Assembly: GCA_964385825.1 (NCBI GenBank) | Contig: CAYLPX010000003.1 | Coordinates: forward strand, 37,559 to 101,558 | Direction: 5' to 3' | Length of the DNA stretch: 64,000 bases | From: an uncultured Candidatus Saccharibacteria bacterium | GTDB taxonomy: Bacteria > Patescibacteriota > Minisyncoccia > Phycocordibacterales > JAKFXT01 | In this document: in pieces, positions 1-64,000 of the stretch | Layout: each line of letters starts with the position of its first letter | Position numbering within the stretch: position 1 is the stretch's first letter | The notes under the pieces: generated by a model | The model's database searches: none | What the model saw: the letters and a program-made list of their open reading frames with translations, nothing else | What the model was told of the DNA's origin: nothing | Translations under genes and position numbers: made by a program

Positions 1-881
1 TTAATATTTTGGATATTGGGTATAGTGTCTGGTGGAACATTTGGTGTGGTCGACGCAGCCGTGCCAGCTGGTGGATAATCACTTACCAAAATACTCCATG
101 GATCACCGATGGTGATTTTGGGAACTGCACATTGATCATCACTTGGTGGAGGCACAGAACAAACTTCGGCACTACCACATGTTTTTAGACCAGGATTAGT
201 CATACCGCAGCTATTAGGAGCCGAATTGCATGCACATTGAAGTGGAGGAATATCAACCGGGATGCCAGTAAACCTCACTACATAAGTTCCAGATGTGTAG
301 TCATACCCAACGGACGGAGTATTGATATCGGGTACAGATTTACAAGAAACAGTATAGGAAGCATCTGAAGCTATAGCTGGGGTCTGCATACTTCCGGAAA
401 CTGACCCTCCCATTAAGAAAGTTCGTCCGCCAGGTCCAGTAACCGTACAAGAATAAGGTGATTCAAAGTTAGACCACGAAGCAACTGAGAATCCGGATGA
501 AGGACCAACTTGGTTAAATCTCCAACTGAGCGTTGTCTGGCCCGCACCAGCAAAAAGTGGGGCTATGCCGAGTTTTTGTAATAACGGAGAAGAAAGTAGT
601 AATGCAAAAGGATTTGTACTTTGATTGGTAGCAACTATAGGGTTCGGATTAGCGCTAACGGTGATAGTACAATCAGACGCATCATGTTGATATCCGGATT
701 CACACGACGCAGGAAGTGACATACCCCCCTCACTCCCCGAAGGGGAAGCTGAGCTAAAACCCAGCTCAGATGATTGAGCACTAAGTGCAAATACCTGATT
801 GTCCCTAACATAAAAACCAAATACTAATGCCACAACTGCAAAAAAACCTATAGAAAGATTTCGTATGTCTTTTTTACTCAT
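1..881 (-). CDS. Partial (3'-truncated by window edge) secreted Cys-rich protein with N-terminal signal/TM segment
   Basis: Hand translation from ATG at 881 downward gives MSKKDIRNLSIGFFAVVALVFGFYV..., a hydrophobic N-terminus, then a Ser/Thr/Gly/Cys-rich extracellular region. The frame stays open to position 1. The ORF track missed it because it lacks a stop inside the window. Confidence 0.5.
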   Translation of the reverse strand, partial: MSKKDIRNLSIGFFAVVALVFGFYVRDNQVFALSAQSSELGFSSASPSGSEGGMSLPASCESGYQHDASDCTITVSANPNPIVATNQSTNPFALLLSSPLLQKLGIAPLFAGAGQTTLSWRFNQVGPSSGFSVASWSNFESPYSCTVTGPGGRTFLMGGSVSGSMQTPAIASDASYTVSCKSVPDINTPSVGYDYTSGTYVVRFTGIPVDIPPLQCACNSAPNSCGMTNPGLKTCGSAEVCSVPPPSDDQCAVPKITIGDPWSILVSDYPPAGTAASTTPNVPPDTIPNIQNI

Positions 882-940
882 GACGTAAAGTTATTACTCA
901 TATCATAGCACGTACGCCCCCTCTCAACACTTGTTATCCA

Positions 941-1666
941 CTACTTACCCCTCTTTTTAGCTAACTCAAGATTCTTTTCAATGACTGAAAGTGTTGTTTG
1001 GTATCCTTCACTATAAATATCTGCATTATTACCCGGATATGCCTTACCCCAAACAGAAGGAGGTAGTGATTTAAACATAGTAAGCCCTTCCGCTAAGTTT
1101 TTTTCAGCCTCTTCATACTTCTTCTCGTTTAAAAGCGCAATACCAAGCGAGTTAAGTAGCCATGGATTATGAGGATCCTTTTCTAGCCCCTCTCTGGCAT
1201 ATTTTTCAGCATTCGCGTAATCTCCTTCTTGGAAATAAACCCAAGAAAGATCATTATGTCCCGCCCAACTGTCTGGCTTCCATGCCAAAAAAGTTAAGAA
1301 GTCTTCTTCAGCTTTCTTAAAATCTTTCTGGTAACCATATACTAACCCCCGAATATAGTAAGAGCGCTTAAAATCAGGCTCTATAGCAATCTCCTGATTT
1401 ATCTCATCAATAGCCCGATAAAAATCAGAGCGTAAAAAATAAATGCGCCCCATTTGATAGTGCACACCCCTGTAGAGCGGGTCTTTAGCCAGGGCAAGGT
1501 TGTAGAAAAACATCGCCTTATCCAAATCATAAAACTTGCCGCCAAAGTAAAAGTTGCCAACTGCAAAGAGCGAGGAGGCTCTGTTTATATAAACGCCAAA
1601 ACCAAGCATAAATACCAGCAAACAAAGTATGGCCACTGTTTGAGATTTCCCAATCTTCTTTTCCAT
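941..1666 (-). CDS. Membrane-anchored tetratricopeptide (TPR) repeat protein
   Basis: N-terminal TM helix (VAILCLLVFMLGFGVYI) followed by repeated TPR-like helical motifs (LALAKDPLYRGVHYQMGRIYF..., AIEPDFKRSYYIRGLVY..., YANAEKYAREGLEKDP...). Confidence 0.65.
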   Translation of the reverse strand: MEKKIGKSQTVAILCLLVFMLGFGVYINRASSLFAVGNFYFGGKFYDLDKAMFFYNLALAKDPLYRGVHYQMGRIYFLRSDFYRAIDEINQEIAIEPDFKRSYYIRGLVYGYQKDFKKAEEDFLTFLAWKPDSWAGHNDLSWVYFQEGDYANAEKYAREGLEKDPHNPWLLNSLGIALLNEKKYEEAEKNLAEGLTMFKSLPPSVWGKAYPGNNADIYSEGYQTTLSVIEKNLELAKKRGK

Positions 1667-1683
1667 ACCGCCTAGTATAACCC

Positions 1684-2661
1684 TTAGTCCTCTACGTCCG
1701 AAGCTCCATGTTCTTTAGTTTTAAGTGCCTCGAGCATGCCATCTATTTCTCCACTCATGATTTTAGGCAAATTATGCCACGATTCCTTAATGCGGTGGTC
1801 AGTGATGCGATCCTGGGGGAAATTATAAGTGCGAATTTTTTCAGATCTATCCCCTGTTCCAATCTGACTTTTACGATCAGCTGAAAGCTTCTTAGCATCT
1901 TCCTCATCCTTGAGAACTTGAAGCTTTGCAGCAAGGATGGAGAGTGCCTTCTCTCTATTTTTCAACTGACTACGCTCTGAGGTTGAGCGTGCATCAATGC
2001 CTGTCGGCTTGTGTATAAGACGCACTGCCGTTTCCACTTTATTTACATTCTGCCCACCTGCCCCACCGGAGCGTGAAAATTCCATTTCAAGATCAGCTGG
2101 ATTGATTACGATTTGCGATTTTTTATGAATTGGCAAAATAACTACCGAAGCAGTTGAAGTATGTATTCGTCCATTCTTTTCAGTTCCTGGTATACGCTGC
2201 ACTCTATGTACCCCTGTTTCAAAACGCAGATCTTCATACACTCCGCGCCCGGTCATCTCAAATACCGCTTCTTTATACCCACCAAGAGGACTTTTAGATT
2301 CATCCACTATTCGAGTTTGCCACCCACGTATCTCTGCATAATTCTGATACATCCGAGCCAACTCTTCAGCAAAAAGAGCCGCCTCTTCTCCTCCTGCACC
2401 AGCACGAACTTCAAGGATAATTTCATTCGGAAACACCTGCTCACCCTCTTCTTCCTTTAGAATACTTTCCATTTGAGTAGCTACGGTTTCCATCTCCTCC
2501 TTAATCCGCTTCAAATCATCCTCTGCCATAAGAGTTAGCGCTGGATCGGTACTAATCATAGTTTTTACCTCCCCCTCCTCAGCTTGCAGCCTTAAATAGT
2601 GCTCCGCTAAATACGTAGTTTTGGGGTTATCTTTAAATTTTTTAAGTGTTTCCTCGTTCAT
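1684..2661 (-). CDS. prfA: Peptide chain release factor 1
   Basis: GGQ motif ([25 protein letters not shown]). RF1-type decoding region [18 protein letters not shown] (PxT tripeptide, not the SPF of RF2). Colinear with E. coli RF1. Confidence 0.85.
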
Positions 2662-2691
2662 AGTTTAAATCTCTCTATATAGTGTAGCAGA

Positions 2692-2726
2692 GAAAAAACC
2701 CGATGCCTTAGGAGCACGGGTTTTTC
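2692..2726 (-). terminator. Rho-independent terminator downstream of rpmE (A-run / GC hairpin / T-run, potentially bidirectional)
   Basis: aaaaaacccgatgccttaggagcacgggttttt: imperfect stem acccg(tgc)...(gca)tcgggt flanked by an A-run and a T-run, immediately 3' of the rpmE stop on the minus strand. Confidence 0.4.
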
Positions 2727-2734
2727 TTTGGTAG

Positions 2735-2962
2735 TTACTTATCTTTCTTGGCAACCTTCTTAGCAGCGGCTGCACGGGTCTTGAAGCGCTCTACACGTCC
2801 TGCGGTATCAAGTACCTTATCAGTTCCCGTATAAAATGGATGGCAAGAGCTACAAATTTCAACTTTAATATTCTCTACTGTTGAGCCAACAGTAAAAGTA
2901 GCCCCACATGCACAAGTTGCGGTTGTTTGCTCAAAGAATTCTGGGTGAATTTCTGCTTTCAT
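2735..2962 (-). CDS. rpmE: 50S ribosomal protein L31
   Basis: 75 aa, [10 protein letters not shown]...CACG...[10 protein letters not shown]: classic L31 length and Cys4 zinc ribbon. Confidence 0.9.
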
Positions 2963-3025
2963 AATTCGTTATTTAGAAGCACACTATACCAGAAAAAACA
3001 GGGCTTGCAAGGCCAACCAAAACGG

Positions 3026-4339
3026 CTATCTTCCCTCCAAAATATCAATCTGCTTTTGGAACTTATCAGCCAAATCAAGCACTTCATTACCATAGAATGC
3101 GTAGGCTGGCTTTGTCGCATTTTTCCACCCCGCCAGGTATCGCAAAGCAGCTAAACGCTCTGTTGAGCGGACTCCATTTTTAGCGCCATTATCTGTTAGA
3201 AGGAGCGCTGAGGCATAAAACGCATCACGAGGATCCCATGGATTCGGTGGTTTATTGCCGGTAATAGCTGTAATGCGATCTTTGTAGAGTACCCAAGTAG
3301 AAGGGATAAACTGCGCGGGCCCCATGGCTCCCCCATACCCGTACCAAGCTTTTTTAGACACGGGCATTTGATCAGGATCAAGCCCTAACTCCTTACAAAT
3401 CTGCTCGAAGATCGGCTTATCTCGAGTCGGATGCATATCTATATTCCAATTCCCTGTTCCCACGTTCTGTCCAAGATTTGATTCTTCAGCAATAATACCG
3501 AGAAGGAAGGCGGGGCGAATACCTAGCTTTCCCCCAACCTCTTTGGCGTAAGTATAAGCAACCTCAAATGAAATAGCTGCTGATCCTTGAAGTTGGAACA
3601 GTTCCTTTTTTATCTGTGCAGCGGTTAGTTTTTGTTGTGCTAGCACTAACTGGTACTGCTTCTCAAGACCCTTTGAAATTTTCAGAATATTATTCTTTTC
3701 CTTTTCTTGCTGTTCAATCTTTGTTTTCTCAAGCTGTTGAAGATGAAGTAGCTCTGTTTGCTCAGCCCTCTTATCCTCTAGAGTCTGTTTCTCTTCTTCA
3801 GTTTGACTCTTAGTATCACTAACCACACCAACTGAAGTTTGCAGGGAATCCTTGATAGCAACATACGAGTTGGCATCAGAGAAAAAGTTTGCCAAACTTT
3901 TCTTATTTACCAACATTAATTCAACTAAGGAGTAGTCATCGAGCTCCTGTGATTTGCGTAAAATTTGACCTAATGACTCCTTTTCCTTATCGAGCTTATC
4001 AGATAGTACACCGATAGTTTGTTGTTTGGCCCCAATATCATCAGAGAGCTGTTCTATTGTGAGACTGCGAGCTTTTATAGAAAGCTTCGCTTGGCTGATT
4101 TTGGCATCTAAAATAGCAATATCACCAGCCAGGGATTCAGATTCTTTTTGGCGATCCTCTAGAATTTTTTGTTGCTGGGCTATTTGGCTTTCAACATCTG
4201 CTAGCTGTTTTGTTAATTCTGCCCTCCGATCAGCAGAGAGTGATCCTGTGGGAGCGCTCTGCGCCAAAAGATTAAGTGGGGACAAGAGAAAAATACCCAA
4301 AAACCCGAAAATGAAAAAATAAGTATTTTTCATGAACAA
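3026..4339 (-). CDS. Secreted coiled-coil protein with C-terminal lytic murein transglycosylase (MltB/SLT_2-like) domain
   Basis: Signal peptide, then about 230 aa of Q/K/E/L-rich coiled coil. C-terminal domain carries the catalytic ES (IIAEESNLGQ) and the family-3 LT motif GGAMGPAQFIPSTW. Confidence 0.6.
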   Translation of the reverse strand: MFMKNTYFFIFGFLGIFLLSPLNLLAQSAPTGSLSADRRAELTKQLADVESQIAQQQKILEDRQKESESLAGDIAILDAKISQAKLSIKARSLTIEQLSDDIGAKQQTIGVLSDKLDKEKESLGQILRKSQELDDYSLVELMLVNKKSLANFFSDANSYVAIKDSLQTSVGVVSDTKSQTEEEKQTLEDKRAEQTELLHLQQLEKTKIEQQEKEKNNILKISKGLEKQYQLVLAQQKLTAAQIKKELFQLQGSAAISFEVAYTYAKEVGGKLGIRPAFLLGIIAEESNLGQNVGTGNWNIDMHPTRDKPIFEQICKELGLDPDQMPVSKKAWYGYGGAMGPAQFIPSTWVLYKDRITAITGNKPPNPWDPRDAFYASALLLTDNGAKNGVRSTERLAALRYLAGWKNATKPAYAFYGNEVLDLADKFQKQIDILEGR

Positions 4340-4382
4340 AAGTAAAAAGTTAAGAGATGCCCAGAGTTAGGAAACGTTGAGG

Positions 4383-4410
4383 TAAAAACAAAATACGGCA
4401 TCTCTGCCGT
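4383..4410 (-). terminator. Rho-independent terminator of rplY
   Basis: Plus strand acggcatctctgccgt (6-bp stem) preceded by taaaaacaaaat. On the minus strand this is hairpin + ATTTTGTTTTTA, about 40 nt after the rplY stop. Confidence 0.45.
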
Positions 4411-4448
4411 ATATTGTAGCATTTTTCAATTTTAACTTTTCCCCGTCT

Positions 4449-5111
4449 TTAGGCTTCCTCACCCTCAGCCGTTGCTGCTTCCTCCTTCTTACCCTTCTTT
4501 TCTACCTCAATAGCTGAAAGATCAACAGGGGCTGCTTCAACTTCCTCCTTAGCAACAGTAACTGAAGCCACAACTTCATCAGCCCCTTCTATAGCCACAA
4601 CTCCTGCTCCTAGTTTCAAATCCTTAACTGCAATGTGACTCTCAAGTGTAGTAAGTGAAGAAATATCAACCTCAATTACATGAGGAAGATTCTTTGGATC
4701 AGCCTCAACCTTCATTTCATGAAGCACCTTAACAACGATTCCCCCGAGCTTTACACAAGGAGCCTCTCCTACGAATTCAAGTGGTATATCGATCTGTACT
4801 TTCTTACCTTTTTCTAGAATATAAAAATCAGCATGACGAAGTTCGCCCTTAACAGGGTCGGTATCTACCTCACGGATAAGTGCCTCAAGCTTCTTACCAT
4901 CATGAGTAAGGGTTACAACACTAGACTCACCTGCCTTCTTGAAAACCTTTTTGAACTCAGCCTTAGAAACTGTAATAGGTGTAGACTTTTCCTTGTGGCC
5001 ATAGTAAACAGCCGCCATGGTTTCTCCCGGAAGGCGCTTACTAGTTTTGCCGAGCACCTCGCGAGGAGTGAAGGCTAATGAAAATTCGCTTTCTGACATA
5101 ATAGGGCGCAT
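4449..5111 (-). CDS. rplY: 50S ribosomal protein L25 / general stress protein Ctc
   Basis: L25/Ctc-like sequence (VYYGHKEK...GELRHADFY...) with acidic C-terminal tail. The start may be the Met 4 codons downstream (5099). Confidence 0.8.
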   Translation of the reverse strand: MRPIMSESEFSLAFTPREVLGKTSKRLPGETMAAVYYGHKEKSTPITVSKAEFKKVFKKAGESSVVTLTHDGKKLEALIREVDTDPVKGELRHADFYILEKGKKVQIDIPLEFVGEAPCVKLGGIVVKVLHEMKVEADPKNLPHVIEVDISSLTTLESHIAVKDLKLGAGVVAIEGADEVVASVTVAKEEVEAAPVDLSAIEVEKKGKKEEAATAEGEEA

Positions 5112-5167
5112 TATACTCTAAAATACAGAGTTAGCAACCACCCTAGGTAGAAAAGCGAGGGTTAGCC

Positions 5168-5464
5168 TTAAACAGTCACATCTATCGTTTTAGTAATCAA
5201 AAAAGCCTTATTTTTAGGGTTTTTTTCGTCCTCAATGAGCCCAACCTTAAACCCGATCTCAGAAGCCATGTTCAAAAGTCCTTTTTCAAGGGATGCTTGG
5301 AGAGTTAGCAACTTATCCCTTGTAAGAAAATCCTCCGGTACCAAGATTTCAAGCGATCCTGTCTTATCCAAATGTTCTTTATTGCGCGAAACATAAAGGA
5401 CCATGGCCTCTGCCCAAACCCCCTCTTCAGTTTTCTCTCCTTCGTGTAGGCGCACTCCTTCCAT
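5168..5464 (-). CDS. Hypothetical protein (98 aa)
   Basis: Complete ORF tightly packed between fba and rplY (3-nt spacing to fba). No recognisable motif. Confidence 0.4.
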   Translation of the reverse strand: MEGVRLHEGEKTEEGVWAEAMVLYVSRNKEHLDKTGSLEILVPEDFLTRDKLLTLQASLEKGLLNMASEIGFKVGLIEDEKNPKNKAFLITKTIDVTV

Positions 5465-5466
5465 GA

Positions 5467-6330
5467 CTACATTCCATTAAACAACTTAAGTCGTGCGGTA
5501 ACCGTTTCCTGCATAGCTTCAAGTGCCGGTTTCATAATCTTGTACGGTGCTACTTCATCCGGGTTTTCTGCCAAAAACTTTTTCACTGCATCACGATATG
5601 CCACACGAATCTCGGTATTAATATGAACTATGGCAACTCCACTTTTGATAACTCCCGTAAAATCTTCATCCACTGTTCCCGATCCTCCATGAAGTACAAG
5701 GGGAACTCCTGTTGAAAGTGCGATTTCCCGAGTACGTTCAATATTAAGCCGCGGATCTTTCACATTGCGAAGCATGCCATGAATGTTGCCAACAGATGGA
5801 GCAAAAAAGTCTATACCTGTTTCTTCTACAAAGCGCTTGGCCTCCTCAGGGGTAGTAAGATTCTCAAGTGACACCCCTTCTGGTATTTCATCCAGCACCT
5901 TAGAGGAAGTTCCAATATACCCGAGCTCTGCTTCAACCATAATTTCTCTGCCCGAGGCACGCGCATACTCCACACACTGCTTGGCAATTTTTGCATTTTC
6001 TTCAAAAGGAAGTTTAGCCCCATCAAAAATAACTGAATCAAAACCAGCATCTATTACTTCCTTCACTCGCGGAAATGAGTAGGTATGATCAGCGTTGAGA
6101 TAAATAGGATAATTAAATTCCTTTTGAATACTTCGCACCAACGCCACCACCTGTGGAATACCGATAAAATCTCTCTCTCCCTCTGATACCCCGATAATAA
6201 CTGGAACATTCAAACTTTGGCCCGCCCTAAAAATGGCCCACAACCCTTCTAAGTTACTAATATTAAAGTGCCCAACCGCTACTCCACGCGCTTTTGCGTC
6301 AAAGACTGTTTCCTTAAGTGATTTTTGCAT
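5467..6330 (-). CDS. fba: Class II fructose-bisphosphate aldolase
   Basis: GVAVGHFN near the N-terminus, LHGGSG motif, 287 aa: class II FBA/tagatose-bisphosphate aldolase family. Confidence 0.85.
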   Translation of the reverse strand: MQKSLKETVFDAKARGVAVGHFNISNLEGLWAIFRAGQSLNVPVIIGVSEGERDFIGIPQVVALVRSIQKEFNYPIYLNADHTYSFPRVKEVIDAGFDSVIFDGAKLPFEENAKIAKQCVEYARASGREIMVEAELGYIGTSSKVLDEIPEGVSLENLTTPEEAKRFVEETGIDFFAPSVGNIHGMLRNVKDPRLNIERTREIALSTGVPLVLHGGSGTVDEDFTGVIKSGVAIVHINTEIRVAYRDAVKKFLAENPDEVAPYKIMKPALEAMQETVTARLKLFNGM

Positions 6331-6383
6331 ACGTAATATTTTATCACATAAAAAAACCGAATACCTATGATAAAATTAAAACC

Positions 6384-7391
6384 ATGTTCGGCAAAAAAGA
6401 GGAATTTGATTTCGTAGCTGTTGGTGACATTGTCACTGATGCCTTCATTCGTTTGGAAGATGCCAAGGTTCACTGCACTGTAGACCATGAAAATTGCGAA
6501 CTCTCTATGCGCTTTGGGGATAAAATCCCTTATGAATTCGTTGAGGTTATACGGTCAGTAGGTAACAGCCCAAACGCCGCTGTTTCCGCCTCACGCCTCG
6601 GACTTAAAACAGCCCTTGTTAGTGACCTTGGGGATGATGATATCGCCAAAGACTCTATTGCAGCACTTAAGGGTAATGGCGTTGCCACAACTTTTGTTAG
6701 TCTACATGATGGGATGAAGAGTAATTACCATTATGTACTATGGTTTGAAGATGATCGCACTATTCTAGTTAAGCATTTTGACTATCCTTACTCCTTCCCT
6801 GATGTGGGTAATGCTAAGTGGCTTTACCTTAGTTCGCTTGGTGGCACCTCACTTCCCTACCATAAAGAAATCATTGAGCATCTCAAGAAATACCCTGAGA
6901 CAAAATTAGCTTTTCAACCAGGCACCTTTCAAATGAAACAAGGTATCCCAAAACTGCGTGAGATCTACACCAGAACTGAAGTATTTTTCTGCAACGTACA
7001 AGAAGCGCGTCGTATCCTAGGGGTTGAAAATGATCCAGTTGGAAGACTCCTTCGCCTCATCCACAGCGAAGGGCCAAAAAATGTAGTTATCACCGATGGT
7101 AAAGATGGTGCATATGCTTATGATGGGAAAAATGCTTGGTTCATGCCTCCCTACCCTGATCCTAAGCCACCATACGAGCGAACAGGAGCGGGCGATGCTT
7201 TTGCCTCAACCCTAACTTCAGCCCTAGCACTCGGCAAGAGTTTAGACGAAGCTCTAATGTGGGGACCTATTAACTCTATGTCGGTCGTACAACAAATAGG
7301 AGCACAGAAAGGACTCCTTAAGCGGGGAGATCTTGAAAACTTCCTCTCTCACGCACCTGCCAACTACAAACCACAAAAAATTACTGAGTAG
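6384..7391 (+). CDS. PfkB-family carbohydrate kinase (ribokinase-like)
   Basis: C-terminal PfkB signature GAGDAFAS and an N-terminal Gly-rich VAVGDIVTD. Start placed at the ATG at 6384 (MFGKKEEF...) rather than the ORF-track start at 6318, which would overlap fba. Confidence 0.75.
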   Translation: MFGKKEEFDFVAVGDIVTDAFIRLEDAKVHCTVDHENCELSMRFGDKIPYEFVEVIRSVGNSPNAAVSASRLGLKTALVSDLGDDDIAKDSIAALKGNGVATTFVSLHDGMKSNYHYVLWFEDDRTILVKHFDYPYSFPDVGNAKWLYLSSLGGTSLPYHKEIIEHLKKYPETKLAFQPGTFQMKQGIPKLREIYTRTEVFFCNVQEARRILGVENDPVGRLLRLIHSEGPKNVVITDGKDGAYAYDGKNAWFMPPYPDPKPPYERTGAGDAFASTLTSALALGKSLDEALMWGPINSMSVVQQIGAQKGLLKRGDLENFLSHAPANYKPQKITE

Positions 7392-8082
7392 AAAGTACAA
7401 TTCCTCTACCTGCGTAATACTCCGCAAATTCGGTAAATAGCATTGAATGGTTAATTTGGGTATGTGTACTAACAAAGCCGGAGGGGTTATTAATTAAAAT
7501 TACATTTTTGTTTTTGTCATAACCAGTCACTAAAACAAGATGTCCTCCCTTTTGGTTTACTGGAGCCGTATTGTACCCTCTTATATTTGGATTAACCGAA
7601 ACAATAACCAATTTACCTTGTGCAAGTGCATACAAAATACCTTTGATGCTTAATTTTGTATAAATATCTGCCTTTAAACCATATTTCTGAATCCAATCGG
7701 CAAACTCCCTATACCTCATACTAGAGATATCTTTTTTCTCTTCAATATAAACTCCGTTCTTTAAAGCATCTTCCGCTAACAGAACTACTTTAATATTCTT
7801 ATTTGTGAAGTATTGAAGTGCCATAGATACCGAAGCCATCCCGCACATAGTAAACGCCCACTGACTATATCGCTGTGAGGATGTGGCTCCTGTATCTTTC
7901 CAGTTTAAATCATCAACTGGAGAAAGTATTTTCTTTAAACTTAATTCAGCACTTAAAGGAGTAGCGAACTGACACACGTAAGGAACATTGTATTTTATTT
8001 CATCAGGTATTTTCCTAGCACGATTTTGAACTTCATATATAAAGTTTTTTACTTCTTGAAGTAAACGGAAAATAATTTTCAT
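7381..8082 (-). CDS. Papain-like cysteine peptidase, C39-like (Peptidase_C39_2-type)
   Basis: Candidate catalytic Cys in FTMCGMASVSMAL and downstream His in GGHLVLVTGYD. About 230 aa, typical of stand-alone C39-like domains. Confidence 0.5.
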   Translation of the reverse strand: MKIIFRLLQEVKNFIYEVQNRARKIPDEIKYNVPYVCQFATPLSAELSLKKILSPVDDLNWKDTGATSSQRYSQWAFTMCGMASVSMALQYFTNKNIKVVLLAEDALKNGVYIEEKKDISSMRYREFADWIQKYGLKADIYTKLSIKGILYALAQGKLVIVSVNPNIRGYNTAPVNQKGGHLVLVTGYDKNKNVILINNPSGFVSTHTQINHSMLFTEFAEYYAGRGIVLSTQ

Positions 8083-8109
8083 ATTTTAAATCTACATAGA
8101 GCCCATACC

Positions 8110-9096
8110 CTAGCGACTAAGTACTTTCTGCACTGCCTCCTTAATATGAGAAACTCCCATACCATAATGCTCTATCAGTTCCTCTGGGGTACCAGATTGA
8201 CCAAACTCATTGTGAACTCCAATGTATTCAATGGGTACTGGAAATACTTGTGAGAGATACTCTGCAACAGCGCTCCCCATACCTCCGGCTATTTGATGCT
8301 CCTCTACTGTTACTACCCTACCTGTCCGCTTCGCCTCGCGAAGTATAGTTTCAGTATCAAGGGGTTTTATAGTTGAAAGGTTTACCACCACCACTTCCAC
8401 TTTTTCTTTTTCTAGTTCTTTTGCAGCAACAAGTGCTTTATGTACCAAGGCACCTGTTGCAATAATAGTTACCTTTGGGTTTTCAGCATCCCAGAACACA
8501 TGTGCCTTCCCTATTTGAAATGGTGTCTCTGCTGTAGTCATAACCGGCGTTGGTTCGCGAGCAAGACGCAGGTATGCGGGACTTGGAACTTGGGCGAGCG
8601 CCAATGTAGCTTTTTTCGCCTCAAGCATGTCGCAGGGTGATATCACCATCATATTCGGTAACACCCGAGTTATCGCCATATCCTCCACCGCTTGATGAGT
8701 TGCGCCATCAGGCCCCACTGATACACCTGCATGGCTTCCGGCGATTTTGACATTACTGTTGTTGTAACAAACTGTTGTACGAATTTGTTCCCAGTTACGC
8801 CCAGGGCTAAACATGGCATAGGAAGAAATAAAAGTGATTTTCCCCATAGCTGCCATTCCCGAAGCAACCGAAGCCAAGTTTTGCTCGGCAATCCCTATTT
8901 CCACGAAACGATTGGGAAACTCTTTTTTGAAAATATGCATTGTCGTTGACTCAGTAAGATCAGCACAAAGCCCCACTACCCGTTCATCTAGTTGTGCGGC
9001 TTGTAATAGACCCTCTCCGAAACCTTTGCGGATAGGCGCCTGTTCACCGTCTTTGTCAAATAATTTACTATTTAGTTTTAAGTTTTTGTTTAACAT
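8110..9096 (-). CDS. tkt: Transketolase, C-terminal subunit (pyrimidine-binding + C-terminal domains)
   Basis: 328 aa matching the C-terminal half of transketolase (FGEGLLQAAQLDERVVGLCADL..., GIAEQN...). Partner N-terminal subunit lies upstream. Confidence 0.85.
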   Translation of the reverse strand: MLNKNLKLNSKLFDKDGEQAPIRKGFGEGLLQAAQLDERVVGLCADLTESTTMHIFKKEFPNRFVEIGIAEQNLASVASGMAAMGKITFISSYAMFSPGRNWEQIRTTVCYNNSNVKIAGSHAGVSVGPDGATHQAVEDMAITRVLPNMMVISPCDMLEAKKATLALAQVPSPAYLRLAREPTPVMTTAETPFQIGKAHVFWDAENPKVTIIATGALVHKALVAAKELEKEKVEVVVVNLSTIKPLDTETILREAKRTGRVVTVEEHQIAGGMGSAVAEYLSQVFPVPIEYIGVHNEFGQSGTPEELIEHYGMGVSHIKEAVQKVLSR

Positions 9097-9101
9097 ATTG
9101 T

Positions 9102-9281
9102 TTAGCCCCTCCCCAAGTCACAGATATTTTTCTGCTGAAAAATTCTGCAACCCCGCCTCGCGCCGTCGCGCTGCGGCCTTGGAATACTCCAAGTATTCGT
9201 ATCCCAACCCTTACGAATAGGAAGTTGCTCTACATCTTTATCGAACACTTTTTCATTTAATTTTGAAGATTGATTAAGCAT
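9102..9281 (-). pseudogene. Fossil duplicate of the tktB 5' end fused to GC-rich sequence (59-codon ORF)
   Basis: Hand translation gives MLNQSSKLNEKVFDKDVEQLPIRKGWDTNTWSIPRPQRDGARRGCRIFQQKNICDLGRG*. The first 25 aa match the real TktB N-terminus MLNKNLKLNSKLFDKDGEQAPIRKG at 18 of 25 positions, with many synonymous third-position differences. The remainder is G+C-rich and unrelated. Stop lies 5 nt before the real tktB ATG. Confidence 0.45.
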
Positions 9282-9612
9282 AAAAATATCTAAAGAGAAT
9301 TAAACTCAGAGCAACAATTGGAATGGAGTAACTTAAGGAAACTAACAACTTACTACCTTCTACTTCCTTTTTTAAAAAGGAAACTAAATCAATTAAAAAG
9401 CCAATTAGTACAAAAACTATATTAAGTAATGTAAATATAGCAGTAAAAAATTCTGGCCACTCTTGGCTAACTCCCCTTGAAGTATAGATGAGGTCATGCT
9501 CATTTAATATGTATGCAAGTATGGTCATAAAAAACTGAATCATAATAACCCAGAAAGCAAGTCTCAAAAAAATATTCTGTTTAAAGATACTTATATTCAT
9601 ATTTTTATTCAT
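9274..9612 (-). CDS. Small integral membrane protein (112 aa)
   Basis: Start chosen at ATG 9612 (MNKNMNISIFKQ...). It overlaps the stop of the upstream transketolase subunit (ATGAATAA). Three predicted TM helices. Confidence 0.5.
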   Translation of the reverse strand: MNKNMNISIFKQNIFLRLAFWVIMIQFFMTILAYILNEHDLIYTSRGVSQEWPEFFTAIFTLLNIVFVLIGFLIDLVSFLKKEVEGSKLLVSLSYSIPIVALSLILFRYFYA

Positions 9613-10474
9613 GCTCAGCTTTAATTTTCCCACCAAGTGTTCGTAGTTCCCGAAGCGCCATCTCTGCCTCTTCTTTCTTTGGTGGCTTGCCATGCCACTC
9701 TGGGCGATGTTCAAACTCAAGAACTCCTTTTCCAGGGATGGTGTGAGCAATAATGACCGAAGGTTTTTCAAATACTGCCTGCGCCTCATTAAACGCGCGA
9801 TCAATAGCGGCAATATTGTGCCCGTCTACTTCCTCCACATGCCAGTTGAACGACTCCCACTTAGCGCGGAGTGACTCAAGCGGCATGATGTCTTCAGTGA
9901 ATCCATCGATCTGAATATTGTTGCGATCTACTATAGCTATGACGTTGTGCAATTTCTCTTTTCCGGCAAGCATAATAGCCTCCCAATTCTGACCTTCATC
10001 AAGTTCTCCGTCTCCCATAAAACAATAAAAGAATTTCTCGGTCGCGCGGCCAAAATCTATCCTGTCTGCGAGTGCCATGCCGACTGCCTGCGAAAGCCCC
10101 GAACCAAGTGGACCAGAGGAAGTTTCAAGTCCAGGGAGTGCTTCTTTATGTGGGTGCCCCTGAAGACGCGAACCAAACTTACGAAGGGTTTTAAGTTCAG
10201 AGACAGGGAAATATCCAGCGTGAGCCATAGTGGCATAAAGTACTGGGCAAATATGTCCATTACTCAAAATCACCCGATCGCGCTTATCCCATGTTGGTTT
10301 CTTTGGATCATGACGAAGGGTGTGAAAGTATAGTGTAGTAAAAATGTCTGCCATACCAAGTGGTCCTGCCGTGTGTCCTGAACCAGCTTCAAGGAGCATT
10401 TCAATAATAGACTTACGAATATCATTCGCTTTTAGTTCCAGCTCCTTTATTTTTTCATCACTTAAATGTTGCAT
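9605..10474 (-). CDS. tkt: Transketolase, N-terminal (thiamine-diphosphate-binding) subunit
   Basis: GSGHTAGPLGMADIFTTLY, GHICPVLYA, GDGELDEGQNWEA: TPP-binding half of transketolase. Confidence 0.85.
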   Translation of the reverse strand: MQHLSDEKIKELELKANDIRKSIIEMLLEAGSGHTAGPLGMADIFTTLYFHTLRHDPKKPTWDKRDRVILSNGHICPVLYATMAHAGYFPVSELKTLRKFGSRLQGHPHKEALPGLETSSGPLGSGLSQAVGMALADRIDFGRATEKFFYCFMGDGELDEGQNWEAIMLAGKEKLHNVIAIVDRNNIQIDGFTEDIMPLESLRAKWESFNWHVEEVDGHNIAAIDRAFNEAQAVFEKPSVIIAHTIPGKGVLEFEHRPEWHGKPPKKEEAEMALRELRTLGGKIKAEHE

Positions 10475-10476
10475 AA

Positions 10477-10923
10477 CTATAAGCTTCTATAATTTATTTT
10501 ATAAAGATGAAAAATAAAACGGAAAAGACTGTAAACAACAGCTGCTTCTGTGGCCAAATAACCTATTGAGAGCTCATCAGTAAGTGGGAAAATTGGATGC
10601 GCTAAAAACGTAGTGTCCGTATTAGAAAAAGTGATTACATACCAAAATTTTATTATCAAAACAATCAAAATTATAGATAGCAATTGTAAAATTGCGATAT
10701 ACGCCCTTAAAAACAACTTCATCTCTTTATTCTTAAAAGTTCCTGTATAGATAAAAAAATAGTTCACGAGTAAAAAAAGTATAAGACAAGGGGCGATAAA
10801 AAATAAATAGTTTACGGGACCAAAAATTTGAGACAGTACCCCATAGTAAGCTATCCCTACAGTTAAATACACCGCAGAATATATAGTCAACAAAAAATCT
10901 AAAAAAGTAATTATTTTTTTCAC
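10477..10923 (-). CDS. Integral membrane protein (148 aa, 4-5 TM)
   Basis: Highly hydrophobic ORF 2 nt upstream of the tkt N-terminal subunit, in the same operon. Confidence 0.5.
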   Translation of the reverse strand: MKKIITFLDFLLTIYSAVYLTVGIAYYGVLSQIFGPVNYLFFIAPCLILFLLVNYFFIYTGTFKNKEMKLFLRAYIAILQLLSIILIVLIIKFWYVITFSNTDTTFLAHPIFPLTDELSIGYLATEAAVVYSLFRFIFHLYKINYRSL

Positions 10924-10927
10924 ATTA

Positions 10928-11638
10928 TTAATTAAAATTTTGCAAGACGCGGATAGCTTCTTTCACATTTCCCGACTTAAGTAAGTACGAACCAGAAACA
11001 AGTCGTGTGGCACCTGCTTCTATGAGTAGCGGCGCTGACTCATCATTAACCGCTCCGTCAATACTGATTATAAGATCAGGGTACTTTGCTTTCAAAGTTT
11101 TTACTCGCGCTACTGCCTCCTTTGCAAAGGGTTCGCCTTGGTAGCCTATATGCGCTATACCCATATGTTGCACAAAATCTACATAGGGAATGTATTTATC
11201 AAGATCACCAAGTGAGGTTGCTACATCTATTGCCACACCCACCTCAGGCGCCAGTGCCATAGTCTCCCTTGTGCCATACTCCTCACGAATTTTTTTAATG
11301 GTTTCAAGTATCATATTACTACTTTCAATGTGGAGTATAACGCGCGTTGCCCCAGCCTTAATCCACTCTAGAGCATCCTCTTCAGGATGACTTACCATGA
11401 GATCGATTTCATAGTTCACCTTTTCCCACTCCGGAAGTCCGAACTCTTCAGCAATTACACTCTGAAGCTCTCCTTCATCATTTTTATATGGCCAGGTTTT
11501 TTCTTTCACAAACCTACCATCCATAATATCGAGCTGAATATTTTCAACATAGGAAGAAAACCGAGCTGCTTTATCTTCTAAATCAGTCCAATTTTCTGGC
11601 ATTATCGCCGGAATGATTTCAATTGAATTATTGTGCAT
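10928..11638 (-). CDS. rpe: Ribulose-phosphate 3-epimerase
   Basis: DIMDGRFV motif and TIM-barrel layout of Rpe (HIESS..., ISIDGAVN). Confidence 0.85.
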   Translation of the reverse strand: MHNNSIEIIPAIMPENWTDLEDKAARFSSYVENIQLDIMDGRFVKEKTWPYKNDEGELQSVIAEEFGLPEWEKVNYEIDLMVSHPEEDALEWIKAGATRVILHIESSNMILETIKKIREEYGTRETMALAPEVGVAIDVATSLGDLDKYIPYVDFVQHMGIAHIGYQGEPFAKEAVARVKTLKAKYPDLIISIDGAVNDESAPLLIEAGATRLVSGSYLLKSGNVKEAIRVLQNFN

Positions 11639-12080
11639 CTATTTTATCTATTCTACGAACATGACGTTCGTCACGACCAAAGGGTAATTCGAGCCACATT
11701 TTTACCGCACTTTCAGCTTCAGGTTCATTCAAAAAACGAGCACCGAGGGAAAGAATATTGGCGTTATTGTGTTCACGCGAAAGACGGATAATCTCTTCAG
11801 TTCCGCCATAGTACACCGTAGCGCGTATCCCCTTGTACCGATTTACCACCATGGCTTCGCCTTGCCCTGAGCCACCGAGGATAATCCCGCGCGTTGCATC
11901 AGGATCGCGCAGTACCTCCTCTGCCACAAGCCGAACGTAATCAGGGTAATCATCAATTGGATCAAGTGAGAAAGGACCCTTATCAACCACCGTAAACCCT
12001 AGAGACTTCACATATTCTGCTAAGTGATTCTTAAGTTCAAACCCCGCATGGTCGGACGCTATATAAACAGTTAAAGCCAT
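11628..12080 (-). CDS. rpiB: Ribose-5-phosphate isomerase B
   Basis: RpiB/LacAB family, 150 aa (MALTVYIASDHAGFELK..., GIILGGSGQGEAMVVNRYKGIRA). Confidence 0.85.
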   Translation of the reverse strand: MALTVYIASDHAGFELKNHLAEYVKSLGFTVVDKGPFSLDPIDDYPDYVRLVAEEVLRDPDATRGIILGGSGQGEAMVVNRYKGIRATVYYGGTEEIIRLSREHNNANILSLGARFLNEPEAESAVKMWLELPFGRDERHVRRIDKIDAQ

Positions 12081-12082
12081 AC

Positions 12083-13114
12083 TTAAATATATTTTCCAGA
12101 CGCAATGACATGCTCAACAAGTGCATGAGTATACCCCATTTCGTTGTCATACCAAGCACATACCTTAACTAGGTTCCCGTCTATAACACGCGTAAGCCCA
12201 AGGTCTGCAATAGAAGCATACACACTTCCTACGATATCAGAGGACACGAGTGGTTCATCAGTATATGAAAACACTTTCTTCCAGCGTTCCTCTCCCGCTG
12301 CTTTTCTAAATAAATCATTTATTTCCTCAACACTTGTATTACGCTTGGCAATAAAAGTAATGTCAGCAATAGACCCTGCTGGAATAGGTACGCGCATTGA
12401 AATGCCATCAAACTTACCAAGGAGATCAGGAAGTGCTTTCGCTACCGCTATAGCTGCCCCCGTTGAAGTAGGTACTATGTTTTGTGCAGCTGCACGCCCC
12501 TCCTTCCAATCCTTTTTAGCTGGACCGTCCACAATAGACTGACTGGCAGTGTATCCATGCACCGTTGAAAGTACCGCCTTCTCAATACCAATGGCTTCGT
12601 GGAGTATTTGCATTACGGGACTTGCTGAGTTAGTAGTACAGGAAGCGTTAGAACTTATGGACACATCAGCAAGTGCTGAATCATTGATCCCCATTAAGAC
12701 TGTTGCTCCTGGGGCGTCCGTTGTGGGTTCATCCTTAACTGGTGCGGTGATAACTACACGCTTCGCGCCAGCCGCTAAATGTACCTTGGATTTCTCATAA
12801 CTAGTAAAAAGGCCAGTAGACTCAATAACAATATCTACACCCATGGCCCCCCAGGGAAGCAATGTTGGCTCCTTCTGACTTACAAACGCGATTTTCTTAC
12901 CATTAACGATAATATAGTTTTGCTCCCCCTTCTCAGTCGTAACTTCAAAACCACTTCTGCCATATACAGTGTCATATTTGAGGAGATACGCTAAATTATC
13001 CACGTCCCCTAAGTCATTTATAGCGACAATATCCAACTCTGGACGAGTACTAGCTATCTTAAAAAATGCACGCCCGATTCTACCAAACCCATTAATTGCA
13101 ACTTTGATTGCCAT
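12083..13114 (-). CDS. gap: Glyceraldehyde-3-phosphate dehydrogenase (type I)
   Basis: NGFGRIGR Rossmann start and ASCTTN active-site Cys motif. Confidence 0.9.
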   Translation of the reverse strand: MAIKVAINGFGRIGRAFFKIASTRPELDIVAINDLGDVDNLAYLLKYDTVYGRSGFEVTTEKGEQNYIIVNGKKIAFVSQKEPTLLPWGAMGVDIVIESTGLFTSYEKSKVHLAAGAKRVVITAPVKDEPTTDAPGATVLMGINDSALADVSISSNASCTTNSASPVMQILHEAIGIEKAVLSTVHGYTASQSIVDGPAKKDWKEGRAAAQNIVPTSTGAAIAVAKALPDLLGKFDGISMRVPIPAGSIADITFIAKRNTSVEEINDLFRKAAGEERWKKVFSYTDEPLVSSDIVGSVYASIADLGLTRVIDGNLVKVCAWYDNEMGYTHALVEHVIASGKYI

Positions 13115-13222
13115 AAAAAATAATCGTTACTGATATAAGTCCCTTCAGTATACCAAGAGGAAAGTCCCCTTCCTAGTAGGAAAATATAAGAAATCTTGTG
13201 GTAGGATAGATATACTTTACCT

Positions 13223-13630
13223 ATGCTATTAAAGGCCCTGTCCATCCTCTTAATACTTGTACTTGCGGGACTCGCGTATTTTTTTGTTGTATCAGAATAC
13301 CTCTTCGTAACTAAGACAACTGGACTTCCGCTTTCCCTCCTTACTTATCGGGGGGGAGATACCTCGGGCGACACTACTGCTACTGTATATCAATTCCACA
13401 TCAGCACTGCGCAATTTGAAAAACTTGCTCCCTCCTTTAAAAAAGTAGTTCCTGAAGGGTATGGATACAGCCTATTTACGAGTTTGACGATGACCAGGAA
13501 CCCTTCTTTCGCTCCACCAGAAAAAGGAAAGGATGTGTTGATCGCTAAAGGAGAAAACGGGAATACTGCTTGGTTAGCCTATTTTGATGAAAAATCAGAG
13601 AAACTTTGGATACTTATCTCCCACGCTTAA
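13223..13630 (+). CDS. Hypothetical membrane-anchored/secreted protein
   Basis: N-terminal TM (ALSILLILVLAGLAYFFVV), no known motifs. Confidence 0.45.
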   Translation: MLLKALSILLILVLAGLAYFFVVSEYLFVTKTTGLPLSLLTYRGGDTSGDTTATVYQFHISTAQFEKLAPSFKKVVPEGYGYSLFTSLTMTRNPSFAPPEKGKDVLIAKGENGNTAWLAYFDEKSEKLWILISHA

Positions 13631-13633
13631 AAA

Positions 13634-14104
13634 CTATTTCGAGCTTTGAGTGGTAATCTCGAGCTTTCCACTTTCAAGTTTAACCCCCTGCTTATCTTTG
13701 TATGTCCAGAGAGTAAAGGTTGTGCTGCCAACTACAAATTCATATGGAGGATTGGGTAATTGACCATTTCCTATTTTAAGCCGTTCCTCCTTCCCTTGTA
13801 GATCTGTAATTATATAATCGTCGGTTTGAACACTGGCCACCTCCCCACCTTCAGAAACAATACCAAACCTACCAAGTGAAGTTAGCGTAAAATCCTTAAA
13901 CTTTATTGGTTGCCCCTTTTCATAACTCACTGGAAAGTTATAGGGATGAATCATGTTTCTATCATAGCCACCACCCATTATTGAAGGTGTTTTTTCTACT
14001 GCATAACGAGCGTACGCTAACACACCACCAATAATTACAATACTGAGGACAAGGATTCCAATAATCATATATTTTTTATGTATACTCATTACTTTATAAA
14101 ACAA
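13634..14104 (-). CDS. Hypothetical membrane-anchored protein
   Basis: N-terminal TM (MIIGILVLSIVIIGGVLAY), convergent with the previous gene. Confidence 0.45.
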   Translation of the reverse strand: MFYKVMSIHKKYMIIGILVLSIVIIGGVLAYARYAVEKTPSIMGGGYDRNMIHPYNFPVSYEKGQPIKFKDFTLTSLGRFGIVSEGGEVASVQTDDYIITDLQGKEERLKIGNGQLPNPPYEFVVGSTTFTLWTYKDKQGVKLESGKLEITTQSSK

Positions 14105-15313
14105 TTATTCTCTACTTTGTTTACCTGAAAACTGCTCCGGACTCAGTGTTTCCCTTTTAGTAACGACCATAGTTCCATTCACCAGCTCCTTGATTATATG
14201 CACATACGAGCAGTTTGCATCAACTGAACAATCGCCATCTTGAGGCATATTCTGACTCTCCTCCCTTATTAAAACATACTTACCATTGCGGAATTGATAG
14301 GTTTCATCATAAAACAGATCTCCTATCCCTCGGCCCAAATTATCTGAAGTGATAGTTTTTTTAGACAAATCTTCACTTGGGTTCACTATACTACTTAATA
14401 ATGGAGTGGCGTCAAACATATATGTCTTTGGGTTATATACATAATAATCATAATAAAAATTATATGCACCTGAAGAAGTCCGCACTTTCATATCAAGATA
14501 TCCATCATAGTTAATATCCAGAAGTTCAACTGCATCAACTAATAAGAATGGGCCATTTCCATATAAGTTAGTTATGGAAATACCGTTTAACTCTGCCTCA
14601 TCGACTAAAGTTAATTTCCCCCCACTGCTATTACTTACTTCCAAATTACCATTATCAAGAAATGAAAATGTTACAGGCGGCTCAGCTTTCCCCATCGAAA
14701 GTACACAGGAAAAAGGCAGTAACACCGATGAATCTATCGTCCCACCCTGAAGTAGCGCTTCACACATCTCTTTATTTTCTTTAGCACCTCTTACAAAACT
14801 TTTCTGACTTTCATGTAGGTTAGTACCAGTTCTAACAAATTGAATTTCTTCCCCATATTCACTCTCATCAATTACCCCATCTTTATCTGAACTCTTGAGA
14901 ATAAACTTATTACTCGATGGAAACGTAAGGACATACGTATTCTCCACTACTTCATCTTTTGTGCTATATGAAAGTTCCTCTAAAACAAGGTTTCCATTGC
15001 CACTTTCTTTAATTTTAAAACGTCCAACCTGCCATAAAGAAGCTGGTTCATCTGTTTTTGTATACGTGCGCATATACGCACCCCTCTCAGTACTAACAAA
15101 CCCTCTGTATTCAGGACTGACGTCAGGCTTTGAAAAATCAATAACCGTACCCCACTTTTTTTGGTACACGACTTTCCATGTTCCCAGAATTCTTTCCTCT
15201 GGTGTTTTCTGAACCAAGCTATATTTTATCCCTAAAAATAAAATGGCTATAACCACTAAAATAAGAACTCCTTTAAATACTCTTAGTATTCCCTCATTTT
15301 GTATGTCATTCAT
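14105..15313 (-). CDS. Hypothetical N-terminally anchored extracellular protein (402 aa)
   Basis: Single TM near the N-terminus. Tyr/Asp-rich beta-like region (NYDGYLDMKVRTSSGAYNFYYDYYVYNP). No assignable domain. Confidence 0.5.
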   Translation of the reverse strand: MNDIQNEGILRVFKGVLILVVIAILFLGIKYSLVQKTPEERILGTWKVVYQKKWGTVIDFSKPDVSPEYRGFVSTERGAYMRTYTKTDEPASLWQVGRFKIKESGNGNLVLEELSYSTKDEVVENTYVLTFPSSNKFILKSSDKDGVIDESEYGEEIQFVRTGTNLHESQKSFVRGAKENKEMCEALLQGGTIDSSVLLPFSCVLSMGKAEPPVTFSFLDNGNLEVSNSSGGKLTLVDEAELNGISITNLYGNGPFLLVDAVELLDINYDGYLDMKVRTSSGAYNFYYDYYVYNPKTYMFDATPLLSSIVNPSEDLSKKTITSDNLGRGIGDLFYDETYQFRNGKYVLIREESQNMPQDGDCSVDANCSYVHIIKELVNGTMVVTKRETLSPEQFSGKQSRE

Positions 15314-15318
15314 ATGTG

Positions 15319-16218
15319 TTAAAAAATAAGTGACTGCTGATCAAAACCAGGGTCTTCTTCTGCATTTGCAACCCACACGAAGTTGTCACTTCCCTCATGA
15401 AATTCAAAATAGTAGACTCCATCAGCATAAAAGCCATATTCTCCATTAGTATTGCAGCTATCCTCGGGTATCCCTCCGTCTGCTTCTTTTTCTAATTTAT
15501 CAAAATAAATAGCGTCCGGCGTTATTTGAAAAGCTCTTTTGCTTTTATCTGCAAACCCTTTTGCAGAAAAACCTGGTGCCCGCTCTTTCACTACGCAATG
15601 TTCTCGTTCATATGAAGTGGGTAGTGTGTCTATAAATAAACGCTCTAGTACATGCTCTGGTGCTTCTCCACTTCTTTTTTTGAATAACTCTACTATCCTC
15701 GTCTTTGCTGTTGTTCCATCGTCATAGGTGATTTTCCGCTCCAACCCCCTTTCATCAAGCATAACCTCCAATGCATAGGTGCCAACCTTACATGATTCAA
15801 CTTTTGCAGAAATAATAGTATCAGTAAGTTCCCTCCACACACACCCACTCTGTAGTTGACCTGCCTCATTCCTTTGTGAGAATTTTAGAGAACCCTCCCA
15901 TTCCCATACATAAAGCCCTACCATAAAGATACACACGGCAATAAAAGGACTATAAAACCAAAACTTACCAAAAAGACTTTTCGGTAACCCTTGCCCCGCG
16001 TTCCTAATACACTTCCAACCAGCAAATAGTGAAATTGGAGTAAAGGCCACTAAACCAAAAGCAGTGAGAAGAACCCCTATATTACTTGTTGCCGTTGGTG
16101 AATCAAAAAGTAAGACCCTAAAAAATAAAATAGTTACAATATTCCCTAAGCCCAACACAATCCAAAATCCCCCAATGCACCACTTGAACCATCTTTTCCA
16201 ATTTTGAGATTGATCCAT
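15319..16218 (-). CDS. Hypothetical polytopic membrane protein with soluble C-terminal domain
   Basis: Three to four N-terminal TM helices followed by a Cys-containing soluble domain. Confidence 0.5.
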   Translation of the reverse strand: MDQSQNWKRWFKWCIGGFWIVLGLGNIVTILFFRVLLFDSPTATSNIGVLLTAFGLVAFTPISLFAGWKCIRNAGQGLPKSLFGKFWFYSPFIAVCIFMVGLYVWEWEGSLKFSQRNEAGQLQSGCVWRELTDTIISAKVESCKVGTYALEVMLDERGLERKITYDDGTTAKTRIVELFKKRSGEAPEHVLERLFIDTLPTSYEREHCVVKERAPGFSAKGFADKSKRAFQITPDAIYFDKLEKEADGGIPEDSCNTNGEYGFYADGVYYFEFHEGSDNFVWVANAEEDPGFDQQSLIF

Positions 16219-16240
16219 AAGTTAGAATATGCGCTGAACC

Positions 16241-16480
16241 CTAATTTTGAGTGATGCTTTTACGAAGATGGCAGGTATCATAGGTATTCTTATCAACCTC
16301 CACACCTTCAATCAAAGCATCCGTTAATAATTTTTGATTGAAAGGTACTTCCGTTTCCCCAGTCTCACCATAAAACTTACAATAAAACTTTTTAGTAGCC
16401 CCGTCATAGCGAAACATTACATCATCAAAGTTGTAATCTATGTATACATCACTATCTTTAAGATTTTCCTTAATTCCCAT
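16241..16480 (-). CDS. Small hypothetical protein (79 aa)
   Basis: Complete ORF in operonic spacing. Confidence 0.35.
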   Translation of the reverse strand: MGIKENLKDSDVYIDYNFDDVMFRYDGATKKFYCKFYGETGETEVPFNQKLLTDALIEGVEVDKNTYDTCHLRKSITQN

Positions 16481-16488
16481 ATAAATAC

Positions 16489-17175
16489 TTACTTAACATA
16501 TTTTTCTAATTCCCCAAGTAATGTTTCAAGAGTCTCCATTTTCTTTGGATTAAGGAGGATTTTGCACCTTTCTTTATTATCATCGAAGAAATCTCGTGTG
16601 TCACGCGCCCAACTTGAGGTTGTAAGTCCGATCATATTGTCGAGTATCCTCCTTTCATCAGTTCGCTTTGCTTTATTTTCAAATTCAAAAGAACGATTAA
16701 GCTCAGTAACTAAAAAATTAATCTTTTCTTCAAGCTTATCAGGATTATGATCACCCTCAACACCAAACTCTTTATGAAACTCATTGAGTGCATTCACTAT
16801 CCCAGTGAGCCACTCTACCCTAGCCCTATCAGTTATCACCTTTGCCGCAGGAACAAGCTCGGCTTCTCTTTTGTTTAGTTTATTAATAACCGCTAACACT
16901 TCTTTAACAAGCTTTTTATCTTCCCCCTCTTTCACTGTAGAGACCCAATCAAGAGTAGTGAAATCAAGCTTATTGTCTTTATCTAAAAGATCTCTAAGTT
17001 CTTTAATCTTTGCCTTATCCCCCACCGCATCAAGAAAATTATCAAGATCTTGTCCTAAAAAATCAGCACTTTCTCCCACCTCTATAACATCCTCCATGAA
17101 ATCCGCTTCTTTCTGTAGGAAATTTTTCTTTATACTTGCCTCAAGAAGTGCTCTAGGGGTTTTTTTGGTTGGCAT
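16489..17175 (-). CDS. Hypothetical cytoplasmic protein (228 aa), acidic/helical
   Basis: Complete ORF, no motif recognised. Confidence 0.45.
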   Translation of the reverse strand: MPTKKTPRALLEASIKKNFLQKEADFMEDVIEVGESADFLGQDLDNFLDAVGDKAKIKELRDLLDKDNKLDFTTLDWVSTVKEGEDKKLVKEVLAVINKLNKREAELVPAAKVITDRARVEWLTGIVNALNEFHKEFGVEGDHNPDKLEEKINFLVTELNRSFEFENKAKRTDERRILDNMIGLTTSSWARDTRDFFDDNKERCKILLNPKKMETLETLLGELEKYVK

Positions 17176-17187
17176 AATACTTAAAAA

Positions 17188-18609
17188 TTAACCTAGTAGT
17201 CCCTTAATCAAATCCTTAAGCATCTGTGGATTGGCACTGCCCTTACTTTTCTTCATCCCCTGACCCACCAAAAACATAAGGGATGATTCTTTCCCACTCT
17301 TATACTCGGTTACCGCTACTTCATTTTCGGCTATCACTTCTTCGGCTATCTTTTTAAGTGCCTCAGGATCGCTCCTTTGTAATAGCCCTTTTTCTTCAGC
17401 TAGTTTTTCCGGATCAGCATCCGTTTCAAAAAGTAAAGCTAGCAAATCCTTGGCTCCGCGAGAGGAAATCTTACTCTCCGCCGTCATACTAATAAGGCTC
17501 GCAAAGTTTTTAGGAGTTACGGCAAAATCCTTACCAGTGCTTTTGGTAAGTCCTGCCAAATCTGAACTTATATAGTTTGAGGCGAGTACCATAAGCTTCT
17601 CGTTGTTTAACATACCAGAGACTGTATCGAAAAAGTTTCCATAGCGCTCATCATTAACATACATTTCTGCATCCTCATTTTTTAGTCCTAACTTTTGGTA
17701 CCGCGCGCGACGTTCCCATGGTAGCTCTTTTATTTCTGCACGAAGCTTCTCTCGACTAAACTCCGGGATTTCGCTGATGAGTAACTTTGGCAAATCAGGA
17801 TCGGGGAAATAGCGATAATCATTAGAATTTTCTTTAATACGCTGGCTAAATGTTTTCTGTTTAGTTTCATCCCATCCGCGAGTTTCTTGTAGCACTGTTT
17901 CCCCACGATCAAGCAGCTCACTCTGACGAGTAATTTCATAAGCAATAGCCCCGGCCACTGCTCGGAAGGAATTAATGTTTTTTATTTCTGCCTTAGTCCC
18001 CCGCTTACCCTCCTCTGCTACTGAAATATTCACCTCCACACGCATCTGCCCCTTTTCCATATTAGCTTCACCTGCCCCTAAGTATCGAAGTAGTAATTGT
18101 AGCTCCTTACCAAAACGAACTGCTGTTTCCGCATCATGAATAACTGGTTCAGTTACGAGCTCCATGAGTGGTACCCCTGCACGATTGTAATCAACTAAAC
18201 TAAAGTCACCCTGATCATGACTTGAACGAGCAGTATCTTCTTCAAGGTGCACTCGAGTTATAGCAACTCCTGCAAGCTCTCCTCCGCTAACTAATGGGTA
18301 CTTGTACTGACTAATCTGATACCCCTTTGGAATATCAGGATAAAAATAGTTTTTACGATCAAACTCAGTAAAATCTGCTAGTTTCCCCTGTACTGCCGTG
18401 CCCACCTTCAGTACATGCTTTACAGCCTCTTTATTAATAACAGGGAGCGTTCCCGGATGTGCCATACAAATAGGACAGATGTTCACATTCGGACGCTTTT
18501 CATCAGGGTCGTTCCTACTATTACAAAACATCTTAGTTAGTGTTTTGAGCTCTGCATGGACCTCCAGTCCGATAGTTGGGATGTATTTTGACATTGCTAG
18601 ATTATACAA
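17188..18609 (-). CDS. gatB: Asp-tRNA(Asn)/Glu-tRNA(Gln) amidotransferase subunit B
   Basis: MSKYIPTIGLEVHAELKT... N-terminus and full-length colinearity with GatB. The start may be the second Met (18594). Confidence 0.85.
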   Translation of the reverse strand: MYNLAMSKYIPTIGLEVHAELKTLTKMFCNSRNDPDEKRPNVNICPICMAHPGTLPVINKEAVKHVLKVGTAVQGKLADFTEFDRKNYFYPDIPKGYQISQYKYPLVSGGELAGVAITRVHLEEDTARSSHDQGDFSLVDYNRAGVPLMELVTEPVIHDAETAVRFGKELQLLLRYLGAGEANMEKGQMRVEVNISVAEEGKRGTKAEIKNINSFRAVAGAIAYEITRQSELLDRGETVLQETRGWDETKQKTFSQRIKENSNDYRYFPDPDLPKLLISEIPEFSREKLRAEIKELPWERRARYQKLGLKNEDAEMYVNDERYGNFFDTVSGMLNNEKLMVLASNYISSDLAGLTKSTGKDFAVTPKNFASLISMTAESKISSRGAKDLLALLFETDADPEKLAEEKGLLQRSDPEALKKIAEEVIAENEVAVTEYKSGKESSLMFLVGQGMKKSKGSANPQMLKDLIKGLLG

Positions 18610-18630
18610 AAATCTCCTAGAATACTGAAA

Positions 18631-19599
18631 TTAAGCCCCTAAGATCTTGGTTATTTCCTCACTTAGTGTTTTTACAGCGCTATCATCAAGTACTGAAACT
18701 GTTAGCACTATTTTTGCTAACTTCTTAGCTTCTTTTACTTTTTCCTTTATAACTGATGGGTCTACCATATCAGTTTTAGTAAGGATAATAACCTCCTCCT
18801 TTTTAATCAGTGCAGGAGCATACTTACGAAGCTCTTCTCGCACTGTAGTATAGGTTCCCTTAATATCCTCGGTTTCAAGCGAAATACAATGAAGTAGAAC
18901 TCGGGTGCGAGTAATATGCCGAAGAAACTTATGCCCCAATCCCCTACCCTCACTTGCTCCTTCAATGAGTCCCGGAAGATCTGCCAAAATAAGTCCATAG
19001 AGGCTACCCAAGTTTGGCTCAAGGGTCGTGAACTGGTAGCTTCCAATTTTTGCCTTGGCATTGGTAAGTGCGTTAAGAAGACTGGACTTACCAGCATTCG
19101 GTAGTCCGATAAGTCCCGCGTCCGCAATAAGCCGAAGTTCAATACTAAAATTACCCTCCTCACCCTTCTCCCCCGGTGTCCATTCAGTTGGTGAACGGTT
19201 AACAGAACTTTTGAAGTGGTCGTTGCCAAGCCCCCCTCGGCCACCATGGAGTAATATTTCTTTTTGCCCCTCTTCGAGTATCTCAACAGCTCGGCCAGTA
19301 TCAAGATTGCGAATCTGTGAGCCGAGTGGCACTTCAAGAAGAAGATCATCACCCTGCGCACCCTGCTGCTTATTCTTAGATCCTGGTTCACCATCCTTTG
19401 CGGCAAGCTCCTTCACATTGCGATAGCGAATGAGAAGACCCAAATCACGTACACCAACAGCATACACATCACCCCCCTTGTTACCATTGCCACCTGATGG
19501 GCCGCCAAGCTGAATCCCTTTTTCATGACGCCAACGAACAACCCCATCGCCCCCGCGACCGGCCTTGAGGTATATTTTCATTTCATCAATAAAAGCCAT
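18631..19599 (-). CDS. obg: GTPase Obg (minimal form lacking C-terminal extension)
   Basis: Gly-rich Obg fold (AGRGGDGVV..., GGRGG) plus G1 motif GLPNAGKSS. 322 aa, so only the Obg and G domains are present. Confidence 0.85.
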   Translation of the reverse strand: MAFIDEMKIYLKAGRGGDGVVRWRHEKGIQLGGPSGGNGNKGGDVYAVGVRDLGLLIRYRNVKELAAKDGEPGSKNKQQGAQGDDLLLEVPLGSQIRNLDTGRAVEILEEGQKEILLHGGRGGLGNDHFKSSVNRSPTEWTPGEKGEEGNFSIELRLIADAGLIGLPNAGKSSLLNALTNAKAKIGSYQFTTLEPNLGSLYGLILADLPGLIEGASEGRGLGHKFLRHITRTRVLLHCISLETEDIKGTYTTVREELRKYAPALIKKEEVIILTKTDMVDPSVIKEKVKEAKKLAKIVLTVSVLDDSAVKTLSEEITKILGA

Positions 19600-19668
19600 A
19601 GAAAATTACTTAGTGTTGCCACCTTACCCCAAAAAAGCTTATTTCTCAAGCAAGACCAGCTTTTTTAA

Positions 19669-20007
19669 CTAGAAGATTTTGTGAGCGATAGCAGAAACAA
19701 CTGCAACTATAAGTGCTCCGATAAAGGCTGGTACAAACCCCGCAACCACAAAACCCTTAACGAGGAGGGTCACTCCCCAGAACAACACTGCATTAATAAC
19801 TAGGGTAAACAAACCAAGGGTTAAAAGATTGAGTGGTAGCGTTAACAATAAAAGAATGGGGCGAATAATGAGGTTAAGTAACCCCAGCACCACAGCCACA
19901 AGCACTGCAGTCCCGAACCCATCAACTGAAACGCCACTTACTAAGTGAAACTGGGCGATAGCAAAAACAGCAAACGCGATAGTCAAAAGTCTAAGTATTA
20001 TTTTCAT
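19669..20007 (-). CDS. DUF360 / phage-holin-4-like small membrane protein
   Basis: 112 aa, four TM segments with small-residue (Gly/Ala) motifs. Paralogous to the adjacent gene. Confidence 0.5.
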   Translation of the reverse strand: MKIILRLLTIAFAVFAIAQFHLVSGVSVDGFGTAVLVAVVLGLLNLIIRPILLLLTLPLNLLTLGLFTLVINAVLFWGVTLLVKGFVVAGFVPAFIGALIVAVVSAIAHKIF

Positions 20008-20010
20008 ATA

Positions 20011-20367
20011 TTATGAGGTTATTTTATGCATCACTGACTGCGCAATTGAAATAATAAGTGCCGCCAAAAATGCTGAAAGAAGTCCATCAACTTGGAATTG
20101 TGTTGGGTCCATAAACTTAGCTATAAACCAGAGTACTCCCGTACTCAAAATAACAGTAAAGACCCAAAGTGTGAGTAAAATAACTGGTACATGAAAAGTA
20201 ACGAGAAAAGTGCGTGCAGCCACACTTAAAAGCCCCATGAGACTTGCAACAACAAGGGCGCTGGAAAAACCACCTATAACTATTCCTGGAATTAAATTGT
20301 AGGTAGCAAGGAGGTAAATAACTCCCGTTGTAACTAATACATGAATTAAAATCTTTTTGGGTTCCAT
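20011..20367 (-). CDS. DUF360 / phage-holin-4-like small membrane protein (tandem paralog)
   Basis: 118 aa, same topology. 3-nt intergenic spacing. Confidence 0.5.
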   Translation of the reverse strand: MEPKKILIHVLVTTGVIYLLATYNLIPGIVIGGFSSALVVASLMGLLSVAARTFLVTFHVPVILLTLWVFTVILSTGVLWFIAKFMDPTQFQVDGLLSAFLAALIISIAQSVMHKITS

Positions 20368-20369
20368 GG

Positions 20370-20819
20370 CTATATAGTAGGATTAGTAATTTCGTCGTGA
20401 GCCATAAAGAGCATAATAGAGGCACAGAAAAGTATTGTTGAAGCTGCTGCTGAAATAAGACAATAGATGCAGAAGGCTTGTATTACGAATCCCTGAAGAT
20501 ATATAAACCAAAGCGAAAAGATAAACCCAACAAGTCCGCCAAGTAGGAAAAGTTGCTTCATAAAGCGTCGCTTTATGAACAGTAACGCACCAAACACTCC
20601 CACCATAACTCCATAGAATACAAGTCCAAAGGCAGGGAGCGGAATTCCAAAGACATGCGAGTATGGACTTTTGGCCACCGTGTTACAGCCATCAAAAATA
20701 AAGCAGTTAATGGGATCCGCCGTAATGTACTTGTAAAACAGAAAAGCTGAATCGGCCAAACCGATAAGTAGCATTAGCGCTGCAACCCATAAAATTATTT
20801 TTTTGGCGTTTGAGGTCAT
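20370..20819 (-). CDS. Vitamin K epoxide reductase (VKOR) family protein
   Basis: Loop Cys pair (NCFIFDGC) and intramembrane CXXC (AFCIYCLIS) in a 4-5 TM protein. Confidence 0.6.
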   Translation of the reverse strand: MTSNAKKIILWVAALMLLIGLADSAFLFYKYITADPINCFIFDGCNTVAKSPYSHVFGIPLPAFGLVFYGVMVGVFGALLFIKRRFMKQLFLLGGLVGFIFSLWFIYLQGFVIQAFCIYCLISAAASTILFCASIMLFMAHDEITNPTI

Positions 20820-20822
20820 AGT

Positions 20823-21266
20823 TTATTTTGTTTCTTCCCTTTCTAGCTTAGTAACTGCCTCGCGGAGTTCTTTAAGCTCCTTTTGTACTTCAAGTAAAAT
20901 ACTTTCTTCCCGAGATACATTACTCTGAAGACGCTTTAGTACATTCCCCTCTCGATCAACCTCATCTTCTGTCTTTTCAATAAGCTTTTTCTCACGCTTA
21001 AGTCCAGAAATAAGGATAGTGTCTCCAACAAAGAAAGAAGTGAAAAGACCAGTGAGCAGCAACACGATAGTACTAATAATGAGTGAACTTACGTAAGAAA
21101 GTCCATGTCCTTCCGCATTAAAACCATAATCAGCCAATCCCCATACCGAGCGCCAAAAAATAACAATGGAAGTAGCCGCGATTAACGAATACGCAATAGG
21201 ATAATGTGCCAACTTAGCACGAACCCTATCTTCTAATTTATCAAAAAATTTATACACGCCGCGCAT
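20823..21266 (-). CDS. Membrane protein with C-terminal coiled-coil
   Basis: Two TM helices, then an E/K-rich heptad-like tail. Confidence 0.45.
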   Translation of the reverse strand: MRGVYKFFDKLEDRVRAKLAHYPIAYSLIAATSIVIFWRSVWGLADYGFNAEGHGLSYVSSLIISTIVLLLTGLFTSFFVGDTILISGLKREKKLIEKTEDEVDREGNVLKRLQSNVSREESILLEVQKELKELREAVTKLEREETK

Positions 21267-21285
21267 ATCTATAACTATAACATAG

Positions 21286-21942
21286 CTATTTCTGCTTCAG
21301 TAAACGTCTTTTCTTAACATAGAGATAAGTGATATACACCACAACAAGTAGAATAAGTGCTGCAAAAGCCCGATCTTGAAGCATGGTGACTCTTGAAAGG
21401 TGCGCTCGGTAATACCCTCCAATCTGCCAGCCAATAAAACCGAGCATAGTCGCGCGAATGATAATTCCACAAAACGTGATGAGAATAAAGCGCAAAGGGC
21501 TCCACTTCATAAGTCCACAAAAGGCATTCACAAGAGCGCTTGGGAAAAGTGGTACCGCTCGAGCAAAAAAAACAAGAAGCTCATCATACGTCCCAAGGGA
21601 GAGTCTTTCCTCCAAACGCTTAATACTTGTAGGGGTGAGATGTAGATACTTGCCAAACCGTTTTACAGCCTCTTCCCCAAAACGGTAAAACAGTCCGTAT
21701 ACAAACAGCGTTCCCAAAGTAAAACCGGCAGATACCGGTAACACCACCTCCGTAAAGAAGATGGCGATAGTGTGCTCATGTACAGGCGTCCCCCCGAGTA
21801 CAAAAAAACCACTCATCACCATCACCACGGTTGCCGCAAAAGGAATAAATGCCTCTTCCACAAAAGCAGCGAAAAAAATACCTACCGCTCCATACGCGAT
21901 AACTAAACCCTCTATGCTATTTAATATGTGAGCGACTAACAT
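21286..21942 (-). CDS. DedA/TVP38 family membrane protein
   Basis: Typical DedA N-terminal region (GAVGIFFAAFVEEAFIPF) and re-entrant helix pattern. Confidence 0.7.
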   Translation of the reverse strand: MLVAHILNSIEGLVIAYGAVGIFFAAFVEEAFIPFAATVVMVMSGFFVLGGTPVHEHTIAIFFTEVVLPVSAGFTLGTLFVYGLFYRFGEEAVKRFGKYLHLTPTSIKRLEERLSLGTYDELLVFFARAVPLFPSALVNAFCGLMKWSPLRFILITFCGIIIRATMLGFIGWQIGGYYRAHLSRVTMLQDRAFAALILLVVVYITYLYVKKRRLLKQK

Positions 21943-21963
21943 AAGTGAGCCCCTCCCTGTCGC

Positions 21964-22629
21964 CTAACGAGGAGTGGTTGTGGCTGTGGTGGTTCCCACC
22001 TTAGCCAAGGCTTCATTGATAATCCGAACAAACTCGTCCTTACTTCCTGGAGTTTGGATCTTCTCTCCATTAAGGAAAAAAGTAGGAGTTCCCTCTACCC
22101 CAAGCTTCACACCTGCCTTATAACTATCAGAAATCTTAGCTCTAATAGTTTTGTCATTATAGTCAGCAGTAAACTGGTCCATATTTAAGTTAAGTGACTT
22201 AGCGTATCCACTAAAAACAGTGAACGGATCATTTGAGTTTTCCCAATTCTTCTGGTTAGTAAAAAGTAGATTGTACATTTCCCAGAACTTACCCTGTTTT
22301 CCAGCAGCTTCAGCAGAAAGAGCGGCGGGATAGGCGTTGGCATGCTGATTAAGTGGCATATGACGATAGACGTAGGTTATGGAACCACCAACTTCCTTTA
22401 GCACCTCCTCCAAAATCGGATAATACGCACCACAAGCTGGGCACTGGAAGTCTGCATATTCCATAACTACCACCCCCCTTTCTGTTCCCCTTGTCCAATC
22501 AGAATCAGTAACTGTTGCGGTGGGAAGTGGTTCATTCCCTGAACTCTTATTCTTTACATAAGCGGCTGTACCCACAAATATCACAAAAATAGCAATAACA
22601 GCCAAAACAAGATAAAAACTTTTTTGCAT
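21964..22629 (-). CDS. Membrane-anchored DsbA-like thioredoxin (thiol:disulfide oxidoreductase)
   Basis: N-terminal TM and CPAC thioredoxin motif (DFQCPACGAYY). Confidence 0.7.
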   Translation of the reverse strand: MQKSFYLVLAVIAIFVIFVGTAAYVKNKSSGNEPLPTATVTDSDWTRGTERGVVVMEYADFQCPACGAYYPILEEVLKEVGGSITYVYRHMPLNQHANAYPAALSAEAAGKQGKFWEMYNLLFTNQKNWENSNDPFTVFSGYAKSLNLNMDQFTADYNDKTIRAKISDSYKAGVKLGVEGTPTFFLNGEKIQTPGSKDEFVRIINEALAKVGTTTATTTPR

Positions 22630-22711
22630 ATCAATTTGGAAATTAGTTTTAAGTAGGCCTTAGTGTAACAAATCAACAAGCATTAGTCTAAAGCCCTTTT
22701 TATGAGACTTT

Positions 22712-23149
22712 TTACAAAATTAGTCTCTTGGGAGGTGTCAAAATAAGCTCGGGGTTTTCTCTCCACATTTCCCCCTTATCTATGTAAAGCTCAAGTTCGT
22801 TATTATCCGGATCCGCTATGTAGATACTTTCAGTTACTGTATGATCACTCATGCCAACAATAGTTACCTGCTTCTCCAGTAGTTCGCGATACACTGCCTG
22901 CAATGCCTCGTGCGTATCTCCAACCTTAAATCCGATATGATAAAGCCCGGGTCGTACACTACCAAGGGACTGAGGTTTCCCACCCACTTCTATAAGCAAT
23001 AGCTCATGATGGGTGCGGCCACTACTAAAAAGTGCTGTATGCACACTTCGGGCGACTTCGCGAAAACCCAACGTATCACGATAAAAATCAGCCAGTCTCT
23101 TTAGGTCTGTTACATAGAGCACTACATGCCCCAATTCTTTTATTTGCAT
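22712..23149 (-). CDS. VOC family protein (glyoxalase/bleomycin-resistance/dioxygenase fold)
   Basis: Glyoxalase-like segments (LGHVVLYVTDL...FYRDTLGF, HIGFKV). Start moved to Met at 23149 to remove an unsupported 17-aa extension. Confidence 0.6.
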   Translation of the reverse strand: MQIKELGHVVLYVTDLKRLADFYRDTLGFREVARSVHTALFSSGRTHHELLLIEVGGKPQSLGSVRPGLYHIGFKVGDTHEALQAVYRELLEKQVTIVGMSDHTVTESIYIADPDNNELELYIDKGEMWRENPELILTPPKRLIL

Positions 23150-23154
23150 ATTGG

Positions 23155-23589
23155 TTAATCTGGGAACAAAAAGAAAGCACACGTAAACGCCCCAAGCCAT
23201 CCAAACGTTGAAATGGCCCCACTTATAAGCAATGGTAATTTCTCACTCATCGCTAATGTACTAAAAGGACGGGTAAGCGCCACCTTCATGAGACTATTAA
23301 TGACAAAAGCATTAATAATAAGCATACTTACAAAAAGCATTTTAAAATAAAAAGCCGGACGAGTTAGCAAAAACTTAAATGCTGGATAGGCCAAAAGACT
23401 ACCAGTTACAATCATTGCTAGGAGTCCATAGGATACAAAGTGATGGTAACGGCGTACTTTTTTCTCATCAAGCATCATTTCCTTGCCGCGCATCCAATTA
23501 AACCCTTGGTGATCAGCAAGAACAATTCCCACGAACGTAATAGCGAGTGAAAGCAAGTGTATAGGAAGTAATACGGCCGAAGAAATCAT
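23155..23589 (-). CDS. Hypothetical integral membrane protein (144 aa)
   Basis: Four hydrophobic helices. Confidence 0.45.
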   Translation of the reverse strand: MISSAVLLPIHLLSLAITFVGIVLADHQGFNWMRGKEMMLDEKKVRRYHHFVSYGLLAMIVTGSLLAYPAFKFLLTRPAFYFKMLFVSMLIINAFVINSLMKVALTRPFSTLAMSEKLPLLISGAISTFGWLGAFTCAFFLFPD

Positions 23590-23612
23590 TTTTTTATTTT
23601 AACACGAGTGTG

Positions 23613-26135
23613 TTACTTCTTACTCATTAACTGTTGATGCTCCTCTGTATTAAGTTCACCACATTTCTTATACTTTTTACCAGAACCACATGGACACATA
23701 TCATTGCGCCCTATTTTGTCACTCTGTATTCCCCCTTCGCTCACTACTGTATTACCTGCACTTGATCCCCCAGTAATAGACTGCGCGCTTTCATGCACCA
23801 GTTCTAGATTCTTTGTTTCTTCAGTCCGAAATAGCCCAGCATCAATATGAGGTAAAAGACGAGCCAATTCATACTGCATACCAGTTTCCATTTCTTTAAA
23901 AATACGTAGTCCTTCTTTTTTGTACTCTACCAATGGATCGCGCTGCCCATACGCACGCAAGTTAACTGAAGAACGTAAATAGTCCATTGCTTCAAGGTGG
24001 TCAACCCAAAAAGTATCTATCACCTGGAGCATAAGACGCCGCACATTCTGGTAGAAAAAGTCAGCTCCCATATGCTGCTTTTTTTCTGCTACTAATTTTT
24101 CTAGTGCCTCATCGCCAAGAATAACTTCAGCCAGTAATCCATCTAGTACCTCATAATCCCCAAGGAGTGCATTACGACGTTTCTCATAAATAGAAGTTCT
24201 TTGGTGACTTAACACATCATCGTACTCAAGAATATTTTTGCGCGAATCAAAATGGAATCCTTCTATCTTAGTTTGGGCGGATTCGAGAGAGCGAGTAATA
24301 AGTCGGTTTTCAATAGGCTGGTCTTCGGGAATACCAAAACGCCCCATCATAGTTTTGATAGTATCGGACGCAAAAATGCGCATAAGCGGATCTTCAAGCG
24401 ACACAAAAAACTCTGTTTCTCCTGGATCTCCCTGACGCCCCGAACGCCCACGAAGCTGGTTATCTATACGACGTGCTTCATGGCGCTCAGTTCCTATAAC
24501 CATAAGCCCCCCAAGCTCTTTCACTTTTTCATACTGCTCGGGTGTTGAAGGATTCCCCCCAAGCTTAATATCCACCCCACGCCCCGCCATGTTGGTTGCA
24601 ATAGTTACCTGCCCCACACGACCCGCTTGAGCAATTATTTCTCCTTCATGCTCGTGATTTTTAGCGTTTAATATTTGATGTGGTACCCCTTCACTCTTTA
24701 AATATGCCGAAAGTACTTCATTTTTCTCTATTGAAACAGTACCAATCAATACCGGTTGCCCTTTTTCATGAAGTTCTTTTACTCGACGAGCCAAAGCTTT
24801 CATTTTCCCCTTCTCAGTTTGAAAAATCATGTCGTCGTGATCAATACGTGCAATCACTCTATTAGTAGGAATGGAAACTGTGTTAAGTCCATACACCTTA
24901 TAGAACTCCTCAGCTGAAGTCATAGCTGTTCCTGTCATACCAGAAAGCTTCTTATAGAGTCTAAAGTAATTCTGGTAGGTAATAGAAGCAAAAGTGCGTG
25001 ATTCTTTCTGTACTTCTACCCCTTCTTTAGCTTCAATAGCCTGATGAAGTCCCTCTGACCACCGACGTCCTGGTTGTAGTCGCCCCGTAAACTCGTCCAC
25101 TATGACTATTTCCCCATCCTTAACCACATATTCTTTGTCTTTTTCAAACAAGGCCTGTGCGCGTACAGCAGTCTCCAGATGATGTACATACTTCACCCCC
25201 TTTTCAGTATAAATATTCTCTACTCCAAGCAGCTTTTCAGCATGAGTAATCCCCTCATCAGTAAGAGTGATGGCTTTCAACTTCTCATCTACCAAAAAGT
25301 CCTCATCTTTTTTGAGCTTTTTCGCGATAACTGCGAATGTCTGATAAAGATCAGCACTATCAGAAGATGGAGCAGAGATGATAAGCGGCGTGCGTGCCTC
25401 ATCTATAAGTATAGAGTCAATTTCATCCACAATAGCAAAATGTGGCTCTCTCTGACGCAATGCTTCAGCTTCGTACTCTAGGTTGTCGCGCAAATAGTCA
25501 AAACCAAACTCACTGTTCGTACCATACGTAATATCTGCCAAATATGCTTCCTTACGTGATGTAGGTCGTAGAAAATCGTGCACCACTTTAAATGAACCGA
25601 GGGTGTCACGTTCTTCATCCTCCTCCTTAGTGGTAGCACTCTTATCATAGAGATAAGAAGCATCATGATTTAAAACCCCAACAGACAGCCCAAGAAAGTT
25701 ATATATTTCCCCCATCCACACCGCATCACGTCGCGAAAGGTAGTCATTCACCGTAACTACGTGCACCCCCTTCCCAAGTAAAGCATTGAGATAGGCAGGA
25801 AGTGTCGCTACCAGTGTTTTACCTTCACCGGTACGCATTTCAGCAATACCTCTATTATTGAGGATAACACCACCAATAATCTGTACATCAAAGTGGCGCT
25901 CATTGCGAACCCGCTTGGCCGTTTCGCGAACCACGGCATAAGCTTCTGGCAAGACTTTTTCCAGCTCTTCCCCCTCCAAAAGACGCTTTTTAAACTCATC
26001 AGTTTTTGCCCGAAGTTCACTGTCTGTGAGTGCTGAAATAGCACCCTCAAAAGAATTAACCTCCTTAAGTACAATTTCGGCCTCTTTTATAGCCTCCGCT
26101 CCTGTATTTCCTATATTTTTGAGCCATTTAAACAT
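23613..26135 (-). CDS. secA: Preprotein translocase subunit SecA
   Basis: 840 aa. DEAD-motor motifs (MRTGEGKTLVATLPAYLNAL, VTVNDYL) and C-terminal zinc finger CPCGSGKKYKKC. Confidence 0.95.
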   Translation of the reverse strand: MFKWLKNIGNTGAEAIKEAEIVLKEVNSFEGAISALTDSELRAKTDEFKKRLLEGEELEKVLPEAYAVVRETAKRVRNERHFDVQIIGGVILNNRGIAEMRTGEGKTLVATLPAYLNALLGKGVHVVTVNDYLSRRDAVWMGEIYNFLGLSVGVLNHDASYLYDKSATTKEEDEERDTLGSFKVVHDFLRPTSRKEAYLADITYGTNSEFGFDYLRDNLEYEAEALRQREPHFAIVDEIDSILIDEARTPLIISAPSSDSADLYQTFAVIAKKLKKDEDFLVDEKLKAITLTDEGITHAEKLLGVENIYTEKGVKYVHHLETAVRAQALFEKDKEYVVKDGEIVIVDEFTGRLQPGRRWSEGLHQAIEAKEGVEVQKESRTFASITYQNYFRLYKKLSGMTGTAMTSAEEFYKVYGLNTVSIPTNRVIARIDHDDMIFQTEKGKMKALARRVKELHEKGQPVLIGTVSIEKNEVLSAYLKSEGVPHQILNAKNHEHEGEIIAQAGRVGQVTIATNMAGRGVDIKLGGNPSTPEQYEKVKELGGLMVIGTERHEARRIDNQLRGRSGRQGDPGETEFFVSLEDPLMRIFASDTIKTMMGRFGIPEDQPIENRLITRSLESAQTKIEGFHFDSRKNILEYDDVLSHQRTSIYEKRRNALLGDYEVLDGLLAEVILGDEALEKLVAEKKQHMGADFFYQNVRRLMLQVIDTFWVDHLEAMDYLRSSVNLRAYGQRDPLVEYKKEGLRIFKEMETGMQYELARLLPHIDAGLFRTEETKNLELVHESAQSITGGSSAGNTVVSEGGIQSDKIGRNDMCPCGSGKKYKKCGELNTEEHQQLMSKK

Positions 26136-26211
26136 TGAGGCATTCTAGCACAAAGGAGGGGGTGTCTCCATAAAAAATAGAATACTCAGACCCCTCGGGA
26201 ATCCTCGAGGC

Positions 26212-26316
26212 AAGTGTTCGCTTCGTCTCCTTCGCCGTCAGCAGCTTCCGGCATAAGTGTTCGCTTCGTCTCCTTCGCCGTCAGCAGCTTCCGGCATAAG
26301 TGTTCGCTTCGCTCCC
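26212..26316. repeat. 43-bp GC-rich tandem direct repeat, 2.4 copies
   Basis: aagtgttcgcttcgtctccttcgccgtcagcagcttccggcat occurs exactly at 26212-26254 and 26255-26297. A diverged partial third copy (aagtgttcgcttcgctccc) follows. Confidence 0.85.
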
Positions 26317-26321
26317 TTAAA

Positions 26322-26352
26322 AGCAAAAAACCCTCTTGCGAGGGGTTTTTGC
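26322..26352. terminator. Bidirectional rho-independent terminator
   Basis: aaaaaaccctcttgcgaggggttttt: GC stem ccctc/gaggg with a 4-nt loop, A-run on one side and T-run on the other. Confidence 0.5.
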
Positions 26353-26376
26353 TTGAAGTGAGAAGTTTGAAGACTA

Positions 26377-26439
26377 GTTCTTCTTTTTCTTTGACTTCTT
26401 GGCTGCCTTCTTAGCTGCCTTCTTTTTCTTTGCTGCCAT
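26377..26439 (-). CDS. Candidate lysine-rich micro-ORF (20 aa, MAAKKKKAAKKAAKKSKKKN)
   Basis: ATG at 26439 to TAG at 26374-26376 by hand translation. Followed about 25 nt later by the bidirectional terminator. No SD. Could be a small basic peptide or chance. Confidence 0.25.
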
Positions 26440-26702
26440 AATATTGGTATCAAAAATTATTAAATGAACAGTGTGTTGGCGACCCCTCTTTAAAGCACTA
26501 TGATTTAAAAAAAATAAATGTTGTGTTCTCTAAAGAGTTTGTTCAACTCACTGCTACTTCTAATACATATTATGATGCGTGTTGTATGTTCTCACAATAT
26601 TTTTTTTCATTTTTATGTGGATAACTTTTTTATTTTGTAAAAAATTTTTTTAAATTATATTTTTTATTTTTTTATTTCTATCTATAAAATATTTTTTACG
26701 TA

Positions 26703-27737
26703 CTACGGAGCCTCCACAATGCATACCTCTTCTTCTAATTGCACTCCACTTTTTTCAAACACCAATTGTTTAATATTATTTTTCAACTGCACTACATCAC
26801 TTCCACTTGCACCTTCTTTTGTTACTAGAACTAGCGCCTGCTTCTCCCACACAAAGGCTCCCCCAAGCGAAATACCTTTAAGATTAGCCACTTTATCTAT
26901 TAGATACGCAGCTGACACCTTCACCGTATCCTCCCCCTCCTTCCAGAGCGGTAAGTCATGATACTTTTCTTTTAAAGCTTCCGCTCGCTCCTTACTTATA
27001 ATTGGATTCTTAAAAAAGGACCCAGCTGTTCCATACTCACCAATAGACGGGAGCTTGCTGTTACGTACTGCAATCACCGCGCTACGAACCATAGAAGCAT
27101 TCATAGATACTATGTCCACATAATGACTATGTATATAAGTAATAAGATCAGGATAAGTAACTTCTACTGATTGCTCCTTCAAAAAACAAAATGTAACACT
27201 AAGCACTATTAAATTTTTTCCCTCTTCCTTTTTAAAGATACTACTTCTATATCCAAATAAGCACGACAATGCTGGTAACACCTTCACCGTGTTACTGTTG
27301 CAATCAAACACCGTAACCTCTTTCACGAAATCCTTGAGTTCCCTGCCATAGGCTCCAATGTTCTGCACTACTGCCCCTCCCACTGTTCCTGGAATAAGCG
27401 AAAGATTTTCGAGGCCCACAACACCTCTCTCCACTGTATCTGCCACAACCTCATCCCATAGTTCCCCTGCACATGCAGTGAGTAGCACCCCCTCTTCGCA
27501 CTCTATATAAGTTTTACCCCGTAATACTATATGGATAACAAGCCCCCTAAACCCAGAGTCCAAGAACAAAGTATTAGATCCCCCTCCCAGCACATGAACC
27601 TGGAGTCCCTGTTCCTGGCTGTAAACTAGCGCTTCTTTAAGTTCTTCTATAGTTCGAACTTCTACAAAAAAATCCGCCATTCCTCCAACCCTAAGAGTTG
27701 CATAGGAAGAAAGTGGAACATTGGTGAGTATCTTCAT
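26703..27737 (-). CDS. murB: UDP-N-acetylenolpyruvoylglucosamine reductase
   Basis: FAD-binding N-terminus (LRVGGMADFF...LGGGSNTLF) and MurB C-terminal domain. Start placed at Met 27737 (MKILTNV...). The ORF-track start at 27893 adds 52 non-conserved residues. Confidence 0.75.
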   Translation of the reverse strand: MKILTNVPLSSYATLRVGGMADFFVEVRTIEELKEALVYSQEQGLQVHVLGGGSNTLFLDSGFRGLVIHIVLRGKTYIECEEGVLLTACAGELWDEVVADTVERGVVGLENLSLIPGTVGGAVVQNIGAYGRELKDFVKEVTVFDCNSNTVKVLPALSCLFGYRSSIFKKEEGKNLIVLSVTFCFLKEQSVEVTYPDLITYIHSHYVDIVSMNASMVRSAVIAVRNSKLPSIGEYGTAGSFFKNPIISKERAEALKEKYHDLPLWKEGEDTVKVSAAYLIDKVANLKGISLGGAFVWEKQALVLVTKEGASGSDVVQLKNNIKQLVFEKSGVQLEEEVCIVEAP

Positions 27738-27910
27738 AAGAAAATGAGGTACTGCCCATATATGGCCCCCGGGTGCTAGCTCCAAAACAAATGTCTTATG
27801 TGAGTGCAGCCGGAGGCCGTATATATGCACTACCTCGTCTATAAGTATAACAGAATAAGAAAAATGAGAACTAGTGCGAAAGTTACTTGGCATGATAACT
27901 AACTAACAGG

Positions 27911-27936
27911 CACGAAAATGCCCCCTTACGGGGGCG
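27911..27936 (-). terminator. Rho-independent terminator downstream of the ligase/TPR gene
   Basis: gcccccttacgggggc: perfect 6-bp GC stem with a tetraloop, followed on the minus strand by ATTTTCGTG. Confidence 0.5.
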
Positions 27937-28029
27937 CTTTCGCAGACATTCGTTAGGTACCAACAACTTTGTTAGCACTCACAAGAAGGAGTATAGCAAG
28001 TTTTGCTTAAAAGTCAAGCTTATAAGCTA

Positions 28030-30216
28030 CTAAAGCTTCCCCCCAGCTCTAAGCGTATCTGCTGCTTTTTGATACTGAGCAGAAGTTGCAGGGTTAGTCT
28101 CAATTTTAGCCGCCGCCACGAACTCAACTATAGCCTGTACTGTATTTCCTGTTTGGTAATACGCAGAAGCTAAGCCTGCACGTGTACGCGCATCAGTTGG
28201 ATTCTGCTTAACCTTTTCCTGCCAAATATCAACCACCTCACTGAAATGCTTTGTTTGGAAATACGCCTGTGTAAGACGGTCGTCCACCGGTGTTGCTCCA
28301 TTTAGTCCACCTTTAAGTACACTCTTAGCCTGATCAACATCCCCTGCATAGATAAAGCCAATAGCATAAAGGGTTCTTGCTTCATCGTTTTCTGGTGCCA
28401 AATCAAGTGCTTGTTTTAGGTAGGTAAGCGCTTCATTAAACTTACCAGCATTTTCGTATGTTGAGGCGAGCTCATAGAGAATCATTTGTTTTTGCGGAGA
28501 AAGTTCAAGAGCCTTAGTTAATTGTGTAATAGCATTATTAGTGTCGCCATAAGAAGCAAGCATTGCCCCATAAAACAGACGGTGACGAGCGTCATTCGGT
28601 GCTTCTGTAACCATAATGTCATATTCTCGCTTAGCCAAATCAAAGTAAGCTTGCTTCTCTTTAATATCTACCGACGTTTGATACCGAAGGTTGTACACTG
28701 TCTGCATCAACTGTTCACGGATTTCTTGGTCGCCAAAACTATGATGCGCTAAAGCACTTTCAAAATACCCCTTGGCTTCAACTGGATTCTTTACATTACT
28801 TAATGCAGAAATGAGTTCAGTATTTGCTGCATAAGCCTTGCCATTAACTGCATAAATTGTAATCAATGCTAAAACTACAATGAGTGGGGCTATAACTCCA
28901 TTCACTCTACTTTCACTCGCTGTTAAGAATGAAGACATACTGCGAATCTTGGTACTAAATGGGCGCGCCACATCAAAGTGTAGATACGCGAGGAACAACG
29001 TAAAGAATAGATAACTTACTAAGTTATCAAACACGAAGATATTATGGAATAAGTACGCCAAGAAAAGCCCGGTAATTAGAGAACGCTCAACAAAGGTAAG
29101 GTCTCCATGCTTCCAGATTGCATATAGTCCAAGACCAAAAAGAGAAAGATACGAGAGGAGGCCGAAAATACCGCCAGCAATCAACCAATCTAGAAATACA
29201 TCATGAGTGCGGTCAAACCATGGCTCCTTGTTATACATTTCTGGAGCGTAATATTTATTGAAGACATAGTTAAAATTCTCCTGCCCCCATCCAAATAGTG
29301 GCTTTTCCTTAAATCCCTTAAGCGCCATAGGCCACACATACCCGCGAGACTGCGTTTGACTCTCACTCCAAGAAATAGTAGCGAAACGCTGCAGTACAGG
29401 ACTCTTTTGCACAAATGAAGAATCTTTAATAACAATAAACCCACCGATCAAGAGAAGTATTCCTGCTACCAGTCCGATTGAGAGTTTACGTAACCCTTTT
29501 GTTTCTTTACCAAAAAGCGCAATGAGGAGCGCAGTTGCTAGTAATCCTCCCAATAAACCGAGGATGGCTCCACGAGTTGCTGTGTGGTACAGAACAATTA
29601 ACTGCCCAACTACTAACAAGCCATATGTCCATTTCAGGATAAGATCAGTCTCACGACGAGCAATGAAAATGAGGGCAATGAAAATATGAAATACGAGGTA
29701 AATAGCTAAATAGGTTGCGTTTCCAAGGGTTCCATCAACACGTACTCCTCCTTGGTTAATAGTTAGTTTGCCAGCTAACTGCAAGAAACTATAAAAAACC
29801 ATTATAAAGCTTACAAACAATGAGGTTTGAAATAGTGCATTCCAAAGTTTGCGTGTCTGAAGCACACTCCCAAGAACTATAAAGTAAGCGAACAGGTGGA
29901 GCATGGTTATATATCCCTCCATGCGTTCAAAGTTACTCCAAAAACTCTTGTAGGGATTTTCAGCAAAAATAGTTGCGACCCCCATAACCACAAGGAAACC
30001 AAAGAAGGCACCAAAAATACTTGAGTACTTTGGCCGATAGTCACTATCTCGAAGTGCAAGTATTGCCCAGAGAGCAAAAATAATCTCAACCAGTACACGG
30101 AATGCAAAATTCTTTCCAGTAATGAACGGAAAGAACATATTACTGGCTACATAAAGCGGAATAAACGGGATGATAAAGACACCAGTTAATATAAGGGATC
30201 GCAGTGTGCTGTTCAT
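28030..30216 (-). CDS. O-antigen ligase/polymerase-like (Wzy_C) polytopic membrane protein fused to C-terminal TPR repeats
   Basis: About 12 TM helices with the Wzy_C-like segment (LYHTATRGAILGLLGGLL). About 300-aa C-terminal periplasmic TPR array (multiple A..Y..G/ L..A...P repeats). Confidence 0.6.
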   Translation of the reverse strand: MNSTLRSLILTGVFIIPFIPLYVASNMFFPFITGKNFAFRVLVEIIFALWAILALRDSDYRPKYSSIFGAFFGFLVVMGVATIFAENPYKSFWSNFERMEGYITMLHLFAYFIVLGSVLQTRKLWNALFQTSLFVSFIMVFYSFLQLAGKLTINQGGVRVDGTLGNATYLAIYLVFHIFIALIFIARRETDLILKWTYGLLVVGQLIVLYHTATRGAILGLLGGLLATALLIALFGKETKGLRKLSIGLVAGILLLIGGFIVIKDSSFVQKSPVLQRFATISWSESQTQSRGYVWPMALKGFKEKPLFGWGQENFNYVFNKYYAPEMYNKEPWFDRTHDVFLDWLIAGGIFGLLSYLSLFGLGLYAIWKHGDLTFVERSLITGLFLAYLFHNIFVFDNLVSYLFFTLFLAYLHFDVARPFSTKIRSMSSFLTASESRVNGVIAPLIVVLALITIYAVNGKAYAANTELISALSNVKNPVEAKGYFESALAHHSFGDQEIREQLMQTVYNLRYQTSVDIKEKQAYFDLAKREYDIMVTEAPNDARHRLFYGAMLASYGDTNNAITQLTKALELSPQKQMILYELASTYENAGKFNEALTYLKQALDLAPENDEARTLYAIGFIYAGDVDQAKSVLKGGLNGATPVDDRLTQAYFQTKHFSEVVDIWQEKVKQNPTDARTRAGLASAYYQTGNTVQAIVEFVAAAKIETNPATSAQYQKAADTLRAGGKL

Positions 30217-30320
30217 AGCAAAAAATGGTTAAAAAACGGTTGTTTCTGTGGGCACACTATAGCATTCTCCCCCCATGCCTAGCAAAGTAACCTACTCTCC
30301 CGTACTATAGTTATATTCCT

Positions 30321-31568
30321 ATGACTTCAAAACAGTGGTTTACTAGCCTCCTGCGCAAAAGTGAGTCTATATTCAAAACCGACATGGTATACGCCACTTC
30401 AGGTGGCTTTTGGCTTACGTTTGGGCAAATTTTTACCAACGTTTTCTCCCTCGCTCTTTCGATTGCCTTTGCAAACCTTATTTCAAAAGAAGACTACGGA
30501 ACCTATCGCTACATCCTTTCTGTTGCTGGGATTATTGGCTCCTTCTCCTTAAGTGGCCTTTCAACGGCAGTAACACGGGCTGCTGCCAAAGGTGTACATG
30601 GCGGCTTAAAACAAGCTTTCATAGCCAATATGAAATATGGCTTTATCCTCTCCCTCGCCATGTTTATGGGGGCCCTCTACTACTACCTACAGGGCAATAT
30701 TACATTAGCGCTCGGATTGCTGTTTGCAGGAACACTCTCACCACTTGCTGATAGCGGCGAATTGTTCAATGCATTTTTAAATGGAACTAAGGAATTTAAA
30801 AAGGGAGCCTTCTATAGGATTGTTAGAGCTTTAACCAACTCTTCGCTTTTAATCGCAACTATTTTTATTTTTCCGAACCCGATTGCTCTTAGTTTTGTTT
30901 ATTTTGCTGGCAACGCTGGCACAGCTTACCTTCTCTATCGTTATACCTTAAAACACAGTGTCCACAACAACACCCAGGATCCAGACATGCGCCAAGTGGG
31001 TATCCATGTGAGTATCACCAACGCCCTTGCTGCCTTTGTTGATCAAATCGACGAAATCCTTGTCTTCCATTACTTAGGTGCCGCCCAACTCGCTATCTAT
31101 ACCTACGCCCTTATTTTTCCAAACACCATTTTAGGATTTGTAAAAAATATTAGCATTCTTGCCGTTCCAAAATTCGTGAAGATTAGTCTTGCTGAAGGAA
31201 GACGACATGTAAGAGAAAAGCAACTATCCCTTTTCCTCCTTAGTGCCCCAATAGCTATAGCCTACATTGTCCTAGCGCCACTATTCTTTCATACTTTTTT
31301 TCCAAAGTACGAAGCTTCAATTTTATATTCCCAAGTGTTCGCTTTAAATATTTTTATAACCGGGGTACTTATTACATCATTTTTGGACGCGCATAAAGCG
31401 ATACACGCTCGCTACTGGCTCATACTGTATTCAAATGCTTTTAAGTTAGTAGCCGTCTTTTTAGGAATATATTTCTACGGCATCTGGGGAGCAATAGCTG
31501 CGCGCATACTAGCCAAATACCTCGGAGTGGTGCTTGGATACAGAGCGATCAAGCTTGTTTCATCCTAG
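30321..31568 (+). CDS. Polysaccharide flippase (Wzx / MOP superfamily)
   Basis: 415 aa, about 12 TM helices. Sits in a polysaccharide locus, divergent from the ligase gene. Confidence 0.6.
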   Translation: MTSKQWFTSLLRKSESIFKTDMVYATSGGFWLTFGQIFTNVFSLALSIAFANLISKEDYGTYRYILSVAGIIGSFSLSGLSTAVTRAAAKGVHGGLKQAFIANMKYGFILSLAMFMGALYYYLQGNITLALGLLFAGTLSPLADSGELFNAFLNGTKEFKKGAFYRIVRALTNSSLLIATIFIFPNPIALSFVYFAGNAGTAYLLYRYTLKHSVHNNTQDPDMRQVGIHVSITNALAAFVDQIDEILVFHYLGAAQLAIYTYALIFPNTILGFVKNISILAVPKFVKISLAEGRRHVREKQLSLFLLSAPIAIAYIVLAPLFFHTFFPKYEASILYSQVFALNIFITGVLITSFLDAHKAIHARYWLILYSNAFKLVAVFLGIYFYGIWGAIAARILAKYLGVVLGYRAIKLVSS

Positions 31569-31641
31569 TCTTTGAATATTACGTGTAAGAAAAGAGATTA
31601 GTCTTATAACTACAGACTCTTAATACTTGAGACGGAGTTTT

Positions 31642-32445
31642 TTACTTCTTCACTGCAACACAGGCATAACCCAAACTAAAGTTTTTTTGCCAATCAAGTT
31701 TATCGAGATAAAAACAGAGAAATGGGATGTAGTACCCAAGGATTAACTGGAACACTATATAAAAAGGAATAAGCACGAAGGAAAGCGGTGTATAACGGAA
31801 CTTCGGCTTAAAATGTATTCCCCTTTTAAATCCAGTGAAAGCATGTTGATAGAACAAATATGAAGGAAGGAGCGAGCTAATTTTACCAAGCACCCAGAAT
31901 ACCCCACCCCGCGGACTTATGCTCTCAACAGTGAGTCCCGCATGTTCAAAAAGTGAACGCAATCCATACGGAGTAAAAAAGAAAAAATTGTACGGCGCGC
32001 CATGCACATGTGAAATTTGTGGAGTAGTGAGATACAAAGTCCCCCCCACCTTCAACACTCGAGCCATTTCACTCACCACTTTCTGTGGGAACTCCACATG
32101 TTCAAGCACCTGTGTATTTACAATGACATCGTATTGATTATCAGGAAGCGGGATATCATCCAAGCTACAGGTAAAAGTGTGCTTTCCCTTACTTTCACTG
32201 TCAAAAATATCTTCGAAATCTGTCGACTCATAGCGTGTAAAATCAAGCGCATGCTTATAGCGAAACGATCCAGCACCAGCATCAAGAAGACGGTCACTTT
32301 TCTTAAGGCGTGGCACCAAATCATTAAATACAAATTGATCAATACCAAACCGTTCCGGGTCTGCCCTGTCCTTTACAAAGCGTGGAGTAATAAGGTCCGG
32401 TAAGCGAATAAGAAACTCGTATCCTTTCAGTAAAAAGTTATGCAT
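31642..32445 (-). CDS. Class I SAM-dependent methyltransferase
   Basis: Motif I LLDAGAGS and post-I acidic residue. VLEHVEFP...LKVGGTLYL as in Methyltransf_11. Start set at Met 32445, overlapping the upstream stop (ATGCATAA). Confidence 0.6.
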   Translation of the reverse strand: MHNFLLKGYEFLIRLPDLITPRFVKDRADPERFGIDQFVFNDLVPRLKKSDRLLDAGAGSFRYKHALDFTRYESTDFEDIFDSESKGKHTFTCSLDDIPLPDNQYDVIVNTQVLEHVEFPQKVVSEMARVLKVGGTLYLTTPQISHVHGAPYNFFFFTPYGLRSLFEHAGLTVESISPRGGVFWVLGKISSLLPSYLFYQHAFTGFKRGIHFKPKFRYTPLSFVLIPFYIVFQLILGYYIPFLCFYLDKLDWQKNFSLGYACVAVKK

Positions 32446-33277
32446 GCGGTTCTTTAAAATGAGTATTAATAAATGATCGGATACGGCGTTTCCAAATACT
32501 CTCCTGCACACTCTCCAAATCAAAAAGAGGTTCTTTCATTTCCCCAATAAGATTCACAAAATAGCGAGGGATGGAGGTTACTTCACGCGGGGTTACACCA
32601 TGAACTGAATCAAGATGGTTTACAAACAATACAAAAACATTCCGTTTGTAAGGCACTGTTTCAACTACTTCTACATACCTATCGCTTATGCCCTGACCAA
32701 AAAATAACCTATTCTTTTTATCCTTATAACGAAATACTTGCAAGTTTCCTCCCACTGTTTCATCCCCCTCGGGACGTAAATAAAAAAGAGCTCCGTAAAG
32801 TTTCTTTGGATCATCAACATGAGCCTCGCGTACACTTGAGGATTTCTTTACAACTGGTGTATTGATAGAGATATGCGCATCAAGAAGTATTGTTTTGGTA
32901 TCAAAGGTATCCAAATACCGGTGTCCCACCTTCCATTCCTCTAACTTTCCAAACTTATTCTGAAGATCGGGATACAGTTTTTCAATTGAAGGTTTAAAAA
33001 GTGACACAAACTGTTGCCAAAATTCCGGGCTCGCCTGCTTCTCTATAAAAGATTTCCAAAGTGGTGAGACACCACCCTGCTTTGCAATATCGGCCACCGT
33101 GTAATCAAAACGTTTATTGTTTCCAAGGGGTTGATGATGGGTGAGCGTTTCAACTGACGGCATCTCACGTACTAACTGATCACAAAACTCGGGAGAGACT
33201 GCATCAGTAATAACTATATACGGATATGGATCAGTGCGTATATCTGTAACTTTCGCTTTTGCCAATAATGTTTCCAT
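32438..33277 (-). CDS. Putative Fe(II)/2-oxoglutarate-dependent oxygenase
   Basis: HxD (AHVDDP) ... distal His (SVHGV) ... Arg-x-Ser-like (REVTSIPR) spacing typical of the 2OG-Fe(II) oxygenase fold. Confidence 0.4.
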   Translation of the reverse strand: METLLAKAKVTDIRTDPYPYIVITDAVSPEFCDQLVREMPSVETLTHHQPLGNNKRFDYTVADIAKQGGVSPLWKSFIEKQASPEFWQQFVSLFKPSIEKLYPDLQNKFGKLEEWKVGHRYLDTFDTKTILLDAHISINTPVVKKSSSVREAHVDDPKKLYGALFYLRPEGDETVGGNLQVFRYKDKKNRLFFGQGISDRYVEVVETVPYKRNVFVLFVNHLDSVHGVTPREVTSIPRYFVNLIGEMKEPLFDLESVQESIWKRRIRSFINTHFKEPHA

Positions 33278-33373
33278 GAGAAATATCCTACTATACTCTC
33301 ACCATTACCACAAAAATGGCATTATAATCTCCCTTCTTTTTTGTTCCTGAAAACAAAACCATACCCATACACC

Positions 33374-34855
33374 CTACGCTTTAAAAAGGCCTTCTGTTTC
33401 GCCTATGGTAGTTAACGCTTGTAATAAACTTTTTGCTTCAAGAGGTAACAGTCTATTCCTGTGTTTCTCTAGCTCTTCCTTTGGAGTATTACTTATTTCT
33501 ATAAGAGTACTGCAGGAAATATCTGCAGTTACTAGTGTTGCCAAATCATTTTTATACATACCCTCCCCATAATCAGAACTAGTTTTTATTATGGCAACTG
33601 GTAAACCCTTAAGTACTGCGTCATAAAGAAAGGTGGAATAAACTCCACAAACCACATCCGCCTTCAAAAATGCCTCCTTAGTATTGGAAAGTACTCTAAA
33701 ACGTGGGTGTGAGAAATTGTGTAGATCATATTCACGTAGCTGTACTATGTCTTCCATATCAGCTCGTGTTTTAAACATAACTGAAACAGTGGGGCACTCC
33801 AGCACATGCAAAATCCACGCAGTCACTTCCCCCTTAGGAGCATCTGTCTCATAAGGAATAAGTACCTGTACCTGATCACTCTTTTCTTTAACTATTAAAG
33901 CATTATCCTGCAGAACTTCTTTGTAACCAGAAACCATAACAGACTCTTCTTTAAATAGACTATCAAGACGCGCCAATTCTTCCTTCCAGTACTCTGACCA
34001 AACTAGAGCCCTAAAAGGAGTAATACTTTTACCTTCAAATATCGGCTGCTTTAAAAAACCTCGTTGATACTTGGTAATATGTCCATGCTGAAGGCTGTAG
34101 TAGTGTATATCGAGCTCTTTCGCACTAAGCATTAGTTCGTGATAATACCGATACTCATCGATTGCAAAAACAACTTTAGTGCGTAAAACTTTTAAAACCA
34201 ATGTGAGTAAAGCAACTTTTCTCGGAAAAAAAGAAACTCTTTGCAACATACGGCGTACGCAATGCTTTGCAAATTCTCTCTCAAATGGTTCAAAACTTGA
34301 GAAATCAATAGTCGCCAAATCTCTAACTTTAGGGGTTACCCCGAGTACTGGCCCAAACAAAAAAAGTAAACTATCAATAGACTCAAGGAACAAACCAACT
34401 CGACCGCGAGTAAATAGTCGCCCGAATATCCCAAGTTGAGGAGTAGTATGAAATAGCTCCACATAGGGAACCTTCTTTGTAAAAAGAAATTCATAAAGCC
34501 CTTCAAGGCGAAAATCATTCTGATAAGTACTACTACTTATTCTATCCATTGAATAAACAAGTGTTCGTTTATTAGTGAGCCTTGCATACGAAAGACTAAG
34601 TGGTAGGTAGAGAACCATACACACTCGGACAATGAGAATTTTAATACCAATGATCAATGAATCCTGCTTTGTCGTAAAGGTTTTAGTTTTACTAAATTTT
34701 TTTACATCCTCAAAAATCATTTGCTCACAAACCTCAGCAAGATTGTAGCCACCATAAAAATATGCATTGGAAAGTGGTTTTGCATTGACGGTGAGTTTGT
34801 GGAGACGTTCCATGAACTCTACGGCATAGGGATAATCAATGTACACTTCTTTCAT
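33374..34855 (-). CDS. Putative CDP-glycerol glycerophosphotransferase-like (TagF/TagB family) polyol-phosphate/capsule transferase
   Basis: C-terminal region resembles the TagF core (QVLIPYETDAP; ADVVCGVYSTFLYDAVLKGLPVAII...DYGEGMY vs ILITDYSSVFFDFALLNKPIIFY...EEYRGFY). Start placed at Met 34855. Confidence 0.4.
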   Translation of the reverse strand: MKEVYIDYPYAVEFMERLHKLTVNAKPLSNAYFYGGYNLAEVCEQMIFEDVKKFSKTKTFTTKQDSLIIGIKILIVRVCMVLYLPLSLSYARLTNKRTLVYSMDRISSSTYQNDFRLEGLYEFLFTKKVPYVELFHTTPQLGIFGRLFTRGRVGLFLESIDSLLFLFGPVLGVTPKVRDLATIDFSSFEPFEREFAKHCVRRMLQRVSFFPRKVALLTLVLKVLRTKVVFAIDEYRYYHELMLSAKELDIHYYSLQHGHITKYQRGFLKQPIFEGKSITPFRALVWSEYWKEELARLDSLFKEESVMVSGYKEVLQDNALIVKEKSDQVQVLIPYETDAPKGEVTAWILHVLECPTVSVMFKTRADMEDIVQLREYDLHNFSHPRFRVLSNTKEAFLKADVVCGVYSTFLYDAVLKGLPVAIIKTSSDYGEGMYKNDLATLVTADISCSTLIEISNTPKEELEKHRNRLLPLEAKSLLQALTTIGETEGLFKA

Positions 34856-34868
34856 AGTAGGAATACTT

Positions 34869-35903
34869 TTAAAGAACCGAAGGAATAATATGATGCATAT
34901 GAATAACCCCAATAAGTTCCCCCTTAGGAGTAGTTACAAAAAGACTCATCACTTTTTTATCACGCTCCATTTCAGCTAGTGCCTCCTTTAATGTCGCATC
35001 CTTGCTGATTACCTTTGGTTGTTTGGTCATTATGGTGTTAATACTGCGCACAGTTAAATCCGCACCCTCTATAACTGCTCGACGAACATCTCCATCGGTA
35101 AGTACTCCTAAAAGCTTGTTGGTCTTTGATACTACAGCCACTATTCCCTGCTTCTTTTGTGAAAGCTCAAGAAGTGCTTCTTTACATGAGGCCTTTTCAT
35201 ACACCTTAGGAATATCTTCCCCCACCTTCATAACCGCTTCCACTTTTTCAAGCTGAAGGCCGAGAGATCCTGCTGGATGAAGTTTGGCAAAAGCCTTATG
35301 AGTAAAAGTTTTAGGATCAACGAGGGATGAAGCTAGCGCATCGGCAACAATAAGCGCGAGTGTAGTTGAAGCCATGGGAGCTAATTCATGGGTACTCCCC
35401 TCATTACTTATGGGAGTTAAAATTGCAATATCAGATATCTTGGCAAGCAAACTTGTTCCCCTCCCCGTCACCGCAATTATCTTAGCCTTTGTTTCTTTTT
35501 TAATATGGCGAAGGGTTTTTAAAAGTTCTACGGTTTCTCCAGAATAGGAAAAAGCAATAATTACATCATTATCAGCCACTACCCCTACATCCCCATGAAG
35601 GGCGTCAGTGGGGCTCAGTACGAAGGCTCGCTTTCCAAGGCTGGTCAGTGTTGCAGCACACTTCGCAGCAATAAAACCAGATTTCCCCACTCCCGTTGTA
35701 ATAACAAGTCCTGAACTACTCCCGATCAGTAAAGAAGCGGCCAAAATACTTTCTTTGCTTTCCCTATAAACCCTGGGTAGACTTTTCTCCGCCGCGTCAA
35801 AAACCCGCTTTATACGGGCTTTTGCGGAGTCCTTAGACCCCCCTTTCCTGGTCGTAGTAGGCATTATAGTTGGGTAAAAATTGCTTGTAAGTAATGCTAC
35901 CAC
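34869..35903 (-). CDS. kpsF: KpsF/GutQ-family sugar-phosphate isomerase (arabinose-5-phosphate isomerase-like; SIS + tandem CBS)
   Basis: SIS domain (GVGKSGFIAAKCAATLTSLG, SYSGET) followed by two CBS motifs. Confidence 0.75.
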   Translation of the reverse strand: MVALLTSNFYPTIMPTTTRKGGSKDSAKARIKRVFDAAEKSLPRVYRESKESILAASLLIGSSSGLVITTGVGKSGFIAAKCAATLTSLGKRAFVLSPTDALHGDVGVVADNDVIIAFSYSGETVELLKTLRHIKKETKAKIIAVTGRGTSLLAKISDIAILTPISNEGSTHELAPMASTTLALIVADALASSLVDPKTFTHKAFAKLHPAGSLGLQLEKVEAVMKVGEDIPKVYEKASCKEALLELSQKKQGIVAVVSKTNKLLGVLTDGDVRRAVIEGADLTVRSINTIMTKQPKVISKDATLKEALAEMERDKKVMSLFVTTPKGELIGVIHMHHIIPSVL

Positions 35904-35981
35904 ATAAACTATATTGGCTAAGCATAAGTGACATACTAGGGAATAGAGGAGTTAGAGAAGAAAATGATATGCTAATACTAT

Positions 35982-37772
35982 ATGTGCGGAATTAACGGTT
36001 TTATCGGAAAAAACGAAGCAGAACTTCAGTCAATGAATGCGGCTCTTTTCCATCGCGGACCAGACTTTGAGGGTTCCTTTTTTGATGAACACATTTCTCT
36101 TGGCCACACCCTACTCTCTATACGCGATGTCACAGAAGCGTCAAAACAACCTTACTGTAAAGATACTTCTCCATGGGTACTTCTTTTCAATGGCCAAATC
36201 TATAACACCAAGGACCTTAAAAAAAAGCTTGATCCCTCTTATGCTGCTGTAGAACTTGATACAGCTATTCTATTCGGCATTATTGAAAAATATGGTTGGA
36301 ATTTTATAGACCATATACATGGCATGTACGCGATTACGCTCTACAACAAAGAAGAGGGGCTACTCAAACTGTATCGTGACCCGACCGGACAGAAAGGTTT
36401 GTATTATTACCATAAGAATAATGAACTTATCTTTAGTTCAGAAATAAAGGGAATACTAGCGCACAGTAATGTAAATAAGATGGTTGATGAGGAGGCGGTG
36501 TCTCTTTCACTTAACTTTGGCTATCTCTTTGGAAACAAAACCCTATTTTCATACATTAGAAAACTGGAACCATCTTCTTGTTTCTCGTACTCACTTAAAA
36601 CAAAGCAGTCCTCTTACTCCTTTTTTGAAAGCACTGCCCCCTCGTATTATGACAACGATCCAGAAAAAGCTTTTCAAAAACTAATTGATGAGCATTTGCT
36701 TAGTAAACAGGACGTGGCCATCAACCTTTCAGGAGGTCTTGATTCCTCCCTCCTATTCTTCCTTATGCAAAAAAATGGCCACCAAACAACTTCCTACACC
36801 ACCCGCTTTGATATACAAGAAGGAAACTTCAACCATGACGCTGATCTAGCAAAACAACTAGCAAAAGAGTACGGAGCCAACCACCGAGAAATACTGGTAA
36901 CAAAAGATTCGTATTTTGATAATTTTATAGAAAGCTATAGAACCATTGAGGAACCTAATTACAACGTATCCCTACCTACATACCTTATTACTGCAAAAAC
37001 CGAAGGAAGGAATGGTGACCATAAAAGAGTTATCCTCTCTGGGGACGGGGGCGACGAACTTTTCTGTGGCTACTCATACTACAAAACTGCAAACACTATG
37101 CAAAACCAAATGCGCTGGCTCACACCACCTCTCTATAATCTACTTAAGAACTATCGCAACCACACTTCATATGACTTCTCTCGTATGGAAGATAGGTGGT
37201 CGTTCTTCAAAAAGTTCACCAACCCACCAAGCACGCAAAACTTTAACCATAGAGAAGACATTGCAAAGGCCCTTCGCCCGCTATACGACCTTTACGCCAA
37301 CAAGGACAAAAAGGGAGCATACCCCATGATGTTCGCCGACAGATTTCTCTGGCTTCCAGGTGAAAACTTTATCCGAAGTGACAAACAATATATGAGTCAA
37401 TCCGTTGAACTACGCTCCCCACTTTCATATCACCCATTTCGCCTTCATTTTGATACACTACTAAAGAGCGACGAATACCGTGGGGAGACCATGAACAAGC
37501 TACTCCTCCGTCGCCTCTTTACTGACAAGCTCCCTGACTACATTACAAAACGTGCCGAAAAGACTGGCTGGCGGGCTCCGATAGAACACTGGTACGATAA
37601 GCGTTTTAAAAATCTTTTCCTCGCAATCATTAATAACAAACGTGAGGGTGGCATAGTCGACTGGCCACGCATTAAAAAACAGTTGGAAAGCAAGGACTCG
37701 TGGCCTGGGAAAAAGTTTCACCTTTATCTCTCACTCGCCATACTTGCTGACAACTACCAGATAGACCTATGA
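35982..37772 (+). CDS. asnB: Asparagine synthetase B-like glutamine-dependent amidotransferase
   Basis: N-terminal nucleophile MCGINGF and PP-loop SGGLDSS. 596 aa. Confidence 0.8.
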   Translation: MCGINGFIGKNEAELQSMNAALFHRGPDFEGSFFDEHISLGHTLLSIRDVTEASKQPYCKDTSPWVLLFNGQIYNTKDLKKKLDPSYAAVELDTAILFGIIEKYGWNFIDHIHGMYAITLYNKEEGLLKLYRDPTGQKGLYYYHKNNELIFSSEIKGILAHSNVNKMVDEEAVSLSLNFGYLFGNKTLFSYIRKLEPSSCFSYSLKTKQSSYSFFESTAPSYYDNDPEKAFQKLIDEHLLSKQDVAINLSGGLDSSLLFFLMQKNGHQTTSYTTRFDIQEGNFNHDADLAKQLAKEYGANHREILVTKDSYFDNFIESYRTIEEPNYNVSLPTYLITAKTEGRNGDHKRVILSGDGGDELFCGYSYYKTANTMQNQMRWLTPPLYNLLKNYRNHTSYDFSRMEDRWSFFKKFTNPPSTQNFNHREDIAKALRPLYDLYANKDKKGAYPMMFADRFLWLPGENFIRSDKQYMSQSVELRSPLSYHPFRLHFDTLLKSDEYRGETMNKLLLRRLFTDKLPDYITKRAEKTGWRAPIEHWYDKRFKNLFLAIINNKREGGIVDWPRIKKQLESKDSWPGKKFHLYLSLAILADNYQIDL

Positions 37773-38623
37773 AGAAAGGATTCTTTATTCAAGCCAACAA
37801 AAAGCAAATACTTGGTGCCTATTTAGCTAAGTACGCTTTTGAGAAAACATACAAAGGTTCTGATCCTATACCAGTTACTATCATGCTGGTTGAGGACATA
37901 CCCATCTTCCAAAAATTCTCTAACAGCTCTTTTATTCGTAAGGCTGGAACTGGTGATATAAGAAAAATAGATGGAAATGATTTACAGTCTTTTACCCTCA
38001 CGCGTTTTATGCCACCCGAACTGATGGGTTTTGAAGGGCGAGCCGTCGTCATAGATCCAGATATTTTTGCCCTAAAAGACATTAGTGAACTATATGAAAT
38101 GAACTTGGGTAGTGCACACCTTGCTGCTTGCCGCAAAAAAGATGCTTGGGATTCTAGTGTTATGGTGCTCGACTGTGCCAAGCTTACTTCTTGGAGAGTT
38201 GAGAACTGGCTAGATAAACTTTCAAACGGAGAAATAGACTATGACAGCATCATGACAATCAAGAATGAACATAATGTGCTTGAGATTCCGAGAAAATGGA
38301 ATAACCTTGATATGCTAAGTGAGGATACCTACATGCTCCACACTACCAACCGCATTACTCAACCATGGCGTACCGGACTTCCTATAGACTTCACACGTAA
38401 CCCCATGCCCAAATACTTTGGCCTTATTCCCCGTGAACCAATACACAAACTGCTTGGCAAATATAAAACCACCTACCAACCTCACCCTGATAAAAAAATT
38501 GAAAACTGGTTCCTAAGTCTTGTTAAAGATGCACTTGCTGACGGGGCTATCACCAAAGAGCAGGTTCAGCATGAAGTGAATGAAGGACATGTCCGAAAAG
38601 ACATTTTTGAGATTGTAAAATAA
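37769..38623 (+). CDS. Hypothetical protein with DxD-containing region (possible GT-A-like nucleotide-sugar transferase), translationally coupled to asnB
   Basis: ATGA start/stop overlap with asnB. VVIDPDIF DxD-like motif. No confident family. Confidence 0.4.
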   Translation: MKKGFFIQANKKQILGAYLAKYAFEKTYKGSDPIPVTIMLVEDIPIFQKFSNSSFIRKAGTGDIRKIDGNDLQSFTLTRFMPPELMGFEGRAVVIDPDIFALKDISELYEMNLGSAHLAACRKKDAWDSSVMVLDCAKLTSWRVENWLDKLSNGEIDYDSIMTIKNEHNVLEIPRKWNNLDMLSEDTYMLHTTNRITQPWRTGLPIDFTRNPMPKYFGLIPREPIHKLLGKYKTTYQPHPDKKIENWFLSLVKDALADGAITKEQVQHEVNEGHVRKDIFEIVK

Positions 38624-38742
38624 CTCTAACAACTGTCTTAAGGCCCAAAAGGAATTTTAGGAAATCGTAGACTTTTCATGAAATAAACGTATTATTTACC
38701 TGGGTAAATGTAACTAAATACAATCCGTACCAAGGGGGAATC

Positions 38743-39096
38743 ATGGAACCCAGACTAAGTGGTGATGAAAATGCGGAGATAAAGAAGGTAGTTCAGCTCT
38801 CGTGGGTGGCCCCACTCGGCCTTGCCCTCCTTCTCTTTTTTTTCCTAATCGGGTTGATTTATGAATCACTAAAACCAACCTTCAGTATTTGCGGTGTTCT
38901 TGAATCCCACTCACGAGAGTCTTATTCACGGGAAACAAGAATTCAATTCAAAAATGGAGAAAACGTAGTCCTATACCGACTCTTCAAAACAGATCTTGTT
39001 GTGGGAAGAAAGTATCGTGTTGTATACCAACCCGCGGGGCATGAAAATCGACTTAACTTCGCCCAAAAGTTTACTGAGGTTGAGTCATGTCAGTAA
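38743..39096 (+). CDS. Small membrane protein (117 aa)
   Basis: Single TM (LGLALLLFFFLIGLIY) and a short soluble domain. Followed by a strong terminator. Confidence 0.4.
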   Translation: MEPRLSGDENAEIKKVVQLSWVAPLGLALLLFFFLIGLIYESLKPTFSICGVLESHSRESYSRETRIQFKNGENVVLYRLFKTDLVVGRKYRVVYQPAGHENRLNFAQKFTEVESCQ

Positions 39097-39119
39097 AAAA
39101 TACTACCCCTTTAGTAAAA

Positions 39120-39150
39120 CCTGGCCCACGCTTGCGTGGGCCGTTTTTTA
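39120..39150. terminator. Bidirectional rho-independent terminator
   Basis: ggcccacgcttgcgtgggcc (8-9-bp GC stem) followed by tttttt. Lies between convergent genes. Confidence 0.55.
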
Positions 39151-39151
39151 T

Positions 39152-39550
39152 TTACCCAATAGATTTTGATTTAAAATACCCCAGAAGAATTTCTCTAATG
39201 TGTGGTGGCATACTTATATGCTCTATCTCCTCTTGGTTAAAATACCCAAGTCCACGACCTTCATAAAGGGTGAATGGTTCGTTAAAATCTTCAATACGCG
39301 AGAGAAAAACTGCGCGCTCCGTCTCCTCATTACTGTACGTATTAAAATACTCTCCCCCATCTTTCAAAAAGTCTCGCTGTAGTTCTTCTTTATACTCCCT
39401 CATTATCGCCTCCTCCATTGTCTCCCCTTCTTCTACTGAGCCACCAAAGAGGTTCCAGTTACCTGGAAAACGAGGGGCGTCGTATGTCTTTTGTTGCAGT
39501 AATACTAACCCCTTACTATCACGTGGAATAATAAGTGCTACTTTTCTCAT
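39152..39550 (-). CDS. NUDIX hydrolase
   Basis: Nudix box GGSVEEGETMEEAIMREYKEELQ. Confidence 0.75.
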   Translation of the reverse strand: MRKVALIIPRDSKGLVLLQQKTYDAPRFPGNWNLFGGSVEEGETMEEAIMREYKEELQRDFLKDGGEYFNTYSNEETERAVFLSRIEDFNEPFTLYEGRGLGYFNQEEIEHISMPPHIREILLGYFKSKSIG

Positions 39551-39553
39551 ATA

Positions 39554-40219
39554 TTATTTCCTTGTTACTTTTGCAAGTGTCAGTTCTAACTTCCCCCAAT
39601 TAGGGTTATAGAAAATATCAAGAATAGGGAGGATTTCTACAGTAAACTTATTCCTATCTATAGCATCAACAATTGGCTTAGATCCATCTTTTCTATTGAG
39701 CCAGTAATCATCAAATATAACTGCCGTCTTATCGTGCATTAATTTTTCGCTCCATTCCCAATCATTTTTAATCGTCTCATAGCTATGTCCTCCATCAATA
39801 AAAATAACATCCATCTTTGGTAATGTCGGAACTGCTTCCGGCATACTTTGGAGTGTGTTGCCTTTTATAAGCGTAATACGGGCTCCGGTTTTTTCCAGCC
39901 GCTCTTTAATGGCAACTTCGGGGAGCGGCTGCTTTGATATTTCATATGCGTACTGCTTCTCATCCATTGGCTCAAAAAGATCAAACCCTGTATAGGAAAT
40001 ATCACTAGGGTTATGTTTTTTGAGTGCGGCCTCAATCATTTGGAGTCCTCGCTTGCCGCGATACGTGCCAATCTCCATCAACTGCTTAGCTTCCAGATTT
40101 TCAATAGTTTGAAAAATCTGGTCATACCGATTCGGTCTACCCCCATATAAACCTAAGGCTTTTCGGATAAAAGCCTTCGCTGTTTTTATGAAAATTTCAA
40201 GAGCGCTATGATTGTTCAT
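39554..40219 (-). CDS. Class I SAM-dependent O-methyltransferase (Methyltransf_24 / TylF-like)
   Basis: MEIGTYRGKRG motif I and FIDGGHSYE. Start set at Met 40219 (the ORF-track start 40276 would overlap the upstream GT by 71 nt). Confidence 0.55.
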   Translation of the reverse strand: MNNHSALEIFIKTAKAFIRKALGLYGGRPNRYDQIFQTIENLEAKQLMEIGTYRGKRGLQMIEAALKKHNPSDISYTGFDLFEPMDEKQYAYEISKQPLPEVAIKERLEKTGARITLIKGNTLQSMPEAVPTLPKMDVIFIDGGHSYETIKNDWEWSEKLMHDKTAVIFDDYWLNRKDGSKPIVDAIDRNKFTVEILPILDIFYNPNWGKLELTLAKVTRK

Positions 40220-41327
40220 AAGCCGCAAGATGTAAATCAACTGTCTTCTCCCAGGTAAACTCTTTTTGGAACTCAATTGAATTTCTACCGAACTCTTCTT
40301 CTTTTCCAGAGAGGATCATATCAATCTTATTCGCAATATCCTGGCTGTCGTGTTGTGTCACCAAATAACCATTGAACCCATCACGGAAGGCCTCTTCCGT
40401 ACCATTGTCTCTACTACCAACTACCGGCTTACCGAATTGCTCTGCTTCTAGAAAAACAATCCCGAAACCTTCAAATGATTCTTCCATACTATTACTTGCC
40501 ATTACGAACATATTTGCCGTTTGATAGAAAAAGGCTAGGTCTTCATCACTTTTTGCATCAGTTACGATACGCATATGCTTCTCAATATTTTTTTCTTTCG
40601 CGTAGGAAAGCATAGAATCAACATACACCTTGTTATCTTTCACTGATCCAACCATGCAGTAGAGAATTGAGGGATACTTTTCTTTCAAAATATCTATCGC
40701 CTTTAGCACATCAAAATGCCCTTTACGCTGCTTTAATTGTCCAACCGTTAGGATAATAGGGTGCTCATCTTTAATATTGAACTTTTCACGTAACGTCACT
40801 AGTCTCTCAGGCGAAACTTTTGGTAGCGGTGTTGAGCCCCAATGAACTAAAGTAAAATTAGAAACCTTTATCTTTTCGAGCATTCTCTTCTTGGTATACT
40901 CTGACATAACAAAAATACGCGCAGTCCGCTTCAGTGCCCTCGTTAAGAAAAAACGCTTTAGTACATAGTTAAACGGGACCACAGAATAAGTTCCAACTCC
41001 TGTAACAAATAATTTCTTATTTGTCCCAAGTACTGCTCCATAGCCATAGAGGAGAAATGGCCAAAGATCAAACGCATGAACAACGTCCACATCTTTTGCC
41101 AAACGTCGCGCAGTTAGTATATTTTTAAAAACAGAAATAAAGGAAAGTTTAGCGTGGAGTTCCGAATACTCTTTGCAATTACCCTCTACGACCGCCTCAC
41201 CATCTTTTTTATAAGTCAGAACAGAAGTTCTGTGACCCCGCCGTGCAGTCTCAAAGCACACCGAACGAGCATAACGTCCCCAGCCAGAATTCGGCAACAT
41301 ATTCACAGTTATAGCTAAAACACGCAT
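40206..41327 (-). CDS. Glycosyltransferase family 4 (GT-B, Glycos_transf_1)
   Basis: N-terminal GT4 domain plus C-terminal E...E motif region (FEGFGIVFLEAEQFGKPVV). Confidence 0.8.
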   Translation of the reverse strand: MRVLAITVNMLPNSGWGRYARSVCFETARRGHRTSVLTYKKDGEAVVEGNCKEYSELHAKLSFISVFKNILTARRLAKDVDVVHAFDLWPFLLYGYGAVLGTNKKLFVTGVGTYSVVPFNYVLKRFFLTRALKRTARIFVMSEYTKKRMLEKIKVSNFTLVHWGSTPLPKVSPERLVTLREKFNIKDEHPIILTVGQLKQRKGHFDVLKAIDILKEKYPSILYCMVGSVKDNKVYVDSMLSYAKEKNIEKHMRIVTDAKSDEDLAFFYQTANMFVMASNSMEESFEGFGIVFLEAEQFGKPVVGSRDNGTEEAFRDGFNGYLVTQHDSQDIANKIDMILSGKEEEFGRNSIEFQKEFTWEKTVDLHLAAYEQS

Positions 41328-41401
41328 AAGAATTGGAAACAGTATAGCAAACTTGTATTGTAAAGTCTTGAATTATTGGTCCTTTCTGTTACCATGAAAT
41401 T

Positions 41402-42379
41402 ATGACGAAAATCAAAAAATTACTCTCCAAAATTGTTAATGCTAAGCCAACCATGTTCTCCTCGTCAGTTGCGTTAAATATTTGTGGCTACCATTTTGTA
41501 AGAATCTTCGCCTTCTACCTCCACCGCAAAGTGCGCATCCCGCAAACCATTGATCCTCGTTTTGCATCATATATAAAAACTATAGACGATGAAGGAATGG
41601 TTGCTATACCCAACTTCTTTTCACCTACTGATTACGAGAAGATCAAAAACGCCTATGACAGGCTAACACCACAGTTTGAGGATGATCCTTCAGAAATTCC
41701 GATTCCCCGTGTTAACCGACTTTTCTTGTGGGACAAACGATTCCCCAAAGATGTTGCCGAGTTATTCGTAAAAAATGAAGCCATAGGTGCCGTTGCTCGC
41801 GGCTATCTTAATAGGGTTCCACGACTTCCCATGCAAGCTGACTTCACAAGGATTTCCTGCAAAGAATCTGAGATTAATCTTCCAAGTAATGGTGGGACCA
41901 ACAACATACACTTTGATGCGCCACTACGAGTACTAAAAGCTTTTTACTTCATTACCGATACCGATGAGAATAATGCTGCCTTCCGTTTCGTGAAAGGTTC
42001 TCATAAACGAAACACTTTGAAGCGACTCCTTCTTGAATACAAAATGAGTATTCGCTATGCGCTTAACAAATATAACCCTAACCATGGCGGCGAATATCTT
42101 GATAACGAGCCTTGGGTAAAGCTCTCACAAAGGGAAGTTGATGAGCATAACCTTGAACCCGTTCCGATGCCTGTAAAAGGCAATACCATTGTTCTTGCCG
42201 ATGTTGGCGCCTTCCATCGCCGTGGCTCGTTTCTAAAGGAGGGAGTTCGCGACGCTCTTGAGATTAATTTCCGAAGTGTAGAGACGCTCCACAATGATTT
42301 CTACCCTCTTATTACATGGCTAAAAAGATTAACCGGGACTAAACAGTCAAACAGCATCATTCGCGAAGCAACTTATTAA
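41402..42379 (+). CDS. Phytanoyl-CoA dioxygenase (PhyH)-like Fe(II)/2OG oxygenase
   Basis: HxD (IHFDAP) and distal His/Arg (GAFHRRG) spacing as in the PhyH family. Confidence 0.55.
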   Translation: MTKIKKLLSKIVNAKPTMFSSSVALNICGYHFVRIFAFYLHRKVRIPQTIDPRFASYIKTIDDEGMVAIPNFFSPTDYEKIKNAYDRLTPQFEDDPSEIPIPRVNRLFLWDKRFPKDVAELFVKNEAIGAVARGYLNRVPRLPMQADFTRISCKESEINLPSNGGTNNIHFDAPLRVLKAFYFITDTDENNAAFRFVKGSHKRNTLKRLLLEYKMSIRYALNKYNPNHGGEYLDNEPWVKLSQREVDEHNLEPVPMPVKGNTIVLADVGAFHRRGSFLKEGVRDALEINFRSVETLHNDFYPLITWLKRLTGTKQSNSIIREATY

Positions 42380-42384
42380 AACCC

Positions 42385-43371
42385 CTATTCGTCTAACCGA
42401 GGGTTTGCCACGTACCACTCTATGGTTTTTTTAAGCCCCTCCTCTATAGTGGTCTTAGGTTCCCATCCTATATCATTTTTAATTTTATGTAATGAAGAGA
42501 GCCGTCTATTCACACTTCCTTTAAGTCCCGGCTTTCCATCAAACTTCTTAGGTTCCCAGCCCATAAGCTTGCAGATGGTTAATGCTAGGTTTATACCCTT
42601 CTTTTCCTCCTGTGAACCAACATGATAAATATGCCCATCGGTCTTTTCTGACTCCATGATGCGCACCATAGCATCAACCGCATCATCAATATAACAATAG
42701 GAACGCTTTTCCTGTTCGCCATGAAGGGGAAAAGGATCTTTCCTATCTATGGAACGCAAAATAAACTCTGGAATCACATGTTCATATCCTTCACGTGGGC
42801 CAAAAAAATTGTGTGGCCTTACAATAGACATACGAAACTTGTATGCATTCGCATAATGGATAAATAATTGCTCACCGATTATTTTAGCTCCCGCATAAGA
42901 CCATCGTGGATTAAATACATCGGGTATAACGAGTGGGACATTTTCTGGTGTTGGAATCTGAAGCACATTAAATGACTCCCTCGCGCCACCATACGCCTCA
43001 CACGATGAGGTGAATATAATCTTCCCATCTTTATTTTTCGTACGAAACCACTCAAGAGCATTAATATTCATAAGTGTATCGCTACGCAATATTTCATGTG
43101 GCATGGTATAAAAACGCCTGGTACCGTTAACTGCCGCCAAATGATACACATAGTCATACCCCTCCCCCACCTTTTCCCACGACTCTTTTTCTGCCAAATC
43201 AAGTACAAGTAGAGAAACTCGTGGATGCTCCAGTAACGCTTCAAAAGTCTTATCTCGTATGCCCCGAGAAAAATCGTCCACAATAACAACTGTATGTCCG
43301 TCGTCCAATACTCGCTTGGCTACATGATACCCAATGAATCCCGCGCCACCTGTAATAAGAATCTTTTTCAT
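42385..43371 (-). CDS. NAD-dependent nucleotide-sugar epimerase/dehydratase (extended SDR)
   Basis: TGGAGFIGYHV Rossmann motif and YAGAK catalytic dyad. Confidence 0.8.
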   Translation of the reverse strand: MKKILITGGAGFIGYHVAKRVLDDGHTVVIVDDFSRGIRDKTFEALLEHPRVSLLVLDLAEKESWEKVGEGYDYVYHLAAVNGTRRFYTMPHEILRSDTLMNINALEWFRTKNKDGKIIFTSSCEAYGGARESFNVLQIPTPENVPLVIPDVFNPRWSYAGAKIIGEQLFIHYANAYKFRMSIVRPHNFFGPREGYEHVIPEFILRSIDRKDPFPLHGEQEKRSYCYIDDAVDAMVRIMESEKTDGHIYHVGSQEEKKGINLALTICKLMGWEPKKFDGKPGLKGSVNRRLSSLHKIKNDIGWEPKTTIEEGLKKTIEWYVANPRLDE

Positions 43372-43372
43372 A

Positions 43373-44296
43373 TTATGTAAAATGTTTTGTAATACTGTGC
43401 CAAAGAGCCTTTAGCGCCACCTTACCTGATATATGTCGATCGGGCCACTCCGAAAACCACTCTGGCATTGAGGGATACTGTTTTTCAATTTCCTGATGAG
43501 CCATATTTGATTTATACACTCCTTCAATCAGAGAAACATCCTTACCCTTCTTCTTGTACCAATTAAAAAAAGCTCGCGTGTCCTTTGGCAAACAGTGCCC
43601 CCCGAAACTTTTTCCATAGCGCATATAGAAACGGTGGTTGAACATAAAGTTAGTTACCCGCTCTATCGACTGCAAGCTTTCTTTGGAATTTGGTGATCCC
43701 ATAGTATTACCGAACTCATTCACAAAAGCTATACGGACCGAGTTCCAAATATTCGAAAGATATTTGATATATGAAGCCTCCTCCGGTGTTCCAGTAAATA
43801 CTTTATGAGCCTTCTCTCTCCATATTGTAAAAAAAGAAGGCTCTTCTTTTTCAGTATTACTACCCACGATAAAGAAAAATGGTTCAATACTTTCTTCAAC
43901 TGCTTTTTTCTCATGTAAAAACTCAGGTACATAAAAATCAAAAGAAAGATCTTTGAGAAGATCCGGTAAAACCGTAGAGCGTAAAACAACTTTACCTTTT
44001 GCGTCCTCAAGTGAAAGGAGGGCTGATTTTATTAGAGAAATATCTTGCACCCCCTCCTCGGACACCCTATCTCCTACGGACACAACGTAACAAGTGTTAT
44101 CGCTATCCTTTTCAAGAACGTTCGTAAGTGCTGGGATAGTGTTATATACCTTCTCATACTTATTTTTATAGTGAAGGACGGGGGCCTGGTTCACATCAAA
44201 AAAAGAAACAGAATAACCCATCATCTTTAAAGATAATGCGTTCGCTTGTCCAACCCAGCCATAGCCAACAACAACAATTTCTTCCTTATTAGGCAT
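43373..44296 (-). CDS. UDP-glucose/GDP-mannose dehydrogenase family protein (short form, 307 aa)
   Basis: NAD-binding VVVGYGWVGQ and catalytic-Cys motif GGHCLPKD. Lacks most of the usual C-terminal UDP-binding domain. Confidence 0.6.
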   Translation of the reverse strand: MPNKEEIVVVGYGWVGQANALSLKMMGYSVSFFDVNQAPVLHYKNKYEKVYNTIPALTNVLEKDSDNTCYVVSVGDRVSEEGVQDISLIKSALLSLEDAKGKVVLRSTVLPDLLKDLSFDFYVPEFLHEKKAVEESIEPFFFIVGSNTEKEEPSFFTIWREKAHKVFTGTPEEASYIKYLSNIWNSVRIAFVNEFGNTMGSPNSKESLQSIERVTNFMFNHRFYMRYGKSFGGHCLPKDTRAFFNWYKKKGKDVSLIEGVYKSNMAHQEIEKQYPSMPEWFSEWPDRHISGKVALKALWHSITKHFT

Positions 44297-44367
44297 GCTT
44301 TTATTTTATTAAGATATATAAACCTATAACCCCACGTAGAACCTTAAAGTCACGCTAGGAAATAAGG

Positions 44368-45006
44368 CTAAAGCCGTATCATAAACTGTCTATTTTTTTC
44401 CGTCACGGTGAGGCCTTTCTCTTTAGCAAATTGGTCCACCGCCTGCCTTACCTCATCTATATGGTAATCATCGCCACACAGAAGTCCCCCCTTCTTTACC
44501 TTGGGATAATAATTCTGCAAATCTAGCACCACCTGCTTGTATGAATGATCCCCATCAATATACAGAAAATCAAAAAAATCATTGGGGAAGTCGAGCACAG
44601 CATCGTCTGATGTTTTGCGAACAATAACTACCTGCCCTCTCGTAATCTGACTTTCAAATTTTTCTGCTACAGTATTATGTCGTATGTCTTGCGCTTTTTG
44701 AGAATATTTCTCTTCTGTTCGATCTGGTATCCCCTTCCATGGATCAATAAGGTATAGCTTCTTTGGTTTACCAATACGCACTATGCGCTCTGCAAAAATA
44801 CCATTATAGGTTCCAATCTCACCTGCAACACTATCCCTTTTCATCATGCGCACCAAAAAGTCTCGCGGGTATGGAAGATATGGGTTAACTAAAAGATATA
44901 CCCACTTAAGGTACGGCTTGAGTGCTCTTCCTATAGGGTTAGTGTTGGCAAAATCCTTAAGATCTTTCTGGATTTTGTAGTCGTTTTTGTAGAATTTTGG
45001 AGCCAT
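44368..45006 (-). CDS. Class I SAM-dependent O-methyltransferase (Methyltransf_24 / TylF-MycF-like)
   Basis: GEIGTYNG and YIDGDHSY motifs. Start set at Met 45006 (MAPKFYKN...) to avoid overlap with the upstream gene. Confidence 0.55.
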   Translation of the reverse strand: MAPKFYKNDYKIQKDLKDFANTNPIGRALKPYLKWVYLLVNPYLPYPRDFLVRMMKRDSVAGEIGTYNGIFAERIVRIGKPKKLYLIDPWKGIPDRTEEKYSQKAQDIRHNTVAEKFESQITRGQVVIVRKTSDDAVLDFPNDFFDFLYIDGDHSYKQVVLDLQNYYPKVKKGGLLCGDDYHIDEVRQAVDQFAKEKGLTVTEKNRQFMIRL

Positions 45007-45049
45007 GTGAGTCACAGTATAGTATGAAGAAGTAGATTTAAAAAGCCCC

Positions 45050-45739
45050 TTACATGCGAGTAACCAAAAAGTGAAAAGTGTCAAAATAGACCGTTCGTAA
45101 AATCTTATAGAACATAAGTAATATAGATCGTATAAGGAGATTTTTGTATTTTTCTTTAATTTTCTTTTCACGAATATCTATCGCCATAAAGCCTACCCCT
45201 TTAAATAAAGTTTTAGCCTCGTTATAGGTAGTGTAGTGCATTTCGCTCAATTTTTGTCTTCCCGCCTCTCCCCCCTCATTCTTTCCTCTCTCCAGGAACC
45301 TTATCACCATCTCGGACCATGCTCGAGGCATCCAGTTTATACCGTAGAGATGATAGTGAGGGTCTTTGAAACCAAAACGGTTTGGGATACTGACATACGC
45401 TTTCCCACCCTTAATGAGCACCCTATTGAGTTCCTCTAAAACCTTAACTGGATTCTCTACATGCTCCAGCACTTCCGATAGATTAGCAAAAGTAAATTCA
45501 CTGTTACCAAAAGGGAGTTTTTCTCCAACCCCTTCCGTAATCACAACCCGAACACCTGCCTCACTTGCCAGCCCCTGCGCTTCTTTGATATAGGCTGGGT
45601 TGAGCTCAAGTCCAACCCCATTCCCTCCTCGCTTAGTTAATGCAATGAGAAACCTTCCCCTCCCCGCCCCAAGATCAAGAACCTTATCAGTAAGTAAGGT
45701 AGGGACCAATCTCAATAATTCAGTAATGTGTTTATCCAT
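45050..45739 (-). CDS. Class I SAM-dependent methyltransferase
   Basis: VLDLGAGRGRF motif I and VLEHVENP. Confidence 0.7.
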   Translation of the reverse strand: MDKHITELLRLVPTLLTDKVLDLGAGRGRFLIALTKRGGNGVGLELNPAYIKEAQGLASEAGVRVVITEGVGEKLPFGNSEFTFANLSEVLEHVENPVKVLEELNRVLIKGGKAYVSIPNRFGFKDPHYHLYGINWMPRAWSEMVIRFLERGKNEGGEAGRQKLSEMHYTTYNEAKTLFKGVGFMAIDIREKKIKEKYKNLLIRSILLMFYKILRTVYFDTFHFLVTRM

Positions 45740-46838
45740 GGATATATTTTAAAATATGCTGTGCTCGCTCTTTCCAAGAAAAGCTTCTCACCAATTCCTG
45801 CGCCCGCTTTGCTCGCACACTCGCTTCATCCTTGTTTTTATACACCTCAAGAATCTTTTCTGCTAGTGCCTCACTATTATCAGCTTCAAAAAGAAAACCA
45901 GTGTTTTCACTCAAGACCTCACGAAGTGAAGGGATATCAGCCGCAACAATAGGTACTCCGCTTGCCATATACTCAAAAATTTTAAGCGGCGATGTATATT
46001 CACGAGAAATTGTGTCCTTCGCGGTATTTGGAATAACCAAAAGATCAGCAACTCGTTGCAGGTTGGCTATCTTATTTTTTTCTATTCTTCCAAGAAAACG
46101 TACTTTGGGATATTGTCGCTGTAGCACTTCCACTTCCTCAGTAGTCCCTCCCGCTATTACAAAGACAAAAGATTCCATCTCTTTCTTAAGACTAGTCTCA
46201 AGTAGAGTATCCATCCCCTTCCATCCTCCCAATTTACCTGTGTAGAGCACCAAGAAATCTTCTTCCCTAACTTTGTACAAATCGCGCACAGCCGCTCTAT
46301 CAACATCTCCAGTATAGGCATCCAAGTTAACTCCATCATGAGCTACAAAGAGCTGTGCCTCTCCTATACCTTTTGATTTATAAAACTTAGAAAGACCAGA
46401 ACTTATAACCACAAATGGTGTTTTAAACGCGGCCAACCCCCGAATAAAAAAATTCCACTGTCCGGTGTGACTTTCAAAAATTACTTTCTTCCCCAATATC
46501 TTTGCAATGAAGAGCACTGCTTCATCCCTTCCATACACAACTCCACCTTGATTACGTACAAGGTACCAAAAAGCACTCATCATAAAAGTGAGCCAAGTTA
46601 CTACATACCCCACTATGCCAAAACGAATAATATCAAACACCGGCAGTTTTTTAATGGTGAAGTTTTTTTCAACTCCATAATAGAGAAATGGATCTTGTGT
46701 TTCTTTGTTATGCCTATTTGGCACAAGTAACACTACCTCCTCACCTAAAGCTGAAAAGGCACTACACATTTCCATAATTTGGATACCATGGGCTTTTTCG
46801 GTTGGAATACGGGCATTAGCAACGTAAAGAAGTTTCAT
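45732..46838 (-). CDS. Glycosyltransferase family 4
   Basis: GT4 architecture (MKLLYVANARIP... N-terminus, C-terminal EY...SGVPIVA). Confidence 0.8.
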   Translation of the reverse strand: MKLLYVANARIPTEKAHGIQIMEMCSAFSALGEEVVLLVPNRHNKETQDPFLYYGVEKNFTIKKLPVFDIIRFGIVGYVVTWLTFMMSAFWYLVRNQGGVVYGRDEAVLFIAKILGKKVIFESHTGQWNFFIRGLAAFKTPFVVISSGLSKFYKSKGIGEAQLFVAHDGVNLDAYTGDVDRAAVRDLYKVREEDFLVLYTGKLGGWKGMDTLLETSLKKEMESFVFVIAGGTTEEVEVLQRQYPKVRFLGRIEKNKIANLQRVADLLVIPNTAKDTISREYTSPLKIFEYMASGVPIVAADIPSLREVLSENTGFLFEADNSEALAEKILEVYKNKDEASVRAKRAQELVRSFSWKERAQHILKYIHG

Positions 46839-46839
46839 A

Positions 46840-47454
46840 TTACTTATTCTTCAACACAAAGAAATGATGGTATTGATTTTCAAAAGGAACGTAATCTTTT
46901 ATAACAACAAAATATTTCTTTAATACCCATCGTATATACCAAGGCGCATATCCTTCTTTACCTACTTCCCAATAATGCTCCCCATCAAATTTGTGAATTT
47001 TGTAAAACCAAAGCTTCCAAGCAAACTTAATCTCTGGCACAAAAGGTATTTTAAATAAAAATTTCACCGGTGGTCCAAAATGAGGCAGACTCAAAATAAC
47101 AGCACCTTTTGAAACTCGCTTTAATTCTTTAAGAGCGGTTTCAAACTGTAAATACGGTAAATGCTCAAGAACTTCAAAAGCACAAACTGTATCAAAGGTA
47201 TTATCTTCAAACGGAAGAGCGAGTACTGAACCCACCACATCTGGATGTAAATCCTCCGCAACATCAAGTGTGGTGTATGCAATATTAGTATGTGTTTTGA
47301 TGTAATCCCTCACTACCCCCTCTCCAACTCCAATTTCAAGAATTGTTTGAGGCTCTGTGGTCAATAATTCTTTAATTTGATAATAGTAACTACTCCACCG
47401 AGCCAAATCGGTGTATTTCCCAAACGAGTAATGTTCTTTATTTACCTGTTTCAT
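46840..47454 (-). CDS. Class I SAM-dependent methyltransferase
   Basis: LEIGVGEG motif I and FEVLEHLP. Start set at Met 47454. The ORF-track start 47508 is an alternative. Confidence 0.55.
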   Translation of the reverse strand: MKQVNKEHYSFGKYTDLARWSSYYYQIKELLTTEPQTILEIGVGEGVVRDYIKTHTNIAYTTLDVAEDLHPDVVGSVLALPFEDNTFDTVCAFEVLEHLPYLQFETALKELKRVSKGAVILSLPHFGPPVKFLFKIPFVPEIKFAWKLWFYKIHKFDGEHYWEVGKEGYAPWYIRWVLKKYFVVIKDYVPFENQYHHFFVLKNK

Positions 47455-48478
47455 ATATAGCGATAATTTTCCCCACAAGAGTTTGATAAGCATAGGCTGG
47501 AACCACAAGACTGCGCAAGTCTATTCTCTCTTCCCTAGTCATACGTATAGCCGAAACTACCTTTTCTACCAACTCCCCACTGTCCCCTAAAGTAACCAGG
47601 GATTGCTCAGCAAATGGTCCAAAAAGGCCCTGTAACCCTTGATTTGAGGCTATAACAGGCACACCGCAAGATAGTGACTCAAGTACCGCCTTATCCAATC
47701 CACCCGTCGGAGTGAGGTTAAGCGTAATACTGGCTCTGTTGTAGTACTGAGGTAATTCACCCCCAGGAATGGCCCCCAAAAAATGAACCTTCTCTCCTAG
47801 CCCCAAGTCCTCAACCATAGCTAAAAGCTTTGCATAATACGGGTCACTTTTTTCCGGCACCTTACTAATGACAGTGAGTGTCACTCCTTGCCCCAACTGA
47901 TTTTCAATTTGAGGAATGGCTTCGATCATCAGCTCAATGTGTTTAATAGGAGCAATACGAGAAACTGTTACTATCTCAACTTTTTCTCTACTTACTTCCC
48001 GTGGACTGAATAAGTCTGTATTAATCCCATGCCCTACCACATGCACTTTTTTAGAGGGAATAGTAAAACTCTCCTTAACAGCGGTAAAAATATCGTGTGC
48101 AAAAAAATGCGCTATACGTAGCTTAAAATTCACCTGTTTGTGGGTATACCATAGGCCAATCCGCTTCCCAAAAAGTCTCCAGAGTAGTCCACCAAGCACT
48201 ACATATTCTGGGTTCATAAATACAAACACCTGATCGTACGAAAATATTTTTTTGAGAATAATTTTAAAAAATCTATAGAGGTAAGTTACTCTCCCCCTTC
48301 CCTCATTTTTACCAAGCGAAAAAACTTCTACATTTTTTGGCAATGTGTAACTTCCCGTACGAAGAGCAATAACCGTTACTGATTCATACCGCTTAGCAAA
48401 TTCGCGAACCCAATCAAGGAAAAAAACAAAGTGATCGTCCTTTTCATCTATTGCTTGAGTTGTAATAAGTAACTTCAT
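47438..48478 (-). CDS. Glycosyltransferase family 4
   Basis: GT4 C-terminal motif region (ESLSCGVPVIAS). Confidence 0.8.
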   Translation of the reverse strand: MKLLITTQAIDEKDDHFVFFLDWVREFAKRYESVTVIALRTGSYTLPKNVEVFSLGKNEGRGRVTYLYRFFKIILKKIFSYDQVFVFMNPEYVVLGGLLWRLFGKRIGLWYTHKQVNFKLRIAHFFAHDIFTAVKESFTIPSKKVHVVGHGINTDLFSPREVSREKVEIVTVSRIAPIKHIELMIEAIPQIENQLGQGVTLTVISKVPEKSDPYYAKLLAMVEDLGLGEKVHFLGAIPGGELPQYYNRASITLNLTPTGGLDKAVLESLSCGVPVIASNQGLQGLFGPFAEQSLVTLGDSGELVEKVVSAIRMTREERIDLRSLVVPAYAYQTLVGKIIAIYETGK

Positions 48479-48481
48479 ATA

Positions 48482-49618
48482 TTATTGTTCCGCTTTCTGC
48501 CAAAGATCCTTAATGCGAAGTAATCGTTCTGCTTTTGCACGCTCTACGTAGTGAGTTACTATTTCAAGCGCCTTAGTAGCCTTCGCCACACACTCCTCAT
48601 TGTGTAAAAGCATGTACGCCAGCTGTTGCTTAAAATCAGCCACATCATCTACCTTAGTGATGGTAATGGTATCTCCTGAGAAAACTTCTCCCGCAATTCC
48701 AACATCAGTAGTTAACACGGGGCATCCTGATATTGCCGCCTCAAGTATGGTTCTACCATACCCCTCATAATTTGAAGTATTGAGAAAAATGTCAGCACTC
48801 TCAAAATAAGGAGTAACCATATCCTGTCTACCCTCAAATACCACCTTCTCCTTGAGTCCTAAATTTTTAGCAAGTGTTACCAAATTACCCCTTTCTCTCC
48901 CAGCACCAACAATAACTAACCCTAAACCAGGGTTAGTAACAACTAGTTCCTTAAGCACATACAGTGCAAGAGGAATGTTCTTCTCACTTTCTAAGCGACT
49001 AACCATTAGCAGTATTGTTTTAAACTGCGGATATTTTTTTTGAAGAAAATCACTACGTACCAATCTCTCTTGTATTTGTAGATCAAGAGCTACTGGTATA
49101 ACCGCTATTTCTGTATTGAGTTTAAACTCTGGGCCTAATTTATAATCTCTTTCCAATTCTTTCTTAATACGCTCTGACACCACACGTACCACTTTTGCAG
49201 TAAGTAATACTCTATGAGCTATAGCAATTCTTACTCTGTTAAGTAAAGATTGTTTTTTAAAATAAGGGCTGCCAAGATCAGTATGTATCTGTACTTCAAA
49301 CCCAGCCCCAAGCTTGCGTGCTACAGATTCTGCAACAAGACCTATTTCAAAAGGATCCTGTGCTGTAACTACCGTAATACCTTTTCCCCTAAGTCTTTTG
49401 GCTATACGTAATACACCAAGTCCATAAAACAACTTGCTAAAAGAATTAGTTGGGTAAAGAAACATATTCCCAACTTTTTGAGTATTTCTGTTGCCCCCTT
49501 TCGTACAAACAATAATATGGAGTTCGTCAGTAAGTGAAGCGTAACTTTCCATACGTTTACACTCCTTACTTTGTAAGTCTAAAATATGAGCATCTGTTGA
49601 AATCATCAGTACCTTCAT
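48482..49618 (-). CDS. Glycosyltransferase family 4
   Basis: GT4 (EGYGRTILEAAISGCPVLTT). Confidence 0.8.
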   Translation of the reverse strand: MKVLMISTDAHILDLQSKECKRMESYASLTDELHIIVCTKGGNRNTQKVGNMFLYPTNSFSKLFYGLGVLRIAKRLRGKGITVVTAQDPFEIGLVAESVARKLGAGFEVQIHTDLGSPYFKKQSLLNRVRIAIAHRVLLTAKVVRVVSERIKKELERDYKLGPEFKLNTEIAVIPVALDLQIQERLVRSDFLQKKYPQFKTILLMVSRLESEKNIPLALYVLKELVVTNPGLGLVIVGAGRERGNLVTLAKNLGLKEKVVFEGRQDMVTPYFESADIFLNTSNYEGYGRTILEAAISGCPVLTTDVGIAGEVFSGDTITITKVDDVADFKQQLAYMLLHNEECVAKATKALEIVTHYVERAKAERLLRIKDLWQKAEQ

Positions 49619-50709
49619 ACTAGTGTTTTAAGTAGCTTCTCAACCATATGCTCTTCTTTAAATTGCTCAAGCTTCCTTTTACCCGCTACTCCAAACTGTG
49701 TCTGAAGCATAGTATCTCCACAAAGCTTTAGTAACGCCGCTTCTAACTCCTCCTTATTTTTGGTGGTAACTAACAAACCGTCCTTACCATCTTCTATAAG
49801 CTCAGGATTCCCTCCCGCAGTTGATGAGATAACCGGCGTACCGAGTGAGAGTGCTTCAAGGAGTACGTGTGAGAAACCTTCATAGGAACTTGCGAGTACA
49901 AAACAGTCAGCCGCTTTAATTCTTTTGTGTAATTCTTGCTGCGGAACTTTGCCAATAAAAGTTACTTTTTCCTCTATCCCAAGTTCTCGCGTGAGCTCCA
50001 TAAGTGCTCTTTTCTCTGGTCCTTCATCAATGATGAAAAGTTTTGCGTCTTTATATGTTTTACTTAATTCTGTAAAAGCCATAATGAGTGTCGGAAATTC
50101 TTTCCAGGGAACTAATCTACCAGCAGATACTATGGTTGGGTACGTATAGGCATATGTCTTTCGTAACTCTTCTTTAGTTTCTGTAATAATCGGAGCATTA
50201 AAGGCATTAAAAATGACTTCTATGCTCTCTGGTGCTATCCCCCAAGCAGTTACTACCCCTTTGAGATAGTTACTAGGAACGATTATTTTCTTAGCTTGAT
50301 TAGCTACAAGCTTTTCTACAAAACGGAACATTTCTACGGAAAGTGGATATTTCTTTTTATTTTTTACAAAGTCATCAAGACTTTCTTTTATCCCATACCG
50401 CGCCTGCCCCTGTTCCCACGCATAGTCCCCCACGATTTTAAGAAAGAAAGGTTTATCTTGTACCTTTGATGCAAGTAGAGCTGGGAGTCCCACAGAAACC
50501 GGATCTTGTGCATAAAGAAGATCTGCTCCACTTACAGCCTTCTTTAACCTTAAGAAAAAGACAAAGTGGCGTATAACCTTTGGATACTTAAGCACCTCAC
50601 CAAAAGAAACAACCTCTACCTTCATCCTATAGGAAGGCAGCCGACTTTCCAAAAGACGGCTGTAGGAAACTGGCCCACCGAAACTACCTGTAGCAATAAC
50701 TATCTTCAT
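49615..50709 (-). CDS. Glycosyltransferase family 4
   Basis: GT4 (EGFSHVLLEALSLGTPVISS). 4-nt overlap with the downstream gene. Confidence 0.8.
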   Translation of the reverse strand: MKIVIATGSFGGPVSYSRLLESRLPSYRMKVEVVSFGEVLKYPKVIRHFVFFLRLKKAVSGADLLYAQDPVSVGLPALLASKVQDKPFFLKIVGDYAWEQGQARYGIKESLDDFVKNKKKYPLSVEMFRFVEKLVANQAKKIIVPSNYLKGVVTAWGIAPESIEVIFNAFNAPIITETKEELRKTYAYTYPTIVSAGRLVPWKEFPTLIMAFTELSKTYKDAKLFIIDEGPEKRALMELTRELGIEEKVTFIGKVPQQELHKRIKAADCFVLASSYEGFSHVLLEALSLGTPVISSTAGGNPELIEDGKDGLLVTTKNKEELEAALLKLCGDTMLQTQFGVAGKRKLEQFKEEHMVEKLLKTLV

Positions 50710-50868
50710 TAATGGTAATTACTATAACAAAGGAAAGGGGCAAAAAGATACTCTCCACAGTAGCTTAAAAACTAGTCTAGTAATAAGGTTTATAGTAGGA
50801 TGTAAGCTGTTTATCTACCATTAATTACCGAGTAGATACTCTGACTAAAAACCACCCACTACCCATAT

Positions 50869-51696
50869 ATGACTATCTATAAACTAAAAATCTTATTAAA
50901 AGCATACCGAACCATTGGAAAGCTGGTTGTGACACGCATTACAGGAGGAGGAAGAACTGATGCCAATGTTAAAGCAGAATATGGACATCTCTGGGACCAA
51001 AGTGGAAAAGATGAAAAAAAATACATCGGTATTCCACAGCCATACTATAAATATAATCGCCTTGCACTGCTCCGTCGTATAGACAGAAAGAAATCTTTAA
51101 TAGAACATCTCAATGATACTATTGCGTCACTTCAACCAAAAACTATTCTTGAATTAGGTAGTGGAGCTGGTATGAATGTGCTTTGTCTCGCTCTCCTCAA
51201 CCCACATATTTCTTTCACTGGCCTTGAATACACTGCAGAAGGAATAGAGACTTCGAAGAAATTGATAGCTAACCCACCACTTAGAATACTTTCCTTTACC
51301 CTTGGCATGAGCGAAGAGGAAATCCTGTCACGACTTCCCAAGATACAACTAACTTTTATACAAGGAGATATGCGAGCACAGCCCTTTAAAGATGGATCAT
51401 TTGACTTTGTTTTTACCTATCTAGCCGTAGAACAAATAGCCAGAAATTGTAACGAGTGTTTTAGAGAAGTCTATCGAGTAATAAAACCTAAAAGTATGGG
51501 TCATGCCCTTTTCGTTGAAAGCTTCAAAGAAGCTCAAAAGACTTATACCCAACGACTTGTTCTGTGGGCGTCTGATTACTTCCGCTACAGCATACGCGTT
51601 GTAGAAAAAGAAAACCTCCGTGTAGTACGGTATCAAGAAATGGATTTCCAAAACCTCCAACTAGGCCTCGGATCCCTCCTTGTTGACCATCCTTAA
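50869..51696 (+). CDS. Class I SAM-dependent methyltransferase
   Basis: ILELGSGAGMN motif I, FVFTYLAVEQ. Confidence 0.65.
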   Translation: MTIYKLKILLKAYRTIGKLVVTRITGGGRTDANVKAEYGHLWDQSGKDEKKYIGIPQPYYKYNRLALLRRIDRKKSLIEHLNDTIASLQPKTILELGSGAGMNVLCLALLNPHISFTGLEYTAEGIETSKKLIANPPLRILSFTLGMSEEEILSRLPKIQLTFIQGDMRAQPFKDGSFDFVFTYLAVEQIARNCNECFREVYRVIKPKSMGHALFVESFKEAQKTYTQRLVLWASDYFRYSIRVVEKENLRVVRYQEMDFQNLQLGLGSLLVDHP

Positions 51697-52895
51697 ATAA
51701 CTGTATCGAACACTTCTTCTTTCATCTGCTTTGCAATACGATTCCAATCATATCGCTCCATAGCCAAGGTTTTAGCATTACTAATAATTTTTGCCCGTAA
51801 GGCTGTATCTTCTAAGCAATGTTTTACCTGGCGCGCTATCCCCTCTGGATCCTTCATATCTACAACATAGCCAGTTGGCATTTTGTCACGGTTTAATTCA
51901 CTGTCATATAGATAATCAGCAATCCCCCCTGCCTGAGTCGCGATAACTGGTATTTCCGCAACCATCGCTTCAACAAACGAAATGCCAAAACCCTCCGAAA
52001 GTGATGGTCGAATAAAAATATCACACGCCTTCAAATACTTTGGCATATCAGCATGACTTAGCTGCCCCATAAAACGAACCCTCTTTTCTACCCCCTCACT
52101 TTTTGCAAGCGCTCGAAGCATAGCCTCGTCCGGCCCCAGTCCATACACTAAAAAGTAAATATTCTCCGGCAGTAGTTTCATGGCCTTAATCACATCATCA
52201 GTTGCATTCTTCTTAACCAAACGCGATGTGGTAATCAGAAATACATCACCTTCCTTTTTCCCCAAAGAATCCTGTACGTCTTTAATTTCAGCAAAAGTAT
52301 ATTCCTGCGAAAAATGCTTAGCGTTTACTCCATTTGGCACGACCACAACTTCCCCCTTAAAGCCTAATCGCTTTATCTGCCTTGCCAAATGCGTTGCAGC
52401 AGCTACTGCACCATCTGCTTTACTAAAAAGCCAGGTGAACAATGGACCGAGTAATCTTGTTTTTCTCTCATAATGTTCAAAAGGATCTCCATCATCCGAT
52501 CGAACGATATACGGAATACCGGGAAAACATAGTTTAAAGAAAAGTGCGCTAAAAGAAGCGTAGCTCGTCATTGTAGACATCACTGCATCATAGGGTTTAC
52601 GACGATGAAGCACTACCGCATAGAGAAAGGCCCATGCGGGATATATATACTTGTTGAGAGAGAGTGGGAAATTTTTAGCGTCTGATACCGTTGCCCCGCG
52701 TTTTGTAAACCCAACACGAAACATGTCTATATGTCCGAACCGTTCAAACTTTGGCAACTCACTCCGCAAACGAAGTGTGATCATATCAAAATGATACTCC
52801 TCTTCACTAATACGATCCGTTACTTCCTTAACGGCAACTTCAGCCCCGCCAATAAAGGGGTGGTAGGTTAATGTGAAAAGTAGTACCCGCTTCAT
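51693..52895 (-). CDS. Glycosyltransferase family 4
   Basis: GT4 (EGFGISFVEAMVAEIPVIAT). Confidence 0.8.
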   Translation of the reverse strand: MKRVLLFTLTYHPFIGGAEVAVKEVTDRISEEEYHFDMITLRLRSELPKFERFGHIDMFRVGFTKRGATVSDAKNFPLSLNKYIYPAWAFLYAVVLHRRKPYDAVMSTMTSYASFSALFFKLCFPGIPYIVRSDDGDPFEHYERKTRLLGPLFTWLFSKADGAVAAATHLARQIKRLGFKGEVVVVPNGVNAKHFSQEYTFAEIKDVQDSLGKKEGDVFLITTSRLVKKNATDDVIKAMKLLPENIYFLVYGLGPDEAMLRALAKSEGVEKRVRFMGQLSHADMPKYLKACDIFIRPSLSEGFGISFVEAMVAEIPVIATQAGGIADYLYDSELNRDKMPTGYVVDMKDPEGIARQVKHCLEDTALRAKIISNAKTLAMERYDWNRIAKQMKEEVFDTVI

Positions 52896-52900
52896 GGGTT

Positions 52901-53950
52901 TTAAAGATCATTAAGTGCTCGCGCCTCTTGAACATGAGCGCGATATCCTTCAAATATTTTCTGCATAGCGACAGTCATGGTAACTTCAGGTTTCCACCCA
53001 AGTTCCTTCTCTGTATTATCTATTTTAGGAACTCGATTTTTAACATCCTGATATCCCTTACCATAAAAACCTTCAGGAGTTGTTACGATAATTTTTACTT
53101 TATGGGAATATTTTTTATACTCTTCGTATTTATTAGCGAGAGTGAGCATAGTTTCGGCCAATTTCTTAATTGACCAATTATTTTTAGGGTTTCCGATATT
53201 ATAGATTTTGCCCGATGCCACCCCACCCTTGTTTTCAATAATTTTCATAAGTGCAGAAACGCCATCATCAATATAGGTAAAGGCTCTTTTCTGCAGGCCG
53301 CCATCAACTAATTTAATATTTTCGCCACGTACTATCTGCCCTAAAAACTGAGTGATAACTCGTGAACCACCTTCTTTCTTTGTCGAAAGCCTATCAAGCC
53401 CAACTCCAATCCAGTTAAAAGGACGGAAGATAGTGAAATCAAGTCCACGCTCAATACCGTATGCCCAAATAACTCTATCTAGCATTTGCTTACTGCAAGA
53501 ATAAATCCAGCGCTGCTTGTCGATCGGACCAAGTACAAGTGAAGATTTGTATGGATCAAACTCTTTATCTGGTGACATACCATAGACCTCTGAGGTAGAT
53601 GGAAAAATAAGTCGCTTCTTATGCTTTGCCGTCATACGAACAATAGGCAGGTTCGCTTCAAAATCAAGCTCAAAAGTTCGCAGCGGCTCCTTCACATAAC
53701 TCATGGGAGTAGCAATAGCAACAAGCGGTAACACCACATCGCCCCATTTAATCTGCTTTTCTATCCAAGCGGCGCTTTTAGTGATATCCCCCTTTACAAA
53801 TTCAAACCTTTTATGTTTTAAAAATTCTTTGACACGATCGGACTCTAGATCCATACCCCGCACCTGCCAATCCGTGGTTTCTAGTATGCGCTTAGTAAGA
53901 TGATGCCCTATAAAGCCGTTTACTCCCAAAATTAATATCTTTTTAGCCAT
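52901..53950 (-). CDS. UDP-glucuronic acid decarboxylase, ArnA C-terminal-domain-like (UDP-4-keto-pentose / UDP-xylose-apiose synthase family)
   Basis: Rossmann [10 protein letters not shown] and near-identity to the ArnA decarboxylase core ([24 protein letters not shown] vs E. coli [24 protein letters not shown]). Confidence 0.7.
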   Translation of the reverse strand: [349 protein letters not shown]

Positions 53951-53997
53951 GCAGAATACTGTAACAAAATTAAGGTGGTTATGCTATGTAAACCCAT

Positions 53998-54025
53998 GAA
54001 AAAGGCCGGATGTCACCGTCCGGCC
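53998..54025 (-). terminator. Rho-independent terminator of the island-1 ORF
   Basis: ggccggatgtcaccgtccggcc (7-bp perfect GC stem) preceded on the plus strand by gaaaaa (a T-run on the minus strand), 18 nt after the ORF stop. Confidence 0.5.
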
Positions 54026-54042
54026 GACCAGCCCCACAACGT

Positions 54043-54264
54043 TCATCCCAGGGCTGCTGCTGTGGCATCCTCGCGGAGACCATGTTGCCTGCCGTATTCC
54101 TCATGCTGGAGGCTACGGTCTTTCCGCGCCTCCCTGAGCGCCAAGAGGAACGCCGTCCTATCTGCAAGGGTCCCGAACTTCAGGGTAATCCTGAGACCGG
54201 TTTCCTCCACAAAGTCGACATCCGGCGGCAAGTTAATCACCGCGGGGCCAGTTTCTTGGTTCAT
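54043..54264 (-). CDS. Small GC-rich ORF P1 (73 aa, unknown function) with strong SD
   Basis: MNQETGPAVINLPPDVDFVEETGLRITLKFGTLADRTAFLLALREARKD... Upstream is CCTAGAGGAGAGTGTCATG (GGAGA, 6 nt, ATG). Codon usage (CTC, CGG, GCG, CCG) is unlike neighbouring genes. Confidence 0.4.
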   Translation of the reverse strand: MNQETGPAVINLPPDVDFVEETGLRITLKFGTLADRTAFLLALREARKDRSLQHEEYGRQHGLREDATAAALG

Positions 54265-54299
54265 GACACTCTCCTCTAGGGTGGGTTCTGATCAATACA

Positions 54300-55151
54300 C
54301 TACAATAAAAGTTCGCTTTTGACTATAGAGACTAATTTTTCTGCCGCTTCCATGTCATTCGCTTGTGGGGATACCTCTGCTATATTATTTTTTACAAAAT
54401 ATTCACCCGATACCCCACTAGCCTTAGGACTACTAGCCAGATACACACTAGTTTCTGCCCCCGCTTTTGGAGAAATAGTAGTAAGAGAAAACAAACCCCT
54501 CACTACTATGTTTGAATTTCTCATTCCCTCTTTTAAAAGATTAGTACGGACTACTCCAGGGTGGAGTGCATTAACTGTCACACCACTTTCCTTTAACTCT
54601 TTAGCAAAGATTTTTGTCCAAAGAATGAGTGCGAGTTTTGAATTACTATAAGCCCTGTAGTGATCAAAATGTTTCCTACTTTCTAAATCACCGAGATTAA
54701 TTTCGCCCTGTGCATGCATAGTAGAAGAAACATTAATAATACGTGCTGGTGCCCCCGCTCTTAAAAGAGGTAGCAGAAGGTTTGTTAGCAGGAATGGGGA
54801 AAGAAAGTTGACCTGCCAGTTAAGTTCATGTTTGTCTCCGGTTTCAATACGCTCTTGCGGCATAACTCCCGCATTGTTAATAAGAACATTGAGTTGTGTA
54901 TATTTTTCTTTAAACTCCTCAACAAATTTCCTTATTGAAGCAAATGAGGCAAGATCTACTAAATAGTATGCTACGTTTGCATTCGGCATTTCTCGCTTCA
55001 TTTCTGTTAGTACACTCTCACCGTCCTCAACGTTGCGCGCAGTAAAAACAACCTGGGCTCCGAGTGTAGCAAGCCCCCGTACCGTTTCTTTACCGATGCC
55101 ACTTGTTCCACCTGTAACAAGGCATACCTTCCCTTCCATACTGTTATTCAT
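54300..55151 (-). CDS. Short-chain dehydrogenase/reductase (SDR) family oxidoreductase
   Basis: TGGTSGIG cofactor motif, NNAG, and YxxxK (YSNSK). Confidence 0.8.
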   Translation of the reverse strand: MNNSMEGKVCLVTGGTSGIGKETVRGLATLGAQVVFTARNVEDGESVLTEMKREMPNANVAYYLVDLASFASIRKFVEEFKEKYTQLNVLINNAGVMPQERIETGDKHELNWQVNFLSPFLLTNLLLPLLRAGAPARIINVSSTMHAQGEINLGDLESRKHFDHYRAYSNSKLALILWTKIFAKELKESGVTVNALHPGVVRTNLLKEGMRNSNIVVRGLFSLTTISPKAGAETSVYLASSPKASGVSGEYFVKNNIAEVSPQANDMEAAEKLVSIVKSELLL

Positions 55152-55183
55152 ATATAGATACTACTATACTTAAAGGTCTATAG

Positions 55184-56605
55184 TCACTCTTCATCTTCCA
55201 AAATAGTATATTGATCTACCTCCTCACGAGTACGTCTCACGTACACCACAGCCCCTGAAACCACTCCACAAAAAGCCAATACTCCCATGAGCCAAACCCA
55301 TGTTTTAGACTGATCTTTTTTGGTCTCTTTATCTTTGGGCACTACCTCTTGTGACTCCAGTGCATTTACTACAGTTGCTACATTACTTGAAGAAATAGTT
55401 TTACTTTTAGCTTGTATTTTTGCTAAAGCATTAGAAGTATTCGCTACGGATGCTTGTATTCCTATAGTTCTACTCGGCACAGGAAGGCCACTCGCATAAA
55501 AAAGAGTAGGTGTCATGTTTCCTAAAAACTGACTAACACTGTTGGCAATTTTTATAGTCTTATTTGCCCCAATGAGCGTTCCACTCGGGACTAAGAACTT
55601 TGTATCGCCCGCTTCTAATTGGAAGCGTGAAATATCAAGTTCATTTGTTCCATTATTTTTTATCTCAGTATACCCCTCTTTCCCAGGTATAAACTGTGAA
55701 ATGCTAAGTGTAGGATCTACTACTTTTATGAGTACCCTATCCCCCTGCGAATATTCGCCCGATGTCACGTCAAGGGTAACAATATACTCTCCCAGAAAAT
55801 GATACGTGTGAGCTACCTGCCTTCCCTCCCTAACTTCCCCATCACCAAAATTCCAAACAAAATGGGCATTTGGCAACGGTTCTTTATTAACCCCAAGTGC
55901 GCTGCCCACAAAAACAGTCTCGCTCCCTAAAAGAGTGGACCTATCCTTGCCTGCATCAGGAAAAATTTGTTGTTCGGTTTTATAGTGGCTAGCAACAACT
56001 TCACCACTTCCCCCGCCTAAAGAAGTTGAGTTATTGCTTGAGGTACTGGTAGTATCAGTAGAAGTTGTAGTAGTACTCGCAGGCGGAGTTATACCGGGAC
56101 CTGAAGTATTCATGGCTCCAGGAGTTGGGTTCCCACTTTTAAAACCGCCCCCATTTCTATTCAAACTCATACCATCCCCCGCGCCACCCGTATCACTACT
56201 ATATGAAACTGTATCCATATCAGCATCTCCACTACGAAGTACCAATGTCTCGCCAGTATTTGAAAGCGAAAAAGAACTATCAAAAATAGTTCCGCTAAAC
56301 CCAGGATTATCTGCTAGAAACTTAGACGGGGTATCGGCTACCACCGCATAACTATTCGCAGGGACTACCGCAGAACCCTGGCTTACTTCGAGCTTATGAT
56401 TAGTTTCTGCCTCACGCAGTGTCCACTTAGACATATCTACCGCCTCTCCTCCATCATTGTAAAGCTCTATCCACTCTCTGCCGGTGTCAGTCCCCGGAAG
56501 ATCGTACATGATTTCATTAATCAAAACACTCGCTCCGGCAAACTTGAAAAACAAAAAATAACAAAGAAAAATAGAGAATACGCGTATACCCTTAATTAGT
56601 TTCAT
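55184..56605 (-). CDS. Surface protein with lamin-tail domain (LTD) and PKD domain, N-terminal signal peptide and C-terminal TM anchor
   Basis: LTD signature VLINEIMYDLPGTDTGREWIELYN. PKD-like FVWNFGDGEVREGRQVAHTYHFLGEYIVTLDVTSG. Ser/Thr-rich linker. C-terminal TM WVWLMGVLAFCGVVSGAVVYV. Start set at Met 56605, which gives a canonical signal peptide; the ORF-track start is 56653. Confidence 0.6.
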   Translation of the reverse strand: MKLIKGIRVFSIFLCYFLFFKFAGASVLINEIMYDLPGTDTGREWIELYNDGGEAVDMSKWTLREAETNHKLEVSQGSAVVPANSYAVVADTPSKFLADNPGFSGTIFDSSFSLSNTGETLVLRSGDADMDTVSYSSDTGGAGDGMSLNRNGGGFKSGNPTPGAMNTSGPGITPPASTTTTSTDTTSTSSNNSTSLGGGSGEVVASHYKTEQQIFPDAGKDRSTLLGSETVFVGSALGVNKEPLPNAHFVWNFGDGEVREGRQVAHTYHFLGEYIVTLDVTSGEYSQGDRVLIKVVDPTLSISQFIPGKEGYTEIKNNGTNELDISRFQLEAGDTKFLVPSGTLIGANKTIKIANSVSQFLGNMTPTLFYASGLPVPSRTIGIQASVANTSNALAKIQAKSKTISSSNVATVVNALESQEVVPKDKETKKDQSKTWVWLMGVLAFCGVVSGAVVYVRRTREEVDQYTILEDEE

Positions 56606-58487
56606 CATGCTCAACATGAAGCATAGCGCGAAGTTTATCTTCAGGAATTTCATTCACCACTCTTCCTACTTCTTCTTTAGAAGTAGTTAAGTTTTCCCTA
56701 ACTGGTTCTTTAGTTTCTTCTCCACTCTCCCCATCATCCATAACTATTTCTTCCTTTTTCTTAAGTGACGCCAGAACTGCAGCGAGAGCTTGCTTATTAG
56801 CGGTATTAGTATTCTGTCGGCGAGAACCTTCTTCCCTCCGCCCTTCCACAGGGGGCCGATCTCTTTTCACCTCTTCTTTTTTTTCTGCCCTGGGTACTGA
56901 TACTTGAGGCACAGCTTCCGGCGCCTTATGCGTCTGTGTTTCTTTAACCACAGGCTTCTCCTCTTGGTGTTCTTCGGGAATAGTGGCCCCTACAACACTT
57001 GCCAACGTTTGACGAAGCCCTTCAAGATGAAGATGTGAGCCAACTTCCTTTATTTTTTCCTCAACCACATGACTTAAGGTTTCGTGGTTTTCCTTTTTTG
57101 GTCCTGCTTTTCTATCCTCTCTTCGTGGATGCTCGCGCCCCTCCTGTTGTCGCTCCTCAAATTTATTCTCCTTCTTCTCTCCCTTTGGCGGTACGCTTGT
57201 ACTTAATGTCTGCTTTACAATATCCTCCTCCACGACGCTACGCTTTTCACCAAACTGCTCTTGTGAAGTGCGAATTACTTCTTCTTTATATGAAATAACT
57301 GGCTTTGCAACTGGGGGCATAGTAACAGCAGAAAAAGGTTGCGAGCCCACTCCATCAATCATGAGCTTGAGGTATATTTGCGCGAATCCAAGATTCACAA
57401 AGTCTTCTGCGATAAATGTGGGCATGAATTCTTTCTCGAAAATCTCTGCATCGAATGGTCCCACCCGAAATACAATCATGGTCCCCACGTTACCAAAAAT
57501 AGCTGCTCGTACCTCCTCTGACATTTGTTCAATGTATTGATGCGCCACTGTGAGGTTTAATTTGTACTTACGAGCTTCTGAAAGAATGTCAGCAAAACTC
57601 TCATTAGCAAAAGACTGGAACTCATCTACATAGAGATAAAAATTAGGAAGTCGTGCCATCCGTGATTCTGGTACATCAGCGCGACTCATAGCTGCTAGAT
57701 AAATCTTAGTAATGAGCATGCTTCCCAAAAGGTTGGCATTGCTCTCTCCTACACGACCTTTAGAAAGATTGATGATCAGAATTTTTTTCTCGTCCATCAT
57801 CCTTCGAAGATCAAAAGAAGATTGTGGCTGGCCAATAATATTACGAATGAGAGGATTACTGGTGAACTGCCCCACCTTGTTTTGAATAGCCGGTGTCGCT
57901 TCTGCGGCAAATCGATCGGTGTACTTTGCAAACTCATCTACCCAAAAAGACTTCACTGTCGGATCAGTTATATTATCCACCACTTTTTTACGGAAATCCT
58001 TGTCAGAGAGCATCTTGTTAATAGCAAGAAATGTAGCTCCTGGATACTCAAGTAGAGCAAGGAGTGTATTGGAGAGAATGTACTCCATACGAGCACTCCA
58101 AGCATCCACCCAGATTTTCTTAAAGGCGCTCATAAGCCCCGATACCACTAAATGTCGCTTATCTATACCAACATCTTCCATCACATTGAAAGCAATCGGG
58201 TACTCCATATCAAAAGGAGCAAAGTAGAGTACGTCCTTGATGCGGTGCTCTGGTACGTAATCAAGTAGGAGTTCTGCTGTCTTGCCGTGTGGATCTATAA
58301 AAGCCAGCCCCTCACCATTCTGAATATCTTGAATGGCCATGTTTTCAAGAAGTGTAGACTTCCCCATCCCCGTCTTACCAATAACATACGTATGACGAGT
58401 TCTGTCTTTCGCTTTAATACCAAAAGGTACTCGACGATTGCGAGCGTCTGTAGTTGCAAAATAGGTTATGCGATTTTCATCAGGCAT
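56592..58487 (-). CDS. TraG/TraD/VirD4-family (type IV secretion coupling-protein-like) soluble P-loop ATPase with long charged C-terminal tail
   Basis: Walker A GKTGMGKST and IDPHGK (cf. TrwB/TraD ..DPKG..). Walker B YLYVDEFQ. About 250-aa E/K/R-rich low-complexity C-terminus. Start set at ATG 58487 (MPDENRITYF...); the longer ORF-track extension runs into GC island 2. Confidence 0.5.
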   Translation of the reverse strand: MPDENRITYFATTDARNRRVPFGIKAKDRTRHTYVIGKTGMGKSTLLENMAIQDIQNGEGLAFIDPHGKTAELLLDYVPEHRIKDVLYFAPFDMEYPIAFNVMEDVGIDKRHLVVSGLMSAFKKIWVDAWSARMEYILSNTLLALLEYPGATFLAINKMLSDKDFRKKVVDNITDPTVKSFWVDEFAKYTDRFAAEATPAIQNKVGQFTSNPLIRNIIGQPQSSFDLRRMMDEKKILIINLSKGRVGESNANLLGSMLITKIYLAAMSRADVPESRMARLPNFYLYVDEFQSFANESFADILSEARKYKLNLTVAHQYIEQMSEEVRAAIFGNVGTMIVFRVGPFDAEIFEKEFMPTFIAEDFVNLGFAQIYLKLMIDGVGSQPFSAVTMPPVAKPVISYKEEVIRTSQEQFGEKRSVVEEDIVKQTLSTSVPPKGEKKENKFEERQQEGREHPRREDRKAGPKKENHETLSHVVEEKIKEVGSHLHLEGLRQTLASVVGATIPEEHQEEKPVVKETQTHKAPEAVPQVSVPRAEKKEEVKRDRPPVEGRREEGSRRQNTNTANKQALAAVLASLKKKEEIVMDDGESGEETKEPVRENLTTSKEEVGRVVNEIPEDKLRAMLHVEHDETN

Positions 58488-58550
58488 GAAAAAAAGAAAT
58501 GAACGTAAGTACCTAAAGTATAGTCTAATTTGAAGTAGTTGTCTCCAAAT

Positions 58551-58576
58551 GAAAAGCCCGCAGCCGAAGCTGCGGG
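58551..58576 (-). terminator. Rho-independent terminator of the island-2 ORF
   Basis: cccgcagccgaagctgcggg (8-bp perfect stem, cgaa loop) preceded on the plus strand by gaaaag (T-run on the minus strand), 18 nt after the ORF stop. Confidence 0.55.
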
Positions 58577-58594
58577 TTCCGAAACACCAAGGCC

Positions 58595-58819
58595 CTACTG
58601 CGGCCGCATGGGAACGTACGCGCCGTTCCTGAAACACCCCTTCGTGAAATTCGTCACCGGCATTGCGCGGAGCTCCGCCTCGGCAATGCCAGCCGTCGTC
58701 GGATTACCGCTGAACCGCCGCCTTGCCCGGCGCAGCGCCACCTTCTTCTTGTGGAGCGTAGCGCCATTCACCGGCCGCCGGTTTTGCTTTCCGTCGTTTC
58801 CAGGTTGCTTCAAGGGCAT
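58595..58819 (-). CDS. Small GC-rich ORF P2 (74 aa, basic, unknown function) with strong SD
   Basis: MPLKQPGNDGKQNRRPVNGATLHKKKVALRRARRRFSGNPTTAGIAEAELRAMPV... Upstream is CCTCTAGGAGACTTACATG, the same GGAGA-N6-ATG geometry as P1. Confidence 0.4.
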   Translation of the reverse strand: MPLKQPGNDGKQNRRPVNGATLHKKKVALRRARRRFSGNPTTAGIAEAELRAMPVTNFTKGCFRNGAYVPMRPQ

Positions 58820-58901
58820 GTAAGTCTCCTAGAGGAACAATGCAAAACCCCCATGGTTTCGCATCGCGATATGGTAGCAGAAGACCTACACCTACACAAG
58901 T

Positions 58902-59171
58902 CTACAGCTCTTCTTTTTGGGTAACCAAAGGCTCTGTAACTCCTTCGCCTGGAGTCTCCACATGAGTTACTCCGCCAACTACCTTTTTCATTTTTTTACC
59001 ACCAACACTAGTTGTCTTCCTTTTTCCATGCCTTTCTCTGTAGCTAATGTACGCAATTATTACCCCAAAAATGATATAGAAAGGATTTTTCCAGGCATTA
59101 GGGATAGAAACAAAGGGGGTGGCTAACACCACAATACCTATGGCCAATATAAAAACGAGATTCTTGCTCAT
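58902..59171 (-). CDS. Small membrane protein (89 aa)
   Basis: Two TM helices, then a basic/Gly-rich tail. Confidence 0.4.
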   Translation of the reverse strand: MSKNLVFILAIGIVVLATPFVSIPNAWKNPFYIIFGVIIAYISYRERHGKRKTTSVGGKKMKKVVGGVTHVETPGEGVTEPLVTQKEEL

Positions 59172-59271
59172 AAACCTAGTATAAAATAATTAATCATTTT
59201 TTCCAATCTTACTATTACCCACCGTATAATTGTGTATTATTCAACCTGTACGATACAATTATTACATATAT

Positions 59272-59871
59272 ATGTTTCCTCTCTTTAGACCCTTTAGAAA
59301 AAAGACCTCAGAACGTGGCTTTACTTTAGTGGAACTCATGGTTGTAGTAATGATTGTAGCTATTATTGCAAAAATAGTACTTTCGTCAGTCAACCAAAGC
59401 CGAGCTATAACACGCGATAAAATAAGAAAAGATGCCTTAGTCCAACTTAAAATGGCACTAGAGGCTTACTTTGACGCTAATGGCTCATACCCAAGTACCG
59501 GTGATACCTATAATGCGAGCACCAATACATGGACACTTACGTGGTACACCTCAGAACCAGGATTCCCCAACCTTTCAAATGGCCCAGGTAATAATGGAAT
59601 TTGGATTCCCGGGTTAGCCCCTACGTATATATCTGCGCTCCCCCGTGACCCCGATAGTTCGAAAGTGGGACCAGGTGTTTGTACATCACTTACCAACCCA
59701 AAAGCTAGTTACCTGTACACTTCAGATGGACGTCATTACTCAGTTGGCTCAATCTGTTCTGGTGAAACTGGTTTTAGAATCACTGATCAATTCGCTATCG
59801 ATACGCCAACCATTCATCGCTGGCAATACATGTGGACCATCTGTAATGATCGAATTTCCTGCGCTTGGTAA
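59272..59871 (+). CDS. Type IV pilin / pseudopilin-like protein (prepilin N-terminal methylation motif)
   Basis: GFTLVELMVVVMIVAIIA: a class III signal peptide with Gly at -1, Phe at +1 and the conserved Glu at +5. Start set at ATG 59272. A TATAAT hexamer lies at 59225-59230. Confidence 0.65.
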   Translation: MFPLFRPFRKKTSERGFTLVELMVVVMIVAIIAKIVLSSVNQSRAITRDKIRKDALVQLKMALEAYFDANGSYPSTGDTYNASTNTWTLTWYTSEPGFPNLSNGPGNNGIWIPGLAPTYISALPRDPDSSKVGPGVCTSLTNPKASYLYTSDGRHYSVGSICSGETGFRITDQFAIDTPTIHRWQYMWTICNDRISCAW

Positions 59872-59872
59872 T

Positions 59873-60550
59873 TTATTGGAGTCCCTCAACCATTACCACA
59901 AACTCCCCTTTTTGTTTTATTTCATTATCCTTGAAATAGGTAAAAACTTCTTCAGCACTTCCACTAACTATTTCCTCAAACATTTTTGTGAGCTCTTTAG
60001 CCACTACTACTTTTCGAGTAGGCTCTACTGCTTCCTCTAATTTTTCTAATGTTTTTATGAGACGATGCGTTGATTCATAAAAAGCAACCGTTCTCCCTGA
60101 TATTGCTATTTCTTTAAACAATGTTTCTCTCCCTTTCTTATGTGGTAAAAATCCCAAAAAAAGAAATTGATCTGCCGGAATGCCCGAAATAGATAGTGCA
60201 CTGATAAGCGCTGAAGGTCCGGGGATAACTACCACTTCAATACCGGCCTCGCGAGCTGCCGCCACAAAACGAAATCCTGGATCAGAAATCGCAGGAGTCC
60301 CCGCATCAGTCACCAGGGCGATACTTTCATATTCATCAAATAGCCCAGTAATCTCTTCGCTTAATTCTCCCTCTTTGTGCGCATCCAATCTTTTGGTTTT
60401 TGTTTTGATTTCATAGCGATCTAACAACTTCTTCGTCACTCGTGTGTCTTCGCAGAGTATAAGATTTACCTCCTTAAGCACACGAAATGCCCGAAGAGTA
60501 ATATCCTCCATATTCCCTATAGGGGTCCCAATTACATAAAGTCTTAACAT
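59873..60550 (-). CDS. rsmI: 16S rRNA (cytidine1402-2'-O)-methyltransferase
   Basis: Tetrapyrrole-methylase fold with the RsmI N-terminus (YVIGTPIGNMEDITLRA...LCEDTR). Confidence 0.85.
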   Translation of the reverse strand: MLRLYVIGTPIGNMEDITLRAFRVLKEVNLILCEDTRVTKKLLDRYEIKTKTKRLDAHKEGELSEEITGLFDEYESIALVTDAGTPAISDPGFRFVAAAREAGIEVVVIPGPSALISALSISGIPADQFLFLGFLPHKKGRETLFKEIAISGRTVAFYESTHRLIKTLEKLEEAVEPTRKVVVAKELTKMFEEIVSGSAEEVFTYFKDNEIKQKGEFVVMVEGLQ

Positions 60551-60555
60551 CCCCG

Positions 60556-60583
60556 AACTCTATACAAATAAAACAGCGGGGGC
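60556..60583 (-). terminator. Rho-independent terminator of P3a
   Basis: gcgggggcaagcccccgc (7-bp G/C stem) with a T-run on the minus strand (plus-strand aaataaaaca), 13 nt after the stop. Confidence 0.5.
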
Positions 60584-60595
60584 AAGCCCCCGCAC

Positions 60596-60859
60596 CTATG
60601 GAGTAGCATCGAGCTCCGCCCTCATTCCGGACGATAACCCCCCACTCCCACCGCCGTTCATGAGCCTCCCCCAATCCATAGCAAAACCATGAGCTACGAA
60701 CTTATTGCCATGTGTTTGATCAAAAAACTTTCGAACAACAGTGTAGAGGGGCGAAGAACAATCAAGAAGCGCGTAGCCAGACCCGCGTTCGTCATCGCAG
60801 ATCCGCACTAAGTTATAGGGAGACTCCGGTCCCCATGAGATTCCTGGAGCATTTTTCAT
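60596..60859 (-). CDS. Small GC-rich ORF P3a (87 aa, Gly-rich C-terminus, unknown function)
   Basis: MKNAPGISWGPESPYNLVRICDDERGSGYALLDCSS...GGGSGGLSSG. A G-rich SD-like stretch (AGGGGAACAGCATG) precedes the start. Confidence 0.35.
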   Translation of the reverse strand: MKNAPGISWGPESPYNLVRICDDERGSGYALLDCSSPLYTVVRKFFDQTHGNKFVAHGFAMDWGRLMNGGGSGGLSSGMRAELDATP

Positions 60860-60968
60860 TGCTGTTCCCCTGCAAAATTATCTTTTTAAAAATTAGCACA
60901 TGAAAACATAATTGACCACAAGAAGGAGTGCCCAGTATAGTATGAATCCAGTTCTTTTGGAGATTGCA

Positions 60969-61196
60969 ATGGAAGAATCCATCCTCGCCGACAGGGTAAC
61001 CCCCTTTCAGCGAAAAGTGGCAAACCTCGCCGAACTCACCGTGTTTTTTGGTGGAGCCAAGGTTTGGACAGCGTGGGAGCCAATCCTTGAGGGCCTTGCG
61101 CTTTCACATGGCGTCGATCAAGAAGAAGCCTCGGCCTGTTTCTTCCTAGCGGTCGCAAGCTTCAGCGAAAACGGCCTCCCCGACGAAGCCCTCTAG
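60969..61196 (+). CDS. Small GC-rich ORF P3b (75 aa from MEESIL..., unknown function)
   Basis: Start chosen at ATG 60969 because it is preceded by GGAGATTGCAATG, the same GGAGA-N5-ATG geometry as P1 and P2. The ORF-track start is 60912 and an alternative ATG lies at 60942. Confidence 0.35.
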   Translation: MEESILADRVTPFQRKVANLAELTVFFGGAKVWTAWEPILEGLALSHGVDQEEASACFFLAVASFSENGLPDEAL

Positions 61197-61215
61197 GGCT
61201 TCTGCCGCCCAACCT

Positions 61216-61247
61216 GCGCCCGAGAAACTCGGGCGCTTATTACTTTA
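61216..61247 (+). terminator. Rho-independent terminator of P3b (abuts the murC stop)
   Basis: gcgcccgagaaactcgggcgc (9-bp perfect stem) followed by ttattacttta. Confidence 0.5.
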
Positions 61248-62538
61248 TGAGACTCTCCCCTACCTTATATATATCCCCTGCGCCCATAGTGATAATGACC
61301 ACATTACTATCAGCATTTTTTGTTTTGAGGCGCTCTACGATTTCTTCTAAACTATCAAAGCTTTTAGCAGTAGTTTTTTGGGCTATTTCCTCCACCAACA
61401 TTTCTGAAGTAATACTCTCATCCTTTAATTCTCTCGCTGCATAGATAGGAGCAAGAAGAACAATATCAGCCATACTTAAGGCTTCTATAAAATCCTGCTT
61501 TAAAAGCTTAGTGCGCGAATACAGATGCGGTTGGAACACTACAACAAGTTCCTTACCCACAAACTTCTCACGTGCTGCTTGCAATGTTGCCGCTATTTCT
61601 GTTGGATGATGCGCATAGTCGTCATATATAAGAGCACCGCCTTCTGTTTCTCCTTTGTACTCAAACCGTCGCCAGGTGCCAGAAAAATTCTGCAGGGACT
61701 CTTCGGCTGTTTGTTTCTTGATACCGAGTACTTCCCCTACCGCAAGCACCGCTCCGGCATTACTACGATTATGAGCACCAGGCACTTTAAGCTCCATTTC
61801 ATTTTGTATATAGGACGTGTAATCAATTACTTTGCATTTTGCCTCTGCTACTACTTCACTCAAATTTGGAGCCATAGGATTACAAATGAGAAAACCATCT
61901 TCCGGAATCTTCGCCACCAATTCACCAAAAGCACTTTGGATATCAGAAATATCTTTGTAGTAATCTAAATGATCTCCGTCAATGTTAAGTATGACTAGAA
62001 TTTTCGGAGTGAAGTTAAGAAAATGGCGCATATACTCATCGGCCTCAACTACAAAGTATTTACTCTTGCCGGCTCTAAAGTTACTTTTAGTTTTAGCTCG
62101 AATAGAACCAACTACCACCGTTGGATCAAACTCTGCATCTTCTAGTACATCGGCAAGCATGGCTGTTGTAGTTGTTTTTCCATGCGCACCCGAAACTGCA
62201 ATGAGGTAATGCTCGCTAGCTACTTTTCCAAGTGCCTCAAAATATGAAAGTGCTGGAACCCCTAATTCCTTCGCCCGTACTCGTTCCACATTATGTTCTT
62301 TAACTGAATCGCTATAGACAATAAGATCTGCGTCGCTCGGTACATTAACTGCAACTTGGCCAATAAGAACCTCAACCCCTCTTCCCCTTAGCATTTCTAC
62401 AGTTTTTGACTCAGCAGAATCAGACCCACTAATTACTTTCCCTTGTTCTAAAAAAAGTTGAGCGAGTGCAGACATCCCCACCCCCCCAATACCAATGAAA
62501 TATATTTTATTTATTTTTTGAAAGTCTGTATTGGTCAT
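61240..62538 (-). CDS. murC: UDP-N-acetylmuramate--L-alanine ligase
   Basis: IYFIGIGGVGMSALA N-terminal Rossmann motif and the GKTTTT P-loop of Mur ligases. 432 aa. Confidence 0.9.
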   Translation of the reverse strand: MTNTDFQKINKIYFIGIGGVGMSALAQLFLEQGKVISGSDSAESKTVEMLRGRGVEVLIGQVAVNVPSDADLIVYSDSVKEHNVERVRAKELGVPALSYFEALGKVASEHYLIAVSGAHGKTTTTAMLADVLEDAEFDPTVVVGSIRAKTKSNFRAGKSKYFVVEADEYMRHFLNFTPKILVILNIDGDHLDYYKDISDIQSAFGELVAKIPEDGFLICNPMAPNLSEVVAEAKCKVIDYTSYIQNEMELKVPGAHNRSNAGAVLAVGEVLGIKKQTAEESLQNFSGTWRRFEYKGETEGGALIYDDYAHHPTEIAATLQAAREKFVGKELVVVFQPHLYSRTKLLKQDFIEALSMADIVLLAPIYAARELKDESITSEMLVEEIAQKTTAKSFDSLEEIVERLKTKNADSNVVIITMGAGDIYKVGESLIK

Positions 62539-62992
62539 ATTGATTTAGTATCTTATCTACACTTGGTACTCTATCCGACGGTAATTCATCTCTTTCAAAC
62601 CAATTGGCTTCCATTATTTCTCCATTATCTATTTTAAAGTAAGGGGAATCAACTTTAGCATAATAAACCTCAACAGTGTCCTGTTTGTAATATATTGCTT
62701 GGCTATATGTATAGAAAAAATCAGCGTCAAAAACTTTTACTCCAGCCTCCTCGTAAGCTTCCCTTATTGCTGCCTGCTTAAACGTCTCCCCCCTATCTAC
62801 CCCACCACCAGGAATGGTCCAACACTTATGGCCATAGGAAATTCTAATTAATAAGAATTTATTCCCATACTGGATTAAACATTTTGCCCCTTTAGTTTCT
62901 GGCCGAAAAATAAACCAATAACAAATCCTAATCGGATTAGCAATTCTATAGAACCATTTTTTTGATATATTTTTTAGATTCCAATCTCGCAT
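62507..62992 (-). CDS. NUDIX hydrolase
   Basis: Nudix box GGGVDRGETFKQAAIREAYEEAG. Overlaps the murC start by about 30 nt. Confidence 0.7.
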   Translation of the reverse strand: MRDWNLKNISKKWFYRIANPIRICYWFIFRPETKGAKCLIQYGNKFLLIRISYGHKCWTIPGGGVDRGETFKQAAIREAYEEAGVKVFDADFFYTYSQAIYYKQDTVEVYYAKVDSPYFKIDNGEIMEANWFERDELPSDRVPSVDKILNQYDQYRLSKNK

Positions 62993-63009
62993 ATTCTATA
63001 GACTATCAA

Positions 63010-64000
63010 CTATAATCTACCAACTATCCTATTGAACTGCTCGCCGCGGTCATACTCGTTTTTGAAAAGTCCAAATGAGGCACAGGCAGGACTTAAAAGC
63101 ACTATATCTCCCTTCTTGGCTAACTCCTTAGCTTCTTCGAGCGCATATTTCATAGAGTTATATTCAACTGCTGGAACTTTCATCTTACTCCACATAACCT
63201 TAAGCCGCTCAGTCCCTGTACCAAATAGGAAAATAACCGCCTTACAATACTTCGGGATTATTTTAAGTAGCTCATCAAAAGAAAGATTCTTATCGCTCCC
63301 TCCCATAATGAGAACGATGTTCTTCTTTTTGATGTCTCCTAATGCACGCAGTGCTGCGATGGTTGCATCCGGTGTAGTAGCTGTTGTGTCATTATAATAA
63401 CTAACACCTTTCACCGCTCGTACGAACTCAAGACGCCCTGGAACTCCCACAAAACTTTTCACTCCTTTTTTAATAACACTATCGTTAATACCAAGCCTGC
63501 GAGCAACAATTACTGCTATAGCTACGTTATAGAGGTTATGTGCACCTTTAAGTTTGGTAGGGAAATCTTTAACCGAAGTTGGAGCAGTTATAAAGTTTCC
63601 CTTAAACTCCTTCATCATAGGAGCAACCTGCTTTCCCACCACACACCAATCACCCTCTTTCTGGTACATAAAAATGTTAGCTTTATCTTTGAAGTAAAGA
63701 CTTCTATCATTTTTGTAATAGGCCAAATGATCGTCCATAAAGGTCGTGAAGACGGCCACTTGCGGACTTATTTCACTATCACCGAAACCTTGCAGTTGCC
63801 ATGAATCAAGCTCAAAAACAGCGTAGTCAGCACTTTTTGCTTTAGGAAGTAGAGCGAGGGTTGAAACACCAACTACATTCCCACCAAGCAAGACTTTTTT
63901 CTTTGCAGTGGTTAAGATGTGATAAATAAGATGTGTTACGGTGGACTTACCCCGTGTTCCCGTAATTCCTATAAGCGGAACATCAGTAAGTTTCGCAAAA
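63010..64000 (-). CDS. murD: UDP-N-acetylmuramoylalanine--D-glutamate ligase (5' end outside window)
   Basis: The frame stays open to the window edge. Upstream residues include the Mur-ligase P-loop (IGITGTRGKST), and the C-terminal domain is MurD-like. Confidence 0.8.
   Translation of the reverse strand, partial: FAKLTDVPLIGITGTRGKSTVTHLIYHILTTAKKKVLLGGNVVGVSTLALLPKAKSADYAVFELDSWQLQGFGDSEISPQVAVFTTFMDDHLAYYKNDRSLYFKDKANIFMYQKEGDWCVVGKQVAPMMKEFKGNFITAPTSVKDFPTKLKGAHNLYNVAIAVIVARRLGINDSVIKKGVKSFVGVPGRLEFVRAVKGVSYYNDTTATTPDATIAALRALGDIKKKNIVLIMGGSDKNLSFDELLKIIPKYCKAVIFLFGTGTERLKVMWSKMKVPAVEYNSMKYALEEAKELAKKGDIVLLSPACASFGLFKNEYDRGEQFNRIVGRL

Follow-up and report, generated by a model that had tools for sequence, protein, structure and literature searches.

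A conserved 73-residue gene of Parcubacteria appears to account for a GC-rich island behind an SDR gene

The GC-rich island that separates an SDR gene from an ArnA-like gene in the window (the whole stretch of 64,000 nucleotides that was analysed) harbors a small frame, P1. Judged by homology, synteny and selection on its codons, P1 is a genuine protein-coding gene and the window's copy of an unnamed family of 67-73 aa proteins of the Parcubacteria (Patescibacteria/CPR). By the same sequence comparisons, it is ancestral at its position behind the SDR gene. The explanation taken as a whole, namely a coding gene of a Parcubacteria family, ancestral at this locus, whose product serves as a binding partner of a glycan enzyme, is considered fairly probable. 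Overall, this represents a solid family of hypothetical proteins with one odd property, its base composition, rather than a dramatic finding.

The P1 coding sequence runs on the minus strand from 54264 to 54043, with an ATG start, 73 aa and a TGA stop. The frame is present as reported in the initial annotation, and its translation is identical to the one quoted there. A Shine-Dalgarno tract, AGAGGAGAG, can be read off the sequence at 54269..54277 (minus strand), the last G of its GGAG being 6 nt from the P1 ATG. The strong site announced 6 nt upstream is thus real, and it recurs in the relatives: a GGAG or GGGAG lies 5-9 nt 5' of the ATG in 11/11 family members. Downstream, an intrinsic terminator occupies 53999..54025 (minus strand) and has a 7-bp stem closing a loop of 8 nt (54004-54025), ahead of five T (53999-54003). 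A terminator scan resolves it as GGCCGGA-CGGTGACA-TCCGGCC, with seven pairs, six of them G-C, and then TTTTT. The seven pairs and the T-run are those previously described, but the distance from the stop codon to the hairpin is 17 nt instead of 18. Strong hairpins (-15 to -19 kcal/mol, 3-20 nt past the stop) also follow the frame in eight of ten relatives, with stem sequences that differ.

Between the SDR stop and the P1 start lies a spacer of 35 nt (54265..54299, minus strand), in which a promoter scan finds no consensus promoter, so that P1 is probably co-transcribed with the genes before it. Four genes upstream of P1 share its strand and are separated by small gaps. P1 is probably the last cistron of a TraD-like / LTD-PKD / SDR operon; its transcript would be shared with the SDR gene and end at the GC hairpin and T-run, and its translation in the window would start from its own Shine-Dalgarno site.

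The flanking genes are as named in the initial annotation. On the 5' side, the SDR-family oxidoreductase (54300..55151, minus strand) matches Pfam adh_short, and its homologs are Parcubacteria proteins sharing 50-62% identity with it. On the 3' side, the ArnA C-terminal-like gene (52901..53950, minus strand) scores 597 bits with NCBIfam NF008872, whose cutoff is 294, and encodes a stand-alone UDP-glucuronate decarboxylase / bifunctional UDP-4-keto-pentose/UDP-xylose synthase. These genes are parts of a conserved cluster, the first part of which comprises a TraD/VirD4-like ATPase, a PKD/LTD (or HHH-PKD) surface protein, the SDR and the small gene. The second part comprises the terminator, a promoter, a sugar-nucleotide enzyme and then two GT4 glycosyltransferases. 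The slot 3' of the small gene varies, being filled by the ArnA-like decarboxylase in some lineages and by a 167-177 aa cupin in others (L096, L098, L099, L180-L183 and L185). The promoter-like block of the downstream gene (53955..53998, minus strand) is conserved and, together with the terminator, aligns between the window and the relatives. It includes an extended -10-like element, TGTTACAGT (53958-53966), and can be aligned to TTTGGTTATAGATAGTAATTACCAGGGATTTTGATACTGTA in L094, L098, L099, L182, L183 and L185. As this element is merely 7 nt from the ArnA-like ATG, the ArnA-like mRNA would be leaderless or nearly so.

A 67-73 aa frame is found straight after the orthologous SDR gene in 11 of 12 divergent Parcubacteria lineages. 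When the contexts of ten further SDR homologs were examined, nine had such a frame in the slot. The arrangement of the window is shared by L091, L094, L096, L098, L099, L180-L183 and L185, and the gene of P0002, the closest homolog of P1 (see below), likewise has an SDR gene on one side and an ArnA-like gene on the other. One lineage, L184, is devoid of the small frame and keeps a GGAG-ATG remnant. The modest identity of the flanking proteins to those of the window (SDR 50-62%, GT4 59-70%, decarboxylase 75-79%) indicates that these lineages are well separated. Variation within the population says nothing about constraint, since each of its ten contigs shares at least 99.97% identity with the window. 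In metagenomes, an SDR alignment that relied on generic motifs brought up mainly SDR genes unrelated to this one, and the single close relative, L100, breaks off too early past its SDR gene. When the genome collection was scanned with the ArnA-like protein, all matches came from Betaproteobacteria (65-70% identity), and a P1-like frame is present in none of these. The idea that the island is the relic of a betaproteobacterial donor upstream of the ArnA-like gene was also tried and rejected, as neither blastn nor HMM searches gave a match. For CPR biology, the locus provides a Parcubacteria-specific small family tied to a cluster of SDR, sugar-nucleotide and GT4 genes. This cluster adjoins TraD-like and ComEA/PKD-like genes, in a region that probably shapes the surface of these contact-dependent episymbionts.

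At the sequence level, the family is strongly diverged. A phmmer search of P1 against 1.84 billion representative proteins yields one true homolog, P0002 (68 aa, 41% identity, E=1.9e-4), in an alignment that spans Met1 to the C-terminus. Among 5.8 billion proteins, a word-indexed search returns P1 alone when P1 is the query, and P1 and P0002 alone when their joint profile is used; this profile finds no match in metagenomes. Searches of Pfam, NCBIfam, PHROG, PADLOC and PDB sequences give no significant match. Profile comparisons reach further: hhalign of P1, L091 and L182 against L183, L180, L096 and L181 gives a 96.7% probability (E=4e-10 over 62 columns). Altogether, such comparisons tie P1 to seven of the relatives' frames, and three match by position only. 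When P1 and L091 are left out of the HMM, it still retrieves L091 (E=9e-5), with P1 in the following rank, ahead of 15,774/15,774 background frames; a profile of the other members gives P1 by itself only E=0.3. What places P1 in the family is synteny, together with the bridge formed by P0002. Leave-one-group-out HMMs of six members are not significant and become so once the bridging L180, L182 and L183 are added. L185, from Wolfebacteria and outside the training set, scores E=8.6e-19. The frames of L094, L098 and L099 show no significant similarity to the rest of the family (hhalign P=0.002-0.014) and could be analogous replacements instead of true homologs.

Databases label these relatives "hypothetical protein", and there is no family model for them. 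Examples are OGM92826.1 (UniRef100_A0A1F8DWJ4, A2935_03845), an uncharacterised Parcubacteria small protein from Candidatus Wolfebacteria RIFCSPLOWO2_01_FULL_47_17b, and MDD2657722.1, a small protein from Candidatus Pacebacteria that belongs to the L094/L098/L099 subgroup and whose link to P1 is not significant. Like P1, both are encoded after the orthologous SDR gene, are 67-73 aa long and are preceded by GGAG, and most such proteins are followed by a clear terminator. They have in common with P1 the pattern AV(I/V)NC-P ... hxhxF ... A--F--AL-DAKLA ... Y-(K/R)-G, although such uncharacterised relatives are merely 13-41% identical to it.

The coding nature of the frame is supported by the way in which it varies among relatives. 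The P1/L091 indel is of 6 nt and in frame, and dN/dS amounts to 0.22-0.32 within L094/L098/L099 and to 0.45 between the window and L091. Only the sense frame is open in 10/10 members tested. With its syntenic homologs, the minus-strand frame thus stands as the real gene that it had been taken for. The plus-strand frames of similar length had been dismissed earlier as artefacts of GC-rich DNA, rightly so: they meet stops in other family members, and alternative-frame stop counts equal the expectation from synonymous shuffles. An overlapping or antisense gene was rejected on these same two observations. GC-rich DNA contains few stop codons, and an open frame of 73 codons could therefore be meaningless; in the window, three frames are indeed open across the island (the sense and two antisense). 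That P1 itself is such a chance frame is nonetheless refuted by its conservation and extremely improbable, given that the sense frame alone stays open in all relatives tested, that a full-length homolog lies in conserved synteny, and that the frame is under purifying selection with a conserved Shine-Dalgarno site.

In AT-rich genomes, an intergenic island that is rich in GC and closes with a terminator is typical of structured RNAs. A structured non-coding RNA, in which the frame would be incidental, also draws some support from the window copy, which folds slightly better than shuffled sequences (z=-2.2). This advantage disappears over ten members, with mean folding z-scores of -0.15 (sense) and -0.83 (antisense). 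Moreover, RNAalifold predicts 0 pairs from 11 members, and Rfam gives no match at gathering thresholds and only chance-level matches at E<=10. The initial annotation had named a covarying RNA family as a finding that would count against it, and these results speak for coding over RNA. Substitutions are mostly synonymous (dN/dS 0.22-0.45), and the start codon, reading frame and Shine-Dalgarno site are conserved, so that the RNA explanation is largely refuted and very improbable. For annotation, neither a structured RNA nor an insertion should be taken for granted where an AT-rich CPR genome shows a GC island. Here, the island is a conserved small gene of a kind that gene callers sometimes miss: the small gene is not called in L099 and is called too long in L182 and L183.

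Structurally, the AlphaFold2 model of P1 comprises two strands (residues 15-19 and 25-29) and a helix (33-61), with a pLDDT of 64. An independent run on P0002 gives the same topology, with strands 16-20 and 23-27 and a helix 31-58 (pLDDT 68). Both models derive from two-sequence alignments and are of low-to-moderate confidence. With that low confidence, they suggest that in P1 a β-hairpin leads into a long amphipathic helix, and that the tail, acidic or ending in glycine, is disordered. P1 is soluble and slightly acidic, with 12 D/E and 9 K/R counted from its sequence. Foldseek finds no match in PDB and BFVD at E<=0.001, and the anti-phage defence models of PADLOC do not match P1 either.

Functionally, P1 would bind a neighbouring surface-glycan enzyme as an accessory subunit or regulator, the possible partners being the SDR, the downstream sugar-nucleotide enzyme or a GT4. 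That P1 acts by such protein-protein binding is proposed by analogy and is a tentative reading, plausible but with somewhat less than even chances. If true, a small regulator or accessory subunit within a glycan cluster would offer a testable handle. A precedent comes from Caulobacter crescentus, where HfiA, which is small and stands alone, controls surface polysaccharide synthesis by directly binding and inhibiting the glycosyltransferase HfsJ (PMC6530869). The resemblance of P1 to HfiA is a functional analogy only, based on its small size and on its location inside a cluster of GT4 and sugar-nucleotide genes; HfiA, in contrast, is encoded outside the operon of its target and is heavily regulated at the transcriptional level.

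Another group of small binding partners is that of the MbtH-like proteins (PF03621). These proteins measure some 70 aa, in which a small β-sheet precedes a helix and the tail is disordered; they are encoded in biosynthetic clusters, where they are obligate binding partners of adenylating enzymes. P1, however, has no match to the Pfam model and lacks the MbtH tryptophan signature, and the cluster context is NRPS for the MbtH-like proteins and glycan for P1.

A different role, that of a small DNA-binding regulator, has to be weighed against enzyme binding. Here, a dimer of strand and helix (ribbon-helix-helix, RHH, or similar) would sit on the adjoining block and control the glycan genes. Repressors and antitoxins of the RHH type (Arc, CopG, ParD) are small, as is P1, and in both an alternating-hydrophobic β-strand leads straight into a helix, the corresponding stretch of P1 being RITLKF-GTLADRTAFLLAL. 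The predicted β-hairpin followed by a helix would suit such a protein, and the non-coding block directly past the terminator is conserved over 45 nt with unusual strength and contains a palindromic core, GTAATTAC, in most relatives. This core, however, is not conserved in the window, and a promoter made of a UP-element and an extended -10 adequately explains the block. RHH, AbrB and HTH Pfam models match 0/10 members, even at E<=10, and the protein is net acidic. The predicted topology, a β-hairpin with one long helix, is β-β-α and not β-α-α, although this is a weak test given the pLDDT of 64-68. On balance, DNA binding by P1 is rather unlikely.

The odd property of the gene is its composition. 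GC content in 54000-54300 is 0.59-0.62, compared to about 0.41 for the window, and the GC-rich stretch, from about 54004 to 54290, corresponds to the P1 coding sequence plus its terminator. The island had been delimited earlier as 53975-54300; its GC-rich part stands, but 53975-54003 is AT-rich. At third codon positions, P1 reaches a GC3 of 0.67 versus 0.359±0.037 in the 53 long frames of the window (z=8.4), while its GC1 and GC2 are 0.67 and 0.44 (host means 0.53 and 0.36). None of the 13,518 in-frame 74-codon windows inside these 53 frames has a GC3 >=0.60. This bias is a property of the family: the GC3 of the small frame ranges from 0.49 to 0.72 and that of the hosts from 0.32 to 0.70, without tracking between them, and the former exceeds the latter in nine of ten lineages and, additionally, in L185. 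In L180 and L091, the coding sequence alone is GC-rich and the UTRs are AT-rich. The GC island is the coding sequence itself and not a foreign insert, with GC-rich codons in every lineage, independently of host GC.

The initial annotation had viewed the island as an insert filling the gap between two host genes, and had named presence or absence in relatives as the test that could refute this. The test goes against the insert: a region of similar length is essentially conserved, and a 67-73 aa frame occupies the same place in 11/12 lineages. Since most of the related Parcubacteria sampled carry the gene in the same spot, it is an old resident and not a recent arrival. Among the hallmarks of a mobile or foreign element, P1 displays atypical composition (GC3 0.67), in its case a family-wide bias. 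The other hallmarks are not seen: the gene is present in relatives, no direct or inverted repeats flank the island, no integrase marks it as mobile, and tblastn of phage and plasmid collections finds no match.

A foreign cassette in a broader sense, either a mini-gene recently acquired by horizontal transfer or a resident allele replaced from a higher-GC Parcubacterium (xenologous displacement), deserves separate consideration. The GC3 deviation (z=8.4) is what is expected of a recently acquired gene, and composition changes abruptly at the ends of a unit going from the Shine-Dalgarno site to the terminator. L184 is devoid of the gene, and a second GC island, P2, has no counterpart in L094, so that such insertions probably do occur in this genome. 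Against this stand the homologous or positionally equivalent frames in the slot of 11/12 lineages, the alignment of the terminator and downstream promoter block with those of relatives, and the lack of flanking repeats and of phage or plasmid matches. The elevated GC3 in 9/10 lineages and L185 would require many independent recent transfers, and the AT-rich UTRs of L180 and L091 leave only the coding sequence GC-rich. With the closest relative known, identity is only 41% and synonymous sites are saturated, and no plausible donor exists among the sampled sequences. A foreign cassette is thus unlikely, and the ancestral gene is the preferred reading.

For this ancestral gene, one might go further and propose that its GC-rich codons are kept up actively throughout the Parcubacteria regardless of genome GC, the protein being a CPR-specific surface-glycan regulator. 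This extended proposal is speculative and has a low probability. If so, some force would have to act on the nucleotide sequence as such. This may be GC-biased gene conversion at a recombination junction, a suggestion motivated by the small gene lying at the exact boundary of the swapped cupin / UDP-xylose synthase cassette; another candidate may be a role of the mRNA at the RNA level. From an evolutionary viewpoint, the mismatch between small-gene and host GC3 offers a clean case of synonymous composition off mutational equilibrium. P2, the other GC island of the window, is absent from L094, the sole relative covering that region, and has an even higher GC3 of 0.78.

P1 is a conserved hypothetical small-protein gene, and is neither an insertion nor a structured RNA. 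This 73-residue ORF lies on the minus strand (54264..54043), starts with ATG, and its translation is identical to that of the initial annotation. It is preceded by the purine tract AGAGGAGAG, the GGAG of which ends 6 nt before the ATG, in keeping with the strong SD reported there. A terminator scan independently recovers the hairpin beyond the gene (54025..54004, minus strand), with its 7-bp stem (GGCCGGA/TCCGGCC) and T-run (TTTTT), but 17 nt rather than 18 nt past the stop codon. The flanking genes, both on the minus strand, are those initially described: upstream, a short-chain oxidoreductase (SDR, 54300..55151), and downstream, a stand-alone enzyme resembling the C-terminal part of ArnA (52901..53950), a bifunctional UDP-4-keto-pentose/UDP-xylose synthase (NCBIfam NF008872, 597 bits vs a cutoff of 294). 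The SDR stop codon is separated from the P1 start by a 35-nt spacer in which a promoter scan finds no consensus promoter, and the four genes upstream of P1 lie close together on this strand as well. We infer from both features that a TraD-like/LTD-PKD/SDR/P1 operon has P1 as its last cistron and ends at the 54004-54025 hairpin.

Neither P1 nor any of the plus-strand ORFs has a match in Pfam, and a word-indexed search of 5.8 billion proteins returns P1 itself only, found on 16 contigs from several samples of one population; the ten contigs compared match the window at 99.97% identity or more. One real relative, P0002, emerges when 1.84 billion representatives are searched exhaustively with phmmer: a 68-residue protein (E=1.9e-4) whose 41% identity with P1 extends from Met1 to the C-terminal region. 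Three ENA contigs (locus L091) carry its gene, which is flanked, as in the window, by genes for an SDR and an ArnA-like enzyme; the flanking proteins share 50% (SDR) and 76% (decarboxylase) identity with those of the window. In the DNA alignment, SD sites and start codons line up, and the single indel, of 6 nt, is in frame.

The window SDR has many homologs in Parcubacteria/Paceibacterota (50-62% identity), which also places the window in the CPR/Patescibacteria; the genomic context was examined for ten of these homologs. Nine harbor a small ORF directly 3' of the SDR gene, of 69 residues (L096, L180 and the Candidatus Wolfebacteria locus L185, OGM92826.1), 71 residues (L094 and L181) or 73 residues (L098 and L099, the latter at 907-1128 and missed by the gene finder), as well as, once their starts are corrected, 67 residues (L182, called at 2845-3099) and 69 residues (L183, called at 2856-3107). 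The gene calls of the last two are 15-17 codons too long. Together with L091, these occupants of the same slot contradict the initial view of P1 as an insert filling the gap between two genes. The small ORF is absent from the tenth locus, L184, where an AT-rich spacer of ~128 nt leads from the SDR stop to the decarboxylase gene; this spacer (2847-2973) retains a GGAG-ATG followed by an 8-codon ORF, possibly left over from a deletion.

Leave-one-group-out HMMs built with only six members were not significant, and bridging members were added later. An hhalign comparison of {P1, L091, L182} with {L183, L180, L096, L181} then yields 96.7% probability (E=4e-10, 62 columns). When both P1 and L091 are left out of the profile, it retrieves L091 at E=9e-5 and P1 next, at E=0.3, above all 15,774 background ORFs; the Wolfebacteria protein, never in the training set, scores E=8.6e-19. 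The L094/L098/L099 subgroup is weakly linked to the rest (P=0.002-0.014), and its small ORFs are treated here as positional equivalents that have probably diverged strongly.

Coding is indicated by dN/dS values of 0.22-0.32 within this subgroup and of 0.45 between P1 and L091. The sense frame alone is open throughout in all ten members tested, and every family member carries GGAG or GGGAG 5-9 nt before the ATG. The five alternative frames contain as many stops as synonymous shuffles predict, so that the 115- and 89-residue plus-strand ORFs of the window are composition artefacts, as first supposed. Eight relatives have a hairpin 3-20 nt past the stop codon, with folding energies between -15 and -19 kcal/mol and differing stem sequences. 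A structured RNA, the alternative raised initially, is refuted for practical purposes: Rfam yields nothing on the island at gathering thresholds and chance-level matches only at E<=10, and RNAalifold predicts zero base pairs over eleven members. Relative to shuffled sequence, folding of the window copy is slightly favored (z=-2.2), and the mean z over ten members is -0.15 in sense and -0.83 in antisense.

The cluster order is kept among relatives: a TraD/VirD4-like ATPase, a PKD/LTD or HHH-PKD protein, the SDR, the small ORF, a variable gene, and two GT4 glycosyltransferases. The variable slot is taken by a UDP-xylose synthase gene in the window, L091, L094, and L184, and by a gene for a cupin of 167-177 residues in L096, L098, L099, L180-L183, and L185. 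Since this slot varies, the small gene is the constant element, and the downstream "host gene" of the initial annotation is the variable one. The best matches of the decarboxylase in a species-representative genome set are from Betaproteobacteria (65-70% amino acid identity), almost as close as its other Parcubacteria relatives (75-79%), which suggests that it is the horizontally moving part, brought into the slot by inter-phylum transfer and since ameliorated to host composition (GC3 0.35).

The finding is real but largely ordinary; what is unusual is the GC-rich codon composition held across the family. GC reaches 0.59-0.62 over 54000-54300 vs ~0.41 for the window. P1 displays GC1/GC2/GC3 values of 0.67/0.44/0.67, compared with means of 0.53/0.36/0.359 for the long ORFs of the window (n=53; GC3 SD 0.037, hence z=8.4), and none of the 13,518 in-frame 74-codon windows within the latter has a GC3 of at least 0.60: the anomaly is not due to chance. 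Across all eleven lineages, small-ORF GC3 ranges from 0.49 to 0.72 and flanking-gene GC3 from 0.32 to 0.70. The excess amounts to +0.33 for the window copy, +0.24 for L180 and +0.19 for L091, and is close to zero in GC-rich hosts. In L180 and L091, only the coding sequence is GC-rich, and the UTRs are AT-rich. Synonymous sites are nevertheless saturated between members (pS 0.5-0.8): it is the composition that is held, and not the sequence. Candidate causes are repeated transfer or xenologous replacement, selection on mRNA properties, and, in line with the swapping of the adjoining slot between lineages, a recombination junction at which gene conversion is GC-biased.

The small gene of several relatives lies 52-71 nt beyond the SDR gene. 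In five of them (L096 and L180-L183), the spacer contains an extended -10-like TGnTAnnnT, read from the sequence, and the small gene may also have its own promoter there. Past the small-gene terminator, a non-coding block of ~45 nt is strikingly conserved (TTTGGTTATAGATAGTAATTACCAGGGATTTTGATACTGTA; L098 ~2215-2260, with equivalents in L182, L183, L185, L099, and L094), better than the flanking proteins (~60% identity), and can be recognised in the window at 53955-53998. In the window it holds TGTTACAGT, 7 nt before the decarboxylase ATG, and in most relatives the palindrome GTAATTAC. The block is a putative promoter of the downstream gene; as its extended -10-like TGnTACnGT lies so near the start codon, the mRNA would have little or no leader.

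The P1 protein is slightly acidic, without hydrophobic segment. It has no significant match in Pfam, NCBIfam, PHROGs, PADLOC, or PDB sequences, nor by tblastn in phages and plasmids. AlphaFold2 models of P1 and P0002, built from a two-sequence alignment, share the same topology, a β-hairpin followed by a single long helix and a disordered tail, with low to moderate confidence (pLDDT 64 and 68, pTM 0.41 and 0.47, respectively); Foldseek finds no significant fold match in PDB and BFVD. The conserved positions are hydrophobic core residues, F30 being invariant and F39 nearly so in a 10-member alignment, and the eight members with a secure link to one another share P14 and G62 without exception. 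As its gene keeps a fixed place within a surface-glycan cluster, the small protein would act as a binding partner or regulator of one adjacent enzyme, the most likely mechanism, proposed here tentatively. MbtH-like proteins offer an analogy in both structure and function. A functional precedent for such a small protein acting on a glycan enzyme is HfiA, whose target is the glycosyltransferase HfsJ (PMC6530869). The main functional rival, in which the protein would be a small DNA-binding regulator with the adjoining conserved block as its target, seems improbable.

Other GC-rich features occur in the window. A second island (58540-58830) harbors P2 (58819..58595, minus strand), a very basic 74-residue ORF with a GC3 of 0.78 (z=11.4), its own SD (CTAGGAGACTTAC-ATG), and a GC-rich hairpin at 58553-58580 followed by TTTTCAT. 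P2 has no Pfam or NCBIfam match and no homolog among the loci examined; unlike P1, it is absent from L094, where just 7 nt separate the end of a small membrane-protein gene from the start codon of the TraD-like gene. It looks like a lineage-specific insertion. In L002, island 2 is called on the opposite strand. A 690-bp GC-elevated spacer between rsmI and murC (60550-61240) contains two divergent small ORFs without Rfam or NCBIfam match, of 87 residues (60859..60596, minus strand, GC3 0.49) and 84 residues (60942..61196, plus strand, GC3 0.58), both with a GC hairpin and T-run beyond their 3' ends. Finally, the mechanical ORF of the TraD-like gene (56592-58637) starts at a GTG (58637) inside island 2, and the conserved N-terminus (MPDENRITYFA...) starts at 58487.

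Follow-up and report, generated by a model that had tools for sequence, protein, structure and literature searches.

A VirD4/TrwB-type ATPase without membrane anchor in a conserved chromosomal neighbourhood of Paceibacteria

Introduction

Which role does an ATPase of the conjugative coupling protein (T4CP) type play when it is encoded on a chromosome, next to a surface protein and a type IV pilin? T4CP homologues have been found in 2,918 of 3,035 Patescibacteria genomes (96%) and are more widespread than VirB4, which is present in 80% of the genomes. Only 148 of 5,713 T4CP homologues are located near virB4. A genome can have several T4CP hits; for the genome of one locus compared here (L013), two T4CP and no VirB4 call are recorded. 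Patescibacteria genomes also hold t4cp2 hits, obtained with the TcpA profile. In S. epibionticum, the t4cp homologue is reported to be non-essential, while the T4SS is essential (PMC12102498). A recognisable coupling protein was not found in the T4SS cluster of S. epibionticum. Quiñonero-Coronel et al. (2025) described orphan VirD4-type homologues, rarely beside virB4 and possibly exapted (PMC12102498).

The window analysed here is a stretch of 64,000 nucleotides. A sequence-only reading had taken an ATPase, an LTD-PKD protein and a pilin as a module for DNA uptake or DNA transfer, located in or part of horizontally acquired DNA. The features of the block are as follows (positions in the window, strand).

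54004-54025, minus: intrinsic terminator (terminator scan), ends the ATPase-LTD-SDR-ORFan unit; stem conserved in the closest relative, L001
54043-54264, minus: ORFan of GC island 1, 73 aa, last cistron before the terminator; GC 0.59, GC3 0.66
54300-55151, minus: short-chain dehydrogenase/reductase (SDR; Pfam adh_short, 2e-42), third gene of the ATPase unit, lineage-specific
55184-56605, minus: LTD-PKD-LTD surface protein, 473 aa, signal peptide and C-terminal membrane anchor
55187-55216, minus: motif DQYTILEDEE in the cytoplasmic tail of the LTD protein, confirmed by translation; family motif [DE]-[YF]-x-I-[IL]-E, also seen at the C-terminal ends of LTD homologues from relatives
56592-58487, minus: T4CP-like (VirD4/TrwB-type) ATPase, 631 aa, core 1-430, disordered charged tail 431-631 (Pfam, NCBIfam, AF2 and Foldseek)
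56613-56651, minus: helix at the C-terminal end of the ATPase tail, EIPEDKLRAMLHV, confirmed by translation and a candidate for a docking peptide; family motif E-[IV]-P-E-[DE]-x-L-[KR]-x-x-L
58517-58545, minus: promoter-like site GAGACA-17-TATACT, directly upstream of the ATPase (consensus scan)
58595-58819, minus: basic ORF of GC island 2, 74 aa, own ribosome-binding site; GC 0.63, GC3 0.79; terminator at 58557-58576
58902-59171, minus: small 2-TM protein of 89 aa whose cytoplasmic tail is basic; its gene is conserved upstream of the ATPase
59272-59871, plus: type IV prepilin (type IV pilus / type II secretion class), 199 aa, divergent, N_methyl motif

Results

The ATPase and its family

The ATPase starts with MPDENR, and the genes of relatives begin at the same position. 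A longer ORF with a GTG start at 58637 would read through the terminator and the promoter upstream of the ATPase. The protein carries a Walker A motif (GKTGMGKS, residue 37), a DPHGK motif (residue 65) and a Walker B motif (YLYVDE, residue 284). Walker A is preceded by 36 residues, and the clade relatives begin at the same point. The maximum hydropathy over 19 residues is 1.21; therefore, the protein has no membrane helix. Walker motifs, a DPxGK-type motif and the lack of N-terminal TM helices had been claimed by the sequence-only reading and were borne out. Its long charged tail is also real, with a length of about 200 aa (431-631) instead of the proposed 250 aa. K, R, E and D account for 41% of the tail, which is predicted to be disordered. 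In an alignment of 30 sequences, the columns E613, P615, L619 and L623 at the tail end are conserved, and a helix is predicted for residues 616-622. The strict tail motif is present in 59 of 90 clade sequences versus 10 of 116 sequences outside the clade.

Pfam matches over the cut-off were obtained for TrwB_AAD_bind (8e-8; 32 vs 20.5 bits), DUF87 (7e-7; 30 vs 23.2 bits), T4SS-DNA_transf (6e-6; 25.9 vs 20.1 bits) and TraG-D_C (3e-5). The best matches in Pfam and NCBIfam are TrwB_AAD_bind and TraD/VirD4-like families, the latter with scores far below the curated NCBIfam cut-offs (SXT_TraD, 52 vs 366 bits; CD1115 VirD4-like, 38 vs 250 bits). The AF2 model shows an all-alpha insertion (residues 108-232) that separates Walker A from Walker B. 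Best Foldseek matches of the model were Cagβ (6e-8), DotL and TrwB. HerA matched more weakly, and an FtsK chain was not found among the 50 matches listed (weakest E = 1.1). The ATPase has neither a Pfam FtsK_SpoIIIE match nor an FtsK gamma-like domain. As for HerA, DUF87 scored over the cut-off, HerA structures ranked below the T4CPs, and a NurA-like neighbour was not found near the ATPase. Between TraG/VirD4 and FtsK/HerA, the ATPase thus sides with the VirD4/TrwB-type T4CPs in Foldseek, Pfam and NCBIfam. The family is large: more than 8000 homologues were found, and it comprises 22,471 representative clusters.

Sister branches with DUF8128

Long forms of the family carry an N-terminal membrane hairpin and DUF8128 (PF26449) fused to the ATPase (PF10412). 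Split pairs, in which a DUF8128 gene comes directly before the ATPase gene, occur in two loci (L083 and L086), with ATPases 55-59% identical to that of the window. In one of these loci, L086, ComEC is encoded 3.5 kb from the DUF8128-linked paralogue. On a 63.6-kb plasmid of B. subtilis, the fused form adjoins a replication-relaxation (relaxase-like) gene, TcpD, TcpE and VirB4-like genes. The phage family phrog_5156 matched the window ATPase at 1e-59. In a neighbour-joining tree, which carries no support values, 78 syntenic ATPases formed one clade without any of the 40 fused and the two split forms. DUF8128 is absent from the window-type clade, both in cis and in the fetched neighbourhoods, and the window-type protein begins exactly at the junction of the DUF8128 and ATPase domains. 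The window-type clade has lost the DUF8128 membrane module.

Conserved neighbourhood and composition

The gene order MurD-MurC-RsmI-…-ATPase-…-GT-GT recurs across 80 loci from 80 species. An ATPase relative is encoded in 535 of 599 candidate stretches from species-representative genomes. The ATPase core is about 77% identical versus about 50% for MurC and MurD in the same genome pairs, a comparison somewhat inflated by the choice of loci as best ATPase matches. In 58 of the 80 loci, a homologue of the small 2-TM protein is encoded upstream of the ATPase and on its strand; it lies directly upstream where the DUF4015 gene is missing. The sequence-only reading had passed over this gene (58902-59171) and the SDR gene (54300-55151).

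The genes for the ATPase, the LTD protein, the SDR and the pilin have a GC of 0.41-0.45 and a GC3 of 0.32-0.39, similar to SecA and MurC. Integrase or mobility genes, tRNA and flanking repeats were not found around the block. Deviant composition is limited to ORFan cassettes of 73-87 aa. The proposed acquisition of the block is not supported, given the native GC and GC3, the synteny in 80 species and the lack of repeats, integrase and tRNA. The block is syntenic and near-universal in relatives without GC islands, one of two observations that the sequence-only reading had named as speaking against it; the other, a grouping of the ATPase with FtsK/HerA, was not seen.

The neighbouring genes do not reveal a transfer or uptake system. 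Genes for a T4SS (VirB4/VirB6), a relaxase, PilB/PilC or ComEC were not found in the 64-kb window and 10 kb past either end; the proposed role in DNA uptake or transfer is not supported. With the markers used, linkage to a T4SS or relaxase was not found within ±8 kb of the 80 related loci.

GC-rich islands

Two islands bracket the block as claimed, one on each side: island 1 at about 53975-54300 (62% GC) and island 2 at 58540-58850 (64.5%), compared with 41% in the window. The ORFan of island 1 has no homologue besides itself among 5.8 billion proteins. In L001, the slot of island 1 holds a diverged GC-rich ORF. In island 2, the MPLKQPG start and the terminator stem are conserved in L001, while the body is diverged; the fold z-score is -0.85, and no Rfam match was obtained. 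The TTAGACTATACTTTA stretch at the promoter-like site is invariant between the window and L001, next to the diverged island body. The block had been suggested as a hotspot for acquired DNA or as a part of it. The intergenic slot just upstream of the ATPase does take up GC-rich inserts recurrently in relatives; an acquisition of the block itself is not supported. Where transcription units of the otherwise conserved backbone end, variable slots hold the GC-rich ORFan cassettes, which are not functional parts.

The LTD-PKD protein and its transcription unit

The start of the LTD gene overlaps the ATPase stop by 14 nt. Pfam matches are LTD (1e-22, two stretches) and PKD_4 (5e-10); a nuclease or DNA-binding domain was not detected by Pfam. 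A Sec-type signal peptide is predicted, and the long ORF has hydrophobic segments at residues 18 and 451. The gene call for the LTD protein in L089 is 473 aa. In 19 of 77 loci, an LTD homologue follows the ATPase on the same strand, always directly downstream (+1) and often with an overlap. The secreted LTD-PKD protein immediately downstream, as described from the sequence, is thus real and a recurrent partner. The strict LTD tail pattern has 11 matches in 1038 locus proteins, and 7 of the 11 are LTD homologues. Loci that have the LTD gene and loci that lack it conserve the tail helix of the ATPase equally (C-termini compared by eye); hence, the LTD protein cannot be a universal partner. The gene overlap, a single promoter-like site and a single strong terminator indicate a co-transcription of ATPase and LTD gene. 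Among the compared loci, L001 and L002 alone have an SDR gene after the LTD gene.

The pilin

The pilin 0.8 kb upstream of the ATPase is a real type IV pilin, encoded on the opposite strand with 785 nt between the two starts. Its leader reads …SERG|FTLVELMVV, with N_methyl at 2e-7 (30.5 bits vs cut-off 21.2) and TIGR02532 at 28.1 vs 16.3 bits, besides weak GspG/ComG matches. In L001, the pilin is absent at its slot. Of the 80 loci, 1 has a pilin homologue close to the ATPase, and 3 of 77 have an ORF with pilin motif at most four genes upstream of it. The trio of ATPase, LTD protein and pilin is not supported as a unit, given this distribution and a pilin class that differs from T4SS. The pilin is a lone prepilin and not a functional part of the ATPase unit.

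Discussion

Function of the ATPase

The ATPase is, on balance probably, a paralogue of the conjugative T4CP family that is encoded on the chromosome, inherited vertically and a core gene of Paceibacteria (Parcubacteria). As a ring-shaped, probably hexameric and ATP-driven motor, it would thread a polymer (either DNA or unfolded protein) on the inner side of the membrane. Without own membrane helices, it would reach the membrane by protein contacts. The main contact may be the disordered tail of about 200 aa with its conserved terminal helix; the LTD-PKD tail motif (DQYTILEDEE) may add a contact in some lineages. The most likely client would be a chromosomal Patescibacteria T4SS encoded elsewhere in the genome, which we propose tentatively. 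The remaining probability belongs to a T4SS-independent role in the envelope or in DNA handling. Several observations speak against this explanation: the window and its 10-kb flanks hold no T4SS gene, T4CP homologues are commoner than VirB4, the t4cp of S. epibionticum is reportedly non-essential while its T4SS, with no recognisable coupling protein in the cluster, is essential, and a conservation this strong is unusual for coupling proteins.

A T4SS-independent housekeeping pump for DNA is a possible reading, although a rather doubtful one. The ATPase would be a soluble ring translocase at the division site or nucleoid, analogous to the soluble FtsK-like SftA of Bacillus, and its tail would dock to a divisome protein. 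The conservation above that of MurC and MurD within the same genomes fits this role, as do the missing membrane anchor and the fixed place beside MurD, MurC, MurI (cell wall and division) and a 16S rRNA operon. There is also a second T4CP paralogue that the T4SS could use, and fewer genomes have VirB4 than T4CP homologues. The disordered linker and the end peptide with the motif E-I-P-x-x-x-L-R may loosely recall the C-terminal peptide of FtsZ. However, the fold is nearer to coupling proteins than to HerA, FtsK is absent among the 50 Foldseek matches listed, and an FtsK gamma-like domain is missing. Adjacency to mur genes is weak evidence in very compact genomes, and the fetched loci are without a usable FtsZ or FtsA gene. 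Moreover, the t4cp2 (TcpA-profile) hits in Patescibacteria may be FtsK-like proteins in the FtsK role.

More speculative and unlikely is an unrecognised envelope-spanning apparatus of Paceibacteria, in which the anchor-less ATPase and the small 2-TM protein would be joined, in a quarter of the lineages, by the LTD-PKD protein. The motor would be tethered by its C-terminal helix and by the [DE][YF]xI[IL]E tail of the LTD protein, and would power the uptake or hand-over of host macromolecules such as DNA, independent of the classical T4SS. If true, the extreme conservation of the motor would reflect an essential nutrient-acquisition step of episymbiotic life. Improbable, in turn, is an envelope-biogenesis ATPase that drives the export or assembly of surface glycoconjugates or of surface proteins encoded nearby. 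All conserved neighbours are envelope genes: the small 2-TM protein (58/80 loci), a DUF4015 glycosyl-hydrolase-like protein (55 ORFs in 80 loci), a Wzy_C/TPR membrane protein, two glycosyltransferases (46-49/80 loci) and the LTD surface protein (19/77). However, the small 2-TM gene stays with DUF4015 and not with the ATPase where these are separated (L012, L048, L067, L069), and the neighbourhood may merely mirror the conserved gene order of a streamlined genome. We know of no ATPase of the T4CP/HerA/FtsK class that drives polysaccharide export. The acquired DNA-uptake or -transfer module of ATPase, LTD protein and pilin draws on the T4CP type of the ATPase, the LTD gene at +1 in a quarter of the loci, the flanking ORFans with foreign-like GC3 and the ComEC gene 3.5 kb from the DUF8128-linked paralogue in L086. 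It is largely refuted by synteny in 80 species and native composition, and we give it little credence: the pilin is not conserved at the locus and absent in L001, mobility genes, tRNA and flanking repeats were not found, competence and pilus-assembly genes are missing in the window and 10 kb beyond, and the LTD protein shows no nuclease or DNA-binding domain by Pfam. Least probable is an ATPase of a HerA/mad8/DndH-like anti-phage defence system. PADLOC matches to mad8 (3e-14) and HerA (1e-9), Foldseek matches to the DndH C-domain and HerA defence complexes, and relatives in phages and plasmids point in this direction. Defence genes, however, are patchy and fast-evolving, whereas the ATPase occurs nearly throughout the class with a conservation of about 77%; its context is housekeeping, and a partner nuclease, Sir2 or methylase gene was not found nearby.

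Comparison with known systems

Orphan T4CP homologues across Patescibacteria are already known (PMC12102498), and the window ATPase belongs to the same phenomenon. New relative to that survey (PMC12102498) are the split into subfamilies, the loss of the membrane module, the conserved neighbourhood, the tail peptides and the LTD partner.

The paralogue favoured here has in common with the T4CPs (TrwB of R388, VirD4, TraD, Cagβ, DotL) the P-loop core of the FtsK/HerA superfamily and the inserted all-alpha domain. VDPNGD of TrwB aligns with IDPHGK of the window ATPase. The T4CPs are the closest structural matches, yet their identity to the window ATPase is only 13-17%. They usually possess a two-helix N-terminal TM domain, which the window ATPase lacks. 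The window ATPase shows no linkage to virB4, relaxase or transfer genes and is chromosomal, near-universal in the class and unusually conserved. Sequence conservation of this strength is unusual for coupling proteins. The long tail with a short conserved end peptide recalls the docking of TraD to TraM and of DotL to its adaptors.

The ring translocases HerA, FtsK and SftA belong to the same superfamily, and DUF87 is the central domain of HerA. To our knowledge, HerA and FtsK do not have an all-alpha domain of the T4CP type. That a membrane DNA pump can have a soluble relative without anchor is exemplified by SftA.

DUF8128-linked ATPases are fused in other Patescibacteria, on the B. subtilis plasmid and in PHROG phrog_5156, and split in Nomurabacteria CP060223.1. 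Their core is 50-59% identical to that of the window ATPase and shares with it an N-terminal FGIK…DR.RH hairpin and a helix pair after the ATPase domain. They occur in a SecDF-sigma context, while MurC, RsmI and glycosyltransferases surround the window-type clade. The C-terminal peptides also differ between the branches, with E[IV]PE[DE]xL[KR]xxL in the window-type clade and x-P-G-x-x-[VI]-x-[FL] in the DUF8128-linked ATPases.

Gene organization of the block

The block at 54300-59871 encodes a 631-aa VirD4/TrwB-like ATPase, a surface protein with lamin-tail (LTD) and PKD domains, and a prepilin. The following features were located in and around it.

54004-54025, minus strand: strong terminator after the 73-aa ORF
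54043-54264, minus strand: GC-rich 73-aa ORF (GC island 1)
54300-55151, minus strand: short-chain dehydrogenase gene
55184-56605, minus strand: LTD-PKD surface protein gene, 14-nt overlap with the ATPase stop
56592-58487, minus strand: ATPase gene
58517-58545, minus strand: second promoter-like site, 5' of the ATPase gene
58557-58576, minus strand: strong terminator after the 74-aa ORF
58595-58819, minus strand: GC-rich 74-aa ORF (GC island 2)
58902-59171, minus strand: gene of a small protein with two transmembrane segments (2-TM)
59178-59206, minus strand: promoter-like site, 5' of the small 2-TM gene
59272-59871, plus strand: prepilin gene
60596-60859 and 60942-61196: two further GC-rich ORFs (islands 3A and 3B)

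Farther out from the prepilin lie RsmI, two GC-rich ORFs, MurC, a NUDIX gene and MurD. The remaining 64-kb window carries housekeeping genes (RF1, L31, SecA, GatB, Obg, MurB, transketolase, GAPDH) and a large glycosylation cluster; neither a tRNA nor an Rfam family was detected in a scan of the whole 64 kb. The gene at 28030-30216 encodes a membrane protein of 728 aa, Wzy_C (O-antigen-ligase-like) with TPR repeats at the C terminus, and several relatives have a similar Wzy_C/TPR protein directly 3' of the ATPase, e.g. L015:9713-11671. At the right end of the window, MurD and MurI are succeeded by a 16S rRNA gene and tRNA-Ile(GAT), and these by SecD and SecF. The two RNA genes are located just past that end, in the adjoining locus L089 (L089:4200-5692 and L089:6290-6363, respectively).

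A sequence-only reading had proposed that the ATPase, the LTD protein and the pilin could be a module for DNA uptake or transfer, located at a hotspot for acquired DNA or itself part of such DNA. It described the sequence features of the block correctly apart from minor exceptions. The charged tail exists with a length of about 200 residues, not 250, and the trio and the islands are in place, the dehydrogenase and the small membrane protein having been left unmentioned.

Family and fold of the ATPase

By profiles and fold, the ATPase sides with the coupling-protein (VirD4/TraG-like) type, as the sequence-only reading had supposed, rather than with the FtsK/HerA type. It contains the motifs Walker A, DPHGK and Walker B and is devoid of a hydrophobic segment. 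Pfam matches above cut-off were TrwB_AAD_bind, DUF87, T4SS-DNA_transf and TraG-D_C; the best NCBIfam matches, to TraD and to a family of VirD4-like proteins, stayed far under the thresholds. An AlphaFold model with 30 homologues as alignment input has a confident core, with pLDDT around 90 between residues 50 and 300; residues 108-232 form a helical insertion between the Walker motifs, and the tail is disordered. Foldseek searches of this model against the PDB ranked Cagβ, DotL and TrwB at the top (6e-8 to 1e-4), followed by HerA (2e-5) and the C-domain of DndH, and FtsK was not among the 50 matches listed. Sequence searches of the PDB, with a single sequence or a profile, reached the TrwB P-loop alone, and weakly. 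An exhaustive search of the family yielded 22,471 representative clusters.

A recent survey counted 5,713 VirD4-type homologues, which were spread over 2,918 of 3,035 Patescibacteria genomes and lay near virB4 in just 148 cases, while VirB4 itself was present in 2,417 genomes; the authors suggested a possible exaptation (Quiñonero-Coronel et al., 2025; PMC12102498). Its Table S3 lists several hits to type IV coupling proteins (T4CP) per genome, mutually far apart. For the genome supplying the related locus L013, the survey records two hits to t4cp1 and calls no VirB4 (PMC12102498). This survey has already noted the gene family. The details added here are its division into subfamilies, the lost domain, the conserved neighbourhood and the peptides.

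A core chromosomal gene

The ATPase is a core chromosomal gene and not acquired DNA. More than 8000 homologues were scored, many with a core (residues 1-425) about 80% identical, and a relative is encoded in 535 of 599 candidate stretches from species-representative genomes. It is found in hundreds of species, has a core about 77% identical from one Paceibacteria family to another, and ranks among the most conserved proteins of its neighbourhood. All informative titles among the species-representative matches refer to Paceibacterota/Parcubacteria (Taylor-, Zambryski-, Yonath- and Nomurabacteria). The titles of L001 (the closest relative), L002, L004 and many other loci read 'uncultured Candidatus Saccharibacteria bacterium'. 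In gene order, however, loci with such titles agree with Paceibacteria MAGs, to whose ATPases theirs are 60-80% identical, and these pipeline labels look unreliable.

Across the 80 related loci kept, the recurrent order is MurD-MurC-RsmI-…-ATPase-…-glycosyltransferase-glycosyltransferase, with RsmI present at 39 loci, MurC at 30 and the glycosyltransferases at 46-49. In the same genome pairs, identity amounts to about 77% for the ATPase core, about 50% for MurC/MurD and 56% for RsmI, a comparison tilted somewhat toward the ATPase by the choice of loci on ATPase similarity. The GC3 of the ATPase, LTD, dehydrogenase and pilin genes (0.32-0.39) equals that of SecA and MurC, and a search for repeats bracketing the block gave short matches at chance level only. 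An origin of the block as an island is contradicted by this native GC3, the recurrent order and the lack of flanking repeats.

GC-rich islands

In each of the four GC islands, an ORF of 73-87 aa has both a ribosome-binding site and an intrinsic terminator to itself. The ORFs have a GC3 of 0.50-0.79 against 0.32-0.40 in their neighbours and about 0.35 in the genome. Homologues of the ORFs of islands 2 and 3B were found only in L001; the island 1 ORF retrieved only itself and the island 3A ORF nothing. Pfam, NCBIfam, PADLOC and PHROGs gave no family match for any of them. The islands are treated as small ORFs. Structured RNAs were considered and rejected: Rfam gave no match, whether at the gathering threshold or at E≤1, and neither tRNA nor tmRNA was found; fold z-scores were -0.85 for island 2 and -3.0, mostly from the terminator, for island 1. 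Island 2 as a remnant of a missing DUF4015 gene was rejected, tblastn showing no similarity.

Compared with L001, the start codon regions, terminator stems and downstream promoters of the islands are conserved and the bodies strongly diverged; island 3A and the pilin occur in the window only. The slot just 5' of the ATPase measures at least 200 nt in 41 of 68 related loci. In 22 of these 41, it contains a GC-rich stretch (L001, L004, L006, L009, L011, L041, L052, L059, L061, L063, L079 and others), and the stretches are mutually non-homologous. The slot looks like a recurrent insertion site of small GC-rich cassettes. The bracketing by GC cassettes is real; because the island bodies diverge and the non-homologous inserts recur, the cassettes are the variable elements and not the block. 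The four ORFs may derive from foreign DNA or be new genes.

Loss of the membrane module

Long forms, relatives 50-56% identical, have about 400 additional N-terminal residues, consisting of a membrane hairpin and PF26449 (DUF8128). Split forms in other Patescibacteria encode DUF8128 3 nt 5' of an ATPase 55-59% identical to that of the window, in the context SecD-SecF-sigma-like gene-DUF8128-ATPase, for instance in CP060223.1, a complete genome of Nomurabacteria. SecD and SecF, which in other Patescibacteria precede the sigma-like gene and the pair of DUF8128 and ATPase paralogue, also lie just past the right end of the window. In one split-form locus (L086), a ComEC in two parts (DUF4131+Competence, then Lactamase_B; L086:16319-18567) is encoded about 3.5 kb 3' of the pair; it was not seen in L083, the other locus examined.

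A 63.6-kb plasmid of B. subtilis carries a fused 913-aa form directly before genes for replication-relaxation, TcpD, TcpE and VirB4-like proteins, which links the ATPase family with conjugation in monoderms. Further relatives are encoded on plasmids of Streptomyces, haloarchaea and Sulfolobus, as well as by large phages of Bacillus. In a neighbour-joining tree (without support values), 78 syntenic ATPases fall within one 90-leaf clade that leaves out every one of the 40 fused forms as well as the two split ones. The window ATPase starts at the exact domain junction of the fused forms (…FGIK..DR.RH), and no DUF8128 partner gene was found in the window and related loci. The window ATPase is a distinct paralogue that has lost the membrane module.

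Neighbouring genes

The LTD-PKD protein has a homologue at 19 of 77 loci. In every case the gene directly follows the ATPase gene on the same strand, frequently with an overlap, and it was never found elsewhere in the ±8 kb fetched around the ATPases. Judged from its sequence, the protein is Sec-exported and held in the membrane by a helix at its C terminus. The short tail on the cytoplasmic side has a conserved [DE][YF]xI[IL]E motif, here DQYTILEDEE, which is largely confined to this family: with a strict pattern, 7 of 11 hits in 1038 locus proteins were LTD homologues. A literature search on DUF8128 and on LTD proteins in Patescibacteria retrieved nothing. The pilin is not a conserved neighbour: a homologue lies near the ATPase in 1 of 80 loci, pilin-motif ORFs in 3 of 77, and the slot in L001 has none.

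The small 2-TM protein is conserved 5' of the ATPase in 58 of 80 loci. Between the two genes, 55 of 80 relatives harbor a DUF4015 glycosyl-hydrolase-like gene, e.g. L031:6747-7943, which is missing from L001 and from the window, where GC island 2 occupies the slot (58488-58901). With its 2-TM hairpin, a basic tail on the cytoplasmic side and a position directly 5' of the ATPase wherever DUF4015 is absent, the small protein would be an attractive candidate for a membrane domain detached from the ATPase. However, where the genes are separated, the small 2-TM gene stays with DUF4015 and not with the ATPase.

Possible roles

Patescibacteria account for much of bacterial diversity and are host-dependent, and the majority of their conserved proteins lack a known role. 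Here, a conserved ATPase descends from a conjugation component, yet sits far from secretion genes of the conjugation type, of which the window and 10 kb past each end contain none. From the coupling-protein fold, the conjugation-linked descent, the loss of the membrane module, the core-gene status, the predicted co-transcription with the surface protein and the two conserved peptides, we infer a ring motor that would be recruited to the membrane in trans and would thread a polymer.

The most economical client would be a chromosomal type IV secretion system (T4SS) encoded elsewhere, a tentative assignment. Chromosomal T4SS clusters without their own coupling protein speak for it, and the essential T4SS cluster of S. 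epibionticum has no recognisable one (Wang et al., 2023). However, the ATPase is anchor-less, more widespread than VirB4 and unusually conserved, and the S. epibionticum homologue is reportedly non-essential, as redundancy between the paralogues would explain. A DNA pump independent of any T4SS is a less probable role, and a service in envelope assembly is improbable. The mobile DNA-transfer trio is unlikely: its family call and its LTD link stand, but neither the connection with the pilin nor an origin as an island nor a role in DNA uptake is supported, and a tempting reading as a mobile island including a pilin is corrected. A defence ATPase is likewise unlikely. The domain loss, the tail peptide and the cytoplasmic LTD peptide provide concrete handles on the role of the orphan coupling-protein homologues in Patescibacteria, a question raised in 2025.

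The C-terminal peptide

The ATPase tail varies in length and sequence, and its terminus is a conserved amphipathic helix, E-[IV]-P-E-[DE]-x-L-[KR]-x-x-L. In the window, the conserved peptide EIPEDKLRAMLHV (56613-56651) is placed behind a long disordered linker. Distant and fused relatives terminate in x-P-G-x-x-[VI]-x-[FL] instead. In the listed C-termini, read by eye, loci that have the LTD gene and loci that lack it seem to conserve the helix to an equal degree, so its partner must be universal. The arrangement bears a loose resemblance to the C-terminal peptide architecture of FtsZ; FtsZ and FtsA, sought for this comparison in the fetched loci, were not present there. A disordered tether with a subfamily-specific end peptide is what would be expected of a docking device, and TraD and DotL use C-terminal tails for docking.

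Follow-up and report, generated by a model that had tools for sequence, protein, structure and literature searches.

P2 is a gene for a small orphan protein. It occupies an autonomous cassette of atypical composition, next to and upstream of a TrwB/VirD4-like ATPase gene. As an explanation of the whole locus, a self-contained inserted small-gene cassette that makes the basic protein P2 is judged rather likely to be right. The firm parts of this explanation are the anatomy of the cassette, the coding of P2, the purifying selection on it, its narrow range, the insertion and the start of the ATPase gene. Throughout, the window is the whole stretch of DNA that was analysed (64,000 nt). TM89 is the gene that precedes P2, and P1, P3 and P4 are small ORFs of the other islands. 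P2 is found in two related lineages of Patescibacteria, that of the window and a second lineage. The features of the locus are listed in Table 1.

Table 1. Features of the P2 locus, in window coordinates.
Feature	Coordinates	Strand	Details
TM89	58902..59171	(-)	89-aa two-helix membrane protein, apparently leaderless
Putative P2 promoter	58871..58899	(-)	-35 TTGTGT 58899..58894, 17-nt spacer, -10 TACCAT 58876..58871
5'-UTR hairpin	58842..58862	(-)	GCGAAACC-AUGGG-GGUUUUGC; 8/8 pairs kept in both lineages
P2 Shine-Dalgarno	58825..58830	(-)	AGGAGA, 5 nt upstream of ATG
P2 CDS	58595..58819	(-)	74 aa plus stop, pI 11.84; from ORF list
Predicted P2 peptides			tryptic or Glu-C: FSGNPTTAGIAEAELR, AMPVTNFTK
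Intrinsic terminator	58547..58576	(-)	stem-loop CCCGCAGC-UUCG-GCUGCGGG 58576..58557, U-tract 58556..58547
Artefactual ATPase ORF extension	58488..58637	(-)	50 codons from GTG 58637
ATPase promoter	58517..58545	(-)	GAGACA, 17 nt, TATACT; flagged by promoter scan
TrwB/VirD4-like ATPase	56592..58487	(-)	631 aa, begins MPDENRITYF...

The P2 gene and its island

The island at 58531-58850 has a GC content of 61-68% in 100-nt windows, compared with 41% for the genome (mean of the stretch 0.414). The GC island described by the sequence-only reading is therefore present where that reading placed it, since the 100-nt windows at 58550-58799 have a GC of 0.61-0.68. The same P2 and the same gene order are found in six independent Logan assemblies of sequencing runs, and the homologous arrangement is present in JGI, ENA and GTDB assemblies. 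The island is not an assembly artefact.

The minus-strand ORF translates exactly as that reading had quoted it, and its description as highly basic also holds, with 16 Lys and Arg residues versus 3 Asp and Glu. Automatic pipelines label P2 merely a 'hypothetical protein', and under that label it is already in the JGI data. The GC content of P2 is 0.59, 0.53 and 0.78 at codon positions 1, 2 and 3, and the overall GC is 0.63 versus about 0.41 in the genome. The GC3 of 0.78 lies above that of the native genes of the window (0.28-0.43, n=58). Arg, Ala, Gly and Pro make up 43% of P2 and 22-24% of the two native proteins that were checked. Richness in these four residues is the default output of GC-rich DNA. 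Since any GC-rich ORF encodes such a composition, the charge of P2 taken alone is weak support for nucleic-acid binding. Residues 1-34 of the protein are conserved and under purifying selection, while the C-terminal half is fast-evolving.

Expression signals

The cassette differs from the host genes in its GC at all codon positions, its strong Shine-Dalgarno (SD) sequence and its strong GC-rich terminator. The hairpin, the SD, the terminator stem and the ATPase promoter are conserved between lineages, and the ORF body and the spacers diverge. The candidate promoter hexamers of P2 correspond to TTGAAT and TAGCAT in the second lineage, again 17 nt apart and with a diverged spacer. With 7-8 of 12 consensus matches they fall under the threshold of the promoter scan, and they probably represent a weak promoter of P2's own. 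The spacer between the TM89 stop and the P2 ATG is 82 nt long and contains the 5' hairpin. There is no terminator with a U-tract in this spacer, so co-transcription of TM89 and P2 is possible.

Two pairs of the 5' hairpin switch between G-U and G-C or A-U across the lineages. The hairpin occurs as a single copy in the window and is confined to P2-bearing loci. A scan of metagenome contigs returned six chance matches to it on unrelated GC-rich contigs, none of which (0/6) has a P2-like ORF. The putative role of the hairpin is to stabilise the 5' end of the mRNA.

The SD of P2 has the same geometry as that of P1 (54264), as claimed earlier: AGGAGA, 5 nt and ATG in P2, and GAGGAGA, 5 nt and ATG in P1. 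The second lineage has GGGAG at this position. With its canonical SD, P2 stands out in a genome whose native genes hardly ever carry one; any SD-like motif is present in only 5 of the 58 native genes of the window. P4 probably also bears an SD, as P1 and P2 do. A literature search on SD or leaderless usage in Patescibacteria found no paper.

The terminator with its T-run, reported by the sequence-only reading at 18 nt after the P2 stop, was found at that distance. The stem has 8 bp, seven of them G-C pairs, and is followed by CUUUUCAUUU. It is identical in both lineages, although the loops differ and the stem begins about 33 nt past the stop in the second lineage. The 'cgaa' loop of the earlier description is the plus-strand view of UUCG.

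Coding evidence

The length of the P2 ORF by itself is not beyond chance: of 2000 dinucleotide shuffles of the island, 36% yield a closed ORF that is 74 aa or longer, and 4.7% have an ATG-initiated ORF of 60 aa or more behind an SD-like motif. Four frames are open across the island, namely that of P2, that of the ATPase extension and two in antisense, as is to be expected of GC-rich DNA with its few stop codons. Just two of them, that of P2 and its antisense mirror, stay open in both lineages, and the P2 frame is free of stops in 7 distinct sequences from the two lineages.

The pattern of substitution is more informative than the length of the frame. Synonymous third-position changes account for 16 of 23 variable sites when both lineages are pooled (binomial p=4e-4). 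The second lineage contributes 17 of these sites, 12 of which are in the third position and synonymous (12/12), and the window's lineage contributes six, with four synonymous third-position changes. Within lineages, the pN/pS of P2 (0.17-0.28) is similar to that of TM89 (0.18-0.21) and overlaps that of the methylase gene (0.22-0.65), whereas the ATPase has a value of 0.03. These statistics stem from 23 polymorphic sites and one deep comparison, in a family of two shallow lineages. Between the lineages, the pS of P2 is saturated at 0.77 (neighbours 0.73-0.80), and pN is 0.29 in codons 1-34 and 0.56 in the remaining codons. The two internal indels between lineages are 3 nt each and keep the frame. 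The protein keeps a net positive charge, of +13 or +16 depending on the lineage. The third-position bias, the pN/pS, the in-frame indels and the syntenic orthologue described below mark P2 as a real, moderately constrained protein-coding gene; both its coding status and the purifying selection on it are counted as established from these comparative signals.

Alternative explanations of the island

The island could instead be a GC-rich structured small RNA gene with an incidental ORF. The length of the ORF would then need no explanation, given its frequency of 36% in shuffled islands, and three frames besides that of P2 are open. Conservation within the unit is also highest in the 5' hairpin and the terminator, and the whole unit folds somewhat better than its shuffles (z = -2.25). 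This excess is accounted for by the two terminal hairpins. RNAalifold on six sequences backs only these two elements, with a covariation term of +1.43. Pairs in the interior are disrupted in one of the two lineages, and none of the helices there is conserved. The P2 CDS is not more stably folded than its shuffles (z = -0.92 and -0.67). There is no Rfam match at gathering thresholds in the whole window, and locally only terminator-type noise below threshold. A small RNA gene also would not account for the concentration of synonymous changes at third positions (p=4e-4), the pN/pS of 0.17-0.28 and the in-frame indels, and it is considered improbable. P2 may still be a dual-function RNA, both coding and structured. 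A leader peptide and attenuator, in which translation of P2 sets the read-through into the ATPase gene, is suggested by an ORF that ends 18 nt before a terminator directly upstream of that gene. Against this, 74 codons are many more than in classical leader peptides, the distance from stop to stem varies between 18 and about 33 nt, and there is no conserved alternative antiterminator pairing. The C-terminus of P2, where arrest motifs sit, is its least conserved part, and a conserved promoter lies between the terminator and the ATPase start. Attenuation is thus very unlikely, a little more so than the small RNA. A pairing of the 3' arm of the hairpin with codons 10-14 was dropped since the second lineage does not conserve it.

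A further explanation holds that the island is decaying foreign GC-rich DNA, or a plus-strand gene (94-aa ORF 58539..58823), and that the P2 frame has no function. The composition is indeed alien to the genome, the plus-strand ORF spans the island, and its third positions coincide with those of P2 in the window. However, this open plus-strand frame has stops in the second lineage. In the antisense frame that is open in both lineages, the mirror of P2, the third-position changes of P2 would be first-position changes. The island has also outlasted saturating synonymous divergence in both lineages with the P2 frame intact and constrained, which does not fit decay. As for a foreign source, blastn of the island found no match in the phage collection and a single 25-nt chance match in the plasmid collection (E=0.02), and the viral and metagenome scans gave no relative. 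This explanation is slightly less likely again than attenuation.

The least credible explanation, to the point of being practically negligible, is that the ATPase begins at GTG 58637, with an N-terminus encoded in the GC segment. No stop interrupts the frame from that codon on, but this is because GC-rich DNA lacks stop codons. The extension would overlap the 3' end of P2 and take in both the terminator and the promoter of the ATPase gene. The two lineages share the hexamers of this promoter, its TAGACTATACTTTA block and the block GAGACAA...TTAGACTATACTTTA without a change, and differ in the spacer. Gene callers begin the ATPase at MPDENR in six contigs and give 631 aa. Alignments with the 80 homologous loci listed begin at residue 1-6 of this protein and do not include the extension. 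The ORF of the closest relative (L008) opens at the same ATG, and more distant relatives begin at an equivalent MDP... start. The true start of the ATPase is thus taken to be ATG 58487. The sequence-only reading had called the extension an artefact, and the gene callers, the listed loci, the closest relative and the conserved promoter all agree with it. It had also named a start at 58637 as the result that would speak against its own account. Such a start was looked for and not found, because the evidence on the start points to ATG 58487 and homologues begin at MPDENR or the equivalent. The protein itself scores above Pfam gathering thresholds for TrwB_AAD_bind, DUF87, T4SS-DNA_transf and TraG-D_C.

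Relatives, insertion and age of the cassette

Of 185,579 species genomes, L008 is the most closely related, with an ATPase that is 80% identical. There, too, a GC island lies in the syntenic position right before the ATPase gene, and it contains a 65-aa ORF (MPLKQPGRHGKKDRPRGGGTHHRERVALKRWRRSHG...). This orthologue keeps residues 1-34 and the basic charge of P2 despite saturated synonymous sites. Four protein variants of the second-lineage P2 occur in JGI and ENA assemblies, and the orthologue set comprises P0001-P0006. A seventh assembly (L007) carries a variant of P2 that is 97% identical. L007 is a mosaic, with 97% identity over TM89 and P2 and 80% in the methylase gene, and it shows that the P2 block undergoes recombination between lineages.

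Beyond these sequences P2 seems to stand alone. Neither the 5.8 billion clusters of a word-indexed search nor the 1.84 billion representatives covered exhaustively with phmmer yielded anything beyond P2's own cluster, and a profile search added the cluster of the 65-aa orthologue. Among about 15 billion proteins there are no relatives of P2 outside the two related Patescibacteria lineages. Scans of JGI metagenome contigs and IMG/VR with back-translated P2 found no relatives either. A tblastn search of P2 against the 80 listed ATPase loci found no distant copies, and the other 79 are without P2. ARAGORN found no tRNA or tmRNA.

The homologue and family search that the sequence-only reading had suggested as a check gave no known family among Pfam, PHROGs, NCBIfam and PDB. 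At E<=1 there are no matches in Pfam, PHROGs or NCBIfam for P2, its orthologue, P1, P3 or P4, and the best hit of a PDB profile sequence search with P2 (E=0.74) is noise.

The site without the insertion is seen in two relatives. A homologue of TM89, which is widespread in relatives, is followed there by the ATPase start after 57 nt in L033 and about 140 nt in L040, and neither has an ORF between the two genes. Because the flanking genes adjoin in both, the P2 unit is an insertion into an ancestral TM89-ATPase junction, a moron-like cassette of about 350 bp. No terminal inverted repeats, target-site duplications or repeats common to the four islands were found, and mobility of the transposon or integron type is for this reason unsupported. 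There is no sign of a recent transfer of the cassette, and it is as old as the split of the two lineages. Its neighbourhood is ordinary for a chromosome: MurC, an RsmI-type methylase, a pilin, the ATPase and sugar enzymes.

Persistence of high GC

The GC3 of P2 stays at 0.78 in the window and 0.60 in the second lineage despite saturated synonymous divergence, although neutral drift toward the genomic 0.35 should wipe out a foreign GC signature. P1 and P3, like P2, are still GC-rich in the second lineage after synonymous saturation. The persistent high GC3 of P2 is not accounted for by the insertion of a cassette. No RNA structure that could account for the lasting GC richness of P2 was found with RNAalifold or the folding z-scores of the CDS. 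The high GC could stem from selection on mRNA stability or translation, from replacement by GC-richer donors, or from GC-biased conversion that accompanies recombination, an exchange between lineages that the L007 mosaic shows for this block. Unrelated GC-rich small ORFs occupy the same intergenic slots in other Paceibacteria.

Proposed mechanism and function of P2

The cassette would be transcribed from its own weak sigma-70-like promoter, possibly with additional read-through from TM89, and the 5' end of the mRNA would form a stable 8-bp hairpin. Translation of P2 would proceed via the AGGAGA Shine-Dalgarno. The strong terminator with its UUCG loop would end transcription of P2 and thereby insulate the ATPase gene behind it, whose promoter is separate and conserved. 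The protein (74 residues, pI about 12) may then bind nucleic acid by its basic helix.

AlphaFold2, run on a three-sequence alignment, gives P2 a mean pLDDT of 60, which is low confidence. In the model, a disordered N-terminus is accompanied by two helices (18-35 and 40-52) and a small hairpin. The predicted helix 18-35 is rich in Lys and Arg (..HKKKVALRRARRR..). It is possible, though doubtful, that P2 is a nucleic-acid binder that acts through this conserved helix. The sequence-only reading had also asked for Arg-rich DNA- or RNA-binding folds, and no match to one was found in the families searched. P2 has no sequence match in Pfam, PHROGs, NCBIfam or PDB to the described DNA- or RNA-binding families (ribbon-helix-helix, HTH, ARM-type, nucleoid). 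A ribbon-helix-helix at residues 15-52 was dropped, since the second lineage is rich in Gly and Pro at the would-be strand and second helix and there is no match to that family. The partner of P2 might be the neighbouring DNA-translocase-like ATPase or its own 5' hairpin. The ATPase does not depend on P2, because nearly all relatives carry the ATPase without it.

Comparison with known systems

The moron concept was reportedly defined originally by Hendrix and colleagues. A phage 'moron' is a transcription unit in its own right that has been added between two adjacent genes (PMC3594210, 'The moron comes of age'). The P2 unit resembles such a moron in that its single small ORF comes with a dedicated terminator and, apparently, a dedicated promoter. 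Its composition is also unlike that of its flanks, and the flanking genes are adjacent in relatives. Unlike a moron of phages, P2 sits in a chromosomal context and has no PHROG or phage DNA matches. Because of that context the unit is called moron-like and is not filed as a moron.

P2 also resembles the small ORFan proteins of bacteria, since it is shorter than 100 aa, fast-evolving and limited to a narrow clade. Bacterial ORFans are typically more AT-rich than their own genome, whereas P2, P1 and P3 are much more GC-rich.

Another comparison is with lambda N, an arginine-rich-motif peptide that binds the boxB hairpin. P2 likewise has a conserved, predicted Lys/Arg-rich helix, a small hairpin in its unit and a terminator directly downstream. 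In contrast to lambda N, it has no family similarity, the loop of the hairpin, AUGGG or AUAGG, is unlike that of boxB, and the downstream gene has its own promoter.

Coupling-protein ATPases have small basic DNA-binding accessory proteins, namely TraM with TraD and TrwA with TrwB. P2 is similarly small and basic, and lies beside a TrwB/TraD-like ATPase with a match to TraG-D_C ('TraM recognition site'). It differs from these proteins in having no Pfam match to ribbon-helix-helix or TraM families, and nearly all relatives with the same ATPase lack P2.

A more ambitious proposal joins these points. P1-P3 and the ORFs that share their slots would be a class of chromosomal moron-like mini-cassettes of Patescibacteria in which GC richness is actively maintained, by selection or biased gene conversion, and P2 would be an Arg-rich RNA-binding protein that acts on the 5' hairpin of its own mRNA, for autoregulation or for termination control ahead of the ATPase. 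Taken as one joint claim this is unlikely to be right.

Implications

The annotation gains a start for the ATPase gene, fixed at 58487, and a true small gene behind a 'hypothetical protein' label. As a single locus P2 is of modest importance and opens no long-standing question. Small lineage-specific proteins are a large uncharted fraction of Patescibacteria genomes, and P2 is a cleanly delimited case. If the pattern is general, GC-rich small genes with an SD would bear on how new genes enter the reduced genomes of episymbionts and persist in them.

Results and Discussion

The L007 locus (1-2156) was compared with positions 58458-60700 of the window. For the gene of the two-helix membrane protein TM89, for the basic 74-aa ORF P2 and for the ATPase (VirD4-like) gene at its 5' end, identity is 97% and pS 0.07-0.08, whereas the neighbouring methylase gene reaches just 80% identity, at a pS of 0.46. 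The pilin gene between TM89 and the methylase gene does not align at all between the two. This identity mosaic points to a recent homologous recombination of the TM89-P2-ATPase 5' block between diverged lineages. The pilin-like gene is absent from the second lineage (L008 5283-5329), that of the closest relative with a syntenic P2 orthologue, and in L007 it is substituted by a 178-aa version that cannot be aligned to the window's. Since the gene is missing in the second lineage and swapped in L007, the position between the methylase gene and TM89 is a hypervariable pilin slot.

Some relatives have an empty-site configuration, with no ORF between the TM89 homologue and the ATPase start. The ATPase start follows the TM89 homologue after 57 nt in L033 (5704-6000) and after about 140 nt in L040 (5059-5450). 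The equivalent gap in L030 is 345 nt and is partly N-masked.

The ATPase shows similarity to coupling proteins of the TraD/VirD4 type and, weakly, to the archaeal DNA-import ATPase CedD, with all of these matches far below the NCBIfam cut-offs. It has no obvious N-terminal membrane anchor and has a long C-terminal tail rich in Glu, Lys and Pro. The 3' end of its gene overlaps the called start of an LTD/PKD-domain gene by ~60 nt. Conservation of the protein extends to at least 535 genomes of Patescibacteria.

The window also has other small GC-rich ORFs. No homologue of P1, the ORF of GC island 1, was found in 5.8 billion clusters. The P1 slot of the second lineage is occupied by a 75-aa ORF, which gives no BLASTP alignment with P1. 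Conservation between the lineages at the DNA level nevertheless covers the SD region, a C-terminal ..Y...HGL motif, the terminator and the 3' flank; the two loci are therefore an orthologous cassette in which the ORF body has diverged almost past recognition. P3 and P4 are two further GC-enriched units placed back to back, and neither has a family match in Pfam, PHROGs or NCBIfam. P4 occurs only in the window's lineage, and P3 is 67% identical to its second-lineage counterpart. The P3 mRNA is apparently leaderless from its promoter.

Coordinates of features in the window and in related loci
Feature	Position	Strand	Description
GC island 1	54004-54280	minus	between SDR gene and epimerase gene
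P1 ORF	54264..54043	minus	73 aa, acidic, GC3 0.67
P1 SD		minus	GAGGAGA, 5-nt gap, then ATG
P1 terminator	54025..54004	minus	
ATPase	56592-58487	minus	
Pilin-like gene	59272-59871	plus	type IV, N_methyl motif
P3 and P4 units	60576-61236		
P4	60859..60596	minus	87 aa
P4 terminator	60593..60576	minus	
P3	60942..61196	plus	84 aa
P3 promoter		plus	TTGACC, 18 nt, TATAGT
P3 terminator	61216..61236	plus	
GC-rich small ORF upstream of ATPase	L011 and L013 5675-5920; L059 5657-5881; L012 160-381		
GC-rich small ORF upstream of ATPase start	L068, L066, L051		

An SD-like motif is present in 5 of the 58 native genes (window ORFs of at least 120 aa). Many native genes have a TAnAnT box no more than ~10 nt from the ATG, which suggests that their mRNAs are leaderless or have very short leaders. 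P1 and P2 are exceptions to this SD-poor pattern, and P4 probably is as well. The 16S anti-SD sequence is absent from the 64,000-nt window.

Many other Paceibacteria carry, just upstream of the same ATPase, a different, non-homologous GC-rich small ORF that a terminator follows, and one such family is common to L011 and L013. In related loci that total ~850 kb, 36 GC islands fall on small ORFs, against only 2 on tRNAs. Small GC-rich ORF units seem to recur as a trait of these genomes.
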